From assembly GCA_964291415.2 (NCBI GenBank), contig OZ219920.1, positions 1,376,001 to 1,440,000 on the forward strand: a stretch of 64,000 nucleotides of DNA, given 5' to 3'. A program made the position numbers and the translations under genes. Shown piece by piece: positions 1 to 64,000 of this stretch (positions are counted from its first letter, which is position 1; each line of letters begins with the position of its first letter). Below the pieces are notes generated by a model that saw only the letters and a list, made by a program, of their open reading frames with translations, was not told where the DNA came from and did not search any database. This stretch comes from Alphaproteobacteria bacterium (GTDB lineage Bacteria > Pseudomonadota > Alphaproteobacteria > SP197).

Positions 1-537
1 GGCCAGCACGGCCATGTCGCGCGCCGTCGATGTCATGCTACGGCGGTGCAGGCCCGAGGCGTTGGTGAAGACCGTGCGCCGCATGCCGAGTTCACGGGCC
101 TTGTTCGTCATCATGGTCGTGAACCCCGCCTCACTGCCGCCAAGACCTTCGGCGACCGCCACGGCAACATCGTTGGCCGACTTGATGACGAGAGCCATGA
201 TGGCGTCCTGGGCGGAGATCGAACCGCCTCTGGGAATGCCGAGTTTGGACGGCACCTGATCGCTCGCCTTGCGCGAGAAGGTAAACCGGGTGTCAAGCGT
301 GATGGTGCCCTTCTCGAGTGCATCGAACACGAGATAGAGCGTCATCATCTTTGCCAGGGAGGCCGGGTACATCTCCTTGTCCGGCTTGCGCTGGGCGAGC
401 ACATTGCCGTTGGTGGCATCAATCACGAAGTATGTCGTTTCCTTGGCAGCCTCGGCGTCCGTCACACCCGCCAAGAAGCCAAGCACAAGACCTGCCAGAA
501 GGCACCGGGTGCGGCGAACAGGAACACGACCGGCCAT
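1..537 (-). CDS. D-alanyl-D-alanine carboxypeptidase (peptidase S11, low-MW PBP); 3' end runs off the window
   Basis: Not in the ORF track. Manual translation from ATG at 537 gives a signal-like N-terminus, then YPASLAKMMT (SxxK), KSANDVA (SxN) and FTNASGLH. GGGGA RBS-like sequence upstream. Confidence 0.9.
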   Translation of the reverse strand, partial: MAGRVPVRRTRCLLAGLVLGFLAGVTDAEAAKETTYFVIDATNGNVLAQRKPDKEMYPASLAKMMTLYLVFDALEKGTITLDTRFTFSRKASDQVPSKLGIPRGGSISAQDAIMALVIKSANDVAVAVAEGLGGSEAGFTTMMTNKARELGMRRTVFTNASGLHRRSMTSTARDMAVLA

Positions 538-775
538 CAACAATCCCCTGATGCTTGGCTCTGGCTCATTACAGACGATGACGCGTGCCAGTCCAGCAAT
601 TCTTCCACAGATCCTGGAGCCGAACCAAGACGGCGAACGGAATGAACCATACCGAGGGGGTTTGCTGAACAATTCAGGCAATGCACCCTGCATGTAGTGT
701 TCATCTCGCACCGGTCAAACTCGCGGGATCCGGATATCCATCCACAGGCCCGGCCTTGCCTGAAAGCAACGGATA

Positions 776-2194
776 TCAACTGGCAGCTCGTCCCGCCGCG
801 GGCCATGAAGACAGGGTCGGGAAACGTTCCTGGTAGGCGGCGCCAGCTCTCAGGGCGAGCGCATCGGCCTGGCGACGTGCCACGATCTGCAGGCCCACCG
901 GCAGTCCGTCTTCGGTAAATCCGCACGGCACCGACAGAGCCGGTTGTCCCGTAAGATTGAACGGCCAGGTGAACGGCGTCCACGTGTACCAGCGTTCATG
1001 AGGCCAGCCTGACGGCACCTCTAGGCCCACCTCGAATGCGCAAATCGGCAGGGTGGGCGTCACGAGAAGGTCAAAGCGTTCAAGGAGCGCACCGACATCC
1101 GCCGAGTAGCGCATGCGTGCCCGCTCGGCCTCGACAAGGTCAACCGCCCTGAAGGCCTCACCCTCGGCGGCGATCCTGGTGAGGCCATAGTCAAGAAACC
1201 GGCGCCGATGCCGGCTCTGGGTACGGATGGCCGCAGCGGAGGCGGCATACCACAGGGTGCGGAAGGCTTCCTCCGCCTTCGGCACGTCGAAGTCGATTTC
1301 CTCGATCTCCATGCCGAGATCGCCCAGACCTCGTACCGCCTGATCCACCACCTCACCGACGGCGGGAGTCACCCTGATGTGGCCGAGGTCCCGACTGTAG
1401 GCAACCCTCAGACCGGCCACGGTACACCGTGTCTGTGCAAGATGGTCGATCCCATCATCGGCCAGCGACCACGGGTCGCGTGAATCGGGTTTGCCGATCA
1501 CGTCGAGAAGAAGGGCGGCATCACTCACGGTCCGGGCCATCGGTCCGACGTGGGACAACGTGCCATAGAGGCCCGGTGGCCACGCCGCCACCCTGCCGAA
1601 GGTCGGCTTGAAGCCGACAATGCCGCAAAACGATGCCGGAATGCGCACCGAACCCCCACCGTCCGTGCCAAGAGCCAGGGGACCGACACCGCAGGCAACG
1701 GCCGCCGCGGCACCGCCGCTCGAACCGCCCGGTGTCATGCGCAGGTTCCAGGGGTTGCGCGTCTGTCCGTAAAGCGGACTGTCGGTGACGCCCTTCCAGC
1801 CCATCTCCGGGGTCGTCGTCATGCCGATGAAGAGGGCGCCGGATTCGCGCAGGCGGGCGACGGCAGGGGCATCAGCCGTCCACGGCTGTCTGGCATCCAC
1901 CGCTTTCGAACCCATGCGCGTCGGCCAGCCCCTGATTCTGAGGACGTCCTTGACGCTTGTCGGCACACCGTCGAGAGGACCGAGTGGAGCGCCCGCCGCC
2001 CAGCGCTCTTCCGATGCGACTGCCGCCGCCCGGAATGCCTCGTCGTCCCGATGGCAGAAGGCATTGAGATTGCCATCCACGTCCTCGAGGCGCTCGAGCA
2101 CGGCATCGGCCACCTCGACGGGTGACAGGTCACGGGCCCGGTAGTGCCGGACGAGGTCGACCGCTGTCAGCCGATGCAGGTCCTCAGCCGGCAT
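776..2194 (-). CDS. Amidase-signature family amidase
   Basis: SVKD, PGGSSGG and GTDGGGSVRIPA motifs. The ATG at 2194 overlaps the upstream TGA, so the ORF-track start at 2251 is probably too long. Confidence 0.9.
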   Translation of the reverse strand: MPAEDLHRLTAVDLVRHYRARDLSPVEVADAVLERLEDVDGNLNAFCHRDDEAFRAAAVASEERWAAGAPLGPLDGVPTSVKDVLRIRGWPTRMGSKAVDARQPWTADAPAVARLRESGALFIGMTTTPEMGWKGVTDSPLYGQTRNPWNLRMTPGGSSGGAAAAVACGVGPLALGTDGGGSVRIPASFCGIVGFKPTFGRVAAWPPGLYGTLSHVGPMARTVSDAALLLDVIGKPDSRDPWSLADDGIDHLAQTRCTVAGLRVAYSRDLGHIRVTPAVGEVVDQAVRGLGDLGMEIEEIDFDVPKAEEAFRTLWYAASAAAIRTQSRHRRRFLDYGLTRIAAEGEAFRAVDLVEAERARMRYSADVGALLERFDLLVTPTLPICAFEVGLEVPSGWPHERWYTWTPFTWPFNLTGQPALSVPCGFTEDGLPVGLQIVARRQADALALRAGAAYQERFPTLSSWPAAGRAAS

Positions 2195-3030
2195 CACGCG
2201 AATTCCAGTTTCGCCGATGTTGTCAGACCGCCTGACGAATCCTCGATCCACAGCCTGAGTTCACCGCCGGCCTCCGGCTTCCCGCAGACAAGGAAGGGGC
2301 GAGGAGCGAAGAGTGGCGCCATCCCGCGGTAGCGGAAGTGCCTGATGCGACGTTCAGGAAATGTCCTTTCCGCGAGGTCAAGCAGCAAGAGCGCCTGCAT
2401 CGGCCCGTGAACGACGAGATCTGGATAGTCTTCCTCGTTGCGGCAGTACTCGACGTCGTAGTGAATTCGATGAGCATTGAACGTGAGCGCGGAAAATCGG
2501 AACAGCAGCACCGGGTCGGCGACAACGCTGCGCTGCCAGGCCGCGTCCTGCGGCGGGGCCACACGCCGTGCCTCTCCGGAGGCTCCGGGTTCATCGCGGA
2601 ACACGAGGTTGCGAACCTCGATGACGGCGTCCCCGTCTTCCTGGGCGACACGGTGTTCCATTGTGACAAAGCACAGGTCTCCGGAACGCCCCTTCTTCCT
2701 CTCCACTGAGGTGATGGTAACCGTCTGGCGAGCCGATCGGCCAAGAACCAGATCGCGCTCGAAGGTGAACGAGCCGCCGGCCCACATCCTGCGGGGAAGC
2801 CCTGTGTCCGGAATGAACTCGCCCGGGGTCGTGCGCCCGTCTCGGCCAATGAGGGATGTTGGTGGACAGTCAAGAAAATAGAGCAGGGTCCAGCCGCAGG
2901 GGAGCCGGGCGCCTTTCGTGAGATTGGCGTCATCCCTGTCGAAGGTGGCGGCAAGGTGACGGGCAGGTGTCACGCCCAGCACGTCCATCGATTCCCGGGT
3001 CTTTCCGACGGAATCGGAGGGTGTGGCCAT
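2194..3030 (-). CDS. Double hot-dog (MaoC-like) acyl-CoA hydratase/dehydratase, HTD2/mesaconyl-CoA hydratase-like
   Basis: RRMWAGG, LFRFSALTFNAHRIHYD and LVVHGP motifs; start taken at MATPSDS. Confidence 0.85.
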   Translation of the reverse strand: MATPSDSVGKTRESMDVLGVTPARHLAATFDRDDANLTKGARLPCGWTLLYFLDCPPTSLIGRDGRTTPGEFIPDTGLPRRMWAGGSFTFERDLVLGRSARQTVTITSVERKKGRSGDLCFVTMEHRVAQEDGDAVIEVRNLVFRDEPGASGEARRVAPPQDAAWQRSVVADPVLLFRFSALTFNAHRIHYDVEYCRNEEDYPDLVVHGPMQALLLLDLAERTFPERRIRHFRYRGMAPLFAPRPFLVCGKPEAGGELRLWIEDSSGGLTTSAKLEFA

Positions 3031-3105
3031 CGCGCGTTCTCCCTTGTGAAGCCTCTCCTCTTGCCACATGTTGCCGCCCGGAACCATCCACCGGGCGAGA
3101 GCGAC

Positions 3106-3741
3106 GTGACTGACTTCTTCGATCCGACAGATCCTGCCCAGCTCTCCGCATTCCTGTCCATCATCGTCATCGACATCGTCATGTCCGGCGACAATGCCAT
3201 CGTCATCGGCATGGCGGTGGCGGGCCTGCCCCCCGCCATGCGGCGCAGGGCCATCGTATTCGGAATCGCCGCAGCCACCATCCTGCGCATCTGCTTCGCC
3301 CTGATCGTGGTTGAACTGCTGAGCATCGTCGGCCTTCTCCTCGTTGGCGGCCTGCTGCTCGCATGGGTGTGCTGGCGCATGTGGCGTGACATTCGCGGCG
3401 GCCAGCTCACCCGCCATCCCGAGCCCATGCCGACAATGCGCGCCACCGACACGGACCGTAAACCGACAACCATCCGTCACGCCCTGACGCTGATCGTCGT
3501 CGCCGACTTATCCATGTCACTCGACAACGTGCTCGCTGTCGGAGGTGCCGCGCACGGATACCACGTCCTCCTGGTTTTCGGCCTCGTCCTTTCCATCATC
3601 CTGATGGCCGTGGCGGCGAACTTCATCGCCAGGCTTCTCCATCGCCATCACTGGATCGCCTACATCGGTCTCGCGGTGTTGCTGTGGGTCACCGGCGACA
3701 TGATCTGGCGAGGATCCATGCAGGTTGTCGATCACCTGTGA
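3106..3741 (+). CDS. TerC/YjbE family integral membrane protein
   Basis: IDIVMSGDNAIVI and ADLSMSLDNVLAV motifs, several hydrophobic helices, GTG start. Confidence 0.9.
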   Translation: MTDFFDPTDPAQLSAFLSIIVIDIVMSGDNAIVIGMAVAGLPPAMRRRAIVFGIAAATILRICFALIVVELLSIVGLLLVGGLLLAWVCWRMWRDIRGGQLTRHPEPMPTMRATDTDRKPTTIRHALTLIVVADLSMSLDNVLAVGGAAHGYHVLLVFGLVLSIILMAVAANFIARLLHRHHWIAYIGLAVLLWVTGDMIWRGSMQVVDHL

Positions 3742-3779
3742 TGCCAGCCGTTCCCGGACCTGCGCATCCGCCGGCCGCG

Positions 3780-5090
3780 TCATTCAAGATGGCCGAGACC
3801 AACACCGTGATAGGCAAAACCGGCATCGATGATGTCCGAGGCGCTGTACATGTTGCGCAAATCGATCATGAGAGGCTGGTTCAGGACCGACCTGAGTCGT
3901 GCGAGGTCGAGCGACCGGAACTCGTTCCACTCCGTGACAATGACAATGGCATCGGCTCCCGCTGCCGCCTCGTAGGGACCGGTGCAGGTCACCAGCCCTT
4001 TCATGGTCTTGCTGGCGGCCCCCATGGCCACCGGATCGAAGGCTCTCACCCCCACACCGCGGTCGAGGAGTTCCGATGCGATGGCGAGACTCGGCGATTC
4101 GCGGATGTCGTCCGTGTCCGGCTTGAAACTCAGACCGAGGAGCGCCACGGTCTTCCCTCTGGTGCCATCAAGCAAGGACACGATGCGCTGGGCCATCGAA
4201 CGCTTGCGGTCGGCGTTGGCGGCGATCACCGCCTCGACGATGGTGAGCGGTGTACCGCTCTCCCTTGCCCCGCCGGCGAGCGCCAGCGTGTCCTTGGGAA
4301 AGCAGCTGCCTCCGTAGCCCGGTCCGGGATGGAGAAACCGGTCGCCGATTCGGCCATCGAGACCGATTCCACGGGCCACATCCAGGACATTGGCGCCAAC
4401 ACTCTCGCAGTAGTCGGCCATCTCGTTGATGAAGGCGATCTTGGTCGCGAGGAAGCTGTTGGCAGCGTACTTGATAAGCTCTGCCGTCTCCCGTGACGTA
4501 TGCAGGATCGGCGTGCGTTCAAAGAAGAGGGGACTGTAGATCTCGTCCATCAGACGCGCCGCCCGCTCGCGCTCGCTGCCAACGATGATTCGATCCGGAC
4601 GCAGAAAGTCCCTCACGGCCGAACCTTCCCGCAGGAACTCCGGATTGGAGACGACGTCGAACTCCGCGCGGGGCCGTATCCGTCTCATCGCCTCCTCGAC
4701 CCGGCGACCGGTACCGACGGGGACAGTCGACTTGGTGACGATCACGCTGTAGCGCTCGATGACCCGCGCCACTTCCTCGGCGGCGCTGAACAGGAAGCTG
4801 AGGTCCGCCTTGCCATTGCCGCGATGGCCCGGTGTTCCAACAGCGATGAAGATGGCGTCAGACTCCATGACCGACGGCGCAAGTTCCGTCGTGAACGTCA
4901 GGCGGCCCGCTTCGGTGTTGCGGCCTACAAGCCGCGGCAGGCCGGGTTCGTAGATGGGCACCTCACCCGACTGCAGGCGGGCAACCCGCCCTTCATCCCG
5001 ATCGACACAGACGACGTCGATGCCGAATTCAGAAAAGCAGGCGCCCGACACCAGTCCGACATAGCCGGCACCCACCATGGTGATGCGCAT
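3780..5090 (-). CDS. ugd: UDP-glucose 6-dehydrogenase
   Basis: GAGYVG Rossmann motif, SNPEFLREG, GYGGSCFPKD catalytic Cys, FKPDTDDIRES. Confidence 0.95.
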   Translation of the reverse strand: MRITMVGAGYVGLVSGACFSEFGIDVVCVDRDEGRVARLQSGEVPIYEPGLPRLVGRNTEAGRLTFTTELAPSVMESDAIFIAVGTPGHRGNGKADLSFLFSAAEEVARVIERYSVIVTKSTVPVGTGRRVEEAMRRIRPRAEFDVVSNPEFLREGSAVRDFLRPDRIIVGSERERAARLMDEIYSPLFFERTPILHTSRETAELIKYAANSFLATKIAFINEMADYCESVGANVLDVARGIGLDGRIGDRFLHPGPGYGGSCFPKDTLALAGGARESGTPLTIVEAVIAANADRKRSMAQRIVSLLDGTRGKTVALLGLSFKPDTDDIRESPSLAIASELLDRGVGVRAFDPVAMGAASKTMKGLVTCTGPYEAAAGADAIVIVTEWNEFRSLDLARLRSVLNQPLMIDLRNMYSASDIIDAGFAYHGVGLGHLE

Positions 5091-5157
5091 TGCTCAAGAA
5101 TCCCGTCAGGCTGTTACAGGGAGAGCACATACAGCAAACCGCGGGCCTGCGTCATCG

Positions 5158-5592
5158 TCAGCGCCCAGCCATCAGCACGTCCCTTGCCTCGTTGATCCGC
5201 CGGGCGAACCAGGCGGAGCCGCCCTTGTCGGGATGATGCTCGGCCATCATCCGGCGGTAGGCTTCGGTGATCGTCCTTTCGTCGGCATCAGCCGCAACAC
5301 CAAGGATCTCGGCGGCTTCGGCGACGCTCATGGTGGACGCGGAAGGACGTGGCCCGGCGTGAAATCCACGCGGTCTCTTCCAGGGAAAGAGCAGTGGAAA
5401 CAGCATGAGACCGGCCATCAGTGCGGCGCGGAACTGCCCCGTGGCCGCCAGCGTGGCAATACCGGCAACAATCGCCGCCGTGAGGATCCACTTGATCCAG
5501 CGCAGCACGGTTGATGCACGTGCGTTGACGCCGATCCAGGCCAGTGCCCAGATCAGGAGTACCCCGCCAATTGCCGCAAGCAACCAGTTCAC
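5158..5592 (-). CDS. Small membrane-anchored J-domain (DnaJ-like) protein
   Basis: N-terminal hydrophobic helices and a C-terminal J domain with HHPDKGGS. Confidence 0.85.
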   Translation of the reverse strand: MNWLLAAIGGVLLIWALAWIGVNARASTVLRWIKWILTAAIVAGIATLAATGQFRAALMAGLMLFPLLFPWKRPRGFHAGPRPSASTMSVAEAAEILGVAADADERTITEAYRRMMAEHHPDKGGSAWFARRINEARDVLMAGR

Positions 5593-5599
5593 GGCAACA

Positions 5600-6073
5600 T
5601 CATCCGCGATCGCGCATCAGGCGTTCCTTCTGGCGTTTCCACTCCCGTTCCCGGATTGCTGCCCGCTTGTCATGTGCATGCTTGCCCCTCCCCAGTCCGA
5701 GCTCGACCTTGGCCACGCCCCTGGGGTTGAAGTAGATGCTGAGTGGAACAAGCGTGTAACCGCGGCGGCTGACAGCACCGGCCAGCCTTTCGATCTCCCG
5801 GCGGTGAAGAAGCAGCTTGCGCGGCCGTTCGGGCTCATGATTGTCGCGGCCCGCCTGTTGCCAGGGCGAGATATGACAGTCCTCGAGCCAGATTTCCCGG
5901 TCCCGTTCCCTGGCGAAGGCCCCGTTGATGTTGGCGCGACCAGCGCGCAGCGACTGTGTCTCGCTTCCGGTCAGAACGATTCCCGCCTCGATCCGGTCCT
6001 CGATGGCATAGTCGCGGAATGCCTTGCGGTTGCGGGCAACAGTGGTTCCCGCCGGAATGCTCTTGCCCGCCAT
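5600..6073 (-). CDS. smpB: SsrA-binding protein
   Basis: NRKAFRDY, EAGIVLTGSE, RKLLLH and GKHAHDKR motifs. Confidence 0.97.
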   Translation of the reverse strand: MAGKSIPAGTTVARNRKAFRDYAIEDRIEAGIVLTGSETQSLRAGRANINGAFARERDREIWLEDCHISPWQQAGRDNHEPERPRKLLLHRREIERLAGAVSRRGYTLVPLSIYFNPRGVAKVELGLGRGKHAHDKRAAIREREWKRQKERLMRDRG

Positions 6074-6081
6074 TGCACGTG

Positions 6082-6969
6082 TCAGGCGAGAACCCCGGCC
6101 TGCCTCATGGCATCCCTCACCCTGGCCTTGGTCGCCTCCGCCGGAGGCGCCAGGGGCAGACGCACGGAGCCGTCGCCCCAGCCGAGCAGGCTGGCCGCGT
6201 ACTTGACGGGCCCGGGACTGGTTTCGCTGAACAGCGCCTCATGGAGCGGCATGAGCTGGTCCTGGATGTCCCGGGCCTCTTCGAAATCGCCGCCCTGCCA
6301 TGCCTCGTGCATTCTGGCGCAGAGTGCCGGTGCCACGTTGGCCGTCACGGAAATGCAACCGTGCCCGCCCATGCCGAGAAGTCCGATGACCGCGGCGTCC
6401 TCACCCGACATCTGGATGAACTCCCTGCCGCAGAGCCAGCGCTGCTTGGAGGCCCTGTCGGCAGCCGCCGTCGATTCCTTGCAGCCGACAACGTTGGAGA
6501 GCCCGGCAATGCGCTGCATCGTCAACGGCTCGATGTCGACGCCTGTCCGTCCAGGAATGTTGTAGACAACGATGGGTATGTCGACGGCATCGTTGACCGC
6601 CTCGAAATGGCCGAAGAGGCCTTCCTGGGTCGGCTTGTTGTAGTAACCGGTGACGATCAGCGCGGCATCCGCACCCGCCTCCCGCGCATGACGCGTCAGC
6701 ATGATGCACTCGGCCGTGGAGTTCGAACCGGTTCCGGCCAGCACCGGAACGCGTCCTGCCGCAGCCTCGACGGCGAGGCGCACCACATGCATGTCCTCAT
6801 CGTGGGACAACGTCGGCGATTCGCCTGTCGTACCCATGGCCAGCACGCCGTGGGTTCCCTGGGCAATCTGCCAGTCGATGAAGTCCTGATATCCCTTGTC
6901 GTCGATCTTGCCATCGCGGAACAGCGTGACGAGTGCGACAAAGGAACCCTTCAGCTTCGCGGTGATCAT
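6082..6969 (-). CDS. dapA: 4-hydroxy-tetrahydrodipicolinate synthase
   Basis: GTTGESPTL, YYNKPTQ and YNIPGRT motifs; dapA-smpB adjacency. Confidence 0.93.
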   Translation of the reverse strand: MITAKLKGSFVALVTLFRDGKIDDKGYQDFIDWQIAQGTHGVLAMGTTGESPTLSHDEDMHVVRLAVEAAAGRVPVLAGTGSNSTAECIMLTRHAREAGADAALIVTGYYNKPTQEGLFGHFEAVNDAVDIPIVVYNIPGRTGVDIEPLTMQRIAGLSNVVGCKESTAAADRASKQRWLCGREFIQMSGEDAAVIGLLGMGGHGCISVTANVAPALCARMHEAWQGGDFEEARDIQDQLMPLHEALFSETSPGPVKYAASLLGWGDGSVRLPLAPPAEATKARVRDAMRQAGVLA

Positions 6970-7041
6970 GACAGTTTCCAGATCGGCTCTCCCATGGAGA
7001 CTAGTCCCCACGCGGGGCCGGGACAAGAGGAACCCGCCCGT

Positions 7042-8259
7042 TCAGGCCTGGGCAACTCCCCAGATTTCGACAGTGTTTTCCGGAGAATGCATCATCGGTT
7101 TGGGCACCAGCGTGACCGGCGGCAAGGTGCCTCCCACGGTGTCGAGCAGGGTGTCGAGAAAGGCTCGTGTGTCGGCGGCGCCGGTTGACGTGTAGTAGCA
7201 GACCATCAGCTTGAGATCCGACGGACCCCGGTCGAAACCCCTCAGCAGGTCCTCCACAAACGACATGGTGAATCGTGTCTGCGCCACGAGGTCGCCGGGC
7301 ATCACGCGTCCACCGTCGTTGGTGAAGGGCGTGTGAGGCACCTGCCCGCCCAGCCAGATCATGTCACGCAGGCAAATGGCCTGCCTGTAGGGCAAGGGTA
7401 TGGGCCAGTCCCAGACGCGATCCGGCCAGACATCCAGGCGCGGGATGTATTTGTCGAAACTGCCGCGGCGGCCCCGCATCGCCAGGACGCCGATCTTGGT
7501 GCGCGCTCCTTCCGGATGAAGCCGGTGGCATGGCACCACGGTTGCCGGCGGGCCCGGCTCCCGGAAATGACTGGCGCGCGCACGTGCCAGGGGCGCCCAG
7601 TCCTCGAGGCTGGTGCCGAAGTAGTAGCCCTCCATCTTGACGCTGTCCTGGAGCGATGCTCCCAGTTCGTCCAGAGTCCGCTCGTGCATGGCCATGACGG
7701 CGTGGCTCTGTTCGACGGGATCCGCCGACAGGATCCGGCCGTCGTCATCGACCGCCGTACGGTTGGCCACGGCGATGAACTCCCCCGCTCTCAGGCCCGC
7801 CGTGACTTTTTCGAGACCAACCCTCTCCCGCGCCGGCGCCGGGACTGGTTGGTGACAGTAGCGGGCATCGGCATTCCCGCGCCAGCCGCGGCAGGCGATC
7901 GCCTGCACCTGGATGACCTGACCTTCAAAGGGTTGCAGCGGTTCGGGCACGGTGCTGATTGCCGGCAGCGGATCGCCCGGCAGCTGCCGCGCCAGGGCGG
8001 CGATGACATCCCAGTCACCGACGTCGGCCGTGTAGTAGGCCTTGATGCGCACCACATCCTCCAGCGTGCAGAATTCCGTGGCGAGGGCTTCCTCGATGGC
8101 GCGAATGGCGCCGGCGACCTGGGCAACAAGATCCTCCGGGTTCCGTATTGTCCCCGTCGCATCAAAATCGCCGGCGCCACCAACAAACGTCAGTGGCCCG
8201 GCACTGGCTGACTGGTGGTGTGTCGCCACACCGGGCAAGGTCCAGATTCTGTCAGACAC
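7042..8259 (-). CDS. Rid (YjgF/YER057c/UK114) family protein with three tandem domains
   Basis: Three similar ~130 aa units (DLVAQ..LEDVVRIKAYY; DPVEQ..LQDSVKMEGYY; DLVAQ..SDLKLMVCYY), ending VEIWGVA. Confidence 0.8.
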   Translation of the reverse strand: MSDRIWTLPGVATHHQSASAGPLTFVGGAGDFDATGTIRNPEDLVAQVAGAIRAIEEALATEFCTLEDVVRIKAYYTADVGDWDVIAALARQLPGDPLPAISTVPEPLQPFEGQVIQVQAIACRGWRGNADARYCHQPVPAPARERVGLEKVTAGLRAGEFIAVANRTAVDDDGRILSADPVEQSHAVMAMHERTLDELGASLQDSVKMEGYYFGTSLEDWAPLARARASHFREPGPPATVVPCHRLHPEGARTKIGVLAMRGRRGSFDKYIPRLDVWPDRVWDWPIPLPYRQAICLRDMIWLGGQVPHTPFTNDGGRVMPGDLVAQTRFTMSFVEDLLRGFDRGPSDLKLMVCYYTSTGAADTRAFLDTLLDTVGGTLPPVTLVPKPMMHSPENTVEIWGVAQA

Positions 8260-8409
8260 GCCTCGTTCCCCTCATCGCCTGGTTCACCTGCCCCATCATC
8301 TCAGAAGCCTTTCCGCAAGGGCAAGACCGGGCGTTCGACATCTCTTTGGCATCGCGCGCTTGCGGTGAATGGGGTAAGAGTGAGCGCGAATGGAACAGGG
8401 CGGGCGTCG

Positions 8410-9387
8410 ATGCCGGACATGCCGTCATATGCGGACATCGAGTCTGCCGCCCAGCGGCTTGACGGAAAGGCGGTCGTCACGCCGCTTCTCGAATCACCCA
8501 GGCTCAACGAGACTCTCGGTGGCCGGCTGCTGGTCAAGCCGGAATGCCTTCAGCTCACGGGCTCTTTCAAGTTCAGGGGCGCCTACAACAGGATTGCAGG
8601 CGGCGCCACGGGAAAAGGGGTCGTTGCCTATTCGTCGGGCAACCACGCCCAGGGAGTCGCCGCCGCGGCGTCCATGCTGGGGTACCCGGCGGTCATCGTG
8701 ATGCCCGAGGATGCGCCGGCCATCAAGATGGCTGGCACCCGCGCCTGGGGCGCCGACATCGTCACCTATGCCAGGCACGACGAATCGCGTGAAGAGATCG
8801 CCCGGTCCGTGGCCCGAAAGAGCGACATGACGATTGTGCCCCCCTATGACGATCCCATGATCATCGCCGGTCAGGGCACGGCCGGACTGGAGATCGCCGA
8901 CGCGTGCGACCAGCGGGACATCACGCCGGATGCCGTCATCACCTGCTGCGGCGGCGGCGGTCTCACCGCCGGCGTGGCCCTTGCCATCAGCCACCGATTC
9001 CCAGGGTGCGCCATCCACACCGCCGAACCCGAGGGGTGGGACGACACCGCCCGGTCCCTGGCGAGCGGCCGGCGCCAGACCATCACAGGCACACCCGCCT
9101 CGATCTGTGATGCCCTGCTCGCCCGCACCCCCGGCCGACTCACCTTCGACATCAACCGGAACCTTGTCCATTCGGGAACCGTGGTCACGGAATCGACCGT
9201 CATCAGGGCCATGGTGACCGCCCTCGAATCCTTCAAGCTTGTCGTTGAACCCGGTGGCGCCGTGGCGCTTGCATCGGCCATCAGCGGCATGGTTCCGGTC
9301 AAGGGACGGACCGTTGTCGCCGTCATCTCCGGCGGGAACGTCGACGCTGACGCCTACGCGGACCTCGTGGCGCGCAGCCAGTCATGA
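8410..9387 (+). CDS. PLP-dependent threonine/serine dehydratase (fold type II, no regulatory domain)
   Basis: GSFKFRGA PLP-Lys motif, SSGNHAQG, GGGGL and ISGGNVD. Confidence 0.9.
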   Translation: MPDMPSYADIESAAQRLDGKAVVTPLLESPRLNETLGGRLLVKPECLQLTGSFKFRGAYNRIAGGATGKGVVAYSSGNHAQGVAAAASMLGYPAVIVMPEDAPAIKMAGTRAWGADIVTYARHDESREEIARSVARKSDMTIVPPYDDPMIIAGQGTAGLEIADACDQRDITPDAVITCCGGGGLTAGVALAISHRFPGCAIHTAEPEGWDDTARSLASGRRQTITGTPASICDALLARTPGRLTFDINRNLVHSGTVVTESTVIRAMVTALESFKLVVEPGGAVALASAISGMVPVKGRTVVAVISGGNVDADAYADLVARSQS

Positions 9388-10358
9388 CGGTGCTCGTGAC
9401 CGGTGCAGCCGGGTTCATCGGCTACCACCTGGCCCGGTCCCTCCTGGAGCGCGGCGAAGAGGTGATCGGCATAGACAGCCTCTCGCCATACTATGATGTT
9501 GATCTCAAGCAGGCGCGCCTGGCCCGGCTGAGCGAGGAGTCCGCCTTCTCGTTCCATCACGTGGATGTTGCCGACCGCGAGGCACTGGCCGAACTGGATT
9601 GCAAGAACCGGAACATCGACCGCATCGTTCACCTGGCGGCGCAGCCCGGTGTCCGGCACTCACTGGTTGCGCCGCACGACTACACCGCGGCAAATGTGGA
9701 AGGCCAGCTCGCCATTCTTGAACTGGCCCGCTTGTGCAAGGGACTCAAGCATCTCGTCTATGCGAGTTCCTCGTCGGTCTATGGAGCCAACGACGCCATT
9801 CCCTTCTCGGTCGAGCACCGCGTCGATCAGCCGGTGTCGCTCTATGCGGCCACCAAACGCTCGGGAGAACTGATGGCATCCTGTTACAGCCATCTCTACG
9901 GCATTCCCGCCACAGGTCTGCGATTCTTCACGGTGTACGGCCCCTGGGGGCGCCCGGACATGTCCCCCTGGCTCTTCACGCAGGCTCTCTTCGAGAGGCA
10001 GCCTCTGACGGTCTACAACCATGGCGATCTCCGCCGCGACTTCACCTGGATCGACGATGTCATCGACGGCGTCCTGGCGGCACTGGCGAAGCCTCCGGAG
10101 ACCTCCCCTCCCCACATCATCTACAATCTCGGCAACCACCGCAGTGAATCGATCATGCATCTGATTCACGTGCTTGAGGAGGCCACGGGAATCCGTGCGG
10201 ACATCCGACTTGCCCCGCTGCAGCCGGGGGATGTCAGCGAGACCCTTGCCGATATTCGGGCTTCGCGCCGCGACCTCGGGTATGAGCCATCAACATCCAT
10301 CGAAGAGGGGATGCCGCAATTCGTGGCCTGGTTCCGGGACTACCACGGCTACTGCTGA
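9384..10358 (+). CDS. NAD-dependent nucleotide-sugar epimerase (UDP-glucuronate 4-epimerase-like)
   Basis: GAAGFIG, HLAAQPGVR, ASSSSVYG, YAATK and RFFTVYGPWGRPDM. Confidence 0.92.
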   Translation: MTVLVTGAAGFIGYHLARSLLERGEEVIGIDSLSPYYDVDLKQARLARLSEESAFSFHHVDVADREALAELDCKNRNIDRIVHLAAQPGVRHSLVAPHDYTAANVEGQLAILELARLCKGLKHLVYASSSSVYGANDAIPFSVEHRVDQPVSLYAATKRSGELMASCYSHLYGIPATGLRFFTVYGPWGRPDMSPWLFTQALFERQPLTVYNHGDLRRDFTWIDDVIDGVLAALAKPPETSPPHIIYNLGNHRSESIMHLIHVLEEATGIRADIRLAPLQPGDVSETLADIRASRRDLGYEPSTSIEEGMPQFVAWFRDYHGYC

Positions 10359-10375
10359 CCGGTCGGCGGCGGCGT

Positions 10376-10436
10376 TCAGCCGTTGACGAGGGAGCGCCTG
10401 CCCGATTGCCGGACCGGTCCGCGGATCTCCGGATGG
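10376..10436 (-). repeat. Degenerate direct-repeat copy of the carbonic anhydrase 3' end (partner copy 11313-11373)
   Basis: 10376-10403 matches 11313-11340 at 26/28 nt, including the stop codon, and weaker ungapped similarity continues. It translates HPEIRGPVRQSGRRSLVNG* versus HPPNCRPVQPLGRRSLVIG*. Confidence 0.8.
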
Positions 10437-10510
10437 CAAGAAAACTCTTTCGACAACCCGAAGCGGAACAAAATAGCCCGTGAAAATCCTGAAGGCTCGC
10501 CCATCCTGAC

Positions 10511-10939
10511 TTACGTCTCGTGGCGCCGACTCGGTACTCGCCCCAAGGCCTGGCGAGCGGTCACGATGGGAATGCCGTCAACTTCCTGGAGCGCAAGCAT
10601 ATGCTTCTTGTCGCCGGAGACGATCAGGTCTACGTCTCCAGCGAGAGCCGTAGCCAGTATCCGATTGTCCATGGGGTCAGGCGACAGGGACACGCTCGGC
10701 AACCTGTCAAGGATGACGGCGCGCGCGCCGATGTTCTCAACGATAGCCGTTGCCTCGTCGGCGTCGAGAAACCTCTGCAGGCGCTGGCGAGAAAGAACAT
10801 CGGCCAGTTCTGCGATCTGTGCGGTGGATGTCACGAGCTTGATCTCGCCACGCTTCCAAGCCTGATACAGCCTGTCCGGCGGAGTGCCCTTGGTGATGAG
10901 AGCGCCGATCAGGATGTTGGTGTCAAGAACGACCCGCAC
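10511..10939 (-). CDS. PIN-domain toxin of a type II toxin-antitoxin system
   Basis: VVLDTNIL, ELADVL, DPMDNRILATA and IVSGDKKH acidic PIN motifs; overlaps the upstream small gene. Confidence 0.9.
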   Translation of the reverse strand: MRVVLDTNILIGALITKGTPPDRLYQAWKRGEIKLVTSTAQIAELADVLSRQRLQRFLDADEATAIVENIGARAVILDRLPSVSLSPDPMDNRILATALAGDVDLIVSGDKKHMLALQEVDGIPIVTARQALGRVPSRRHET

Positions 10940-11159
10940 GCGCCGCCTTCACCTCCTCGTCGACGAGATCGAGAAGGTCCTGCTGATCAAATGCAGCGTT
11001 GCGCTCCTTGACCTGGCTGACGGTTAGATCCAAAACCCGGCGACGCACGGCTTCATCGACGAACCGTGAAAGATCGCCCTTCCTGCCGCCGTTGCGGGCG
11101 AGAAAGGTGCGAACCGACCGGTCCGTTTCTTCCGGGATGGACAGGTTCCATCGGGTCAT
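10923..11159 (-). CDS. Ribbon-helix-helix antitoxin
   Basis: ~78 aa with N-terminal beta strand RWNLSIPE, then GDLSRFVDEAV helices and an acidic tail. GGAG RBS; lies directly upstream of the PIN gene. Confidence 0.85.
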   Translation of the reverse strand: MTRWNLSIPEETDRSVRTFLARNGGRKGDLSRFVDEAVRRRVLDLTVSQVKERNAAFDQQDLLDLVDEEVKAARAGRS

Positions 11160-11176
11160 CGGCATTCTCCATATAA

Positions 11177-11192
11177 AAGCGTATAGACGCTT
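11177..11192. promoter_or_regulatory. Inverted repeat, candidate TA autoregulatory operator
   Basis: AAGCGT-ATAG-ACGCTT in an AT-rich patch just upstream of the antitoxin RBS. Confidence 0.5.
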
Positions 11193-11312
11193 ATACACCT
11201 ATCTTAAGGTTCAAGATCCACTCCGTCAATCTCCTGCGAATGCAGAATGCGTCATCGTAATGATCCAGTTTCACGTCTGGCGGAACGCGCAACTCAAGGC
11301 CGGCACTGGAAC

Positions 11313-11984
11313 TCAGCCGATGACAAGGGAGCGCCTGCCCAAGGGCTGGACAGGCCGGCAGTTGGGTGGATGGAAGTTTGTGAAGGCGGCAATCTGGGGG
11401 ACAGAGAAGGTGATCGTGTCGGCCAGGACAATCCAGCTGACACCCTCGCTGCAGGGCGGCGTGGTGAGAGAGCCCTGGTAGCGCCATGCCCTCGTCGCGG
11501 CGGGAAGCAGGGGGGAAGGATCGACGTCGACATGCCCGAGTGATTCCGGCTCGTCCACGAGTGCCTGCCACAGCACGTCCGCGGCGGGATTGGCCTCGCC
11601 CTCTGAGATGAGGACTCCGACCACCGCGAGCCGGCCTTTGCTGTCGGCGTGCACGAGGTGCAGTTCCATTGGCCGCCTCGTGCCGTCGACGAGGTGTTCA
11701 CTGGCGTGGTGGAAATGGAACTGCTGAAGTTCGTAGCGATGACCGCCAACCAGGAGACCGTGCCCGGGCCCGGAATTGAACTGGATGGTCCGGCCGGTGT
11801 CCTCGATGGCAGCACGAACCAGTCCGTAGTGGAACTCGATGGACGGCACGTTTGCCACGCGCGCCTCCACAAGGTCGATCGGCGACTGCTCGGCGCCGCA
11901 ACCGCAGAGCCGGAAGGCGGGGTCAAGGGAAGCCCAGCACGACGGTCCGTTGTCGGCGGCATATCCCCAGGACTTGCGGGTCAT
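11313..11984 (-). CDS. Alpha-class carbonic anhydrase
   Basis: WGY..GP..W, QSPID, QFHFH..SEH, ELHLVH and YQGSLTTPPCSEGV. Confidence 0.95.
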   Translation of the reverse strand: MTRKSWGYAADNGPSCWASLDPAFRLCGCGAEQSPIDLVEARVANVPSIEFHYGLVRAAIEDTGRTIQFNSGPGHGLLVGGHRYELQQFHFHHASEHLVDGTRRPMELHLVHADSKGRLAVVGVLISEGEANPAADVLWQALVDEPESLGHVDVDPSPLLPAATRAWRYQGSLTTPPCSEGVSWIVLADTITFSVPQIAAFTNFHPPNCRPVQPLGRRSLVIG

Positions 11985-11991
11985 GGCGCCA

Positions 11992-12477
11992 TCACGCCGC
12001 GATATCCGCGGTCACCACCGCACCCGTCATGGAGGCGAGGTGATCGGGTGTCTCGCCGAAGACGCAGTGCGGGTGGCCGGCCGCAGCATGAACGAGGGGA
12101 AAACGCCACAGGCTGGCGTCCATCACCGTGGGCAGGGAAACCCGGTGTCCCACGGGTGGCACTCCGCCAATGGAGTATCCGGTCGCCTGCCTGACGGTGT
12201 CTGCGTCGGCTCGCGCCACAGGCCCTTCGAGGCCCAGTGCCACGGCAATTCTCTCCTGGCGAGCCCGGCAGTCGCCGGCGATGAGAGCCAGCACAGGCGA
12301 TCCGGCAGCACGGAACACCAGTGACTTGACGATGGCGCCCTGTTGACAACCCAGGGCGCCCGCTGCGTCTGCGGCCGTGCGTGCCGTGGTCGCGAGTTCA
12401 ATGACCCGGGCCCTGCTTCCCAGCGCTTCCAGGGCGGTCCGCACCCGCCTCACGGCCGGACGTTCGACGAGGCTCAT
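11992..12477 (-). CDS. YbaK/EbsC family aminoacyl-tRNA editing protein
   Basis: IVKSLVF and TGYSIGGVPPVGH motifs. Confidence 0.9.
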   Translation of the reverse strand: MSLVERPAVRRVRTALEALGSRARVIELATTARTAADAAGALGCQQGAIVKSLVFRAAGSPVLALIAGDCRARQERIAVALGLEGPVARADADTVRQATGYSIGGVPPVGHRVSLPTVMDASLWRFPLVHAAAGHPHCVFGETPDHLASMTGAVVTADIAA

Positions 12478-13091
12478 GACGGTATCGCAACTCCCCGGAT
12501 GACGGCCTCGCGCTCGCCGATGGTGTCGTACCAGCGTCGTACATGCGGAAACCGGCTCCAGTCCGTGTCATACCATTCCGTGCGCATGACCCAGGGCCAG
12601 GTTGCCACGTCGGCAATGGAATAGTCGCCGGCAAGATAGGGAACCACGGCCAGGCGCCGATCCATGACGCCAAGAAGGCGCATCACCTCGTTGCGGTAGC
12701 GGGTCTTGCCGTAGGGCACGTCCTCGCTGGCGAACTTGATGAAATGGTTCGCCTGCCCGAACATCGGCCCGACGCCGCCCATCTGAAACATCAGCCACTG
12801 CAGCACGACGAGCCTTTGCCGTGCTTGCGATGGCATCAGGCAACCCGTCTTTTCGGCGAGATAGATGAGAATCGCCCCCGATTCGAAAACACTGACAGGC
12901 TCGCCCTCCGGTCCCTCGCTGTCGACGATTGCCGGGATCTTGTTGTTGGGACTGATCTCGAGGAAGGACGGCTCGAACTGTTCATCGGCACCGATGTCGA
13001 TGGGATGGACGGTATAGGCAAGGCCCACCTCCTCCAGCATGATGGAGACCTTGCGACCATTGGGAGTGGCCGCCGTGTAGAGATCGATCAT
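12474..13091 (-). CDS. Glutathione S-transferase family protein, YfcG-like
   Basis: [22 protein letters not shown] and [15 protein letters not shown]. Confidence 0.92.
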
Positions 13092-14557
13092 CGGGTTCCT
13101 TCCTCTGCTTCCAGCCTGAGGCGAAGCGTCCGGTTGACGGCCGGCGGGTTGGCGCGGCCTTGCGACGCCTTCATGACCTCGCCCATGAAAAATCCGAGGA
13201 GTTTCGTCTTTCCGGCACGGTACTCGTCCACGCGGTCAGGATGGGCTGCCAGCACGCCGTCGACAAGCGCCTCGATCCGGGCCGTATCCGTCACCTGCGT
13301 CAAGCCCCGTTCCTCGACGATCGCGGCGGCCTCCCGGCCAGTGGCGAACATCTCGGCAAAGACATCCTTGGCAATGCGCCCGGAGATGGTGCCATCGACA
13401 ATCAGATCGATGAGGCCGCCGAGGGCATCGGCGCTGACGGGACTGTCTGCAATGGCGATGCCATCGTGATTGAGGCGGCCGAAGAGCTCGGTCATGACCC
13501 AGTTCGCTGCCAGCTTGCTGTCGCGCGCCCGGGCGACCTCCTCGAAGAAATCCGCATTGTCGCGTTCCGCCACGAGAACCCCGGCATCATAGGAAGAAAG
13601 GCCGTGACCGCTCATGAACCGCTGCTTGCGGGCATCGGGCAGTTCCGGCATCGATGCCGCGATCCCCGCTATCCATGCCTCGTCGAGGTCGAGCGGCAAC
13701 AGATCCGGATCGGGAAAGTAGCGATAATCCTCGGCATCCTCCTTGCTGCGCATGCTGCGGGTCTCGTTGGCATCCACGTCGAAGAGCCTGGTTTCCTGCT
13801 GGACCGTTCCTCCCTCGTCCAGGATCGTTGCCTGACGATGGCCCTCGTACTCGATGGCCCGCTGCAGGAACCTCAGCGAATTTAGGTTCTTGATCTCGCA
13901 ACGCGTACCGAGTTCCTCTCCCGGACGTCTCATCGACACGTTGGCATCCACGCGCAGCGATCCTTCCTGCATGTTGCCGTCACACGTTCCGGCATAGCGC
14001 AGGATGCTTCTCAGCGTCCTGACGTAGCGCACGGCCTCGTCGGGCGATTCCAGTTCCGGGCGAGAGACGATCTCCATCAGTCCGATGCCCGAACGGTTGA
14101 GATCGACCAGGGAGTGGGCGGGATCCCTGTCGTGCAGGCTCTTGCCGGCATCCTGTTCCACATGCAGGCGTTCGATGCCGATGGATCGCGACGTGCCGTC
14201 CTCGAGTTCGATGACGAGATGTCCGCCCGTGACGAGTGGCTGCTGGTACTGCGAGATCTGGTAGCCCTGCGGGAGATCCGGATAGAAGTAGTTCTTTCGT
14301 TCGAACACGGACCGCCGGTTGATGGCGCCGCCCAGGGCAAGTCCGGCCCGCACCGCCTGTTCGATGCAGGCCATGTTGATGACGGGAAGCATGCCCGGCA
14401 TGCCGGCATCGACGGCCGAGACCTGGGTGTTCGCATCGGCGCCGAATGCCGTGGAGGCTCCGGAAAAGAGCTTCGACGAGGACACGATCTGCGCGTGGAC
14501 CTCGAGTCCGATGGCGTAGCAGAACGGTCCGCTCTCCCGTTCGACCAGTTCCGCCAT
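13088..14557 (-). CDS. gatB: Asp/Glu-tRNA amidotransferase subunit B
   Basis: [24 protein letters not shown] and YRYFPDPDL. Confidence 0.98.
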
Positions 14558-16029
14558 CACGTCGCACTCCGGGGGGCAGTATCGAACCTGGCGGCCTCCT
14601 CGATCACCCGTGCCACCCTCAGGAGGCGCGCCTCGTCGAACGGTCGGGCAATGACCTGCAGTCCCAGCGGCAGCCCGTCGCCGTCGAGACCTGCCGGCAC
14701 GGAAATGCCGGGCAGCCCGGCAAGGCTCGCCGGAACGGTGAAGACATCGTTGAGATACATGGAAACGGGATCGTCGGGCGGACTGTCAGCGGCAAAGGCG
14801 GCCGACGGCGTGGTCGGCGTCAACAGGGCGTCAACGGATGTCCAGGCCTCGCGAAAGTCGTCGGCGATGCGCGTGCGCACTTTCTGCGCCTTGAGATAGT
14901 AGGCGTCGAAGTAGCCTTCGGAAAGGACATAGGTGCCGATGAGAATGCGCCGCTTCACCTCGGCCCCGAATCCTTCGGCCCGCGTTCTCTCGTACATCGA
15001 AACGAGATCGTCGCCCTCGCATCTCAGACCAAACCTGACGCCATCGTAACGGGCGAGGTTCGATGAGGCTTCAGCCGGCGCGATGATGTAGTAGGCCGGC
15101 AAGGCAAAGCGCGTGTGCGGAAGCGAGACCTCCCGAACGGTGGCGCCCGCATCCTCGAGCCAGGCGATGCCTCGCTGCCACAGCTCATCGATCACCGTCG
15201 GCATTCCCTCCACCCGGTACTCCTCGGGAATACCGATCGTCATGCCGTTGACACCGGCTTCGAGGGTGTCCTCGAGATCGTCGAGAGGCTCGTCCGCGGA
15301 GGTCGAATCCAGGGGATCGTGGCCCGCCATTGCGCCAAGCATGATCGCGGCGTCGCGCACGGTGCGCGTCAGCGGACCGGCCTGATCGAGGGAGGAGGCG
15401 AAGGCGACAATGCCGAGCCTGGAACACCGCCCGTAAGTCGGCTTGAGGCCGACTGTTCCGGTGAAGGCGGCCGGCTGACGAATGGAACCGCCGGTATCCG
15501 TGCCCGTCGCCGCCATCGCCATGCGTGCCGCGACCGCTGATGCGGATCCGCCCGACGAGCCGCCGGGAACCCGTGCCCTGTCATCCCCCGACGCCCGCCA
15601 GGGATTGATCGCCGGACCATACCAGCTCGTGAGGTTGGAGGAGCCCATCGCGAACTCGTCCAGGTTCGTCTTGCCCAGCATGACCGCGCCTTCGCGCAGC
15701 ATGGATGCGGTCACCGTCGATTCGTAGAAGGGCCTGAAGCCGTCGAGAATGTGCGATCCGGCCGTTGTCGGGATATCCTTCGTGCAGAACAGGTCCTTGA
15801 TCGCGACCGGTATGCCCTCGAGGCGGCCGGCATCACCGGTTCGGCGGCGTCGATCCGAGGCATCGGCAAGCTCGAGGGCCCGCTCGGGAGTTTCCGTGAT
15901 GAAGGCATTGAGATCGCGGTTGCGCTCCATCGCCTCAAGATGAGCACGAGCAAGTTCCACGGCCGAGACGTGGCCGGCAGCAAGGAGATCGCGCGCGCCG
16001 GCGATCGTCAGGTCTGTCAGGGCGGTCAT
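14557..16029 (-). CDS. gatA: Asp/Glu-tRNA amidotransferase subunit A
   Basis: [25 protein letters not shown] and SSNLARYDG; lies between gatC and gatB with overlapping start/stop codons. Confidence 0.98.
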
Positions 16030-16313
16030 TCGACAATCTTCGGCACAACGAAGCACCCTTCAGAGGAAGCCGGTGCGTTGGCCGTGATGTCATCGGCGAC
16101 GCCGCCGTCGGTCACCTCGTCGCGGCGCCACTTCAGCGTCATGGCGGCGACACCGGTCATCGGCTCGACCTCATCGGTATCGACCTCGCCCAGAGTGTCG
16201 ATCCACTCGATGATGGCCGAGAGTTCCCCTGCAAGCTGCTGGCGCTCGGCATCGCCTGTCGCGATTCGCGCCAGTCGCGCAACCCGCGCGACAGTGTCCT
16301 TGTCGAACTTCAT
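16026..16313 (-). CDS. gatC: Asp/Glu-tRNA amidotransferase subunit C
   Basis: VARLARI, VEPM and FVVPKIVE. Confidence 0.97.
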
Positions 16314-16369
16314 CTGCCGGTCTGCTCTGGCCTGATGGCGTGCGGAAGTCTAGTGTCGGGGATGGAGCC

Positions 16370-16906
16370 GTGACCGACCATCACCCATCGCGACCAAAGC
16401 TATCAGCGGCGCGCCTGCCCGACAAGCCGCAACGGGATGTCGCATCCTTCCTGGCGCTCTCTCCCGAGGGCCCGCTTCTGGGGATCGATCCCGGTCGCAA
16501 GCGCATCGGCATCGCGGCCAGCGATGCATCCAGGATCATCGCCTCGCCTGTCGGGGTACTCGTGCGCGGGCGCTGGAGGGACGACCTGACGCATCTGCGG
16601 AACCTCGTCGAGACGAGAGGCACCACCGGCATCGTTCTCGGTTTCCCGGTCAACATGGATGGAAGCGAGGGACCGCAGGCCCGTTCCGCCTGGCAGACAG
16701 GGATCAACCTCCAGACCGGTCTTGAATTGCCGGTCCTCATGTGGGACGAGCGGCTCAGCACCTTTGAGGCCGGAGAGATCATCGCCGACAACGAAGGCCG
16801 GGGGCGACACGGCAAGCACTGGATCGATGCCGTGGCCGCATCCGTCATCCTGCGTGACGCCCTTGGCGCACTCGACAGGGCCGAAGATTCCACCGACCCC
16901 GCCTGA
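16370..16906 (+). CDS. ruvX: YqgF/RuvX family pre-16S rRNA nuclease / resolvase-like protein
   Basis: GIDPGRKRIGIA, WDERLST and IDAVAA; GTG start after GGAG. Confidence 0.92.
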   Translation: MTDHHPSRPKLSAARLPDKPQRDVASFLALSPEGPLLGIDPGRKRIGIAASDASRIIASPVGVLVRGRWRDDLTHLRNLVETRGTTGIVLGFPVNMDGSEGPQARSAWQTGINLQTGLELPVLMWDERLSTFEAGEIIADNEGRGRHGKHWIDAVAASVILRDALGALDRAEDSTDPA

Positions 16907-17109
16907 CGATCCGATTCCTGTGTGTCGGTTGGCCGGTGTCAGCCTCGGTGTCAGCCTCCATTCCCTGCCCCCGACTGCTCCGGCCACGCCGCGCCAGTCT
17001 TGCGACTGTGAATGACACCGTCGTCCGACTGACTCAGGAATATGTCCGAACGCCGGCGAGCCTGGGGATGACGGACGGTCCGTGGTGGTGTAGGTAGCCT
17101 TTTTCAATC

Positions 17110-18075
17110 ATGCCGCGCGACGTCACGCCCTCGAGTTTTTCCCATCGCCACCTGCTTGGCATCGAGGATCTGTCGCCGGACGACATCAATCTCCTTCTGG
17201 ATCTGGCCGACTCCTACGTGGCGCTCAACCGGCGCGCCGAGAAGAAGCGTGACCTGTTGCGCGGCCGCACCCAGATCAACATGTTCTTTGAAAGCTCGAC
17301 ACGGACCCGCACGTCGTTCGAGCTCGCAGGCAAACGACTCGGCGCCGATGTCATCAACATGGCTCCCTCGACCAGCGCCATCAAGAAGGGCGAGACCCTG
17401 GTCGACACGGCGGCGACGCTCAATGCGATGCATCCCGACCTGCTCATCGTGCGGCATCCCGACAGCGGCGCGGTCAAGCTTCTTGCCCGTTCCGTCAGGG
17501 CCGCCGTGATCAATGCGGGCGATGGCAGCCACGAGCATCCGACCCAGGCGCTGCTTGACGCGCTGACCATCCGCCGCCGTCTCGGGCGTCTCAGCGGCCT
17601 GACAGTCGCCATCTGCGGAGATATTGCGCACAGCCGGGTGGCCCGATCCAACATTCTCCTTCTCAACACCATGGGCGCCAGGGTACGCCTCGTCGCCCCT
17701 CCGACCCTGCTGCCGACGAAGGTCGACCGTTACGGTGTCGAAGTTCATCACGACATGACGGAAGGCCTGAAGGATGCCGACATCGTCATGATGTTGCGGC
17801 TGCAGACAGAGCGGATGCAGGGAAGCTTCGTGCCCTCCCAGCGCGAGTACTTCCAGTTCTTCGGACTGACCTACGAGAAGTTCGCCCACGCCCGGTCCGA
17901 CGCCCTCATCATGCATCCGGGTCCGATGAACCGGGGCATCGAGATCGACAGCGAAGTGGCCGACGACATCAATCGCAGCGCCATTCTCGATCAGGTGGAG
18001 ATGGGTGTTGCCGTACGCCAGGCGTGTCTCGAGCTTCTCACCGGCAATCTCGACCACCCGGAGCACAACCAGTGA
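17110..18075 (+). CDS. pyrB: Aspartate carbamoyltransferase catalytic subunit
   Basis: [23 protein letters not shown] and MHPGPMNRG. Confidence 0.98.
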
Positions 18076-19460
18076 CGCCGCACCTTGCGGATATCTCGAT
18101 CAAGAAGCGCAAGGCGGAACGGACAGCGTACCTGGATCTGCGCCTGATCGATCCGGCGAGCCGGCGTGACGAGACCGGCGGGATTCTCACCGACGGCGAA
18201 ACCATCGTCGACCTCGGTCCGCAGGTGACACACGAGAGCATTCCCCAAGGGACCGCCGTCATCGACGCCCGGGGGCTGATCGCGGCGCCCGGTCTCGTCG
18301 ATCTCAGGGCGCACTTGAGAGAGCCCGGTTTCGAACACCAGGAAACCATCCACACCGCAAGCCGCTCGGCTGCGGTGGGTGGCGTCACGACAATCGCCTG
18401 CATGCCGACCACCAGGCCGACCATCGATGATGTCTCTCTCGTTCACTTCATCGAACGCCGGGCGCGGGAAACCTCTCTCGTGAAGGTCCATCCCGTCGCT
18501 GCCGTCACGCAGGGTCGCAAGGGGGCACAACTGACCGAACTCGGGCTGCTTGGCGAAGCCGGCGCCCTCGCCTTCTCCGACGGCCCTCGCCCCATCATGA
18601 ACGCCAACGTGCTGCGTCGCGCGCTGTCCTATGGGACCGTCTTCGATGCCCTGATCATGCACCACGCCGAGGATCTCCACCTCACAGGCGACGGCGTCAT
18701 GAACAGCGGCGAGACGGCGACGCGCCTGGGTCTCGAAGGAATGGCGCCGGAAGCCGAGACCATCATGATCGCCCGCGACATCCGCCTCGTCGAAATGACC
18801 GGGGGGCGCCTGCACTTCAGCAGCATCACGACCGCCGAGAGCGCCGACCTCGTGCGCCAGGCAAGGGCACGGGGGCTGCCGGTGAGTGCGGACACCGCCC
18901 CCCATTACCTGGTGCTCAACGAGAGCGCGGTGGGCGACTACCTCACCTTCACCAAGGTACGCCCTCCGTTGCGCGGCGAGGAAGATCGCCAGGCCCTGGT
19001 GGCGGCCCTGGCCGAGGGGGTCATCGATGCTGTCGTATCGGCCCACGAACCACGCGACCAGGACAGCAAGAGGCAGCCCTTCGCCCAGGCGGCCTTCGGC
19101 GTCGTCGGACTCGAGACCCTGCTTCCCCTGGTTCTCGAAATCGTCGCCTCGGGACGGCTCGACCTTGTGGATGCGCTCGCCCTCGTGACCTGCCGGCCTG
19201 CCGACCTGCTCGGATTGAAGGCCGGCCGGCTTGAGGTCGGAGGCCCGGCGGACATCGTTCTCATCGATCCCTCCATGACCTGGCAGATCGACAACCACGC
19301 ATTCCAGAGCAAGTCCAAGAACTCACCCTTCGACGGCCGCTCGGTCACCGGCCGCGCGGTCCGCACCGTGGTCAGCGGCCGCACGGTGATGGACATCCGA
19401 GGTCGCTTCCACGTCCTGATCGTGAGAAGCCTGAGGATCGAGGCACTGGACCGGGCATGA
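18072..19460 (+). CDS. pyrC: Dihydroorotase-family protein, possibly the inactive PyrC' subunit
   Basis: [21 protein letters not shown] and SKSKNSPF; GTG overlaps the pyrB stop. Confidence 0.9.
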
Positions 19461-19500
19461 TGCCGGACGCATGATGATGCGCGGCTGACCGGGGGCCTCC

Positions 19501-20127
19501 TTGTTCGACGAACGCATGCTCACGTTCGATGCCCTGCCCTACCTGTGGCCCTTCCTGGTGGGTGCTCTGGCCGCCTGGCTCGTCGGTTCGCTGCCGTCAG
19601 GCCTGATCGCAGCGCGGCTCGCAGGGCGCGCCGACCTCCACGAGACCGGCTCCGGCAACATCGGCGCCACCAACGTGCTGCGCACGGCAGGACGGCTGCC
19701 CGCCGCGGTCACGCTGGCCCTCGACTACGCCAAGGGAGTGCTGGCGGTCGTGATCGGCCATGACACCGGCGGTCCCGACATGGCCGTCATCGCCTCGCTG
19801 TTCGTGGTGGTGGGTCACATGCTCAACCCGTGGCTGCGGTTTCGCGGCGGCAAGGGGGTCGCCACGGCGCTCGGCGTCGCCCTGGCCCTTTCATGGCCGT
19901 CGGGTCTGGCCATCCTGGGGGTGTGGCTGGCTGTGGCCGGCGTGACCCGGATCTCGTCTGTCTCCGGCATGGCGAGCATCATCGCGTCACCGGTCGCCAT
20001 CTGGATGATGACGAGCGACAAGCAGTACGCCGGCGTGATGATCCTCGTCGCCGTCCTGGTGGTCGTCCGTCACCACGCCAACATCCGCCGTCTCGTGACC
20101 GGAAAGGAACCGCGGATCGGCCGGTAG
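19501..20127 (+). CDS. plsY: Glycerol-3-phosphate acyltransferase
   Basis: GSGNIGATNVLR, FRGGKGVAT and RHHANIRRL; exact start uncertain. Confidence 0.95.
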   Translation: MFDERMLTFDALPYLWPFLVGALAAWLVGSLPSGLIAARLAGRADLHETGSGNIGATNVLRTAGRLPAAVTLALDYAKGVLAVVIGHDTGGPDMAVIASLFVVVGHMLNPWLRFRGGKGVATALGVALALSWPSGLAILGVWLAVAGVTRISSVSGMASIIASPVAIWMMTSDKQYAGVMILVAVLVVVRHHANIRRLVTGKEPRIGR

Positions 20128-20261
20128 CGCACGCCGGTGCGGAGTGCCGGCGAGGCTCCTTGATGAGCGGTCCTGCACTCCCCGGAGAAGCGGCGGCCTC
20201 CTTGACGGACCGTGCGACCGGTGCCACTTAGCACGTGCCGGGCGGAATTCTGGGGATGTTC

Positions 20262-22823
20262 ATGCAGGTCGTTGTCGTTGAGTCTCCTGCCAAGGCGAAG
20301 ACCATCAGCAGGTATCTGGGTCCTGACTACACCGTGCTGGCAAGTTACGGGCACGTCAGCGATCTGCCGTCGCGCGACGGTTCCGTGCGGCCGGAACAGG
20401 ACTTCGAAATGACCTTCGAGACCAGTTCCAGGTCTCTCAAGGCACTCAACACCATCTCCACGGCACTCGACAAGGCCGAGTCCCTGGTTCTCGCCACGGA
20501 CCCCGACCGGGAAGGCGAGGCCATCGCCTGGCATGTGCTGAACTGGCTCAGGGACAAGGGTGCAACGGCGGACCGCGCGGTGAAGCGCGTGGTGTTCAAT
20601 GAAATCACCTCGGACGCCGTGCGCAGCGCGATGGCGGAACCGCGCGACATCGACATGCATCTCGTCGAGGCGCAACTGGCCAGGCGGGCTCTCGACTATC
20701 TCATCGGATTTACCCTGTCGCCGGTGCTCTGGCACAAGCTGCCCGGTTGCGACTGCAAGTCGGCCGGCCGCGTGCAATCCGTGGCGCTGCGCCTGATTTG
20801 CGAGCGCGAGGCGGAAATCGAGCGTTTCGTGCCCCGGGAGTACTGGTCGGTCGATGCCGATCTCGGAACGGCGGGCGGTGCGCTGTTCACCGCACGGCTC
20901 CATAGCCTCGATGGCGTCCGGCTCGAGAAGTTCACCCTGACCGGCGAAGCGATGGCCGGTGAGGCTGCCGCCAGCGTGCGCAGCGGCGCGTTCGCCGTCG
21001 ATTCCGTAGAGCGCAAGAAGGCCAAACGCAATCCTCCGCCCCCCTTCACCACGTCCACCCTGCAGCAGGATGCCTCGCGCAAGTTCGGCTTCAGTGTCCA
21101 GGACACCATGCGCCACGCCCAGCGCCTCTATGAGGGGCGTGACATCGGGGGCGAGACGACCGGCCTCATCACCTACATGCGCACAGACAGTGTCGTCATG
21201 TCCCAGGCGGCGATCCGGGACGCGCGGCGTCTCATTGCCGACTCATTCGGCGACGCCTACCTGCCGGATCGGCAGCGTACCTTCACGACCCGGGCGCGCA
21301 ACGCCCAGGAGGCGCACGAGGCCATCAGGCCCACGGACTTCGCTCGGACTCCCGAGGAGATGGCGCGGTATCTCGAGGACAGGGAAGCACGGCTCTACGC
21401 GCTCATCTGGAAGCGTGCTCTCGCCAGCCAGATGGCCGAGGTTCGTTTCGACCAGACCACTGTCGATATCAGGTCGCCCGCCGACGGCCACGGCGGCCGC
21501 GACATCGGATTGCGCGCCAGCGGTTCGGTGATGGTCTTCGACGGCTTCACCAGGCTTTACCGTGAATCGACCGACGGGAAGGAGAACGACTCGGGCGACA
21601 GGAGATTGCCGGATCTCGCAACGGGAGACCGACTCGAGGTCCGCGAGGTCAGGCCGCAACAGCACTTCACGGAACCGCCACCGCGGCTCACGGAGGCCAC
21701 CCTCGTCAAGCGCCTTGAGGAACTCGGCATAGGCAGGCCTTCGACCTATGCGCCCATCATCGGAGTCCTGAAGGACAAGGAGTACGTCACGCTCGAACGC
21801 AGGCAGTTCCATCCGGCTGACCGCGGACGCCTGCTCGTCGCCTTCCTCGAGACGTTCTTCGGAACCTACGTGCAATACACCTTCACGGCAGACATGGAGC
21901 AGGACCTCGACCGAATCTCCAACGGGAACGCGAACTGGAAGGCCGTGCTGCGTGAATTCTGGGACGCCTTTGAAAGAGTGACGCGTGACACCCGGAACCT
22001 CGACCTGCGGCACATCGTCGAGAGTATCGAACGAATTCTGGAAGACGACATCTATCCGGACCTGGGTGACGGCAACCGGCGTGCCTGCCCGTCCTGCAAG
22101 GACGGCACTCTCAATCTGAAACTGGGCAAGTTTGGCGCCTTTATCGGCTGTTCGGCGTATCCGGACTGCCGCTACACGAAGAATCCCTTCGACAGGAACG
22201 GCAATGCCGCACCGGAGGACAACGAACCGCGCGTCCTTGGCGAGGAGCCGCAGACCGGTCTTCCCGTCACCCTGCGCCATGGCAAGTTCGGACCTTACGT
22301 CCGCAAGGGCGAGGCCGGATCCGGATCGGCGACGGTTTCGGTTCCGGCATCCATGCCGCCATCGACGATGACGCTCGAGACAGCCCTGGCGCTCCTCGCG
22401 CTTCCGAGGGAGGTCGGCGAACATCCCGAAACGGGGTCCGTCATCACGGCCGGTATCGGGCGATACGGTCCCTACCTGAAACACGGTTCGCGTTACATCA
22501 ATCTTCAAGACGACGACGTGCTCACGATAGGACTCAACAGGGCCGTGTCGTTGATCGCCGAAAGCGGAAACACCAGACGAGGGGGGCAGGCTCTCCGGGT
22601 GCTTGGCGAACATCCGGACGATCAGCAGTCTGTCGAGGTGATGAAGGGGCGCTACGGCCCCTATGTCCGGCACAACCGGACCAATGCCTCGCTTCCTGCA
22701 GGAGTCGATCCCGGCGATGTCACTCTCGAAATGGCGCTCGATCTTCTCTCACGCAGGAAGGCCGCGCAGAAGAATCGGCGAAAGCCGCCAAGAAAGGCCA
22801 GGAAATCCGCTCGCGCCACCTGA
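20262..22823 (+). CDS. topA: DNA topoisomerase I
   Basis: VVESPAKAKTI, ATDPDREGE, SAGRVQS and LITYMRTDS, one Zn ribbon, and C-terminal G(K/R)(F/Y)GPY repeats. Confidence 0.98.
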   Translation: MQVVVVESPAKAKTISRYLGPDYTVLASYGHVSDLPSRDGSVRPEQDFEMTFETSSRSLKALNTISTALDKAESLVLATDPDREGEAIAWHVLNWLRDKGATADRAVKRVVFNEITSDAVRSAMAEPRDIDMHLVEAQLARRALDYLIGFTLSPVLWHKLPGCDCKSAGRVQSVALRLICEREAEIERFVPREYWSVDADLGTAGGALFTARLHSLDGVRLEKFTLTGEAMAGEAAASVRSGAFAVDSVERKKAKRNPPPPFTTSTLQQDASRKFGFSVQDTMRHAQRLYEGRDIGGETTGLITYMRTDSVVMSQAAIRDARRLIADSFGDAYLPDRQRTFTTRARNAQEAHEAIRPTDFARTPEEMARYLEDREARLYALIWKRALASQMAEVRFDQTTVDIRSPADGHGGRDIGLRASGSVMVFDGFTRLYRESTDGKENDSGDRRLPDLATGDRLEVREVRPQQHFTEPPPRLTEATLVKRLEELGIGRPSTYAPIIGVLKDKEYVTLERRQFHPADRGRLLVAFLETFFGTYVQYTFTADMEQDLDRISNGNANWKAVLREFWDAFERVTRDTRNLDLRHIVESIERILEDDIYPDLGDGNRRACPSCKDGTLNLKLGKFGAFIGCSAYPDCRYTKNPFDRNGNAAPEDNEPRVLGEEPQTGLPVTLRHGKFGPYVRKGEAGSGSATVSVPASMPPSTMTLETALALLALPREVGEHPETGSVITAGIGRYGPYLKHGSRYINLQDDDVLTIGLNRAVSLIAESGNTRRGGQALRVLGEHPDDQQSVEVMKGRYGPYVRHNRTNASLPAGVDPGDVTLEMALDLLSRRKAAQKNRRKPPRKARKSARAT

Positions 22824-22825
22824 GA

Positions 22826-24742
22826 ATGGGCCGCCGTTCCAGGGACCATGACCGGCGTGACATCGTTGTCGAGGTCATCGACCTCGACGAGGAAGGTCAT
22901 CCTCTGGCGCGCCCCGTCAAGTGGACCGGTCGCGGAGTGCCGCCACTCATCGTACTCGACATGGTCAGCGGCGGAAGGTCCCCTGCGGCAGGGGTCGGAG
23001 ATCTTGCCCTGGTCTCGGTCCGGCGCGGCACGAGCGGTGGACGACGCCATGGCAGGCTGCACCGCATCCTTCCCCGGCCTCCGGCCAGAATAGCCGGCAT
23101 CTACCAGCACATCGGACGCAGCCGTTTCATTGCCAGCACCAGCCGTCGCGAAGACCGCACCTGCGCGGTTGCGGCATGCGATGTCGACTCCGTGAGCCAC
23201 AACGACCTGGTCCTGGCAGAGCCCATCGACGACGGGAGTCTTGGACCGCCCCGCGTCCGCATCACCAGGACACTTGGCAGCTGGAGGAACGCCGGCGCCA
23301 TCAGCCTTGCTGCCATCGCCGCACACGGCATCCCTCTCGAGTTTCCGGACGACGTTCTCGTCGAAGCCAAGGCCGAGACGGCCACGAGCGACGGAGAAGA
23401 CCGCAGCGATCTTGGCGACATCCCGCTCATCACCATCGACGATGACGATGCCCGGGATCACGACGACGCCGTCTTTGCGGAACCGGACGGTGACGGCTGG
23501 TACGTCATCGTCGCCATCGCCGATGTCGCACGCCACGTCCGGCCGGCAAGCGCCCTCGACCGGGAAGCCTTCCTGCGGGGCAACTCGGTCTACTTTCCGG
23601 ACCGGGTGGTGCCCATGCTGCCGGAGGCGCTCTCCAACGACCTGTGTTCCCTCAAACCCGGAGTACCGCGTTCCTGCGTGGCGGCTCACCTGTGGATCAC
23701 CAGCCGAGGGAGGCTGCGACGCTGGCGCTTCCAGCGGGCGGTCATGTGCTCGAGGGCGCGCCTCACCTACGCCGAGGTCGAGGAACACCGCAGCGGACGT
23801 CCATCGGCCGCAACCTCCTCCCTGCCTGACCGGCTCATTGACCATCTCTACGGTGTCTTCCGGGTTCTTCTCGACGCAAGACGTCAGCGCGGCGCCTTCG
23901 AGATCGAGCGGGGAGAACGCAAGGTCACCTTCGACAGTCATGGCCGGATCGGCGAAATCGTTCTCAGACACCGTCTGGACAGTCATCGTCTCATCGAAGA
24001 GCTGATGATCGCGGCCAACGTCGCGGCGGCCCGGGAGATCGCTTCCCGCGGCAAGGCATGCCTGTTCCGGGTTCATGACCGCCCCAGCGATGAAAGACTG
24101 GAAACCCTGCGCACATTCCTTTCGATGCGCGGCCATGGATCCCTTGAGGCACACCGCCCCTCTCCGGGCGATCTTGCCCGTGTTCTGGATCGTGCCGCCG
24201 AGACCGGTGAACGCCAGACGATCGAGGACATCGTGCTGCGCTGTCAGGCCCTGGCAGCATACAGTCCGCTCAACATCGGTCACTTCGGCCTCGCACTCGA
24301 GCAGTACTGCCATTTCACCTCCCCGATCAGACGCTATGCCGATCTCCTGATCCATCGCGCACTCCTCGGTGAAACGCTTCCCGATGACCTCGAGCGCGTG
24401 AGCCGCCATCTTGGCGCCATGGAACGCAGGGCAGTCGGCGCGGAAAGGCATGCCGGTGATCACTACGTCGCCCGGTGGCTTGCAGCCCATGACCATGCCG
24501 TCATGAAGGGCTGCATATCGGGCATCGGCCGATTCGGGATCATCGTCAGGGCCGGATCCATCGAGGCCGAAGGGCTGGTGCCCGCGCGCCACCTGCCGGG
24601 CGGTCCCTTCCGTTATCAGGAATCACGTCAGACATTGCACGGCAAGACAATGCGGTATGCTCTTGGTCAGAAAGTTCAAGTAAGACTTGCAGAGTGCGAC
24701 ATAAACAACGCCTCTCTGCTCTACACGCTTGTTCGTTCCTGA
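22826..24742 (+). CDS. rnr: Ribonuclease R (RNB family)
   Basis: ITIDDDDARDHDDAV, RGNSVYFP and HFTSPIRRYADL; C-terminal S1-like region. Confidence 0.92.
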   Translation: MGRRSRDHDRRDIVVEVIDLDEEGHPLARPVKWTGRGVPPLIVLDMVSGGRSPAAGVGDLALVSVRRGTSGGRRHGRLHRILPRPPARIAGIYQHIGRSRFIASTSRREDRTCAVAACDVDSVSHNDLVLAEPIDDGSLGPPRVRITRTLGSWRNAGAISLAAIAAHGIPLEFPDDVLVEAKAETATSDGEDRSDLGDIPLITIDDDDARDHDDAVFAEPDGDGWYVIVAIADVARHVRPASALDREAFLRGNSVYFPDRVVPMLPEALSNDLCSLKPGVPRSCVAAHLWITSRGRLRRWRFQRAVMCSRARLTYAEVEEHRSGRPSAATSSLPDRLIDHLYGVFRVLLDARRQRGAFEIERGERKVTFDSHGRIGEIVLRHRLDSHRLIEELMIAANVAAAREIASRGKACLFRVHDRPSDERLETLRTFLSMRGHGSLEAHRPSPGDLARVLDRAAETGERQTIEDIVLRCQALAAYSPLNIGHFGLALEQYCHFTSPIRRYADLLIHRALLGETLPDDLERVSRHLGAMERRAVGAERHAGDHYVARWLAAHDHAVMKGCISGIGRFGIIVRAGSIEAEGLVPARHLPGGPFRYQESRQTLHGKTMRYALGQKVQVRLAECDINNASLLYTLVRS

Positions 24743-24758
24743 TAACTTCTGTAATATT

Positions 24759-24773
24759 TTAATGCTTTATTAA
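24759..24773. promoter_or_regulatory. CtrA-type box TTAA-N7-TTAA
   Basis: TTAA-TGCTTTA-TTAA in an AT-rich intergenic patch upstream of a small ORF. Confidence 0.55.
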
Positions 24774-24868
24774 TACGAAGGTTACCGGCTGTACTTCAAG
24801 TGATACCTCGCCGTTTGACGGAGTGCTTCCGACGATGCATCATGAATTGTGCCGGACGGGAGGGCGCC

Positions 24869-25132
24869 ATGGCATTGGCCAGAGAGATTCGCAGCGATGA
24901 TCGCGGTGTTCATGGTCGTCCCACCATCGTCCAGAGACGCTGGCTGATGAAGGGACTCGACCAGCCCGGTGGCAAGCTGCCGCTGTTCGACGAGGTCGGC
25001 CGCGAAGTCGACCCCCGTACCATACGAAGCTGCATACGCCAGGGCTGGGCGGAACCCTGGATCACCAATCCCATCAAGCCTGACTGGCTGGTCTGCCGGC
25101 TGACCGACGCCGGCCGCAGCATCCTCGTCTGA
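24869..25132 (+). CDS. Small hypothetical protein (87 aa)
   Basis: GGAGGG RBS before the ATG; fills the rnr-NUDIX gap; ends in a wing-like CRLTDAGR. Confidence 0.7.
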   Translation: MALAREIRSDDRGVHGRPTIVQRRWLMKGLDQPGGKLPLFDEVGREVDPRTIRSCIRQGWAEPWITNPIKPDWLVCRLTDAGRSILV

Positions 25133-25156
25133 CACGTCCCGTCTGATCCGCCGTCA

Positions 25157-25858
25157 ATGGGTCGGAGTTCGCAACCGGCGCGCGGCGCCAGGCCGCGCGA
25201 TGCCGCCAGCATTGTCCTGCTTCGCGAAACCGGCGACTTGGTCGAAGTGCTGATGGGACGGCGCCGCAAACGTGCGCGGTTTCTTCCGGACATCTACGTG
25301 TTTCCCGGGGGCCGCGTCGATGCTGTCGACAGGAGTGTTGCGGACGACCGGTTTCGCCTGTCGGTGGAGACCGAACGCACCCTGAGACGCGATACCCCGA
25401 ACACCTCCCCGCTGGCCCTTGCATTGGCCGCCATTCGCGAAACCCACGAGGAAACGGGGTATCTGCTGGGTGAGCCTGCATCGGCAGACGCATTCAACCC
25501 CCTGCCCTCGACGCCTTTCTGGAGCGCCTGCCGGGAGGCGAGCATGGTGCCGGACGTGGCCGCTCTCGACTACATCATGCGGGCCCTCACGCCCACCCTG
25601 TCGCCAAGGCGTTTCAACACGCGCTTCTTTCTCGCCGACGGTGCGGCCTGCCAGGGCGACCTGCTCGTTGACGGGGAGCTCGAGGACCTTCACTGGCTGC
25701 CTCTCGACGAGGCCTTTGACCTGCCGATCATCGACGTCACGGAACTCGCCCTGACGACGGCGCGACAGCGCTGGCAGGGCCGGGCACTTGGACTCAAGCC
25801 TGCCACCATTCCCTTCGTGCACTACGTCCGTGACAGTCAGCGGATCGACCACGTCTGA
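25157..25858 (+). CDS. NUDIX hydrolase
   Basis: PRDAASIVL, VFPGGRVD, AAIRETHEETG (split Nudix box) and RRFNTRFF. Confidence 0.9.
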   Translation: MGRSSQPARGARPRDAASIVLLRETGDLVEVLMGRRRKRARFLPDIYVFPGGRVDAVDRSVADDRFRLSVETERTLRRDTPNTSPLALALAAIRETHEETGYLLGEPASADAFNPLPSTPFWSACREASMVPDVAALDYIMRALTPTLSPRRFNTRFFLADGAACQGDLLVDGELEDLHWLPLDEAFDLPIIDVTELALTTARQRWQGRALGLKPATIPFVHYVRDSQRIDHV

Positions 25859-27056
25859 GATTCGTCTGTCGCCTGGCGACAGACGACGATGCCTGATCCT
25901 GCTGATTGCGGCACTGTCGGTCGTCAGCATGACGAGTTCGCTGGTGTGGCCCATTCTCGCCGAATCCCTGAGCAACAGGGGGTACAGCGAGACCGAGATC
26001 AGCATCAGCGCCGCCGTTCAGTTCGCCGGTATCGCCATCGTGTCCCTTGTCGCCACCCGCTTCATTCCGGCGCTGGGAATCCTGGGTTCGATCGGTGTCG
26101 GCCTCGTTTTCGTCGCCATCGCACTCATCGGTCTGCCGCTCTGGCGCGACTACACCGCCTGGTGCGTGCTGAGATTCCTGCTCGGTATCGGCAACGCGCT
26201 GCTGTTCACCGCCGGCGACACCTGGATCAACCAGATTCTCGATGATCGCGTCCGTGGGAGGTGGGTGGGAATCTACACCACCGTCGGCATGGCGGGCTGG
26301 GCTGTCGGACCCCTGGTCGGCGCCAGTCTTGACCCGGAGACCGCCTGGCCCTTCCTGATCGGACTGTCGTCGGTCATCATCACGTCCGTGCTGCTCCTGC
26401 CAACCCGCAGGATCACGTTCACCTTTCCGGTCGAAGATCGCACCCACGCCGGCATCGGCCGACTCATGGTCGTGTTCCTGGCGGCGCCGACCGTGCTGTT
26501 GGCATCGGGGATGTTCGGCATTCTCGAGGGAGGGCTGCAGTCCTTCGCCCACCTCTACACCATGGACGTGATCGGAGAGGAGTTTCGCCAGACGGGATAC
26601 GCCGTCATCTGGGTGGGATCGGTCGGCGCCATCTTCTTCCAGTATCCTGTCGGATGGCTGGCCGACCGCGTTCACCGGGGCTGGCTGCTGGTCGGATGCG
26701 TCTTTGTCATCGCAGCCTGCCTGGCCCTCCTGCCATGGCTCCTCCATGGCGGCACCGGACCCTGGTGGACCGGTCCGGGCCTCCTCCTGTGGTCGGTCCT
26801 CGTCGTCTGGGGCGGCGCCATGGGCGCCGTCTTCACAGTCGGCATCACCCTGCTTGGACAACGCTTCCGTTCCGTCGACCTCGTCGCAGCCAATGCCGTC
26901 TTTTCGCTTCTCTTCGGGATCGGAGGCATGGCAGGGCCGCTGATGGTCGGCATGTCCATGGAGGAATTCGGGCCCCACGGTTTCGTGGGATCCCTCATCA
27001 TCGCCGTCATCCTCTACGGCTGCTTCGCCGCCGCCCGCCAGATCATCCGCCGGTAG
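25830..27056 (+). CDS. MFS transporter
   Basis: About 12 hydrophobic segments, LRFLLGIG and GWLADRVHR; start codon uncertain. Confidence 0.88.
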   Translation: MTVSGSTTSEIRLSPGDRRRCLILLIAALSVVSMTSSLVWPILAESLSNRGYSETEISISAAVQFAGIAIVSLVATRFIPALGILGSIGVGLVFVAIALIGLPLWRDYTAWCVLRFLLGIGNALLFTAGDTWINQILDDRVRGRWVGIYTTVGMAGWAVGPLVGASLDPETAWPFLIGLSSVIITSVLLLPTRRITFTFPVEDRTHAGIGRLMVVFLAAPTVLLASGMFGILEGGLQSFAHLYTMDVIGEEFRQTGYAVIWVGSVGAIFFQYPVGWLADRVHRGWLLVGCVFVIAACLALLPWLLHGGTGPWWTGPGLLLWSVLVVWGGAMGAVFTVGITLLGQRFRSVDLVAANAVFSLLFGIGGMAGPLMVGMSMEEFGPHGFVGSLIIAVILYGCFAAARQIIRR

Positions 27057-27441
27057 CCGTCCCATCCGGTTCGCCAGACAAGCTCCGGCAAGTTCCGCTG
27101 GACGGACCACTCCCAGAGCGACGTCGCCGGTGATGGCCTGCCCCAGTCTCTCCCTGGAGCGACGCGGCGCACGATGTCCGTCTCGCCACGCTTCGCGCCA
27201 GAGGTGATCACGACGCCACCATACAGAAAGCGAGGCCCATTCGAGAGCGCTCGCCAGCATGGCATTGCGACGAGGTGTGGATCCCCGGGAGCGATTCGGA
27301 TCAATCAGACCCTGGGCGCCGCCGGAACCGGTCCACGACAGAAAACAGGTGTCGTCACTTTGGGCGAAGCACTCCGAAGCCGTCGCCAGCCCGACTTGCG
27401 CAATGGTCCTGACCTCCCTTGCCCGTTTCGGAGACAAGGTC

Positions 27442-27468
27442 AATTTCTTGACGAAAAGTCAAAAAATT
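27442..27468. promoter_or_regulatory. 27-bp palindromic operator overlapping a -35-like TTGACG
   Basis: AATTTCTTGAC-GAAAA-GTCAAAAAATT; arms match at 10/11. Confidence 0.65.
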
Positions 27469-27510
27469 GTGATCATTCCCTGCATCCACGTCAGAAGCAG
27501 GGAGGCTTCC

Positions 27511-29103
27511 ATGACAGAGATGCATTTTTCACGCCGTCACCTGATGCAGGCATCGGCGACATCCGTCGCTGCCGCCGGGTTCGCCAGTTTCCTGATGGAC
27601 CCGACGAGCGCATGGGCGCAATCGGAAAGACCGCTCAGGATCCGCAGCAATCGCGCGATCCTGTCGACCGATCCCGGTTACATGATCGGTGGCTTCGAGA
27701 TGGTCCTGCAGTTCACCTGCCTGGCGCGGCTGGCGGACTACACCGGCGGCGACAGCTGGGGCTGGAGACCAAGTCAGTTCGTGAACTCAATCGAACAGGT
27801 CGACGCCCAGACCATCAGCTTCGAACTGAAACCGGGAATCATGTGGTACGACGGCACGACGCACGAGGTCATCGGTGAACTCGATGCGGAGGACGTCAAG
27901 TACTCACTTGAGCGCATGCGCGTATCGGAGTGGAAGGACAAGGCGGTCACGCTTGACCATGTCGAGGTGACCGGCAGTCACACCGGCATCATCCACCTTA
28001 ATCAGCCGTTCGCTCCGATCTGGTACACCTGGTTCTGCGACGGCACGGGCTCGATCGTCTCGAAAAAGGCGGTTGAGGCGGTCGGCGGCACATACGACGG
28101 CATCTTCAACTTCTATTGCGGCCCCTATCGGGTTGCCGAGTGGATCCAGAAACAGAGCTATACGCTGGAACCGAACCCGCATTGGGGTGGCAGGCCGGCC
28201 GCCATCAGCAACGTCAAGTTCTTCATCATCGATGAGGAGAAAACAGCCGAGATCGCCTTCGAGGCCGGCGAAATCGACATCACCGAGATCGCCATCGACG
28301 CGATTCCGCGGCTTCAGGAGGACCCGCCCGAAGGCGCCATCGTCAAGGTCTACTCGGGCACCGCATGGTACTGGATGGGCATGAATACCGATCATCCCAA
28401 TCTGCAGGACATTCGGGTTCGAAAGGCCATCCAGCATGCGGTCGATGTTGACTCGGTCATCGAGGGCGCCTGGGCCGGCGTACCGACGCGTGCGTACGGC
28501 ATCGTGCCTCCGGGATTGATCGGGTACCGCACCGAGGGCAAGTACCAGACGCCCGATCCGGATGCGGCACGCGCGCTGATTGCCGAAGCCGGTGCCGAAG
28601 GCCGGACGATCACCTTGAAGACGATCAACAGCGCCGACCGCATTGCGGCCGCCCAGATCATCCAGGCGAACCTGGCCGATGTCGGGCTGGAACTCGAAAT
28701 CGTTCCCATGGACGCAGGCCCGTTCTGGAATCTTGGCCTGGAGACCGAGGGAGACGAGTGGAAGGACCTGGAGTTGTGGATCATAGAATACGGCGACTCG
28801 CCTGATCCCAGCCAGATGGTCCAGTGGTACATCTCCGATCAGGTCGGCATCTGGAACTGGGAGCGCTGGTCCGATCCCCAGTTCGATGAACTGTACGCGG
28901 CCGGCCTGGGCGAGACCGATGAGGTCAAGCGTCACGACATCTACGTCAGGATGCAGGAGATCATGGAGGACACCGGCGCATACGTATGGCTCATTTTCCC
29001 GCCCCAGGGCGTGATGTATCACGAGGACCTGGAACCCGCGATACAGCCCAATGGCGCCTTGTGGTACGTGGCGGATTTCGAGTGGAAGGACGACGCAACC
29101 TGA
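27511..29103 (+). CDS. ABC transporter solute-binding protein family 5 (peptide/opine/nickel type), Tat-like signal, orphan
   Basis: SRRHLM signal, AEDVKYSLER, GPYRV..W and DIRVRKAIQHAVD; GGAGG RBS. Confidence 0.92.
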   Translation: MTEMHFSRRHLMQASATSVAAAGFASFLMDPTSAWAQSERPLRIRSNRAILSTDPGYMIGGFEMVLQFTCLARLADYTGGDSWGWRPSQFVNSIEQVDAQTISFELKPGIMWYDGTTHEVIGELDAEDVKYSLERMRVSEWKDKAVTLDHVEVTGSHTGIIHLNQPFAPIWYTWFCDGTGSIVSKKAVEAVGGTYDGIFNFYCGPYRVAEWIQKQSYTLEPNPHWGGRPAAISNVKFFIIDEEKTAEIAFEAGEIDITEIAIDAIPRLQEDPPEGAIVKVYSGTAWYWMGMNTDHPNLQDIRVRKAIQHAVDVDSVIEGAWAGVPTRAYGIVPPGLIGYRTEGKYQTPDPDAARALIAEAGAEGRTITLKTINSADRIAAAQIIQANLADVGLELEIVPMDAGPFWNLGLETEGDEWKDLELWIIEYGDSPDPSQMVQWYISDQVGIWNWERWSDPQFDELYAAGLGETDEVKRHDIYVRMQEIMEDTGAYVWLIFPPQGVMYHEDLEPAIQPNGALWYVADFEWKDDAT

Positions 29104-29123
29104 ACCGCGCGTGACTCGCGAAG

Positions 29124-29157
29124 GCCCCCGGCATCCCGGTGCCGGGGGCTTTCTTTT
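29124..29157 (+). terminator. Rho-independent terminator
   Basis: GCCCCCGGCA / TGCCGGGGGC 10-bp stem with a 6-nt loop, followed by TTTCTTTT. Confidence 0.9.
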
Positions 29158-29399
29158 GCAATATGCGTGCCTGACTGAATACACTGTTGTTCTTCAAACT
29201 ATTCTTTCTTCATGTCTTCCCGTGCCGAATGTTCCTTGCACGAAAATGCAACGTGTCCCGTGATGAGCATGGACTTCGTCCCCAGCACAGTTTTTCGTGG
29301 TGGCGGATTTCATCTCCTGAATATTGATTGAATTCAGAATCCGTCGCTCAACCACTTGCAGTATTCCGTTCGACCCAATCAAGTTCCGGAGACTGGGAC

Positions 29400-31415
29400 A
29401 TGGCGAATGGTTGGAAAGTCGGCATCGATGTCGGTGGCACGTTCACCGACGTGATCGCGACCCACCAGGCGCTTGGCGAGACAAGAGTGGCAAAGGTGCC
29501 GACGCGCACCGATGACCGCATTGCCGGATTGGTGTCTGCACTCCAGGCGGTCGGTCTCGCGTGGTCAGACGTGGACGACCTGATTCACGGCACCACCATC
29601 GTCACCAACGCCATCATCGAGGGCGACCATGCCAAGGTTGCGCTGATCGCCACGCGCGGGTTTTCCGATACACTTGAAATCGGTCGCCAGAACCGGCGTC
29701 ACCTCTACCGCCTCGACTTGCCTCCCAAACTCCCGTCACAGGTGCCGGCCAAACGCCGGTTTGAAGTCACCGAGCGGCTCGATCACGATGGCCGGGTCCG
29801 GACCGCCCTGGATCCGAACTCCGTGGAGGATGCCATCGGACGCGCCGAGCGGAGCGGAGCCGAAGCGGTCGCCGTGTCTCTGCTGCATTCCTATGCCAAC
29901 TCCGTCCACGAGGAGGCCCTGGGCGAGAGTCTGCGCTCGCGATTCAGGTTCGTTGCGCTCTCGCACCGGGTCAATCCGGAGGCGCGCGAATACGAACGCA
30001 CCGCAACGACCGCGTTGAGCGCCGGCGTCATGCCCCTGGCAGCGGCCTATCTCGACGATCTGGACGCGGCGAAGCCCGGCAATTCCCGGCTGCACTTCTT
30101 CCATTCCGCCGGAGGGATGGCGTCACCGCACGTTTTACGCGACCTTCCACTCGGCCTCGCGGCCTCTGGTCCTGCTGCAGGCGCTGCCGCCGCGGCGCAG
30201 TTGGCTCGCACGCTCGGGATCGAGCGCGCCATCAGTTTCGACATGGGCGGCACCACCACCGATGTCTGCCTGATCATCGACGGAAAAGAGCAGGTCACGA
30301 GTGATCGTTCCATCGGTGGTCGGCCCTTGCGCCAGCCCATGGTGGCCGTGGAATCCATCGGTGCGGGCGGCGGGTCAATCGCCCGGCTCGATCACGGCTC
30401 CCTGACAGTCGGACCGGAGAGCGCCGGCGCCGACCCGGGACCCGCCTGCTACGCCAGAGGCGGCGAAGCGCCAACTGTGACCGACGCCAATCTGGTGCTT
30501 GGATACATGGATGCGAACAGTGTCCTTGGCGGATCACTCCGCCTTGATGTTGCTGCGGCTCAAGACGTGATTGCAGAACTGTCCGCGGCCATGGGCATGA
30601 CGATGGAGGGCGCCGCTTCCGGCATCATCAAGGTGGCCAACGCGGCACTGTCGCGTGCGCTGCGCCGTGTCACCGTGGAGCGCGGTATCGACGGGCGTAC
30701 CTGCACCCTTCTTGCATTCGGCGGCGCGGGCCCGATGCATGCGGTGGCGCTGGCCCGTGCCTTTTCCATCGGCAACGTGATTGTTCCCGCCCACTCCAGC
30801 ATGTTCTCGGCGCTCGGATGCGTCGGCGCGAGGATGAGCCATGCACAGCAGAGTACGTTGCGCGCGGCCTCTGAAGGCTGGGACGCCGAAGGGGTGGAGC
30901 GGACGCGACAGGCGCTTCGAACAACCCTGGCTGCGCCCCTTGAGGCAGCCGGTCATGATGACGATACGCTCACGGTCGAGGAGGTTGCATCGATTCGCTA
31001 CCGGGGCCAGAGCTACGCAATCGAGATCCCTGGCGCGACCCTTGACGATCCGGAATGCCTGGGGCGTGAATTCCGGGACCGCCATCGGGCGCTCTACGGC
31101 TTCGCGACCGACGATCCGTGGGAACTGGTGTCGATTCGTGTGCGGGTCTCGGCCCCCCGCGAATGCACGTCCTGTCCGCCCATCGCCAGGACAACAGAAG
31201 CACTCTCGCCAATCAGGACATCGTCCTGCGCGTTCGAATCGGGCGCACGCGTGCCAACTCCACGTTACGATCGCGCCAGCCTGAGGGCCGACAGCACGCT
31301 GAGCGGGCCGGTCATCATCGACGACGCGTGGTCGACCATTGTCGTTCCGCCCGGCGCGACGTTGACGGCCGACGTCGACGGCCATCTGCATATCGCCACG
31401 GGGGTCGGGTCGTGA
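29400..31415 (+). CDS. Hydantoinase/5-oxoprolinase subunit A family (ATP-dependent)
   Basis: GIDVGGTFTD, HGTT, SGPAAG, DMGGTTTD, GAGGGS and GADPGPACY. Confidence 0.93.
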   Translation: MANGWKVGIDVGGTFTDVIATHQALGETRVAKVPTRTDDRIAGLVSALQAVGLAWSDVDDLIHGTTIVTNAIIEGDHAKVALIATRGFSDTLEIGRQNRRHLYRLDLPPKLPSQVPAKRRFEVTERLDHDGRVRTALDPNSVEDAIGRAERSGAEAVAVSLLHSYANSVHEEALGESLRSRFRFVALSHRVNPEAREYERTATTALSAGVMPLAAAYLDDLDAAKPGNSRLHFFHSAGGMASPHVLRDLPLGLAASGPAAGAAAAAQLARTLGIERAISFDMGGTTTDVCLIIDGKEQVTSDRSIGGRPLRQPMVAVESIGAGGGSIARLDHGSLTVGPESAGADPGPACYARGGEAPTVTDANLVLGYMDANSVLGGSLRLDVAAAQDVIAELSAAMGMTMEGAASGIIKVANAALSRALRRVTVERGIDGRTCTLLAFGGAGPMHAVALARAFSIGNVIVPAHSSMFSALGCVGARMSHAQQSTLRAASEGWDAEGVERTRQALRTTLAAPLEAAGHDDDTLTVEEVASIRYRGQSYAIEIPGATLDDPECLGREFRDRHRALYGFATDDPWELVSIRVRVSAPRECTSCPPIARTTEALSPIRTSSCAFESGARVPTPRYDRASLRADSTLSGPVIIDDAWSTIVVPPGATLTADVDGHLHIATGVGS

Positions 31416-33046
31416 GCGCCGGGATCGACCCTGTGACCCTGGAGGTGATTCGCCACGCGCTGACGGCGACAGCGGAGGAGATGTCGCTCGTGGTCATGCG
31501 CTCGGCGCGTTCGCCTCTCCTGCGCGAGGCCGGCGATCTCTCCTCGGCGCTGACCGATGCCGACGGCCATCTCATCGCCCAGGGCCGCGACATCCCCATG
31601 CACATGGGAGTCATGAGCTTCACCGTCCGCGAGTTTCTGAAGCGGGTGCCGCGTGAGCGCCTCGCGCCGGCAGACACGTGGTTTCTCAACCTGCCGGAGG
31701 TTGGCGGAAACCACCTTCCCGATGTCAAGGCGATCCGCCCTATCTTCACGCAAGGCGAGATCGTGGCTTTTGCCGTGAGCCTCGCGCACTGGGCGGACAT
31801 TGGCGGGGCCGTTCCAGGCAGTTACGTCGCAAACGCCACCGATGCCTGGCAGGAAGGACTTCGCATCCCTCCCTTCCGCCTCTTCACCGCGGCCGGCCCC
31901 GACCGCGAGAAGCTCGACATGATCGCTGCCAATGTGCGGGGTGCCGAAGAGCGCGAGGGTGACATTCTGGCGCAGGTTGCGGCAGGGCGGGCCGCCGAGA
32001 CACGGGTTCATCAGATCGTGGCGGAACACGGCAGGAACACCCTGATGACCGCCATGTCCGCCATCAATGACCGGGCCGAGGTCCAGATGCGCGAGGCGCT
32101 CGCGGCAATTCCCGACGGCGTCTACACGGGCGAAGACTGGCTCGACGACAATGCTGCGGGCGGTGGCCCCGTCGCCGTCCGGGTGCAGGTGACCATCGCC
32201 GGCGACCGGGCCCGGTTCGACTTTTCGGATACGGACGACGAGGCACGGGGGCCGGTGAACACCACGCCCTTTGTCGCTGCCGCTTCCGTCTTCTATGTGG
32301 TCAAGGCACTCCTTGGCGCCAGCATCCAGCCCTGCGGTGGCTGCTACCGGCCGCTGGAGATCGTGACCCGGCCCGGTTCGCTGCTCGATCCGGGCCGGGA
32401 GAGCCCGGTGGTGGGCGGCAATCACGAAACGTCGCAGCGTATTGCCGACGCCGTGTTCCGGGCTCTGGAACCGACCGGGCCGGAGCGGCTCACCGCCGGC
32501 GGTCCCACCACATCGGGACTGGTCCTGTTCGGCGGACGACGGGCCGACGGGACCTGGACCACTCTCTACGAGGTCCATGGCGGTGGAGAGGGTGCGCGAC
32601 ATGATCGCGAGGGGATGCCGGTGGTCCGGGTGCACTTGTCCAACGTGATGAACACGCCGGCCGAGGTGGTGGAGGCCGAATTCCCCATCCGCATCGAATG
32701 CCAGCGCCTGCGCCGGGGGTCCGGTGGCGCCGGCCGGCATCGAGGTGGAGAGGGGTTGCACCGGGAGTACCGGATACTCGCCGACGACATGTCGGTCACG
32801 TCGATGTTCGAGCGGCGCGTCGTGCCGCCCTACGGCTTGCAGGGGGGTGATTCCGGAGCGCCCTTCCGCGTAACCATCCAGCGTTCGGACGGCAGCCGGT
32901 CGGACATGCCTGGCAAGGCGAACCTGCGTCTCGGCAGGGACGACGTGGTTGTCGTCGAAAGCTGCGGCGGCGGCGGTTACGGGCAACCCGGAACGACGGC
33001 AACGGATACACTCGCGAACAGTGCAGACAAGGGAAAGATGCAGTGA
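31412..33046 (+). CDS. Hydantoinase B/oxoprolinase family subunit
   Basis: DPVTLEVI, SARSPLLRE, GGNHLPD, HWADIGG and QEGLRIPP; GTGA overlap with subunit A. Confidence 0.93.
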   Translation: MSAGIDPVTLEVIRHALTATAEEMSLVVMRSARSPLLREAGDLSSALTDADGHLIAQGRDIPMHMGVMSFTVREFLKRVPRERLAPADTWFLNLPEVGGNHLPDVKAIRPIFTQGEIVAFAVSLAHWADIGGAVPGSYVANATDAWQEGLRIPPFRLFTAAGPDREKLDMIAANVRGAEEREGDILAQVAAGRAAETRVHQIVAEHGRNTLMTAMSAINDRAEVQMREALAAIPDGVYTGEDWLDDNAAGGGPVAVRVQVTIAGDRARFDFSDTDDEARGPVNTTPFVAAASVFYVVKALLGASIQPCGGCYRPLEIVTRPGSLLDPGRESPVVGGNHETSQRIADAVFRALEPTGPERLTAGGPTTSGLVLFGGRRADGTWTTLYEVHGGGEGARHDREGMPVVRVHLSNVMNTPAEVVEAEFPIRIECQRLRRGSGGAGRHRGGEGLHREYRILADDMSVTSMFERRVVPPYGLQGGDSGAPFRVTIQRSDGSRSDMPGKANLRLGRDDVVVVESCGGGGYGQPGTTATDTLANSADKGKMQ

Positions 33047-33825
33047 AACTGGACGGCAAGAAGGCAATTGTCACCGGCGCCGCGAAGGGCATGGGTGCTG
33101 CCATCACGACAACGCTCGCGCGCGAGGGCGCCGACGTCGTTCTCACGGCGCGCGAATCGGACGCCCTCGAACAGGTCGCCGGGGAGGTCCGGGCGGTTGG
33201 GCGTGCGGCTCATGTCGTCGCCTGCGATGTCACCGACGAAACGCAGGTCAAGGCGATGGTGAATCACGCCCTGGATGCCTTCGGCGGACGCATCGACATC
33301 CTGGTCAATGTCGCCGGCGTTACCGGTCCAATCGAGACGCCGGTGCAGGACATTGCCGTCGCCGACTTCGACGACGTCATCACGACAAACGAACGCGGCA
33401 CCTTCCTGCCCATCAAGCACGTGGTGCCGACCATGATCGCCCAAAGGAGCGGCAAGATCGTGAACATCGGCGGCACGTCCGGTCTGCGCGGTTACGCCAT
33501 GCGCACGGCCTACAGCGCCTCGAAATGGGCGGTACGCGGGATCACACGGACGGTGGCACTGGAGGTCGGCAAGTACAACATCAATGTCAACGCCGTCTGC
33601 CCGGGAATCGTCGAGACGCCGCGCATGCAGAAGCTGTGCGAGGAAAAGGCGCGCGTACGCGGCTGGACCGTCGACGATGTGTACGACGAGTATGTTCAGG
33701 AGATGGCACTGAAGCGCGTGACCACGCCAGTCGACGTGGCCAACGCCGTCCTGTTCATGGCAAGCGAGGACAGTCGTCAGATCACCGGCCAGGCCATCAC
33801 GGTCGACGGCGGCTGGGACGTGTGA
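33043..33825 (+). CDS. SDR family oxidoreductase
   Basis: TGAAKGMG, YSASK and ITVDGG. Confidence 0.93.
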   Translation: MKLDGKKAIVTGAAKGMGAAITTTLAREGADVVLTARESDALEQVAGEVRAVGRAAHVVACDVTDETQVKAMVNHALDAFGGRIDILVNVAGVTGPIETPVQDIAVADFDDVITTNERGTFLPIKHVVPTMIAQRSGKIVNIGGTSGLRGYAMRTAYSASKWAVRGITRTVALEVGKYNINVNAVCPGIVETPRMQKLCEEKARVRGWTVDDVYDEYVQEMALKRVTTPVDVANAVLFMASEDSRQITGQAITVDGGWDV

Positions 33826-34288
33826 CCGGGCAGAGAACATGACGGCAGAAGTCGCTGCGAGGCGCGCACCGTTTGAACCCGAAGTCCCGAGCATTCCGGC
33901 CGGCGAGGTCATTGTTCCCTTTGCCGGGGCCACGAAGTGAATGTTCGGTGTCCGCGCCAGGCGGGAGCCGCTGTACCAAGTGACAAGCACCCGTGAAGTC
34001 GGCGAACTGCCGCGGATCGAATTCTGGCCCCGATACAAAGTCATGTCCAGGCGCACGGCAGCGAGCGCCGCGCTGTGAATGAACCGCTTTTCCCTCCTCA
34101 GGGGAAAGCAGCCGAATCCCGTACTCCCTGGACAGATCGCGACCATCCGGACGGACTTTGGATCAAACAGAGGCGTTCGCCTCAGGGGGCGGTCTCCGTC
34201 ATGCGCATTCGAAACTGGCAACTGTCGCGTCGCACGACCGGTCGGCTTCGGCTATCTTCGCCCCGACGCGGCGGCGAGGGGAGACACC

Positions 34289-35899
34289 ATGCCCAGGGCC
34301 ATGATCACCAGCCTTCAGCCCGATGCTGTCGAAGCCGGCGCACGGGTGTTGCGCCAGGGTGGCAACGCGGTCGACGCCGCCCTCGCCTGCGCTTTCGTGC
34401 AGACCGTGGTCGATCCGATGATGTGCGGAATCGCCGGGTTCGGGGCGATGCAGGTGTACATGCCCGGACGCGGTATCCATGAGATCATCGACTTTCACGG
34501 CCGGGTTCCGGCCGCCGCAACCCCGGACATGTGGCAGGACCGCATCCTGGGCGAGACCGAGGATGGCTTCGGTTTCGTCCTCAAAGACGCCGTCAACGAT
34601 CTCGGCTACCAGGCGATCACGACCCCCGGCACCTGCCGAGCCTTCGCCGAGGCGAACCACCGCTACGGCACGCTGGCGTGGGACGAACTGATCGAGCCCG
34701 CCATCGCCTATGCCCGGGGAGGCTTCGTCGTGCGGCCGGGCGTCCATGGCTACTGGGCCGCTCCGGACCACCCCGGGCGCACGAGCGTGCGCGAGCGCCT
34801 CGCGTTTTCGCCCGAGGGCCGCGCCATCTATTTCCGGGCCGACGGCGAACTCCACGGCATCGGCGCCACGATCCGCAACCCCGGAATGGCCTTTTCCCTG
34901 GAGCAGATTGCACGGCACGGCCCTGAGGAGTTCTACGAAGGCGAGATCGCCGCCCGGATCGATGCCGACATGAAGGCCCATGGCGGCCTGCTCTCGGCCC
35001 GCGACCTGCGCGCCTATGCCACCGACACCAATCGCCCGCTGTGGGGCAACTACCGCGGACACCGCCTGGCGACGAACCGCCCGCCGGGCGGCGGCGTCAT
35101 GCTCGTCGAAATGCTCAACATCCTCGAGAACTTCGACCTCGTCGCCATGGGCCACAACTCGCCCACCTACATCCGCACTGTTGCCGAAGCGATGAAAATC
35201 GCCACCGCAGACAAGGACAATCATGTCGGGGACCCACGCTTCACGGAGGTGCCTCTCGAACGGCTGACCGACAAGGCGTATGCCAGGGACCATTCGAGGG
35301 CCATCGAGGCCGGCGAGAAGGCACACGTCGAGAGGATGCCTCTCGCCGAGGCCAGCGGTACGACCCACCTTGTGACGGTCGACCGCGAAGGCAACATCGT
35401 CACCATGACGCACACGCTGGGAATGATGTCGGGTGTCATCACCGAGGGACTGGGCTTCATGTACAATGGTGCGATGGCGGTCTTTGATCCGCGCCCGGGC
35501 CGTACGGGCTCGATCGCGCCGGGCAAGGCCCGCTTCTCATCGCTGTGTCCCACCATCGTGTTCGACGGCAACCGCCCCGTCCTGGCGCTGGGCGCCCCGG
35601 GAGGCACCCAGATCGCCATGGGCGTGCTGCAGGTCATTCTCAACGTCATCGAGTTCGGCATGAGCCCGCAGGAGGCCATCCTGGCGCCCCGTTTCTCGGC
35701 CACCAGCGACACCATCACCGTGACGGCGCGCATACCGCGCTACCTTTGCAAAGACCTCGAGGCAGAGGGCTACCGCGTCGAGCGCAGCCCTTTCAGCTAC
35801 GATATCGCCTCGGTCCATGCCATCGGCTTCGACTCCGAAGGTCATCCTTCAGGAGGAGCCGACATTCCCTACGGCGACGGCATGGCGCTGGCCGTCTGA
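34289..35899 (+). CDS. Gamma-glutamyltransferase family Ntn hydrolase, no evident signal peptide
   Basis: GGNAVDAA, GTTHL autocleavage Thr and GAPGG. Confidence 0.92.
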   Translation: MPRAMITSLQPDAVEAGARVLRQGGNAVDAALACAFVQTVVDPMMCGIAGFGAMQVYMPGRGIHEIIDFHGRVPAAATPDMWQDRILGETEDGFGFVLKDAVNDLGYQAITTPGTCRAFAEANHRYGTLAWDELIEPAIAYARGGFVVRPGVHGYWAAPDHPGRTSVRERLAFSPEGRAIYFRADGELHGIGATIRNPGMAFSLEQIARHGPEEFYEGEIAARIDADMKAHGGLLSARDLRAYATDTNRPLWGNYRGHRLATNRPPGGGVMLVEMLNILENFDLVAMGHNSPTYIRTVAEAMKIATADKDNHVGDPRFTEVPLERLTDKAYARDHSRAIEAGEKAHVERMPLAEASGTTHLVTVDREGNIVTMTHTLGMMSGVITEGLGFMYNGAMAVFDPRPGRTGSIAPGKARFSSLCPTIVFDGNRPVLALGAPGGTQIAMGVLQVILNVIEFGMSPQEAILAPRFSATSDTITVTARIPRYLCKDLEAEGYRVERSPFSYDIASVHAIGFDSEGHPSGGADIPYGDGMALAV

Positions 35900-36013
35900 G
35901 CGATCCGGTAATCGCTCTCGAAAATCGAATGGCAGACGCTCACCGTCGTCCCGACCTGCCGGCACTTCAGGCGCCTGAGAGAGGCTCCGGGATGGAATGG
36001 CACCTTTCGTGAT

Positions 36014-36031
36014 TTGTCACACTCCTGACAA
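36014..36031. promoter_or_regulatory. Inverted repeat TTGTCA-N6-TGACAA upstream of the PotD-like binding protein
   Basis: Perfect 6-bp arms in an AT-rich promoter region. Confidence 0.45.
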
Positions 36032-36103
36032 TGACATAACATGCACACAATATCGGCTTGAAATTGAACTAAAACCTAAGAGCGGTCAGGAGGGCCAATC
36101 ACC

Positions 36104-37240
36104 ATGAACAAGATTCAAGGGCTGTTTCCGGACGGCGCCCCCTTGTCGTCCGTCGCTCCCGGCACAAGCCGCCGTCAGGTGCTCAGCACCCTGGCGTCAG
36201 CCGGCATTCTCGTGACGTCTGTGCCGTTTGTCGGACGCACTCAGGCAGCCGATCATCACCCGCTGGTGTTCACATGGGACGGGTACAACGTGCCCGAACT
36301 CCACAAGCCCTATAGCGACAAGTATGGGCGATCGCCGGAGTTCTCGTTGTTCGGCGGTCTCGACGAGGCATTCGCCAAGCATCTTTCGGGCTTCGTCCCC
36401 GATATCACCACGCCTGGCGCCGAGACGATTGAGCGCTGGAGGGACGGCGGCATCATCGTGCCCACCGATACCTCGAAGCTCAGCAACTGGCCCGATCTGT
36501 TCGACGGCCTCAAGACACAGGCTCCCGCATTCGAGGACGGTCAGCAGTGGGCCGTTCCCTTTGCGTGGGGCGGATCGGCCATTGTCTATCGCCCGGATCT
36601 GGCGCCCGAGTACGCTGACAATCCGACATGGGACATCCTTTGGGATCCCAAGTACGAGGGCCGCCTTTCGATGCGCGACGATTCGACGGACAGCGTCGTC
36701 ACGGCTGCCATCGTCGCCGGCATCGACGATCCGTTCAACATGACCGACGATGACATCGCCAGGGTCCGGGCGCTCCTGACCGAGCAACGACCGCTGCTGC
36801 GCTACTACTGGAGCGATGCCACGTCGATGGAACAGTCCATGGCGACAGGAGAAATTGTCGCGTCGTACGGTTGGACGAGCTCGGTCTCGATTCTCAGGTC
36901 ACAGGGCGTTCCGGTCGAATTCATGGTTCCAAAGGAAGGCATGATCGTCTGGATCGACTTCCTGTCGATCTGCAACGGCGCCACGGCCTCGGAAGAGAAA
37001 ATGTACGACTACATCGATTCCGTGATCTCGCCCGAGAGCGGTGCTTTTCTTCTTGGCGAATGGGCAGTGGCCTCGCCCAACCGGAAGGCCTACGACCTCG
37101 TCGACCTGGAGATGGTCAGGGAACTCGGTCTCGACAACGCCGATGCCGTCACGGAAGCCGGTGTCTTGTTGATTCCGTTCTCCGTCGAGAGTCAGCCCAA
37201 GGTCGTCGGCATGTTTGACGAGGTCAAGTCCGGCTTCTAA
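36104..37240 (+). CDS. PotD/PotF-like (polyamine-type) ABC solute-binding protein, Tat-like signal, orphan
   Basis: SRRQVL signal, FTWDGY, VPFAWG, TWDILWDPKYEG and PKEG; AGGAGG RBS. Confidence 0.88.
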   Translation: MNKIQGLFPDGAPLSSVAPGTSRRQVLSTLASAGILVTSVPFVGRTQAADHHPLVFTWDGYNVPELHKPYSDKYGRSPEFSLFGGLDEAFAKHLSGFVPDITTPGAETIERWRDGGIIVPTDTSKLSNWPDLFDGLKTQAPAFEDGQQWAVPFAWGGSAIVYRPDLAPEYADNPTWDILWDPKYEGRLSMRDDSTDSVVTAAIVAGIDDPFNMTDDDIARVRALLTEQRPLLRYYWSDATSMEQSMATGEIVASYGWTSSVSILRSQGVPVEFMVPKEGMIVWIDFLSICNGATASEEKMYDYIDSVISPESGAFLLGEWAVASPNRKAYDLVDLEMVRELGLDNADAVTEAGVLLIPFSVESQPKVVGMFDEVKSGF

Positions 37241-37403
37241 CCCTATCGAGTCTGTTGACAAAACAGGCTGAGTGCGGCGCGTGCCAGCCGTTGGCGCAGC
37301 GATACGTTGGAGGACACCGGCCTTCCGTTTGCCTACGAAGATGGACACCGGCAGCATCGCCGTTGATCACCATCTCCGCCATGGCCTCCCGACGGCAGGA
37401 GTT

Positions 37404-38857
37404 TCATGGCGGGAAGACATGGATCCGCGTTCTGTCGACGACGAGGCCGAGGGTGTCGCCTTCCATGAAGGAGCCGGCCGGAACCGCGTCATTGACCCGA
37501 ACGGTACAGCGACTGGCCGGGGTGTCGAAATGAAGCAGAGTCTCGGCGCCGAGCGGTTCGATGCTACTTCCTGAGAGTTGTCGGACGGCCCTCCCAATAG
37601 TGATCGACAAGGCGGGCGACGAGGTCCGCCTCCCCGGTCCATCGCAAGCCGAGCGATTCCGGCTTCCCCAATCGTATCCCGATGGTCTGAGGTAGGCCCT
37701 CCTTCGACCCCTGTGGCTGACCGAATGCGGGTCCTGGCGTTCATGAAAGGCATGGATCGTGACGAGATGTCTCACACTTGACCGCGAAGGTGACCGCGAG
37801 CCGGTATCGCGTCCACGTTTCCATGCATCGAAAGAAAGTTCATGGCCGGCGCTCAGGTGACGATGAATCCGTGCAACGATAGGTGTTGGCCGGATTGCCA
37901 AATCATGGTAGAGTTCCATCGGCGTGGGCCGGCGACCTGGTATATGATTCTTGCCTCTCAAAACAGGAAGACCGAATTTATATTGAGATTTCTTCACCTC
38001 AACTATCCCCCTGGTTGATGACGTTAAGGATTCTTCATCATGCGGTCGGCGAGGGTCATCTGCCTCGGTCTGGTCTGATGTTTGTCTTGGGTGTTGTAGA
38101 TCTGAACTGGTCACGCCATCAAGACCTGCCCCGCCTTGTGAAGCCGCGATCTCGAGGCGCATGCGCACTTCCGCGCAGTCGCCGCATTGTCGATTGCGGA
38201 GGTTGGAGAGCGGCTCGTCGAACAGGAACACCTCCGGATCGCGGATGATCGCCCGCCCGATTGGCGACACGGCTGACATGCTCGCCGCCGGTATCGACAG
38301 CTGCCGATGGGCATGCGGGTAGAGAGCAGGTCTGCGATGCCCAGTCTCGCCTTCGGCGTGGGTGACATAAATCGTCACGCCATCGAGCGCCTTGTGAAGC
38401 CGGGCCTCGAGACGCATCACGCGCCGATCAATCTCTCCGGATGATCGCCCGCCGCGCGCTGCGGGCAGCTGCCGGGGCATGCGGGTGAGCAGGTCTGCGA
38501 TGCCCAGTCTTTCGGATCACGCGCCGATCAATCTCTTGCCGGCGTGCGGGCAAGCGAGAGTCCGAATCCGATGTTGCCGGCGACGTCCAGATGCGGGAAG
38601 AGGGCGTAGGACTGGAAGACCATGGCAAGGCGCCGCTTCGAGGGAGCAACGCCGGTCACGTCGCGTCCGCCAATCCTGATCGTGCCGTCGCTGACGTCCT
38701 CAAGGCCCGAGATCAGGCGCAACATGGTCGATTTGCCACACCCCGAAGGGCCGACGAAGACCATGAACTCGCCTCTCACGATATCGAGCGAGACGTCCCG
38801 GATGACCTCGACGTCGCCGAAGGACTTGCGGATGTTTTCCAGCGTGACGCGTGCCAT
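37404..38857 (-). pseudogene. MalK/UgpC-type sugar ABC ATPase, frameshifted and internally scrambled (pseudogene or assembly artefact)
   Basis: Intact N-terminus with GPSGCGKS and VFQSYAL stops at 38528. Downstream pieces contain FLFDEPLSNL, TIYVTH, DQTEA and a TOBE-like end, but are duplicated, out of order and interleaved with unrelated sequence. Confidence 0.8.
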
Positions 38858-38859
38858 TC

Positions 38860-39705
38860 CTACCCCTTGACCGCGCCCATGGTCATGCCCTTGATGAAAT
38901 AGCGCTGGAAGAAGAGGAAGATCACCAGGGTGGGCAGGCTGGCAACCAGGGACAGCGCCCCCTGCACGCCCCAGGCGACCGTGTACTGCCCCTTGAGGTT
39001 GACGATTCCGATCATGATGGTGCGCTTCTCATCGGACTGGGTGAAAATCAGGGGCCAGAGAAAGTCGTTCCAGATCCATGTGAACTGCAGGGTGGCCAGG
39101 ACCGCCAGCGCCGGCAAACCCAGCGGAATGGCCACCCTGGTGAGAACCTGCCATTCGCTGGCGCCTTCAAGGATGGCCGCCTCTCTCAGGGCGTCCGGAA
39201 CGGTGGCAAAGAAGTTCCTCATCAACAGCGTGCAGATGGGAATACCGAGCGCCGTGTGGACGAGGAAGATTGGCCACAGTGTATCGATGAGACCAACGCC
39301 ATTGAACAGTCTGAACAGCGGCACCAGGATGACCTGGGGCGGAAAGAACATACCGGCGACGATGGCAAGGAAGAGGATTCCAGCACCGCGGAACGGCAGC
39401 TTGGCAAAGACATAGCCTGCAAGGACGCCAAGCGCGGTCGACGCCGCGGTTGCCGGGACGGTCACGATCACGGTGTTGACGAAGTAGCGATGAACTGCGG
39501 GATTCGAGAGGACCTCGGCGTAGTTTCCCAGAAAGAGTTCGCCCGGGATCGACCACAGGTCGCCGAGCGCAATGGCTCGTGTCGTCTTGATCGAGGACAG
39601 CAGCACACCGACGGTCGGTGTGAGGAACAGCACTGCCAGCATGACCAGGATTGCGATGAGCGCCGCCGTCCAGGGCGTAAGCGGCAGCGTCCGGCGTTCA
39701 GCCAT
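38860..39705 (-). CDS. Carbohydrate ABC transporter permease (MalG-type)
   Basis: [22 protein letters not shown] loop, WNDFLWP and FQRYFIKG. Confidence 0.93.
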
Positions 39706-40579
39706 AGATCTCATCGAGCCTCTTCAACTGCCGGAAATAGAATCCGATGATGACCAGAGCGATGAGAAAGAGAATGACCGAAATGGCGCTGCCATAGCCC
39801 ATCAGGTACTTCTTGAAGCTCTCGTTGTACATGTGCATGGCAAGCGTGTCGGAGGAATGAAACGGTCCGCCGCCCGTCATGATGTAGAGAATGTCGAACC
39901 CCTTGAGCGAGTTGATGATCGACAGCGCAATGACCACGATTGTCGAGGGAATCAGGAGAGGAACGACGACACGCCGAATGCGCTGCCATGCCGTGGCCCC
40001 CTCGATGTCACAGACCTCGAGCAGGTCAGAGGGTATCGCCGTCAACCCGGCAAGATAGATGACCATGGAGAGTCCGGTCTGTTGCCAGGACCAGGCGACG
40101 ATGACCGACCACAGGGCACTGCCGGGTCTGGCGAGCCAGGCATGCGTGAACGGTTCACCGGCAACGAACGAGATGACCGCGTTGAGAAGACCCCAGTCGG
40201 GCTGATAGATCCAGGTCCATATCTGGCCCACAACGATGGCCGAAAGGCAGATCGGCAGATAGAAGATGGTCTTGAAGATCCGGGCGCCGCGAATCTGCCT
40301 GTCGAGGAGGAGCGCCAGGGCAAGACCGAGGAGTGTCGGCAACAGGATAGCTGCCACCATCCACAAGGCGGTGTTGATGATGGCCCCGAAGAACAGCCGG
40401 TCCGTCCAGATTCTGGCGTAGTTGTCAAATCCGACGAAAGCGTAGTTCGGATCGAATCCGTTCCAGTCGGTGAAGCTGTACCAGAATGAACTGAAGAGCG
40501 GCCACACGACGAAGACCGCAAAGACCGAGAGCGGAAGAATGAGCAGGACTACACGCCAGAACCGATTCTCGCGTTCCAT
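39698..40579 (-). CDS. Carbohydrate ABC transporter permease (MalF-type)
   Basis: SFTDWNG, FVGFDNY, IYLAGLTAIP and MTGGGP. Confidence 0.93.
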   Translation of the reverse strand: MERENRFWRVVLLILPLSVFAVFVVWPLFSSFWYSFTDWNGFDPNYAFVGFDNYARIWTDRLFFGAIINTALWMVAAILLPTLLGLALALLLDRQIRGARIFKTIFYLPICLSAIVVGQIWTWIYQPDWGLLNAVISFVAGEPFTHAWLARPGSALWSVIVAWSWQQTGLSMVIYLAGLTAIPSDLLEVCDIEGATAWQRIRRVVVPLLIPSTIVVIALSIINSLKGFDILYIMTGGGPFHSSDTLAMHMYNESFKKYLMGYGSAISVILFLIALVIIGFYFRQLKRLDEIYG

Positions 40580-40597
40580 CCGCTCCTCCGCCGGTTA

Positions 40598-40631
40598 CAG
40601 GGCCGTGCCACCAAGGGACGGCACGGCCCTG
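40598..40631. other. Intercistronic stem-loop between the binding-protein and permease genes
   Basis: CAGGGCCGTGCC / GGCACGGCCCTG perfect 12-bp stem, 10-nt loop, no U-tract. Confidence 0.7.
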
Positions 40632-40643
40632 CCCTCTACGTTA

Positions 40644-41915
40644 TCACTGGGTAAAGGCCGAAGCTGCGTCCGAAGCCGCCTGCTCAAGAATGGCATCAAC
40701 CCTGGAGGGATCATCCATGAACTCGGCGAACATGGAGAGACCGACCTCGGCCACCGGTGGCGGTGTCGCAAGGTCGTAGTTGAAGGCAAAGTTGTCCGAC
40801 GCGCCAATGGTGGCAATGACGTTCTGCGTCACATCGTTGTAGTGCGCCGGATCGACATTCACATTGGCCGAAACAGCGCCGACCGCATTGGTCCACGCCA
40901 GCTGGACGTCGGTGTCGGACATCATGAAAGCGAGGAACGCCTTTCCTCCTTCAGGGTTGTTCCCGTGGGCCGAGACCACGAATCCGTCCACCGGTCCGAC
41001 CACCGAGACCGGAACCGAGTCGTCGATCACCGGAAACGGAAAGAACGAGTAGTCATCGCCTGGAACGAGACCGATGTCGTTCCAGTAGCCGGTGATCCAG
41101 GTCCCCATGAGGGTCATGGCAGCATCACCGCGGGCAACCCTGTCCGACGCGTCGGTCCAGGTGTCGGCATTGGCGTTGGGAGCAAAGTACCCGCGGTCGG
41201 CAAGGTCCTTCCACATCGCCATCGCCCGGGCGACCTCGTCATCGTCGTACCTGGCCGTGCCGTTCATCAGCGCGGCGCGGTAGTCCGGACCGGCCGTTCC
41301 AAGGAGCAGGTAGTCGAACCAGAACTGTGCCGGCCAGCGGTACTTGGAACCCAGTGCGATCGGCGCCACGCCGGCGTTCTTGAGAACTTCGGCGACTTCA
41401 AGAAACTCGTCCCAAGTGCCTGGAAGTTCGGTGATACCGGCGTCGGCGAACACCTGCGTGTTGTAGAACATTCCGGCATAGTGGTAGTTGAACGGCACCA
41501 GGTAGCGCATGCCGTCATAAAGGGTGGCACTGTCGGCAATGGACTTCGCCACGACATCGTCAAGGCCTTCCCGGTCCCACATGTCATCAATGGGGGTGAG
41601 ACTCCCCGAGTCGACCACGAACTGGACCCTGGCTCCGGCCCAGTAGCTGAAGACATCCGGCAGACTGTTGCCGGACGCCCTTACGAGAATGTCCGTCTTG
41701 AAGTCCTCGTGACCCACCGGACTGTTGCGCATCACGTAACCGGACGCCTCCTCGAAGCGGGCGATCTGCTCGTTGAGCGCCTTGAGACCGAGATCACCGG
41801 TAAAGTAGTGGGTAATCGTGACCTCGTTGTCCTGGGCCGACACGGACAGGCCTGTCGCCGCCATGACCGCGCCGGCAACGCAGGAAATCAGCGCACGTCT
41901 GTTGAAACATGTCAT
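40644..41915 (-). CDS. Carbohydrate ABC solute-binding protein (family 1)
   Basis: FNRRALI signal, LPDVFSYW, MFYNTQVF and TWDEF; GGGAGG RBS. Confidence 0.92.
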   Translation of the reverse strand: MTCFNRRALISCVAGAVMAATGLSVSAQDNEVTITHYFTGDLGLKALNEQIARFEEASGYVMRNSPVGHEDFKTDILVRASGNSLPDVFSYWAGARVQFVVDSGSLTPIDDMWDREGLDDVVAKSIADSATLYDGMRYLVPFNYHYAGMFYNTQVFADAGITELPGTWDEFLEVAEVLKNAGVAPIALGSKYRWPAQFWFDYLLLGTAGPDYRAALMNGTARYDDDEVARAMAMWKDLADRGYFAPNANADTWTDASDRVARGDAAMTLMGTWITGYWNDIGLVPGDDYSFFPFPVIDDSVPVSVVGPVDGFVVSAHGNNPEGGKAFLAFMMSDTDVQLAWTNAVGAVSANVNVDPAHYNDVTQNVIATIGASDNFAFNYDLATPPPVAEVGLSMFAEFMDDPSRVDAILEQAASDAASAFTQ

Positions 41916-41944
41916 CAGAGGTTCCCTCCCGGCTAATTTACACA

Positions 41945-42077
41945 TGTTGTACATTCAGCACCAAATTCGGGACAGCATGCGCCGCTCAGCGGCGTTGTCA
42001 ACGGGAAGTGTTGCCAATGCTGTAAGTAGAAGGCATCTTGTCGGCAGTATTGCTGCTCTGTACAACAGTGTTGAACG
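41945..42077. promoter_or_regulatory. Divergent promoter region with candidate IclR operators
   Basis: TGTTGTACA (41945-41953) and its reverse complement TGTACAACA (42059-42067); the latter overlaps the imperfect palindrome GTACAACAGTGTTGAAC. Confidence 0.4.
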
Positions 42078-42118
42078 TATTGTGCAATATGCGGTGACCT
42101 CACTTGAGGAAGTTCCCG

Positions 42119-42844
42119 ATGCGTGTCTTGCAGTCGCTTTCACGGGGCCTCAGGACCCTCGACCTTCTCAGGGAGGCCGGCGAACCCTTGCGCCTGACGC
42201 ATATCGCCGACGAACTGGGTGTCCGCAAGTCAAACGCCTCCCATGTTCTCAAGACCCTCGTGGCGGCTGGCTGGGCCATCCAGGACAGTACACGCCGCTA
42301 TGCCCCGGCCGCCCGTTGCGGAGGACGACACACCCTGTCAGACGTTGTGGCCTGCAAGGAACGGTGCCGGCCCGCGCTCGAATCCCTGGTCGCCGCCACG
42401 GGTGAGTGCGCCCACCTTGCCGTCCTCGTAGAACACCGGGTCTGGTACGTCGACAAGGTGGAGTCCGCGTTGCCGCTGAAGGTCGATCATCCGATCGGAG
42501 CGCTCTCTCCGCTTCACTGCACGGCACTCGGCAAGGCTTTCCTCGCCTTCGGCAAGGCTGCCATTCCGCCCGTTCTGTCGAGATACACCGATCGCACGAT
42601 CGTCGAACGTCATCTTCTGGCGCGGGACGTAGCGGCGACGCGGGCCCGTGGCTTTGCCATCGACAACGAGGAGTTTGCTGAAGGCATCCGTTGTGTGGCC
42701 CGCCCCGTCTACGACATACGCGGCGACATGATCGCCGCTCTCGGGATTTCCGGACCATCGGTGCGGATTGATGACAGGCGCCTGGAGGAACTCGGCGCGC
42801 TCGTCAGAGCCACCGTCATCGTTCCCGAAGACAACGCGCCATGA
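42119..42844 (+). CDS. IclR family transcriptional regulator
   Basis: QSLSRGLRTL HTH start, PLHCTALGKA and GFAIDNEEFAEGIRCVA. Confidence 0.95.
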   Translation: MRVLQSLSRGLRTLDLLREAGEPLRLTHIADELGVRKSNASHVLKTLVAAGWAIQDSTRRYAPAARCGGRHTLSDVVACKERCRPALESLVAATGECAHLAVLVEHRVWYVDKVESALPLKVDHPIGALSPLHCTALGKAFLAFGKAAIPPVLSRYTDRTIVERHLLARDVAATRARGFAIDNEEFAEGIRCVARPVYDIRGDMIAALGISGPSVRIDDRRLEELGALVRATVIVPEDNAP

Positions 42845-43917
42845 TCAGGACACCGGTGCGAATCGGATTCATCGGCACGGGCCGGATTTCCGATCTTCAT
42901 GCGGCCGGATACCGGGGCAATGCGGCGGCCCGCATCACCGCGCTGTGCGACACGAATGTGGAGCGGGCGCGGTCGAGAGCGCGTGCCTGGGGTCTCGATG
43001 ACGTGGTGGTGACGGACGATCCCGGCGTCCTTCTCTCTCGCAGCGATGTGGATCTCGTCGAGATTCTTCTGCCTCACCATCTTCATTGTCCGCTGGCGCT
43101 CGCGGCAATCGAAGCCGGCAAGATCGTCTCGCTCCAGAAACCCATGTGCCTCACCGTGGAGGAGGCCGACCGTCTGGTTGAGGCAGCCGAGGCGCACGAT
43201 CGCCCGTTCCGGGTGTTCGAGAACATCCTGTTCGATCGGCCGGTCATGGTCGCCGACGCCCTTGTCGGTGACGGCGCCATTGGCAGGCCGTTGGCGATCC
43301 GCATGAAGTCGAATCCAGGCAAGAGCAAGGGCGCCTGGGAGGTTCCTCCGGAGGCCACGGCCTGGCGGCAAAGTCGGGACCTTTCCGGAGGCGGTCCGCT
43401 CATCTTCGATGACGGGCATCACAAGTTTTCTCTGGCATGGCATTTCATGGGGGAGCCTGAAGAGATCCATGCGTTCATCGGCCGGACCAGACACAGGGAC
43501 GGCAGCCAACTGGATGCCCCGGCAGTCGTTTCCCTGCGCTTTGATGAACAGCGCATCGGCAGTTTCGAGGTCGTCTACTCTCCCGACCTTGAGATCGAAA
43601 CGCGCCAGTATCCCCAGGACGACCGGATCGAGATCACCGGAACCAGCGGCGTCATCTGGATCAACAGGGGGCACGGGAACATCGGCAACCAGCCATCGGT
43701 GCAATGTTTCAGGAATGGGGAGCTGGACTCCTGCCACGAAGCCGGCTCGCAATGGGAAGACAGCTTCGTCCGCGCCACCCGGCATTTCCTGAGTTGCCTG
43801 CAGGAAGGCGACGCACCGGTCCTCACCGCCCGGAACGCCAGAAGCATCCTGCGATTCGCCCTTGCCGCAGAAGAGTCGGCGCGCACCGGCCGTGTCGTGC
43901 GTTACACGGAAACCTGA
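42841..43917 (+). CDS. Gfo/Idh/MocA family oxidoreductase
   Basis: GFIGTGRIS, QKPM and GGGPLIFDDGHH. Confidence 0.92.
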   Translation: MIRTPVRIGFIGTGRISDLHAAGYRGNAAARITALCDTNVERARSRARAWGLDDVVVTDDPGVLLSRSDVDLVEILLPHHLHCPLALAAIEAGKIVSLQKPMCLTVEEADRLVEAAEAHDRPFRVFENILFDRPVMVADALVGDGAIGRPLAIRMKSNPGKSKGAWEVPPEATAWRQSRDLSGGGPLIFDDGHHKFSLAWHFMGEPEEIHAFIGRTRHRDGSQLDAPAVVSLRFDEQRIGSFEVVYSPDLEIETRQYPQDDRIEITGTSGVIWINRGHGNIGNQPSVQCFRNGELDSCHEAGSQWEDSFVRATRHFLSCLQEGDAPVLTARNARSILRFALAAEESARTGRVVRYTET

Positions 43918-43918
43918 C

Positions 43919-45778
43919 ATGGTCCCCGACACCAGGAGCGGGCGCGCGGCGTGGCTGGCGTCCCTTGGCGGACTGGAGGAGGCCATCGGAGCCGGCCACC
44001 TCTCGCAGCCCGTGACCCTGCCGCTCACCGAAGCGCTTGTTCTGGGGCTGATGCGGCAGGGCGTCACCAAGTATCTGATGATCCTCGGTCATGGTTCGAC
44101 GGAACTCGCGGAGACACTCAGGGTCTATGAAGAGGCCGGGCTGGTCCGCGGATACCAGTTCCGCAACGAGGTCGAAATGGCCCATGCGGGCACGGCGCTG
44201 CGCTGGGTCTACGGTGAGACTGCCGCCGTGGTAACGTCGATCGGTCCGGGCGCCTTCCAGGCAATGGCCGGGTCCCTCGCCGCCGTATCCAATGGCGTCG
44301 GCCTCTACCACATCTATGGTGACGAAACGACCCGTGGTGAAGGCTACAACATGCAACAGGTGCCGAAACCCGAACAGGGTCTCTTCGGGCGCATCACGGC
44401 ACTGATGGGCGCTTCCTACACGCTGCACACGCCGGGCGCACTGCGCGATGCGCTGCGGCGGGGCGCCGCAACGGTCTTTCACCCCTGGAAGGCCGGACCG
44501 TTCTACCTCAACCTGCCACTCAACACGCAGCCTGCCACGGTGGCCGTGCGTCCCGACGCTCTGCCAAGGCGGCCCCGGGTCGTGCCCCAGGCGCCCGCCG
44601 ACGGCACTCTCATCGAGGAAGCGGCGGGCATGATCAGAGACGCCAGGTGTGTTGCCATCAAGGCCGGTGGCGGCACCCGCGGCGCCAGCGACGCACTCCG
44701 GCGCCTCGCCGAGGCGGCCGGAGCGGCAGTCGTCCTTTCCCCGGGCTCGACGGGAGTCATGCCGGAGAGTCACCCGCTCAACATGCATGTCGGGGGCTCC
44801 AAGGGATCGATCAGCGGCAACTTCGCCATGGCGAACGCGGACCTCGCGATCTTTGTCGCAAGCCGCGCCGTCTGCCAGAGCGACTGTTCCGGCATCGGCT
44901 GGCCCGGGGTTCGCCGGGTCATCAACATCAACGCCGATCCCGTCGACGTTCTCCACTACAACAACACCCTGGCCCTTCCGGGAGATGCCGCAACGGTGAT
45001 GGACCGGCTGGCCGAACGTCTCGGGCCCGGGCCGGATGAGTCCGCGTGGCTGACCGCCTGTGCGGAAAGGAAGGCCGAGTGGCGGACATACAGGGAGGAA
45101 CGCTTTAAATGCGGGCCACTCCTGGACAGCGCCTGGAAGCAGCCCGTTCTCACCCAGCCGCAGGCCATCCGAATCGCTGACCGGTTCGCCCGACACATCG
45201 ATGCCATCAAATTCTTCGATGCCGGCGACGTGCAGGCAAACGGCTTCCAGATCGTCGAGGACGAGAAGGTAGGCGAGAGTTACACGGAGTCGGGTTCGTC
45301 ATACATGGGATTCGCCGTTTCCGCACTGCTCGCCGGAGGGCTTGCCGATCAGGGACGCTACGCCATCGCCTTCACCGGCGACGGATCCTTCATGATGAAT
45401 CCCCAGATCCTCGTCGATGGTGTCGAGCATGGCGTCCACGGCACCATCCTGATTCTCGACAACCGCCGCATGGGCGCCATCAGCCAGTTGCAGGAGGCCC
45501 AGTACGGCAAGGACTACCGCACTGCTGACGACGTCATCGTGGACCATGTCGGCCTTGCGACCGCAATCGGCGGCGTGAAGGCCCTTCATGGCGGCCGGAA
45601 CGCCGAGAGTCTCCGGAACGCACTTCATGAGGCTCATGCCTGGCCCGGGCTCAGCGTCGTCCACGTTCCCGTCTACTATGGCAGCAATCCCCTCGGTGGC
45701 CTTGGAGCATGGGGTGCGTGGAACGTGGGCAACTGGTGTGACGACGTCGAGAAAGCCTGGACCGGCACCCTGATCTGA
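43919..45778 (+). CDS. Thiamine-diphosphate enzyme, IolD-like acylhydrolase
   Basis: ILGHG, RNEVEMAHA, TSIGPG, SYMG, GDGSFMM..N and GAISQLQ resemble IolD. Confidence 0.8.
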   Translation: MVPDTRSGRAAWLASLGGLEEAIGAGHLSQPVTLPLTEALVLGLMRQGVTKYLMILGHGSTELAETLRVYEEAGLVRGYQFRNEVEMAHAGTALRWVYGETAAVVTSIGPGAFQAMAGSLAAVSNGVGLYHIYGDETTRGEGYNMQQVPKPEQGLFGRITALMGASYTLHTPGALRDALRRGAATVFHPWKAGPFYLNLPLNTQPATVAVRPDALPRRPRVVPQAPADGTLIEEAAGMIRDARCVAIKAGGGTRGASDALRRLAEAAGAAVVLSPGSTGVMPESHPLNMHVGGSKGSISGNFAMANADLAIFVASRAVCQSDCSGIGWPGVRRVININADPVDVLHYNNTLALPGDAATVMDRLAERLGPGPDESAWLTACAERKAEWRTYREERFKCGPLLDSAWKQPVLTQPQAIRIADRFARHIDAIKFFDAGDVQANGFQIVEDEKVGESYTESGSSYMGFAVSALLAGGLADQGRYAIAFTGDGSFMMNPQILVDGVEHGVHGTILILDNRRMGAISQLQEAQYGKDYRTADDVIVDHVGLATAIGGVKALHGGRNAESLRNALHEAHAWPGLSVVHVPVYYGSNPLGGLGAWGAWNVGNWCDDVEKAWTGTLI

Positions 45779-45780
45779 CG

Positions 45781-47511
45781 ATGAAGGGCAAGGCGAGAGG
45801 ACTGGACGGCGGGCTTACCGACTACGGCGACCGGGAGTTTGCGCGGTTTCTGCGCCGCTCCTTCGCCCGGTCTGCGGGCCTCACCAGCCGATCTCTGGAC
45901 CGTCCGGTCGTCGGTGTCTGTCACACCGAAAGCGGCTTCAACCCCTGCCACAGGCATTTTGGCGACATGGTCGAAGCCGTCGCCAGAGGCGTGACCGCCG
46001 CCGGTGGCCTGCCGGTGCCGTTCCCCGTGATCTCCCTTGGGGAGGCGTTCCTCTATCCCACCTCGATGGTCTACCGCAATCTGATGGCCATGGCCGTGGA
46101 AGAGATGATTCGCGCCCAGCCGATGGACAGTGTCGTTCTCCTGGGAGGGTGCGACAAGACCGTCCCGGCACTCCTGATGGGCGCTGCATCGGCTGACAAG
46201 CCCGCCGCCCTGGTGGTGGCCGGCCCGATGATGACCGGACGCCACAGGGGCGAACGCCTGGGCGCCTGCACCGACTGCCGGCGTTTCTGGGCACGGTATC
46301 GTGCCGGCAGGATCGAGCGCGAAGAGATCGAACAGGTTGAGGGCCGGCTTGCGGTGACCACGGGAACCTGCGCGGTCATGGGAACTGCGTCGAGCATGGC
46401 ACTTGCTGCGGAGACCCTTGGGTTCATGCTTCCGGGGACGGCGGCGATACCCGCGGTTCACGCCGATCGTCTTCGGGCCGCGGAAGAGACGGGTGCGGTT
46501 GCCGTGACCATGGCGACTGAAGGCGGTCCCACTCCCTCCACGCTCATCACGCCCCAGTCGGTCGACAATGCCTTCCAGGTCCTGCTTGCTGTCTCCGGCT
46601 CAACGAATGCCGTCGTCCACCTTGCCGCCATCGCCGGGCGTGCCGGTATCGACTTCGATCCCGGCCGTTTCAATGACCTGGCGCGCGCGACGCCCGTCAT
46701 CGTCGACCTCAAACCCGTCGGCGAGGGCTACATGGAGGACTTCCATGCCGCCGGAGGCCTGGACGGCGTGCTGCGCGGGATTGCAGATGGTCTCGAGGGA
46801 GGCTGCATCGATCTCACGGGACGCACGCTCGCCTCGCGGCTCGAGGATCCCCTCGCGGACCCGATCGACCACCGTGTCATCCGCAAGGCCGACGATCCCG
46901 TGGATCACCAGGGAGGACTGGTCATTCTTCATGGATCCCTGGCGCCCGACGGCGCCCTTCTCAAGCGGGCGGCCGCGACACCCCGTCTTCTCGAGAGCGA
47001 AGGCCGAGCGGTGGTCTTTTCTTCCCTCGAGGATCTCGCGGCGAGAATAGACAATCCCGATCTCGATGTCCGCGCGGACGATGTTCTCGTCCTGCAGAAC
47101 GCAGGACCCGCAAGTCCTTCGGGCATGCCTGAAGCCGGCTATCTTCCCATTCCGCGAAAACTCGCCGCCGAGGGTGTCACCGACATGGTGCGCATCTCGG
47201 ATGCCCGGATGTCGGGCACGGCCTTCGGGACCATCGTTCTTCACGTGTCACCTGAATCCCATCTCGGAGGCCCTCTGGCCCTGGTGAAGAACGGCGACCG
47301 GATCCGGCTTTCCGTCTCGTCCTGCGCCATCGAACTCCTGGTCAGCGACGACGAACTGGAACGCCGGCGACGCGCCTGGAGGAAGCCCGGCGTCACCCAC
47401 CGGCGCGGGTACCGCTCGCTTCATGCGGCAAGTGTGTTGCCCTGGACAAAGGGGTGCGACCTCGATTTCCTGAGGCCCGTGACGAACGGCACCGCGAAGG
47501 CACGCGACTGA
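45781..47511 (+). CDS. IlvD/Edd family dehydratase
   Basis: NPCH, GCDKT, GTCAVMGTASSM, GSTN and ISDARMSGT. Confidence 0.93.
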   Translation: MKGKARGLDGGLTDYGDREFARFLRRSFARSAGLTSRSLDRPVVGVCHTESGFNPCHRHFGDMVEAVARGVTAAGGLPVPFPVISLGEAFLYPTSMVYRNLMAMAVEEMIRAQPMDSVVLLGGCDKTVPALLMGAASADKPAALVVAGPMMTGRHRGERLGACTDCRRFWARYRAGRIEREEIEQVEGRLAVTTGTCAVMGTASSMALAAETLGFMLPGTAAIPAVHADRLRAAEETGAVAVTMATEGGPTPSTLITPQSVDNAFQVLLAVSGSTNAVVHLAAIAGRAGIDFDPGRFNDLARATPVIVDLKPVGEGYMEDFHAAGGLDGVLRGIADGLEGGCIDLTGRTLASRLEDPLADPIDHRVIRKADDPVDHQGGLVILHGSLAPDGALLKRAAATPRLLESEGRAVVFSSLEDLAARIDNPDLDVRADDVLVLQNAGPASPSGMPEAGYLPIPRKLAAEGVTDMVRISDARMSGTAFGTIVLHVSPESHLGGPLALVKNGDRIRLSVSSCAIELLVSDDELERRRRAWRKPGVTHRRGYRSLHAASVLPWTKGCDLDFLRPVTNGTAKARD

Positions 47512-47577
47512 TGGCGCCACACCGCCAGGATACACCGTCCCGCAGGCCTGGAACAATTGCCAGGACGACAATGCGCC

Positions 47578-49284
47578 ATGACTGACGGGCGGGAGTACGA
47601 CTATGTCATCATGGGCGCGGGAAGCGCCGGATGCACACTGGCAGCCCGACTGACGGAGGACCCTTCAATCCGGGTTCTTCTTCTCGAAGCCGGTCCGGCG
47701 CGGGGTACGCCCTTCAATCACTGGCGTGTAGGAATGCCCGCTGCGTTCGGCAGCACCTGGCAGAATCCACGGTTCAACTGGATGTTCGAGGGCGAGGCGG
47801 AAGCGCAACTCAACAACCGTTCCATCATCCAGCCAAGGGGCCGGGTGCTGGGCGGGTCATCCTCCATCAACGGCATGTGCTTCATCCGCGGCCACGCCCT
47901 CGATTTCGAGCGCTGGGTCGAGGAAGGCGCCACAGGCTGGTCGTGGCGCGAGGTCCTGCCCTACTTCAAGCGCCTTGAAACCTGGCAGGGTGGCGAGAAC
48001 CGCTGGCGCGGCGGTTCCGGGCCGGTGCACGTCATCAAGGGCACCTGGCCCAGCGATCTCTATCGGGCCTTCATCGAGGCGGGAATCGAGGCAGGCTACC
48101 CATTCTCGGAGGACATCAACGGCGAGCTCCAGGAGGGTTTTGCCGCCTTCCAGATGAATGTCCGCGACGGTGTCCGCGCGTCGACCGCCGAGGCCTACAT
48201 CCGCCCCAACCGGCATCGCCCCAATCTCGCCATCGAGACCGGCGCCCTGGCCATCGCCATCACGATCGAGGGCAATCGCGCCTCGGGCATCACCCTGCGC
48301 AGGAAAGGCGGCGCCAGCGACACCGTCCGGGCCGCTCGGGAAGTCATCCTTGCGGGCGGCGCGGTCGGCTCTCCCCACCTGCTCAAGCTCTCGGGCATCG
48401 GACCGGCAGACGAACTGCGCCACCATGGCATCGATGTCAGGGTCGATCTTCCAGGTGTCGGGGAGAACCTTCAGGATCATCCGATCATCTACATGAAATG
48501 CCGGGTCGACCAACCCGTCTCCATGAGCCGCTACATGAAGCCGCACATGATGGCCTATACCGGTCTTCGATGGCTGGCGACGCACACCGGGCCCGGCGCC
48601 ACCAACAATGTCGAGACCTGTGCGTGGCTCCGTACCGAGCCCTCGCTCTCCCACCCCGACATGCTCATCCAGTTCCTGCCCGTTCTTCTCACCCACGAGG
48701 GAGAGGTCCTGCCCGGGAGCCATGGTTTCACCTATTGCCTGGGCCCGACGCGTGTCGACGGCCGCGGCTGGGTCCGGCTGCGCAGCGCCAACCCGGACGA
48801 TCCTCCCCGCATCGCCTCGAACTTCCTTTCGACGGACGCGGACCTCGAGCGCATGAAGCGCTCCCTCGACATCAGCCGTGACATTGTCTCCCGTCCGGCG
48901 CATCAGGCCCATGGTCCGCAGGAAGTCGATCCCGGCCCGGATGTCCGTTCCCATGGCGACATCGAGGCCTATCTGCGCGACAACGTGGCCGGCGACTTCC
49001 ACCTGGCGGGAACCTGCCGGATGGGCCGCGACTCCAGGGCCGTGGTCGACCCGGCACTGAAGGTTCACGGCATCGAGGGCTTGCGCGTGGTCGATGCCTC
49101 GGTCATGCCGAGCATCGTCAACGCCAACACCAATGCCACCTCCATCATGATCGGGGAAAAGGCGGCCGACATGATTCTCGGACGCGCACCGCTGCCACCG
49201 TCCGACGTCCCCCTTCCCGGGACGACTGCCGCAGACAGGGATGTGAGCACGCCTTCTCTTGACCTGCCCCTTCATTGGGAGTGA
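47578..49284 (+). CDS. GMC family FAD oxidoreductase (choline dehydrogenase-like)
   Basis: GAGSAG, GRVLGGSSSING, GENLQDH, RVVDAS and NTNA..IMIGEKAAD. Confidence 0.93.
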   Translation: MTDGREYDYVIMGAGSAGCTLAARLTEDPSIRVLLLEAGPARGTPFNHWRVGMPAAFGSTWQNPRFNWMFEGEAEAQLNNRSIIQPRGRVLGGSSSINGMCFIRGHALDFERWVEEGATGWSWREVLPYFKRLETWQGGENRWRGGSGPVHVIKGTWPSDLYRAFIEAGIEAGYPFSEDINGELQEGFAAFQMNVRDGVRASTAEAYIRPNRHRPNLAIETGALAIAITIEGNRASGITLRRKGGASDTVRAAREVILAGGAVGSPHLLKLSGIGPADELRHHGIDVRVDLPGVGENLQDHPIIYMKCRVDQPVSMSRYMKPHMMAYTGLRWLATHTGPGATNNVETCAWLRTEPSLSHPDMLIQFLPVLLTHEGEVLPGSHGFTYCLGPTRVDGRGWVRLRSANPDDPPRIASNFLSTDADLERMKRSLDISRDIVSRPAHQAHGPQEVDPGPDVRSHGDIEAYLRDNVAGDFHLAGTCRMGRDSRAVVDPALKVHGIEGLRVVDASVMPSIVNANTNATSIMIGEKAADMILGRAPLPPSDVPLPGTTAADRDVSTPSLDLPLHWE

Positions 49285-49433
49285 CCCACTCCCGATCAAC
49301 CGCCGTCACGCCCCTGGCGATGGGCACGTGCAGGCCGTTTTCCGGTAATCGGAACTCCTGAGTGGCTTCATCATGCGCGTCCCGCTGTGGTCGCATCGCA
49401 CCTGCGAGTTCCGACAACGGAGCGTACACAGCC

Positions 49434-49463
49434 TTGACATGACCGAGGGCCCTTCCCTAGTGT
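49434..49463 (+). promoter_or_regulatory. Sigma70-like promoter of rpmG
   Basis: TTGACA, 18-nt spacer, TAGTGT, about 30 nt upstream of the ATG. Confidence 0.55.
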
Positions 49464-49492
49464 CCGGCTCGACTTGCCGGAGCGGGTGAACC

Positions 49493-49660
49493 ATGGCCAA
49501 GCCGACCACCATTCTCGTGAAACTCGAGAGCACAGCCGACACGGGATACTATTACGTGACCAAGAAGAACCCGCGCACGCAGACGGAGAAGCTCTCCTTC
49601 CGCAAGTACGACCCGGTGGCGCGCAAGCACGTGGTGTTCAAGGAAGCCAGGCTGAAATAG
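49493..49660 (+). CDS. rpmG: 50S ribosomal protein L33 (Cys-free form)
   Basis: Not in the ORF track. Translates [55 protein letters not shown]. Confidence 0.98.
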
Positions 49661-49675
49661 ACCCGGTTCCACTTC

Positions 49676-50332
49676 TTGCCGCAGATACCAGATGAGCTGA
49701 ACGCTCTCGGCATCGATTCCAGCCGACCCCTTCTCATCAGTGACGCCGACGAAGTGCTCTTCGCCTTCATGGAAGGTTTCGAGCGTTTCCTGAACGGCCG
49801 CGATCTGAGCTTCTCTTGGGCGTCCTTCCGGCTCAACGGCAACATCATCGACGATCGCACGGGCGAGGCGGTGGAGACGTCGGCTGTCAGGTCGCTCATC
49901 TATTCCTTTTTCGAAAACCACACCCGGTCGATTGCCGCCGTCGACGGGGCGGCGGAAACCCTGCAGCATCTGGGCCGCCATCTGCAGATCGTTGTTCTCA
50001 GCAATATCTGGCCCGAATTCCGCGAAGCGCGGGCTCATGCCCTCAAGAGCCAGGGCATGCCCTACCCCGTCATCGCCAACCGCGGCTCCAAGGCGCCGGC
50101 TGTCGCACATCTGGCCTCGCAGACACGCGGGCCCGTCTTCTTTGTCGATGACATTCCCGAGCATCACCGGGACGTCGCCAGCCTCGCCGGGGATGTCATC
50201 CGCATCCACTACGTGGCCAACCGGCGGTTGGCGGACCTCCTTGGACCCGCGACGAACTGTCATCACCATGCCCGCGACTGGCCCGGCATCCGCTCCTACA
50301 TCGAGGGCTGTCTCGGCGTGAGTGCTTCGTGA
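49676..50332 (+). CDS. HAD-superfamily-like hypothetical protein
   Basis: LLISDADEVL (DxD), VLSN, K and FFVDD motifs. Confidence 0.75.
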   Translation: MPQIPDELNALGIDSSRPLLISDADEVLFAFMEGFERFLNGRDLSFSWASFRLNGNIIDDRTGEAVETSAVRSLIYSFFENHTRSIAAVDGAAETLQHLGRHLQIVVLSNIWPEFREARAHALKSQGMPYPVIANRGSKAPAVAHLASQTRGPVFFVDDIPEHHRDVASLAGDVIRIHYVANRRLADLLGPATNCHHHARDWPGIRSYIEGCLGVSAS

Positions 50333-50423
50333 TTCTTCCACTGTCCCTGGCGGTGTAGACGGAGAAAGCGGTGACCGCGTGCCTGTCACATGGAGACGAT
50401 GATGGCGGCGGGCCGGCGTCACC

Positions 50424-51155
50424 GTGACTGTGCTCTATGACACGATTGGCGTTGGCTATCGCCACCTGCGCCGCACGGATCCGAGAATCGCCTCGTCCAT
50501 CCATGCCCATCTTGGCGAGTCACACACCGTTGTGAATGTGGGTGCGGGCACCGGCTCCTATGAACCGTCTGACCTCGTGGTGACTGCGGTGGAGCCGTCC
50601 GCTGCCATGATCCGGCAACGGCCGCATGACGCCGCGGCGGTCGTTCAGGCCCGTGCCGAAGACCTGCCGTTCGGGGACGGGGCTTTCGATGCCTCGATGG
50701 CCATCCTCTCCGTTCACCACTGGGACGACGCCCGCGGCGGGTTGCGGGAAATGCGACGGGTGACGCGCGGCAAGATCGTCGTCCTGACCTTCGATCCCCT
50801 GATGTCGAACTTCTGGCTGCTCGACTACCTGCCATCCCTGGCAAGCCTGGACAGTCAGCAAATGCCTGCCATGGACGACTTCGAGGCCGCGTTCGGTCCG
50901 GTCGAACGGATCGCCGTTCCCATTCCCCATGACTGCATCGACGGTATGCTCTGCGCCTACTGGCGCCGGCCGGCCGCCTATCTCGACCCGGACGTTCGCC
51001 GCTCGATCTCGTCATTCTGGAAGATCGGGGACATTACCGAACCGCTGCTGCGGCTGGAAAGCGATCTGCGGAGCGGTGCGTGGGAACGCCGATACTCCCG
51101 GATTCTACGCAGGGAATCCCTTGACTTCGGCTATCATCTTGTCGTGACGCGGTAA
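50424..51155 (+). CDS. Class I SAM-dependent methyltransferase
   Basis: VNVGAGTG, AEDLPFGDGAFD and VHHW. Confidence 0.9.
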   Translation: MTVLYDTIGVGYRHLRRTDPRIASSIHAHLGESHTVVNVGAGTGSYEPSDLVVTAVEPSAAMIRQRPHDAAAVVQARAEDLPFGDGAFDASMAILSVHHWDDARGGLREMRRVTRGKIVVLTFDPLMSNFWLLDYLPSLASLDSQQMPAMDDFEAAFGPVERIAVPIPHDCIDGMLCAYWRRPAAYLDPDVRRSISSFWKIGDITEPLLRLESDLRSGAWERRYSRILRRESLDFGYHLVVTR

Positions 51156-51256
51156 CACCTGTCGGGGATCCGCCAGGGGCGCAACGGTCCGGCAGCCCCC
51201 TCCACAATGGTGATTTCCGTCACCAATCGACGGTCCAGAGGATTCCCGTCTTGCGA

Positions 51257-52024
51257 TCAGCAGTCGCCGGCGGGGAGTTCGGTCAACTCGCGGAGCGTCA
51301 GGGTGGTGATCGTCGTGTCGTCCTCGTAGCGGATGGTGTCGATCACGCCATCATCACGAACACTGGCCGTCACCTCCATTTCCGGTCCGATGTGTTCCGG
51401 GTCCGTGAAGATCGAGACCTTCACGGTCCAGATCATGTGGCCATCTCTCTCTTCGACCGACTGCACGAAGGTCGTGTACTCGCTCGCCGCGGCTCCATCC
51501 ATTCCATCGAAGACGACGTGGTTCATGAACCTCTCGCCTGTTGCGGCACGCTCGAGAACATCGATGGTGAAGCGCATCGGAAACACGGTGCCAACGGGCA
51601 GGTCTCCGATGAACGATTCTGGTTCGTCGACCACGATCCGCCCCGTCTTGTCCGCTTCATCCACCACCGCCTCGCCCGAGGAGAGTTCTGCTCCGCCCGG
51701 TCCATCGAATTCGTTCTGATAGCGGTACCACGACCCGTCCTTGGCTTCGAAACTCACCTGGCTGCTGGCAAATTCGGGCGCATCATCTCCACTTCCGATG
51801 CGGATGAGCGAGACCTCGTTGAAGAGCCAGGTTTCGCAGTGATCCTCCGTTCTCCACTCGACGAATCCCTCCCCTGACCTGATCGCCGGATCACCTCGCA
51901 GAATCTGCACACTGGCATGGTAGGAAGCCCGATGGGACAGCATGTCGAGCGCCTGTACCCCACCCGCCGTCCAGACCAGCAGCAGCATGGCGATGAATGT
52001 TTTGCGATTGGCCCGGGATTTCAT
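51257..52024 (-). CDS. Secreted EipB/DUF1849-like envelope protein
   Basis: Signal peptide, SHRASY, internal Cys and terminal Cys, EAKDG, LPVGTVFP and VFDG. Confidence 0.7.
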   Translation of the reverse strand: MKSRANRKTFIAMLLLVWTAGGVQALDMLSHRASYHASVQILRGDPAIRSGEGFVEWRTEDHCETWLFNEVSLIRIGSGDDAPEFASSQVSFEAKDGSWYRYQNEFDGPGGAELSSGEAVVDEADKTGRIVVDEPESFIGDLPVGTVFPMRFTIDVLERAATGERFMNHVVFDGMDGAAASEYTTFVQSVEERDGHMIWTVKVSIFTDPEHIGPEMEVTASVRDDGVIDTIRYEDDTTITTLTLRELTELPAGDC

Positions 52025-52073
52025 TATGGACGTGTCGTTCGGCCTCCAACGTATTTGAAAGTCAGGAGCAACC

Positions 52074-53048
52074 ATGTCAAGCGCAGACCACCGCCCCTCG
52101 GTCTTTGTCACCCGCCGACTCCCCGATGCCGTCGAGGATCGCCTCAAGCGCGACTATCGGCCCATGCTCAATGCCGACGATCATCTGCCATCGGCTGATG
52201 AGGTGGTCGAGGGATGCCGCGAGGCCGAAGCCCTCGTTCCCTGCCCCACGGACAAGATCACGTCCGAGGTCATCAGCCGGCTCGCTGACGGCGTCAAGGT
52301 GATCGCGTCGTTCTCCGTTGGCTATGAACATATCGACGTCGACGCGGCGGCCAGGCGCGGAATTGTCGTCACCAATACGCCGGACGTTCTCACTGATGCC
52401 ACCGCCGACATTGCCATGCTGCTGATCCTGGGCGCCGCCAGGCGGGTGCACGAAGGCCAGAGGCTGATCTACGAGAAGACCTGGGGCGCCTGGGCGCCGA
52501 CCGCGATGCGGGGCGTCCATGTCACGGGCGCCAGGCTCGGCATTCTCGGCATGGGCCGCATCGGACAGGCACTGGCCAGACGGGTCGCCGGTTTCGGCAT
52601 GGAGGTGCATTACCACAACCGGTCTCGACTGACAGGCGAACTGGAGGCGGGCGCCCGCTTTCACGACAGTCTCGAGAGTCTGCTGGCCGTCAGCGACATC
52701 CTGTCGATTCACTGTCCGTCAACGCCTGAGACCTTGCGCATCATCAACGAGGACAGCCTCCGGCTGCTGCCCGACGGCGCCATTGTCGTCAATACGGCGC
52801 GCGGCAATGTCGTTGACGATGATGCCCTGATTGCCGCCTTGTCCTGCGGCAAGCTCTTCTCCGCAGGGCTCGACGTGTTCGATGGAGAGCCCGATATCCA
52901 CCCGGGCTATCGCGACCTCGACAATGCCTTCCTCCTGCCGCATCTCGGCAGTGCCACCATGCCCACCCGGGACGCGATGGGATTTCGCGCACTCGACAAT
53001 CTCGATGCCTTCTTTGGCGGTCAGGAGCCACCGGACAGGGTTGCCTGA
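52074..53048 (+). CDS. D-2-hydroxyacid dehydrogenase (glyoxylate/hydroxypyruvate reductase-like)
   Basis: TNTPDVLT, GMGRIG, NTARG, GLDVFDGEP and LPHLGSAT. Confidence 0.93.
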   Translation: MSSADHRPSVFVTRRLPDAVEDRLKRDYRPMLNADDHLPSADEVVEGCREAEALVPCPTDKITSEVISRLADGVKVIASFSVGYEHIDVDAAARRGIVVTNTPDVLTDATADIAMLLILGAARRVHEGQRLIYEKTWGAWAPTAMRGVHVTGARLGILGMGRIGQALARRVAGFGMEVHYHNRSRLTGELEAGARFHDSLESLLAVSDILSIHCPSTPETLRIINEDSLRLLPDGAIVVNTARGNVVDDDALIAALSCGKLFSAGLDVFDGEPDIHPGYRDLDNAFLLPHLGSATMPTRDAMGFRALDNLDAFFGGQEPPDRVA

Positions 53049-53066
53049 GACTCCAGCCCGGAAGGG

Positions 53067-53963
53067 TCAAAGTGGCGGGGCATAGGTCTTCATCGTCTCC
53101 ATCACCCTGTCGGAAAGGAGTTGCTGGTCGACGCGTCTCACGACTCTGAGTGGTCCGTCACCCCTGCTGAACACGGTGCGCCCAAACTCGCCGGCGTCGT
53201 TCCAGATCACGTCAACCGAACATGACTCGAGCGAATAGAGTTCAGGCCAGGCCAACAGCCCCGTCACCGTGACATCGTGAAGCGCCACCGGAGATTCCCG
53301 CCACATGGCGGCAACGGCCCTTCCCGGCTCTCCATAGCCTTCCATGGCGTCGAACCAGTCCTGCGGCGGCAGGATCCCGCGGGTGACATCCAGTGGAACG
53401 ACTGTCGCCGGCACCTTGCCCGTGAGCACGATCCGGGCGGCATGGGGATCGGCAAAGATGTTGAACTCGGCGTTCTTCGTGACATTGCCACCTCTCCGGG
53501 CGCCCCCCATGACCACGAGCTGTCCGATCGCCGGCGCCAGATCCGGTCTGAGGGACATCAGCAGGGCAATGTTCGTCAAGGGACCGATCGCCGCGATCGT
53601 GAGCGGTGTCGAAGCTTCCTCGAGAAAACCGGCAAGTGCCTCCACGGCATGGAAGTCCTCGACCGGAAGCTCCGCGTCGGGAAGCCCCGATCCCCCCATT
53701 CCGTCGGCGCCGTGGACATCAACGGCCGCCACGGAGTTTCGCATGAGTGGCCGGGCGCAACCGGGATAGACCGGTATGTCGTGGCGTCCCGCGGCTTCCA
53801 CGACACGTCGCGCATTGTGGCTGGTGTATTCGAGCGGAACGTTTCCGGTGACCGTGGTGATGCCAAGGACATCGATGATGTCCGGCAGTGCCAGGGCGAC
53901 GAAGAGCGCCAGCGAGTCGTCCTTGCCGGGATCGCAATCGAAGATGACGGGAAGCGGTTTCAC
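53067..53963 (-). CDS. Nucleoside hydrolase (IU-NH family)
   Basis: DCDPGKDD, VHGADG, GPLTN and AEFNIFADP. Confidence 0.92.
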   Translation of the reverse strand: MKPLPVIFDCDPGKDDSLALFVALALPDIIDVLGITTVTGNVPLEYTSHNARRVVEAAGRHDIPVYPGCARPLMRNSVAAVDVHGADGMGGSGLPDAELPVEDFHAVEALAGFLEEASTPLTIAAIGPLTNIALLMSLRPDLAPAIGQLVVMGGARRGGNVTKNAEFNIFADPHAARIVLTGKVPATVVPLDVTRGILPPQDWFDAMEGYGEPGRAVAAMWRESPVALHDVTVTGLLAWPELYSLESCSVDVIWNDAGEFGRTVFSRGDGPLRVVRRVDQQLLSDRVMETMKTYAPPL

Positions 53964-54026
53964 TCCAGAACCAGAATGCAAGGATTACGGACCCATCTTG
54001 CATCCACCACCGTGACGAGGCAAACC

Positions 54027-55226
54027 ATGACACCCCACAACAGGATCGACGATGCCATGACCGTGCCCGAAAACGTCACCTGGACCTGGCCCACGGAAAT
54101 CCGTTTCGGCCCCGGGCGGATTGCCGAACTCGCCGATGCCTGCCGCGCGCTGGGCATGGCGCGGCCCCTTCTCGTGACGGATCCGGGACTCGCGGGCCTC
54201 GACATGGTCACCCAGGCCCTCGGCGACATGCGCGAAGCCGGACTCCAGGCGGATCTCTTCTGCGACATCAGTCCCAATCCGTCCGGCTCCGATATCACGA
54301 GAGGAGTCGGACACCTCACGTCCGGAGACCATGACGGCGTCGTCGCCCTTGGCGGCGGCAGCGCCATGGATGCCGGCAAGACCATCGCCTTCATGGCCGG
54401 ACAGACGCTTGACATGTTCGTGTTCGAAGACAAGGGCGACAACTGGAAACGTGCCAACCACGACACCATCCTGCCGGTTATCGCCGTTCCCACCACTGCC
54501 GGGACGGGGTCCGAGGTGGGACGTGCGGCTGTCGTCATCGACGAGGCCGAGCGCACCAAGAAGATCCTGTTTCACCCCCGGATGCTGCCGGGCATCGTCA
54601 TCGAGGACCCCCGGCTCAGCGTCGGGCTTCCGCGCTCCATCACGGCGTGGACCGGTATGGATGCTCTCGCCCACTGCCTCGAGGCCTTCAGTGCGCCCGG
54701 CTATCACCCCATGGCTGACGGTGTTGCCCTTGAGGGCATGCGTCTGGTGAAGGAGTGGCTGCCGGTCGCGGTCAGCGACGGCGCCAACCTCGAGGCGCGC
54801 GGAAACATGCTGGTGGCCGCCACCATGGGAGCCACCGCCTTCCAGAAGGGACTGGGCGCCATCCATTCCCTGTCACACCCTGTCGGCGTGCTCTTCGACA
54901 CCCACCACGGTCGGACCAATGCCATCGTCATGCCCTATGTCATCACCTTCAACAGGAATGTCGTGGACGCACGATACCGGGATCTATCGCGCTGGCTCGG
55001 CCTTGGGAGCGGCGGTGTCGATGCCGTGATGGACTGGGTCCTCGACCTGCGCCGCACCATCGGCATTGAGCACACTCTGGGCGAGATCGGGGTCGACGAT
55101 CACGATGTCGACGAGATCGTCCGCCAGGGGCTCGCAGATCCTACGGCCGCCACCAATCCCCGGCCGCTCACCGATGACACATTCCGCCAACTCTTTCTCG
55201 ACGCACTCGAGGGTCGCCTCGGTTGA
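54027..55226 (+). CDS. Iron-containing alcohol dehydrogenase
   Basis: GGGSAMD, PTTAGTGSE, DALAH, HSLSH and HHG; the start could also be 54057. Confidence 0.92.
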   Translation: MTPHNRIDDAMTVPENVTWTWPTEIRFGPGRIAELADACRALGMARPLLVTDPGLAGLDMVTQALGDMREAGLQADLFCDISPNPSGSDITRGVGHLTSGDHDGVVALGGGSAMDAGKTIAFMAGQTLDMFVFEDKGDNWKRANHDTILPVIAVPTTAGTGSEVGRAAVVIDEAERTKKILFHPRMLPGIVIEDPRLSVGLPRSITAWTGMDALAHCLEAFSAPGYHPMADGVALEGMRLVKEWLPVAVSDGANLEARGNMLVAATMGATAFQKGLGAIHSLSHPVGVLFDTHHGRTNAIVMPYVITFNRNVVDARYRDLSRWLGLGSGGVDAVMDWVLDLRRTIGIEHTLGEIGVDDHDVDEIVRQGLADPTAATNPRPLTDDTFRQLFLDALEGRLG

Positions 55227-55233
55227 TGGTGCA

Positions 55234-56763
55234 TCAGGTACGGCTGTTCATGGCCGTATAGGGCCGACGCGGGGGATGGTCCCAGGATCCGAACCAGGCC
55301 TCGACATGCGGCAAGGCCTCCAGGGCAAGATCGCGGGAGGATGCGGGAAATGGTGTTGCCGCCATGACCTCATGGAGTTCGCGAATCGCGTCATCGAGAT
55401 TGAAGCGGGTCGGCAGGCGGTCCTTGAGAACCCATTCCCCGGCAACCATCACGTCCCGCACGTCCGCACCCCGCACTCTCATGAGCGCCAGGTCCCGTGG
55501 CGAGGCTTCAGGCGCCACCCAGGGCGTCGTGGCCGCCGTCATGTCGATCAGGAGAAGATCGGCGGCAAAGCCCGGTGCAAGGCGTCCGAGCTGATCGTCC
55601 TTGCGCATCAATGTCGCTCCACCCCGCGTGGCGCAGGCAAGGATGTCACCTGGCGACGGTGCGGCCTCGTGGTATGTCGGCGCACGGGCAAGACGCAGGG
55701 CGAGGCGCATTTCGGCGAACATGTCCTCGTCATCGTTGATGGTGGTCGAATCCATGCCCAGCGCGGTGACCACACCGGCATCGAGGAAGGCGGTGAGCGG
55801 GGCGATTCCGGCGCGCAGCCTGAGATTGCTCGAAGGGTTGTGCGAGACCGCCGTTCCGGTCTCGGCCATGATGGCGATCTCCTCTTCCGTCATCCACACC
55901 CCGTGGGCCATCGACAAGCGTGGTCCAGTCAGCCCGAGCCTGTGCAGGTGGACAAGCATTGGCGCTCCATGAAACTTCGGCCCCTGGAGTTTTTCATAAT
56001 ATGATTCGGAGACATGCGTTTGAATGTTGACATCGAGTCTCGATGCCGCGTCACCAATGAGCTCCAGGAACGGGTCGCTCACCCACGGCGGTCCGGGCGG
56101 GCCGAACCAGACGTCGATGCGCTCGTGGGCATCCCAGGCGACGATCAGGTCTTCCATCAAGCGTATGTAGTCGGCCGCCGTCATCTGGTCGGCTCCCGGC
56201 ATGTAGTGCGAACGCAGCCGCTCGCCGAGGTCTCGAGGCAGGTTTGCGAGAAAGCGCTCGTCACAATCACCAGGCCCGACACCCAGGAAGTTCTGATCAC
56301 CGATTCCCGGACCAAAGGCACAGCGCATGCCCACCGTGTCGTAGGCCCGGAGTGCTTCGTCGCACGTCAAGGCGACCTCTTCGGCAGACCCCGACAGCGA
56401 GGCGAGATCAACGACTGTCGTGACACCACCGTGCAGTTGGCGCGTTGCCGAGAGAAGGATATCGAGACGCGTCGGCGACCGGCGCATGACCGCCAACGCC
56501 TTGAGCCAGCTCTCGAGCAGCATGTCGGGCGCGCCGTGCTGCACATGGCTGGCGGCGGACGAATGGTGATGGGCGTTGATGAGACCGGGCATGATGGCAC
56601 ACTCCCGATCGCCTGAGGCAGCCGCGTCGCCATGCTCCCGGCACAGTCTGTCGGCTGGCCCGACATCGACGATGCGACCGTCTTCGACAACGACGGCGCC
56701 GTTCTCTGTCACGTCGCCTTGAGCGTCCGGGATGATCCAGCGCCCCAGAACCACCTCCTTCAT
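55234..56763 (-). CDS. Metal-dependent amidohydrolase (SsnA/deaminase-like)
   Basis: MPGLINAHHH, QTHVSES, AHGVW, HNPSSN and GMD. Confidence 0.9.
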   Translation of the reverse strand: MKEVVLGRWIIPDAQGDVTENGAVVVEDGRIVDVGPADRLCREHGDAAASGDRECAIMPGLINAHHHSSAASHVQHGAPDMLLESWLKALAVMRRSPTRLDILLSATRQLHGGVTTVVDLASLSGSAEEVALTCDEALRAYDTVGMRCAFGPGIGDQNFLGVGPGDCDERFLANLPRDLGERLRSHYMPGADQMTAADYIRLMEDLIVAWDAHERIDVWFGPPGPPWVSDPFLELIGDAASRLDVNIQTHVSESYYEKLQGPKFHGAPMLVHLHRLGLTGPRLSMAHGVWMTEEEIAIMAETGTAVSHNPSSNLRLRAGIAPLTAFLDAGVVTALGMDSTTINDDEDMFAEMRLALRLARAPTYHEAAPSPGDILACATRGGATLMRKDDQLGRLAPGFAADLLLIDMTAATTPWVAPEASPRDLALMRVRGADVRDVMVAGEWVLKDRLPTRFNLDDAIRELHEVMAATPFPASSRDLALEALPHVEAWFGSWDHPPRRPYTAMNSRT

Positions 56764-56866
56764 CGTCGCTCCCTCCCCAAGTCCTGGACCGGTGATGCAA
56801 CAGCGCACTTCCGTCATGACCTGTGGAGGGTGCATGATGAATCGTCAACAAGGAACTCTGTGCGTA

Positions 56867-58117
56867 ATGGCTGACCACTGCGACGTCATCATCATCGGCG
56901 CCGGCTCGGCGGGGCTGTCGGCTGCGCGTGTAGCCATGGAGCAGGGCCTGACGTTCACGCTGCTGGAGGCCTCCCACCGGATTGGCGGACGAGCCCTGAC
57001 CGAAGAGATTGCACCCGGGCAACCCTTCGATCTCGGATGCCACTGGATGCACTCGGCGAGTCTCAATCCCTTTGTCGCCATTGCTGAGGGCCACGGTTTC
57101 GCCTATCGCCAGGAGAGCGGATGGGACCGCGACATCCACCACCGGGGATCGCGCCTCGACGATGATGCCCTGGCGGAGTTCGATGCCTATTTCGTGGCGA
57201 AAGACAAGGCCTTTTCTGAAGTTCTTGAAGGTGATGACAAGGCCGTCAGCGATGTCGTTGACCTCGACAGCCCCTGGGCTGTCTACGACGCCTACTGGTT
57301 CTCGCTGGGAACTTCCTGCGACATGGACCAGACCGGCGTGCACGACGTCTGTGCCTACCGCGATACCGACGAGGACTGGCCGGTCATCGATGGCTACGGC
57401 GCCCTGGTGGCCACCTGGGCTGCTTCGATACCAGTGACCCTCAATGCCGAAGCGACCAAGATCACCTTGACCGGTGATGGTGTCGCCGTCGCCACGCCAA
57501 AGGGAACGGTGCGGGGACGCACCGTCCTGATAACGGTGTCCACCAACGTCCTGGCTTCGGGGCGCATCAGCTTCGATCCTGGACTTCCTGCCTGGAAGGA
57601 AACGGCGGCGCGGGAGTTGCCGCTCGGGGTTCACAACCGAATCGCCATGCTGCTGAAGGACCCCCCTCGAGACTGCCGCGATGAAGACATGACCGTGCTG
57701 CTCCCGAACAGCGACGTGCCAATGGGTGTGCAACTTGGGCCCTACGGCACCTCCTGGGCCGTTGGCGTCACCGGAGGTCGATTCGGCTCCTGGCTTGAAC
57801 GCTCAGGCCAGGAGGCGTCTGTCGAATGCCTTGCCGAACACCTGAAGGCGGCATGGGGATCTTCCATCGCCAGGCACTTCACCGACCGCGTGATCGTCAC
57901 CGCATGGCAGGGCGATCCATGGACACTGGGATCCTATTCTGCCGCCACCCCGGGCAATGCCCACCAGCGTTTCGAGCTCGCCAGGCCGATCGACGACCGA
58001 ATCTTCTTTGCCGGCGAGGCCACCATTCCGGAGTTTCACGCCACGTGCCATGGCGCCTGGCTCTCCGGACGGCGGGCGATGCATGAAATCAGGTCAGCAT
58101 TGAGGCCTCGCGGCTGA
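56867..58117 (+). CDS. Flavin-containing amine oxidase family protein
   Basis: GAGSAG, EASHRIGGR, DLGCHW, WQGDPWTLGSYS and FAGEAT..HGAWLSG; the start may be about 30 nt earlier. Confidence 0.9.
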   Translation: MADHCDVIIIGAGSAGLSAARVAMEQGLTFTLLEASHRIGGRALTEEIAPGQPFDLGCHWMHSASLNPFVAIAEGHGFAYRQESGWDRDIHHRGSRLDDDALAEFDAYFVAKDKAFSEVLEGDDKAVSDVVDLDSPWAVYDAYWFSLGTSCDMDQTGVHDVCAYRDTDEDWPVIDGYGALVATWAASIPVTLNAEATKITLTGDGVAVATPKGTVRGRTVLITVSTNVLASGRISFDPGLPAWKETAARELPLGVHNRIAMLLKDPPRDCRDEDMTVLLPNSDVPMGVQLGPYGTSWAVGVTGGRFGSWLERSGQEASVECLAEHLKAAWGSSIARHFTDRVIVTAWQGDPWTLGSYSAATPGNAHQRFELARPIDDRIFFAGEATIPEFHATCHGAWLSGRRAMHEIRSALRPRG

Positions 58118-58346
58118 TCATCCCGAACATCGCTTTCATTGTCCGGGATCCGGAAAGCCGTGGTCACGGCATTGCCCTGCTCCGATGATTCGACGTGACC
58201 GGCCCCCGGCGTATCAATCACGTCACCAAGTGTTTTCCTCCAGAACAACTGCAAGAACCGCGAACGCGGGGCAGATCACCCGTCGCCATGGAAGCAGGAC
58301 TATCCCGGGTATGTTGGCATGCCCCGACAACGGCGTTTCAGGAATC

Positions 58347-59105
58347 TCATGCGGTCTCGCCGCCGTCGATCGCGACGATCGAACCGGTCGCAAAGGTCGC
58401 GGCATCGCTGGCGAGGAACAGCACCGGTCCCGCAAGCTCGTCAGTCCTGGCAATGCGCCGTTGCGCACAATCCCTGGCAATGACCTTGTAGCCGTCCTCG
58501 ACATTACCGGCGATGCGCACGGCAAGGTTCTGCAGCATGTCGGTATCGACCCCTCCGGGGCAGACTGCGTTCACCCGGACATCCGGGGCAAGTTCCTTCG
58601 CCAGGCACTTCGTCATGTTGATGACACCGGCCTTCGAGGGGCCGTAGGCAGTGCTTCGCACGACGCCCGTCATGCCGTTGACCGATGCGATGTTGACAAT
58701 GTTGCCTTTGGTGGGGCGCAGGTGCGGAACCGCTGCCTGGATGGTGAAGAACGTGCCCTTGAGGTTGGTGTCGATGATGCGGTCCCACAGCTCTTCCGTG
58801 AAATCGTCGATCGCCGCGCCGCCGCCCCTCCCGGCGTTGTTGACGAGCACGTCGAGGCCACCGAGTCCTTCGACGGCGGCCTCCACGACAGTCCTGCAAC
58901 CCTCTACGGTGGCCACGGATCCCGGCGCGCCGACAACTCGGTCTCCGGAATCGAGTTCGCTGACGGCATCACTGGTGGTGCCCTCGGAACTGCCGTTGAG
59001 TGCCACCCGGGCGCCCGCCTCGACGAAGGCCTCGACGATGGCGCGGCCTATTCCCCTGGTCCCGCCGGTGACGAGCACCCGCCTGCCTTCATGATCGATC
59101 TTCAT
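58347..59105 (-). CDS. SDR family oxidoreductase
   Basis: TGGTRGIG, VNNAG and YGPSK. Confidence 0.93.
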   Translation of the reverse strand: MKIDHEGRRVLVTGGTRGIGRAIVEAFVEAGARVALNGSSEGTTSDAVSELDSGDRVVGAPGSVATVEGCRTVVEAAVEGLGGLDVLVNNAGRGGGAAIDDFTEELWDRIIDTNLKGTFFTIQAAVPHLRPTKGNIVNIASVNGMTGVVRSTAYGPSKAGVINMTKCLAKELAPDVRVNAVCPGGVDTDMLQNLAVRIAGNVEDGYKVIARDCAQRRIARTDELAGPVLFLASDAATFATGSIVAIDGGETA

Positions 59106-59184
59106 GGTCCTGATCCTCTTCCGTCACACGTACTCTATTGCGCCCTGCAACCGGAACAACCGCTCGTTCACGGCGAGGGCCCGG

Positions 59185-62100
59185 TCAGGCTTCCCCCAGG
59201 GACATGAGCGTGGCGTTGCCCCCGCCGGCAGTGGTGTTGATCGACACGACCCGCTCGGTTGCGAACCGGTGAAGATAGCGGGGCCCGCCGGCCTTGGGAC
59301 CGGTGCCCGAAAGACCCTCGCCGCCAAAGGGCTGGCTTCCCACCACGGCGCCGATCATGTTGCGATTCACATAGATGTTGCCGACGGGCATGCGCCTCGA
59401 AATCCACTGCGCGCGCGAATCGATGCGGGTGTGAATGCCGAGAGTCAGACCGAAACCAGTGGCAACGATGGCGTCGAGCACCTCATGGAGCCTGTCCCCG
59501 GCAAAGCGCACCACATGGATGACCGGACCGAACACTTCGTGCTCGAGGACGCCAATGTCAGGAATCTCCACAAGGGCCGGGGCCAGGAACGTGCCGTGAC
59601 GTGCGAGGTCCGGATCAAGGGGCGAGCGGAAGAGAATCCGGCCGGCGGGTTCAATGCCGGCAAGATGGGACTCGAGCCCTGCAAGCGCCTCATGGTCGAT
59701 CACGGGACCGACGTCGGTGTCGATGAGAGCGGGATCGCCGACCTTCAGTTCCGCCATGGCGCCCGACAGCATCGTGATCACCCGATCGGCAATGTCTTCC
59801 TGCAGACAGAGCACGCGCAGGGCCGAACAGCGCTGGCCGGCACTGGTGATGCCCGAGCGAATGACATCGAGGGTCACCTGTTCGGGCAGCGCCGTCGAAT
59901 CGACGATCATGGCATTCTGTCCGCCGGTCTCGGCAATCAGCGGCACGATGGCGCCGCTCCGTCCGGCAAGGGACAGGTTGATGCGCCGGGCGGTTGCGGT
60001 CGACCCGGTGAAGGCAACGCCGTCGACGCGGGGGTCACGGACCAGGGCGGCCCCGGTGGCGCCGTCACCGGGAAGCAACGACAGTACGTCTTCGGGGATA
60101 CCGGCTGCACGAAACAGGCTGACGGCGTGGGATGCCATGAGAGGCGTCTGTTCCGCCGGCTTGGCGATCACCGCGTTGCCGGCGGCAAGGGCCGCCGCCA
60201 CCTGACCACAGAAGATGGCGAGCGGAAAGTTCCAGGGAGAGATGCAGACAAAGACGCCGCGTCCGTGAAGGCTGATGCGATTGGATTCTCCGGTGGGTCC
60301 CGGAAGTTCGCTGTCGTCAGCGAACTCCGTGCGGGCGCGAACGGCGTAGTACCTGAGGAAATCGACCGCTTCCCTCACCTCCGCCAGTGCATCGCCGATC
60401 GTCTTTCCGCCCTCCAGAACGGCCGTCGCCATCAGCCGGGCACAGTCCCGTTCGAGGAGGTCGGCCGTCATCTCGAGACACGAGGCACGGCTGTCGGCGG
60501 GCGTGACGCTCCAGTCCCAGGCTGCGCCGCGGGCGGCAGAGAGTGCCGAATTGAGATCGCTTTCAGTGGCTTCCCTGATGGTGCCGACAATCCGGCGCCT
60601 GTCTGCCGGACTGGTGATCGTGCGCTCCGTGCCGCTGCACGGCCTGTCGACCGCCCAAGGCGCGTTGCCAGCCGCCCGGTTCATGTCACGGGCGAGCCGG
60701 TGAAGAACCGCCACCCTGGTGAGATCGAGCCCCCTCGCGTTCCTCCTCTCCCCGCCATAGAGGCGCGGCGGTCGCGGGATCGCCGGGTGCACCACCGTAT
60801 CGGACTGGCGCAACACCGTCGCCGGGTCCTTCACCAGTTCCTCGATGGGCAGACTGTCATCGACGATGCGGTTCACAAACGAGGTGTTGGCGCCGTTCTC
60901 AAGCAGCCGGCGGACAAGATAGGGCAGGAGATCGTCGTGACTGCCTACGGGCGAGTAGATTCGGCAGGCCACACCATCCCCCTTGGAGCCGACGAGGGGC
61001 TGGTAGACTGCCTGGCCCATGCCGTGAAGGCGCTGAAACTCGATGTCGCGCCGCCCCTCGGCCAGAACGAGAATGGTGGCGATGGTCTGGGCGTTGTGCG
61101 TGGCGAATTGCGGGAAGAAGAGATCCGGCCGGGCCAGCAGTTTCCTGGCGCAGGCGATGTAGGAAAGGTCCGTCGACGCCTTGCGCGTGAAGACGGGAAA
61201 GCTCTCGAGACCGAGTTCCTGGGCCCGCTTGATCTCGCTGTCCCAGTAGGCCCCCTTGACCAGGCGCACGGGAATCCTGCGGGAGGTGCCGGCGGCGAGC
61301 CAGGCCAGCCAGTCGATCACCGCCATGGCCCGTTTCTGGTAGGCCTGCACCGCCAGACCCAGACCGTCCCAGCCGTTGAGGGCCCGGGAAGCCACCGCCA
61401 GGACATCCAGCGAGAGCTCGAGTCGGTCGGCTTCCTCGGCATCAACCGTGAGGGCTATGCCGCGATCACAGGCGAGATGGCCCAGTTCGATCAGGCGTGG
61501 GGCAAGCTCACTCAGCACACGGGACCGCTGGGCCATCTCGTAGCGGGGATGGAGCGCCGACAGCTTGACCGAGACGCTGGCACGGCGGGTCTGGTCCTGA
61601 CTCCCTTCGGCTTCCCCGACCCGTTCGATGGCATGGCGATAGTGCGCCAGGTGGCGATCGGCATCCGCCATCGTGCAGGCCGCCTCGCCCAGCATGTCGA
61701 AGGAATGCGTGTAGCCGTGCGCCACGTCGTCTCTCGCGTTGACCAGGGCCTCATCGATGTCGCGCCCCATGACGAACTGCCGGCCGACGATGCGCATGGC
61801 GTGCAGAAAGGCCTCCCGGATGACGGGTTCGCCAAGGCGACTGACAACACGCGACACCACGCCTCGCGCGTTCCCCGTCCACTCGGGATCCAGGCTGACG
61901 AGGCGTCCGGTGAGCATCAGCCCCCACGTCGAGGCGTTGACGAACAGCGACTCGCTGTCGCCCAGGTGCCGCTGCCAGTCGGCATCGCCGATCTTGTCCT
62001 GGATGAGCATCAGCGCCGTGGAGGCGTCGGGAATCCGCAACAGGGCCTCGGCGAGGCACATGATGGCGACGCCCTCGTGACTGGAAAGATCGTACTCGTG

Positions 62101-62352
62101 CATGAAGGCGTCGATGCCGCCGGCATGGCGCCTGTTGGCCCGCACGTGCGTCACGAGATCGATGGCGCGTTTCCTGACAGCGCGTCGGTCGTCAGCCTCG
62201 AGACGGGCCTCGGCCATGAGCTCTGCGACCCGCCGGGTCTCGTCCGACGTGGCGTCGAGGCGGACGGGAGCGGTCTCCGTCTCCTCCTCATCGAACACGA
62301 ATGTGATCGCCGCTTTCCCGTCAGACAATCGTCCCGGAGCGGCGGCGCTCAC
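59185..62352 (-). CDS. putA: Bifunctional proline dehydrogenase / L-glutamate gamma-semialdehyde dehydrogenase
   Basis: LAEALLRIPD, SFDMLGE, RLVKGAY, YLVRRLLENGAN, ETGG, SAGQRCSA and GTGPKAGG. Confidence 0.97.
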   Translation of the reverse strand: MSAAAPGRLSDGKAAITFVFDEEETETAPVRLDATSDETRRVAELMAEARLEADDRRAVRKRAIDLVTHVRANRRHAGGIDAFMHEYDLSSHEGVAIMCLAEALLRIPDASTALMLIQDKIGDADWQRHLGDSESLFVNASTWGLMLTGRLVSLDPEWTGNARGVVSRVVSRLGEPVIREAFLHAMRIVGRQFVMGRDIDEALVNARDDVAHGYTHSFDMLGEAACTMADADRHLAHYRHAIERVGEAEGSQDQTRRASVSVKLSALHPRYEMAQRSRVLSELAPRLIELGHLACDRGIALTVDAEEADRLELSLDVLAVASRALNGWDGLGLAVQAYQKRAMAVIDWLAWLAAGTSRRIPVRLVKGAYWDSEIKRAQELGLESFPVFTRKASTDLSYIACARKLLARPDLFFPQFATHNAQTIATILVLAEGRRDIEFQRLHGMGQAVYQPLVGSKGDGVACRIYSPVGSHDDLLPYLVRRLLENGANTSFVNRIVDDSLPIEELVKDPATVLRQSDTVVHPAIPRPPRLYGGERRNARGLDLTRVAVLHRLARDMNRAAGNAPWAVDRPCSGTERTITSPADRRRIVGTIREATESDLNSALSAARGAAWDWSVTPADSRASCLEMTADLLERDCARLMATAVLEGGKTIGDALAEVREAVDFLRYYAVRARTEFADDSELPGPTGESNRISLHGRGVFVCISPWNFPLAIFCGQVAAALAAGNAVIAKPAEQTPLMASHAVSLFRAAGIPEDVLSLLPGDGATGAALVRDPRVDGVAFTGSTATARRINLSLAGRSGAIVPLIAETGGQNAMIVDSTALPEQVTLDVIRSGITSAGQRCSALRVLCLQEDIADRVITMLSGAMAELKVGDPALIDTDVGPVIDHEALAGLESHLAGIEPAGRILFRSPLDPDLARHGTFLAPALVEIPDIGVLEHEVFGPVIHVVRFAGDRLHEVLDAIVATGFGLTLGIHTRIDSRAQWISRRMPVGNIYVNRNMIGAVVGSQPFGGEGLSGTGPKAGGPRYLHRFATERVVSINTTAGGGNATLMSLGEA

Positions 62353-63566
62353 GGTTCCCCGCCAGCCACGACAAGGTCGGGCAGATCACCCCGCGCCATT
62401 CGCTCCGTGAGCTTTGCGGTGTGCCAGCGAACGATGGCATCGTCGCCGTCGAGAGCGACGATCTCGCCGGAATCGCAGGCCCGGCTGCCATTCTCCTTCT
62501 CGACCCGGGTGCCAACGGCGATATCCGGAAAGGCCGTTCCCATGGCCTCGGAGACCCGCAGGCTCATGGGCCGGAAGTCCTGGTCCCGGCCGTTCTCCGA
62601 AATGCCGCGGAACAGACTGCCCTGGACCCAGGTGGAAACGGGCGGTTCGTCCTTGCGGGGCAGGCACTGTGACGCTTCGGCCGCCTGCCGTCCGGCCTGA
62701 TTGAGCAACCAGTTGACCGCTTTCGACGCATGACTGGCCGCCCGGAAGATCGCCTTGTTGTCGTCTTCTAGAATCCTCAGCCAGGCGCCGATGTAATCGG
62801 CGTGGTCTTCCCTGATGGCGGGGGCGATGCCGAGCTCTGCCGAGAGGAAGGCAGAGCCGATTTCCGCGACCAGTTCCTCCTTCGCATAGGGCACCTGGTA
62901 GCTGCCCCTGAACGTGCGGTTGAGACGGCTCGCATGGCGCGTCCAGTGGACCGATTCGTGGGCCAGCGTCGTGTAGTAGGCTTCACCGTCGTGGAAGAGT
63001 TCGAAAGCCGGCATCTGGATGTAGTCGTCGCTGAGGACATAGTAGGCCTCGTCCCCGCCGTGGCGGACATCGATGCCGAGATCATGGAAAAAGCCATCGA
63101 GATCCGCGGACCGCCGGTCGCGGTTGACCGGGTGGAACTCGGCGTAGGTACGGTGCCAGCGCTGATCGAGCCCATCGACCTGCTCGACATTGAACACCGT
63201 GAAGGTCTTGTGGAAACCCTGACGACGCACGTTTTCCTCGCCGGTTTCGGGATCGCGCGTCTTCCTGGTGTACTGGTCCGCATAGACGACCGACTGGCCC
63301 TTCTCGCCCTTCCTCACGCGGCCGCCGTGGCGTTTCGCCTGGTTGAAGGTCATCCAGGTCGGTTTCATGTAGCCGGCCGCTGCCGCCGCTGCCCACAGGA
63401 CAATGACGTTGATGCCGCTGTAGGGCTGTCCGGTATCGCGCAGGGGCAGGCCCGCACCCGCGAAAGCGCCGTCAACCCCCGATTCCCAGGGCCGCATCCA
63501 CGGACGGATGCCGTCACGCAACTGGGCCATGATGGACTGGGTAATCCTTGAATGAATGTCTGCCAG
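62349..63566 (-). CDS. ardC: ArdC-family ssDNA-binding antirestriction protein with zincin metallopeptidase domain and C-terminal extension
   Basis: PWMRPW, YSGIN, WMTFNQA, VRKGEKG, VFNVEQ, AHESVHW (HExxH), YAKEELVAE and YIGAW. Start inferred at CTG 63566; the ORF-track start overlaps the upstream gene. Confidence 0.88.
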   Translation of the reverse strand: MADIHSRITQSIMAQLRDGIRPWMRPWESGVDGAFAGAGLPLRDTGQPYSGINVIVLWAAAAAAGYMKPTWMTFNQAKRHGGRVRKGEKGQSVVYADQYTRKTRDPETGEENVRRQGFHKTFTVFNVEQVDGLDQRWHRTYAEFHPVNRDRRSADLDGFFHDLGIDVRHGGDEAYYVLSDDYIQMPAFELFHDGEAYYTTLAHESVHWTRHASRLNRTFRGSYQVPYAKEELVAEIGSAFLSAELGIAPAIREDHADYIGAWLRILEDDNKAIFRAASHASKAVNWLLNQAGRQAAEASQCLPRKDEPPVSTWVQGSLFRGISENGRDQDFRPMSLRVSEAMGTAFPDIAVGTRVEKENGSRACDSGEIVALDGDDAIVRWHTAKLTERMARGDLPDLVVAGGEP

Positions 63567-63582
63567 GAATCCTCTCCCCTGA

Positions 63583-63999
63583 TTACCGGGCCGCGGCGGG
63601 CGCCCCCCGCCCGGCGAACTCGCCTCCTCCCCACAGGGAGACGTGAGGGGGATGCATGACGCTTCCATCGTAGCGGATCGCACCCTCACGGTCGACGTGA
63701 AGCATCAACGGGCCGTCAAGGTCGACGAGGTCGGCATCTTCGGCGACCAGCATCGCCGGCGCCATGGCCAGCGACGTGCTCACCATGCAGCCCACCATGA
63801 CACGAAGCCCACGCTTGCGAGCCGCCCGGCGCAGCGCCAGGGCGCCGGTCAGGCCACCTGCCTTGTCGAGCTTGATGTTCACCATGTCGTAGCGGTCCGC
63901 CAGACGGTCGACATCGTCTGCGGTGTGGCAGGACTCGTCTGCGCACAAAGGAAGCGGACACCTGTAGCCGGCCAGCGCCTCGTCTTTCCCCGCAGGCAG
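63583..63999 (-). CDS. Enolase-superfamily dipeptide epimerase / DgcA-like N-acetyl-D-Glu racemase; 5' end outside the window
   Basis: LCADES, NIKLDKAGGLT, MVGCM, DLDGPL and LWG. Confidence 0.88.
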   Translation of the reverse strand: MPAGKDEALAGYRCPLPLCADESCHTADDVDRLADRYDMVNIKLDKAGGLTGALALRRAARKRGLRVMVGCMVSTSLAMAPAMLVAEDADLVDLDGPLMLHVDREGAIRYDGSVMHPPHVSLWGGGEFAGRGAPAAAR

Positions 64000-64000
64000 C

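What the first reader, a model, noticed from the sequence alone, without database searches (positions are those of the whole stretch)
62349..63566. Chromosomal ArdC with a beta-clamp-like motif and extra C-terminal domain: candidate bacterial analogue of the SPRTN/Wss1 DNA-protein crosslink protease
Seen: a full ArdC core with intact HExxH (HESVH, 62946-62960), then about 110 extra residues containing QGSLF (62610-62624) in a linker and a small beta-rich tail (VGTRVEK..GEIVALDGDDAIVRW, SH3/Tudor-like by pattern). No conjugation genes are in the window. Known: ArdC is normally plasmid/ICE-borne and joins an ssDNA-binding domain to a zincin protease domain structurally related to Spartan; QL(S/D)LF-type peptides bind the DnaN clamp; Spartan docks on PCNA. 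Inference: a domesticated, clamp-recruited, ssDNA-activated protease acting in host DNA repair. A 5-residue motif can arise by chance.
Basis: partly seen in the sequence, partly recalled or inferred. Interest (0 to 1): 0.75.

Follow-up and report, generated by a model that had tools for sequence, protein, structure and literature searches.

The report
Chromosomal ArdC protease with clamp-binding motif
A gene normally carried by plasmids, encoding a DNA-binding protease (ArdC), has settled at a fixed chromosomal site in one group of bacteria and carries a short conserved peptide that looks like the standard handle for docking onto the DNA replication clamp, giving a testable lead to what this protease does.

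Summary

The gene is not a remnant. It lies between a dipeptide-epimerase-like gene and putA in 10 related genomes. Its dN/dS is 0.10-0.18 overall, 0-0.08 over the motif and 0.14-0.27 over the tail. The host genome showed no VirB4 and no type I R-M match.

The motif is not chance. V314, Q315 and F319 are invariant in an alignment of 38 long ArdCs. Other ArdC lineages end exactly in QLSLF, QLDLF, QLALF or QG[DA]LF. The host's own DnaE1 carries QQNLF. A co-fold with the host DnaN places residues 307-319 on DnaN (ipSAE 0.69, best control 0.00). Solved clamp-peptide complexes may explain that pass.

The SPRTN-like crosslink-repair role is untested. No SOS-box excess was found. No paper linking ArdC to the clamp turned up in my searches. 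I rate it a new variant of a known kind.

The parts
62349..63566 (-). ArdC-family gene (405 aa plus stop), probable CTG start
   Evidence: CTG start conserved in 9 of 9 close orthologues, ATG at the same place in 2 distant ones
63571..63577 (-). GGAGAGG Shine-Dalgarno-like site, 4 nt before the CTG
   Evidence: read; conserved in the close orthologues
63192..63560 (-). ArdcN ssDNA-binding domain (residues 3-125)
   Evidence: Pfam PF08401, E 1.5e-34; aligns to R388 ArdC
62730..63101 (-). MPTase-PolyVal zincin protease domain (residues 156-279)
   Evidence: Pfam PF18818, E 1.3e-46; H203, E204, H207, E230, E231 and E235 invariant in alignments A1, A2 and A4
62946..62960 (-). HESVH zinc-binding motif (residues 203-207)
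   Evidence: invariant H, E, H
62559..62669 (-). Disordered linker (residues 300-336)
   Evidence: AF2 pLDDT below 50; dN/dS up to 1.19 in the parts flanking the motif
62607..62645 (-). PPVSTWVQGSLFR (residues 308-320): candidate beta-clamp-binding motif, core QGSLF at 62610-62624
   Evidence: V314, Q315, F319 invariant and G316, L318, R320 at 90% or more in 38 long forms; dN/dS 0-0.08; residues 307-319 form the predicted interface with DnaN
62367..62534 (-). C-terminal small beta-barrel (residues 345-400), Tudor/SH3-like
59185..62352 (-). putA (proline dehydrogenase / P5C dehydrogenase); its GTG start overlaps the ArdC stop (GTGA)
   Evidence: adjacency kept in the orthologous loci
63583..64000 (-). 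3' part of an enolase-superfamily (MR_MLE, dipeptide-epimerase-like) gene that ends 17 nt before the ArdC start and continues beyond the window
   Evidence: adjacency kept in the orthologous loci

Best explanation
This is a vertically inherited chromosomal member of a distinct 'long' ArdC subfamily. It joins an ssDNA-binding domain to an intact zincin protease. A flexible linker of about 45 residues follows, holding a conserved QxxLF peptide (PPVSTWVQGSLFR), and the protein ends in a small Tudor/SH3-like barrel.

Proposed mechanism: the peptide docks into the protein-binding cleft of the DnaN sliding clamp. This concentrates the ssDNA-binding protease at clamp-loaded primer-template junctions such as forks, gaps and newly synthesised DNA. 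There it acts on a protein sitting on or beside the DNA. The tail supplies a second contact, still unknown.

Shown here: the domain architecture, intact catalytic residues, fixed locus, purifying selection, and recurrence of the motif. Inferred: clamp binding, from motif type, conservation and a co-fold. Unknown: the substrate.

The motif was inherited from ICE-borne ancestors. Clamp tethering is therefore a property of the subfamily, not of the domesticated copy alone.
For: Core:
- Pfam ArdcN plus MPTase-PolyVal.
- R388 ArdC by sequence, E 2.8e-68 over residues 3-297.

Motif:
- In the disordered stretch 300-336.
- V314, Q315 and F319 invariant in 38 long forms, although the linkers and the two tail types differ.
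- Among the 118 hits whose core end could be located, 37 of 44 with 60 or more residues after the core have Q..[LMI]F, against 0 of 74 short ones.
- Separate lineages end exactly in ...PRQLSLF or ...PRQLDLF (P0090, P0125, P0126)...PGQLALF (P0050) and ...PGQG[DA]LF (P0051, P0068, P0071, P0110).
- The host's DnaE1 has QQNLF at about residue 930.
- dN/dS over residues 308-321 is 0-0.08, with dS 0.68-2.3.

Co-fold of the own DnaN with ArdC 296-345:
- ipSAE 0.69 (runs 0.68, 0.70, 0.69); best of 3 controls 0.00.
- The mark was reached by 58 of 80 solved complexes and 2 of 110 mismatched pairs.
- The runs agree in at least 60% of their contacts, and the partner's pLDDT is at least 50.
- The interface is ArdC 307-319 against DnaN 177, 179-182, 248, 253, 279-289, 300-306, 353, 367 and 369-373, which includes the DnaN C-terminus.

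Domestication:
- Only one ArdC match in the own genome.
- Full-length copies in 10 related genomes, with at least one of the flanking genes (DUF1611, epimerase, putA) found beside each.
- Those genomes are the ones whose DnaN is at least 69% identical to the host's.
- dN/dS overall 0.10-0.18.
- GC3 0.80, like the neighbours.
Against: - No binding was measured. Clamp-peptide complexes are well represented among solved structures, so the co-fold pass may only show likeness to known clamp-binding peptides (warning).
- Position 2 of the motif is Gly, not the Leu of the textbook QL[SD]LF (consensus recalled, not from a call).
- Two long forms deviate: QESFF in G005/P0003 and QGELSL in P0016. P0016 was left out of A4.
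- Five long ArdCs with another C-terminal domain lack the motif (P0048, P0073-76).
- In an even class-wide sample, 0 of 30 readable ArdC genes carry it, so it is a minority feature of the family.
- There is no promoter-like or terminator-like signal between the epimerase gene, ArdC and putA, and no SOS-box excess. Nothing therefore links its expression to replication or damage.
- G019, the closest relative by DnaN (99%), lacks the copy. The putA query also found nothing there, so this is either a loss of the region or an assembly gap.
Confidence: 0.6

Rival explanations
1. One reading: a bacterial analogue of SPRTN/Wss1. The clamp-recruited, ssDNA-activated protease removes DNA-protein crosslinks or trapped proteins at replication forks.
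For: - The architecture runs in parallel: a zincin protease, an ssDNA-binding module, a clamp-interaction peptide in a disordered region, and a small terminal domain.
- The same paper shows the protease is not needed for antirestriction (abstract and passages), so its role is open.
- The host genome gave no type I R-M (HsdS, HsdR_N) and no VirB4 match, yet it keeps the gene under purifying selection.
Against: - There are no functional data.
- The motif is shared with ICE-borne paralogues, where a host-repair role is less obvious.
- No SOS-box excess and apparent co-transcription with metabolic genes.
- The protease is MPTase-PolyVal, not the SprT-like family.
- The distribution is narrow: one sub-clade of a genus.
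Confidence: 0.15
2. An antirestriction or anti-defence legacy. The chromosomal copy does what ICE and plasmid ArdCs do in recipient cells: it protects incoming or newly made DNA. Clamp tethering serves to place it on DNA that is being converted to duplex.
For: - R388 ArdC acts when expressed in the recipient (PMC7213743).
- PHROG 7245 'anti-restriction protein', E 1.1e-89.
- Paralogues bearing the motif lie 16-22 kb from a T4CP in 3 of 4 genomes checked, and beside a resolvase, a Toprim gene and another MPTase gene.
- The core of the chromosomal copies is interleaved with ICE copies on the tree (AU p 0.0077).
Against: - The only known target system (type I HsdRMS) was not found in the host genome with HsdS and HsdR_N models.
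- The gene is fixed at a metabolic locus with conserved synteny, and its tail differs from the ICE forms.
- It is unclear what selects for a host gene that eases the entry of foreign DNA.
Confidence: 0.2
3. The conserved VQG[S/E]LFR peptide is real but is not a clamp-binding motif. It could bind another partner or the protein's own protease domain, for example as an autoinhibitory peptide or a secretion or degradation signal.
For: - Gly at motif position 2.
- The helical-tail forms also end in a conserved G-x-S-[F/M/L]-type C-terminus, so other signals exist in this subfamily.
- The co-fold may pass from memory of solved complexes.
Against: - Terminal QLSLF, QLDLF and QLALF in other ArdC lineages match the textbook clamp motif (consensus recalled).
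- In the full-length AF2 model the motif does not dock on the core (pLDDT below 50).
- Both controls that replaced the partner, and the one that replaced DnaN, scored 0.00.
Confidence: 0.2
4. A decaying remnant of an integrated element, whose tail is read-through.
For: ArdC is normally plasmid- or ICE-borne: 3165 plasmid records hold a match.
Against: - dN/dS is 0.10-0.18 overall and 0.14-0.27 in the tail.
- The catalytic residues are intact.
- Synteny holds across genomes whose DnaN is only 69-71% identical.
- Host-like GC3.
- There is no intergenic room for element ends: 17 nt upstream and an overlap downstream.
Confidence: 0.02

Closest known systems
ArdC of IncW plasmid R388 (PDB 6I89, 6SNA)
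   Different: - R388 ArdC is 297 aa and stops where the extension begins here.
- It has no linker, no QxxLF motif and no barrel tail.
- It is plasmid-borne, whereas this gene sits at a fixed chromosomal locus.
- Short ArdCs mostly end in ...AA instead.
ICE-borne 'long' ArdC paralogues of the same genus (e.g. P0017 in G010)
   Same: Same clade (100/100). Core 60-80% identical. Same internal AVQGELFR-type motif in a variable linker.
   Different: - They have a helical C-terminal region of about 130 aa instead of the beta-barrel.
- They sit beside a T4 coupling protein, a resolvase, a Toprim gene and another MPTase gene.
SPRTN (Spartan) / Wss1 DNA-protein-crosslink proteases
   Different: - A different protease family: MPTase-PolyVal, not SprT-like.
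- The third metal ligand is Glu rather than His (paper).
- The ssDNA-binding domains are not homologous.
- A beta-clamp motif replaces the PIP box.
- No ubiquitin or p97 modules.
- No crosslink-repair activity has been shown for any ArdC.
Bacterial clamp-binding proteins with QL[SD]LF-type peptides (Pol III alpha, Pol IV, Hda, MutS; also transposition proteins such as TnsE; this list is recalled, not from a call)
   Same: A short QxxLF peptide in a disordered or terminal position. The host's DnaE1 has QQNLF. The peptide is predicted to dock on DnaN, including its C-terminal residues 369-373.
   Different: I know of no protease in this class. No paper linking ArdC to the clamp was found.
IrrE/PprI and ImmA-type regulatory metalloproteases
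   Different: They cleave a cognate repressor encoded next door. No such repressor gene lies beside this gene, and no clamp motif is known for them (recalled).

Membership tests
ArdC (ArdcN + MPTase-PolyVal) | N-terminal ArdcN (DUF1738) ssDNA-binding domain | tested here: met
   PF08401, E 1.5e-34, residues 3-125; aligned to 6SNA
ArdC (ArdcN + MPTase-PolyVal) | C-terminal zincin with HExxH and a downstream Glu ligand | tested here: met
   PF18818, E 1.3e-46; H203, E204, H207, E230 and E231 invariant
ArdC (ArdcN + MPTase-PolyVal) | Fold of R388 ArdC | tested here: met
ArdC (ArdcN + MPTase-PolyVal) | Carried on a conjugative plasmid or ICE | tested here: not met
   Metabolic neighbours; T4CP about 925 kb away; no VirB4 in the genome; nearest integrase about 493 kb away; conserved synteny
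ArdC (ArdcN + MPTase-PolyVal) | Antirestriction activity against type I R-M | not testable with these tools
   Needs conjugation or restriction assays. No HsdS or HsdR_N match in the host genome.
Beta-clamp-binding proteins | QxxLF / QL[SD]LF-type peptide | tested here: met
   QGSLF at 315-319. Relatives have QGELF, or terminal QLSLF, QLDLF, QLALF and QG[DA]LF. The consensus itself is recalled.
Beta-clamp-binding proteins | Peptide lies in a disordered or terminal segment and is conserved while its surroundings vary | tested here: met
   pLDDT below 50 for 300-336; invariant V314, Q315, F319; dN/dS 0-0.08 in the motif against 0.15-1.19 in the flanking linker parts
Beta-clamp-binding proteins | Physical binding in the hydrophobic cleft of DnaN | tested here: inconclusive
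   The co-fold supports binding but does not show it: ipSAE 0.69 against a best control of 0.00; mark reached by 58 of 80 solved complexes and 2 of 110 mismatched pairs; runs agree in at least 60% of contacts; partner pLDDT at least 50. The pass may come from memory of solved clamp-peptide complexes.
SPRTN/Wss1 (SprT-like DPC proteases) | SprT-like protease domain | tested here: not met
SPRTN/Wss1 (SprT-like DPC proteases) | DNA-dependent cleavage of DNA-protein crosslinks | not testable with these tools
   Needs biochemistry and genetics
Tudor/SH3-like small beta-barrels | Five-stranded small barrel fold | tested here: inconclusive

The most novel reading that the evidence does not exclude
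The long ArdC subfamily is the bacterial counterpart of SPRTN. It would be a sliding-clamp-recruited, ssDNA-binding zincin that clears proteins covalently or tightly stuck to DNA at primer-template junctions. ICEs would use it on incoming DNA, possibly on the relaxase that arrives covalently bound to the transferred strand. This lineage would have captured it for chromosome replication and repair. That would finally give the conserved ArdC protease domain a job; the R388 study found it dispensable for antirestriction.
Probability: 0.15. Interest if true: 0.85.

Novelty: new variant of a known kind. Interest (0 to 1): 0.62.

Why it matters
ArdC is widespread on conjugative plasmids. The R388 study found its conserved protease activity is not needed for antirestriction (PMC7213743), so the protease's purpose is open. 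A conserved clamp-binding-type peptide arises in several ArdC lineages. One copy has also been kept at a fixed chromosomal locus in a host where no type I R-M or VirB4 was found. Together these point to action at clamp-loaded DNA and give a concrete hypothesis to test: peptide-DnaN binding, an LF-to-AA mutant, and a substrate trap. If the crosslink-protease reading proved right, it would identify a bacterial counterpart of a eukaryotic genome-maintenance pathway. If the clamp link alone holds, it adds a protease to the known clamp clients and refines how conjugative elements engage the recipient's replisome.

Tried and rejected
- **Tail homologues.** A phmmer search of residues 296-405 against 1.84 billion representatives gave 4 hits. 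These were the protein's own clade (P0002), an 85-aa fragment (P0122) and two weak matches inflated by repeats (P0123; P0124, best BLASTP E 9e-04). I rejected the last two as relatives.
- **Other searches on the tail.** Pfam, NCBIfam and PHROGs found nothing on the tail. The Atlas gave only leads below 0.9, one of them a cluster with SH3_1 in 30% of members.
- **Defence systems.** PADLOC has no model matching ArdC.
- **SOS box.** The pattern GTTC-N7-GTTC (recalled) with up to 1 mismatch in L002 gave 15 matches against 15.1 expected. None is informative.
- **Promoter and terminator scan.** 1 promoter-like site against 0.8 expected, and 0 terminators.
- **Plasmids.** tblastn of P0014 found 3165 records. 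None covered 80% or more and all were below 60% identity. Two plasmid ArdCs whose matches ran furthest were read and have no motif.
- **Expression.** The only run on record as RNA (X1, a sponge metatranscriptome, share 0.06) gave short contigs. They cover parts of the ArdC core with 3-11% differences and nothing over the linker or tail. This shows neither expression nor silence of this gene.
- **Locus in the deeper sub-clade.** putA there has no epimerase or ArdC within 1.5 kb, so I could not reconstruct an empty site.
- **Class-wide census.** 34 matches came from 25 of 300 other genomes. I fetched 32, leaving out G114:C561 and G086:C52 at contig ends. 30 were readable to the C-terminus; L086 and L103 were not. 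0 of 30 carry the motif.
- **Rows left out elsewhere.** A4 omits P0002, P0003, P0005, P0006 and P0016; P0016's motif deviates. dN/dS used only the 7 orthologues of equal length, omitting L010, L012 and L013.
- **AU test caveat.** The AU test group was named by tail type, but after I had seen the quick tree.
- **Papers.** PMC7213743: abstract and passages read. PMC7824862: one passage read. All other papers were seen only as search listings. Supplements were not opened, and the supplementary tables of PMC7213743 might bear on ArdC distribution.
- **'Not in print'.** This claim rests only.
Full report
**1. The observation**

The stretch 62352-63566 (-) translates without a stop to 405 residues. 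It lies inside the ORF 62349..63689. Pfam finds ArdcN at residues 3-125 (E 1.5e-34) and the MPTase-PolyVal zincin at 156-279 (E 1.3e-46). PHROGs calls it an anti-restriction protein (phrog_7245, E 1.1e-89).

The start is probably the CTG at 63566, 4 nt after GGAGAGG. That CTG is kept in 9 of 9 close orthologues, and the two distant ones have ATG at the same position.

**2. The surroundings**

The window is part of a 1.66-Mb contig of a 4.44-Mb, 65% GC genome.

The gene starts 17 nt after the stop of an enolase-superfamily (MR_MLE) epimerase-like gene, which itself follows a DUF1611 gene. Its stop overlaps the GTG start of putA, and an SDR gene follows. A ribosomal-protein cluster lies about 17 kb away; I recognised it by eye from the translations. 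No promoter-like or terminator-like site separates the three genes.

- The genome has a single ArdC match.
- Its only T4 coupling-protein match is about 925 kb away.
- It has no VirB4 match.
- No integrase match lies within about 493 kb.
- GC3 of the gene (0.80) equals that of its neighbours.

**3. Inheritance**

Of 60 related genomes searched, full-length copies (84-96% identical) occur in 8 genomes of the genus and 64-67% copies in 2 more. One further genome has a copy cut by a contig end.

In these loci the same neighbours recur. putA was found beside the gene in 8 of the 10 full-length loci and the epimerase gene in 9 of 10, with misses at contig ends or beyond the 1.5-kb flanks.

The genomes that hold the gene are those whose DnaN is at least 69% identical to the host's. 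None of the genus members whose DnaN is 39-55% identical has it. The nearest relative by DnaN (G019, 99%) lacks it, but the putA query also found nothing there.

dN/dS against 7 orthologues of equal length:

| Region | dN/dS |
|---|---|
| Whole gene | 0.10-0.18 |
| Motif, residues 308-321 (dS 0.68-2.3) | 0-0.08 |
| Tail, residues 335-405 | 0.14-0.27 |
| Flanking linker parts | 0.15-1.19 |

The gene is therefore functional and long resident, and its tail is translated and constrained.

**4. The motif**

AF2 leaves residues 300-336 without structure (pLDDT below 50), between a confident core and a fairly confident tail.

A protein search found a set of long ArdCs of 388-494 aa. They have two different C-terminal regions: the beta tail seen here, and a helical region of about 130 residues. 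All of them keep VQG[S/E]LFR in an otherwise variable linker.

In 38 long forms, V314, Q315 and F319 are invariant, and G316, L318 and R320 are at 90% or more. P0016, whose motif reads QGELSL, was left out of that alignment. G005/P0003 reads QESFF.

Of the 118 listed hits whose core end could be located:
- 37 of 44 with 60 or more residues after the core carry Q..[LMI]F;
- 0 of 74 short ones do.

Other ArdC lineages have a proline-rich linker that ends exactly in one of these:
- ...PRQLSLF or ...PRQLDLF (P0090, P0125, P0126);
- ...PGQLALF (P0050);
- ...PGQG[DA]LF (P0051, P0068, P0071, P0110).

These are textbook beta-clamp-binding endings; the consensus is recalled, not from a call. The host's own DnaE1 has QQNLF near residue 930. 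A single Q..[LMI]F arises in 1.5% of shuffles of the C-terminal 128 residues, so the evidence lies in the recurrence, not in the single copy.

**5. The co-fold**

I folded the host DnaN (alignment of 26 rows) with ArdC residues 296-345 (alignment of 38 rows).

- ipSAE was 0.69 (runs 0.68, 0.70, 0.69); the best of 3 controls was 0.00.
- The mark was reached by 58 of 80 solved complexes and 2 of 110 mismatched pairs.
- The runs agree in at least 60% of their contacts, and the partner's pLDDT is at least 50.
- The interface is ArdC 307-319 against DnaN 177, 179-182, 248, 253, 279-289, 300-306, 353, 367 and 369-373.
- From recall, this corresponds to the cleft between domains II and III plus the C-terminal residues, where known clamp-binding peptides sit.

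Many clamp-peptide complexes are solved, so the pass shows likeness to known motifs. It does not show binding.

**6. The motif predates domestication**

On trees of the core, all 31 ArdCs with an internal motif form one clade (100/100). Short ArdCs and the forms with a terminal motif lie outside it.

Helical-tail paralogues occur in the same genus. They lie 16-22 kb from a T4 coupling protein in 3 of 4 genomes checked. In G010 the paralogue P0017 lies among a T4CP, a resolvase, a Toprim gene and another MPTase gene.

The beta-tail copies are not monophyletic on the core (AU p 0.0077; the group was named after I had seen a quick tree). P0001's core is closer to helical forms (up to 80% identity) than to the syntenic copies in G011 and G002 (64-67%). 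This suggests exchange of the core between chromosomal and ICE copies.

The motif is a minority trait. In an even sample of 300 genomes of the class, 25 had an ArdC, and 0 of 30 readable genes carried the motif. Two plasmid ArdCs read in full also lack it.

**7. The tail**

It has no detectable relatives outside the clade and no family match.

By my count from the translation, the tail is net acidic. That suggests a protein partner rather than DNA, but this is inference.

**8. Function**

Shown here:
- the architecture;
- intact catalytic residues;
- selection;
- a fixed locus;
- the recurrence of the motif.

Inferred: clamp tethering.

Unknown: the substrate.

The R388 paper reports three relevant things (PMC7213743; abstract and passages):
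- ArdC acts in the recipient against HsdRMS.
- The E229A protease mutant still works.

In the host genome I found no HsdS or HsdR_N match. A role against its own type I restriction is therefore unsupported.

No SOS-box excess was found, no defence-system model matches, and the RNA data were uninformative.

I commit to a clamp-tethered, ssDNA-binding protease acting at primer-template junctions (confidence 0.6). The SPRTN-like crosslink role (0.15) and an anti-defence role on incoming DNA (0.2) are readings of its unknown target.

**9. Novelty**

The five literature searches returned no paper linking ArdC to the clamp or to crosslink repair, beyond the structural remark in PMC7213743. Their terms were:
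- ArdC with clamp;
- ArdC with DNA-protein crosslink;
- clamp-binding motif with antirestriction;
- DUF1738;
- crosslink, sliding clamp, metalloprotease and DnaN.

I file the gene as a member of the ArdC family by core. It is a new variant in three respects:
- a clamp-motif linker;
- a lineage-specific barrel tail;
- a fixed chromosomal locus.

Noticed in passing
proteins P0034-P0121 and P0127-P0242; loci L072-L102: Ordinary short ArdCs very often end in ...E-A-A or A-A-A. 121 of 239 proteins held end in AA, as do most of the 30 class-wide genes read. The long forms have lost this ending. It looks like a conserved C-terminal signal, possibly a degradation tag, though that is only a guess.
   Followed up: partly
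alignment A1, C-termini of P0009-P0033: The helical-tail long ArdCs share a conserved C-terminal ending of the type R-x-G-x-S-[F/M/L] or G-G-x-x-L. This is a second possible short signal in the ICE-borne forms.
   Followed up: no
window 63564-63566: The ArdC gene seems to start at a CTG codon. It is conserved in 9 close orthologues and preceded by GGAGAGG. Gene callers started the homologues P0002-P0004 at an internal ATG 20 codons downstream.
   Followed up: partly
L002 9150-10325 (about 7.8 kb beyond the window's end, minus strand): A SoFic-type Fic gene: PADLOC SoFic E 1.1e-115, plus Pfam Fic, Fic_N and SoFic-like_C. This is a candidate defence gene among metabolic genes.
   Followed up: no
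own genome C1:1176741-1179123 and C4:471463-473845: Two sets of three adjacent tyrosine-recombinase matches have identical scores on two contigs. They are either repeated 'recombinase trio'-like elements or a duplicated assembly region. The genome's contamination estimate is 8.99%.
   Followed up: no
window 59104-62700 (+): A 1198-aa open frame runs antisense to putA and to part of ArdC. It did not pass the GC3/GC2 and overlap filter, and the opposite strand there holds putA, which has strong family matches. I take it as a high-GC artefact and not a gene.
   Followed up: partly
P0048, P0073-P0076, P0089: ArdCs of 583-590 aa carry a further C-terminal domain of about 250 residues after a proline-rich linker. 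Only P0089 ends with ...QGALF near its C-terminus. I did not identify the extra domain.
   Followed up: no
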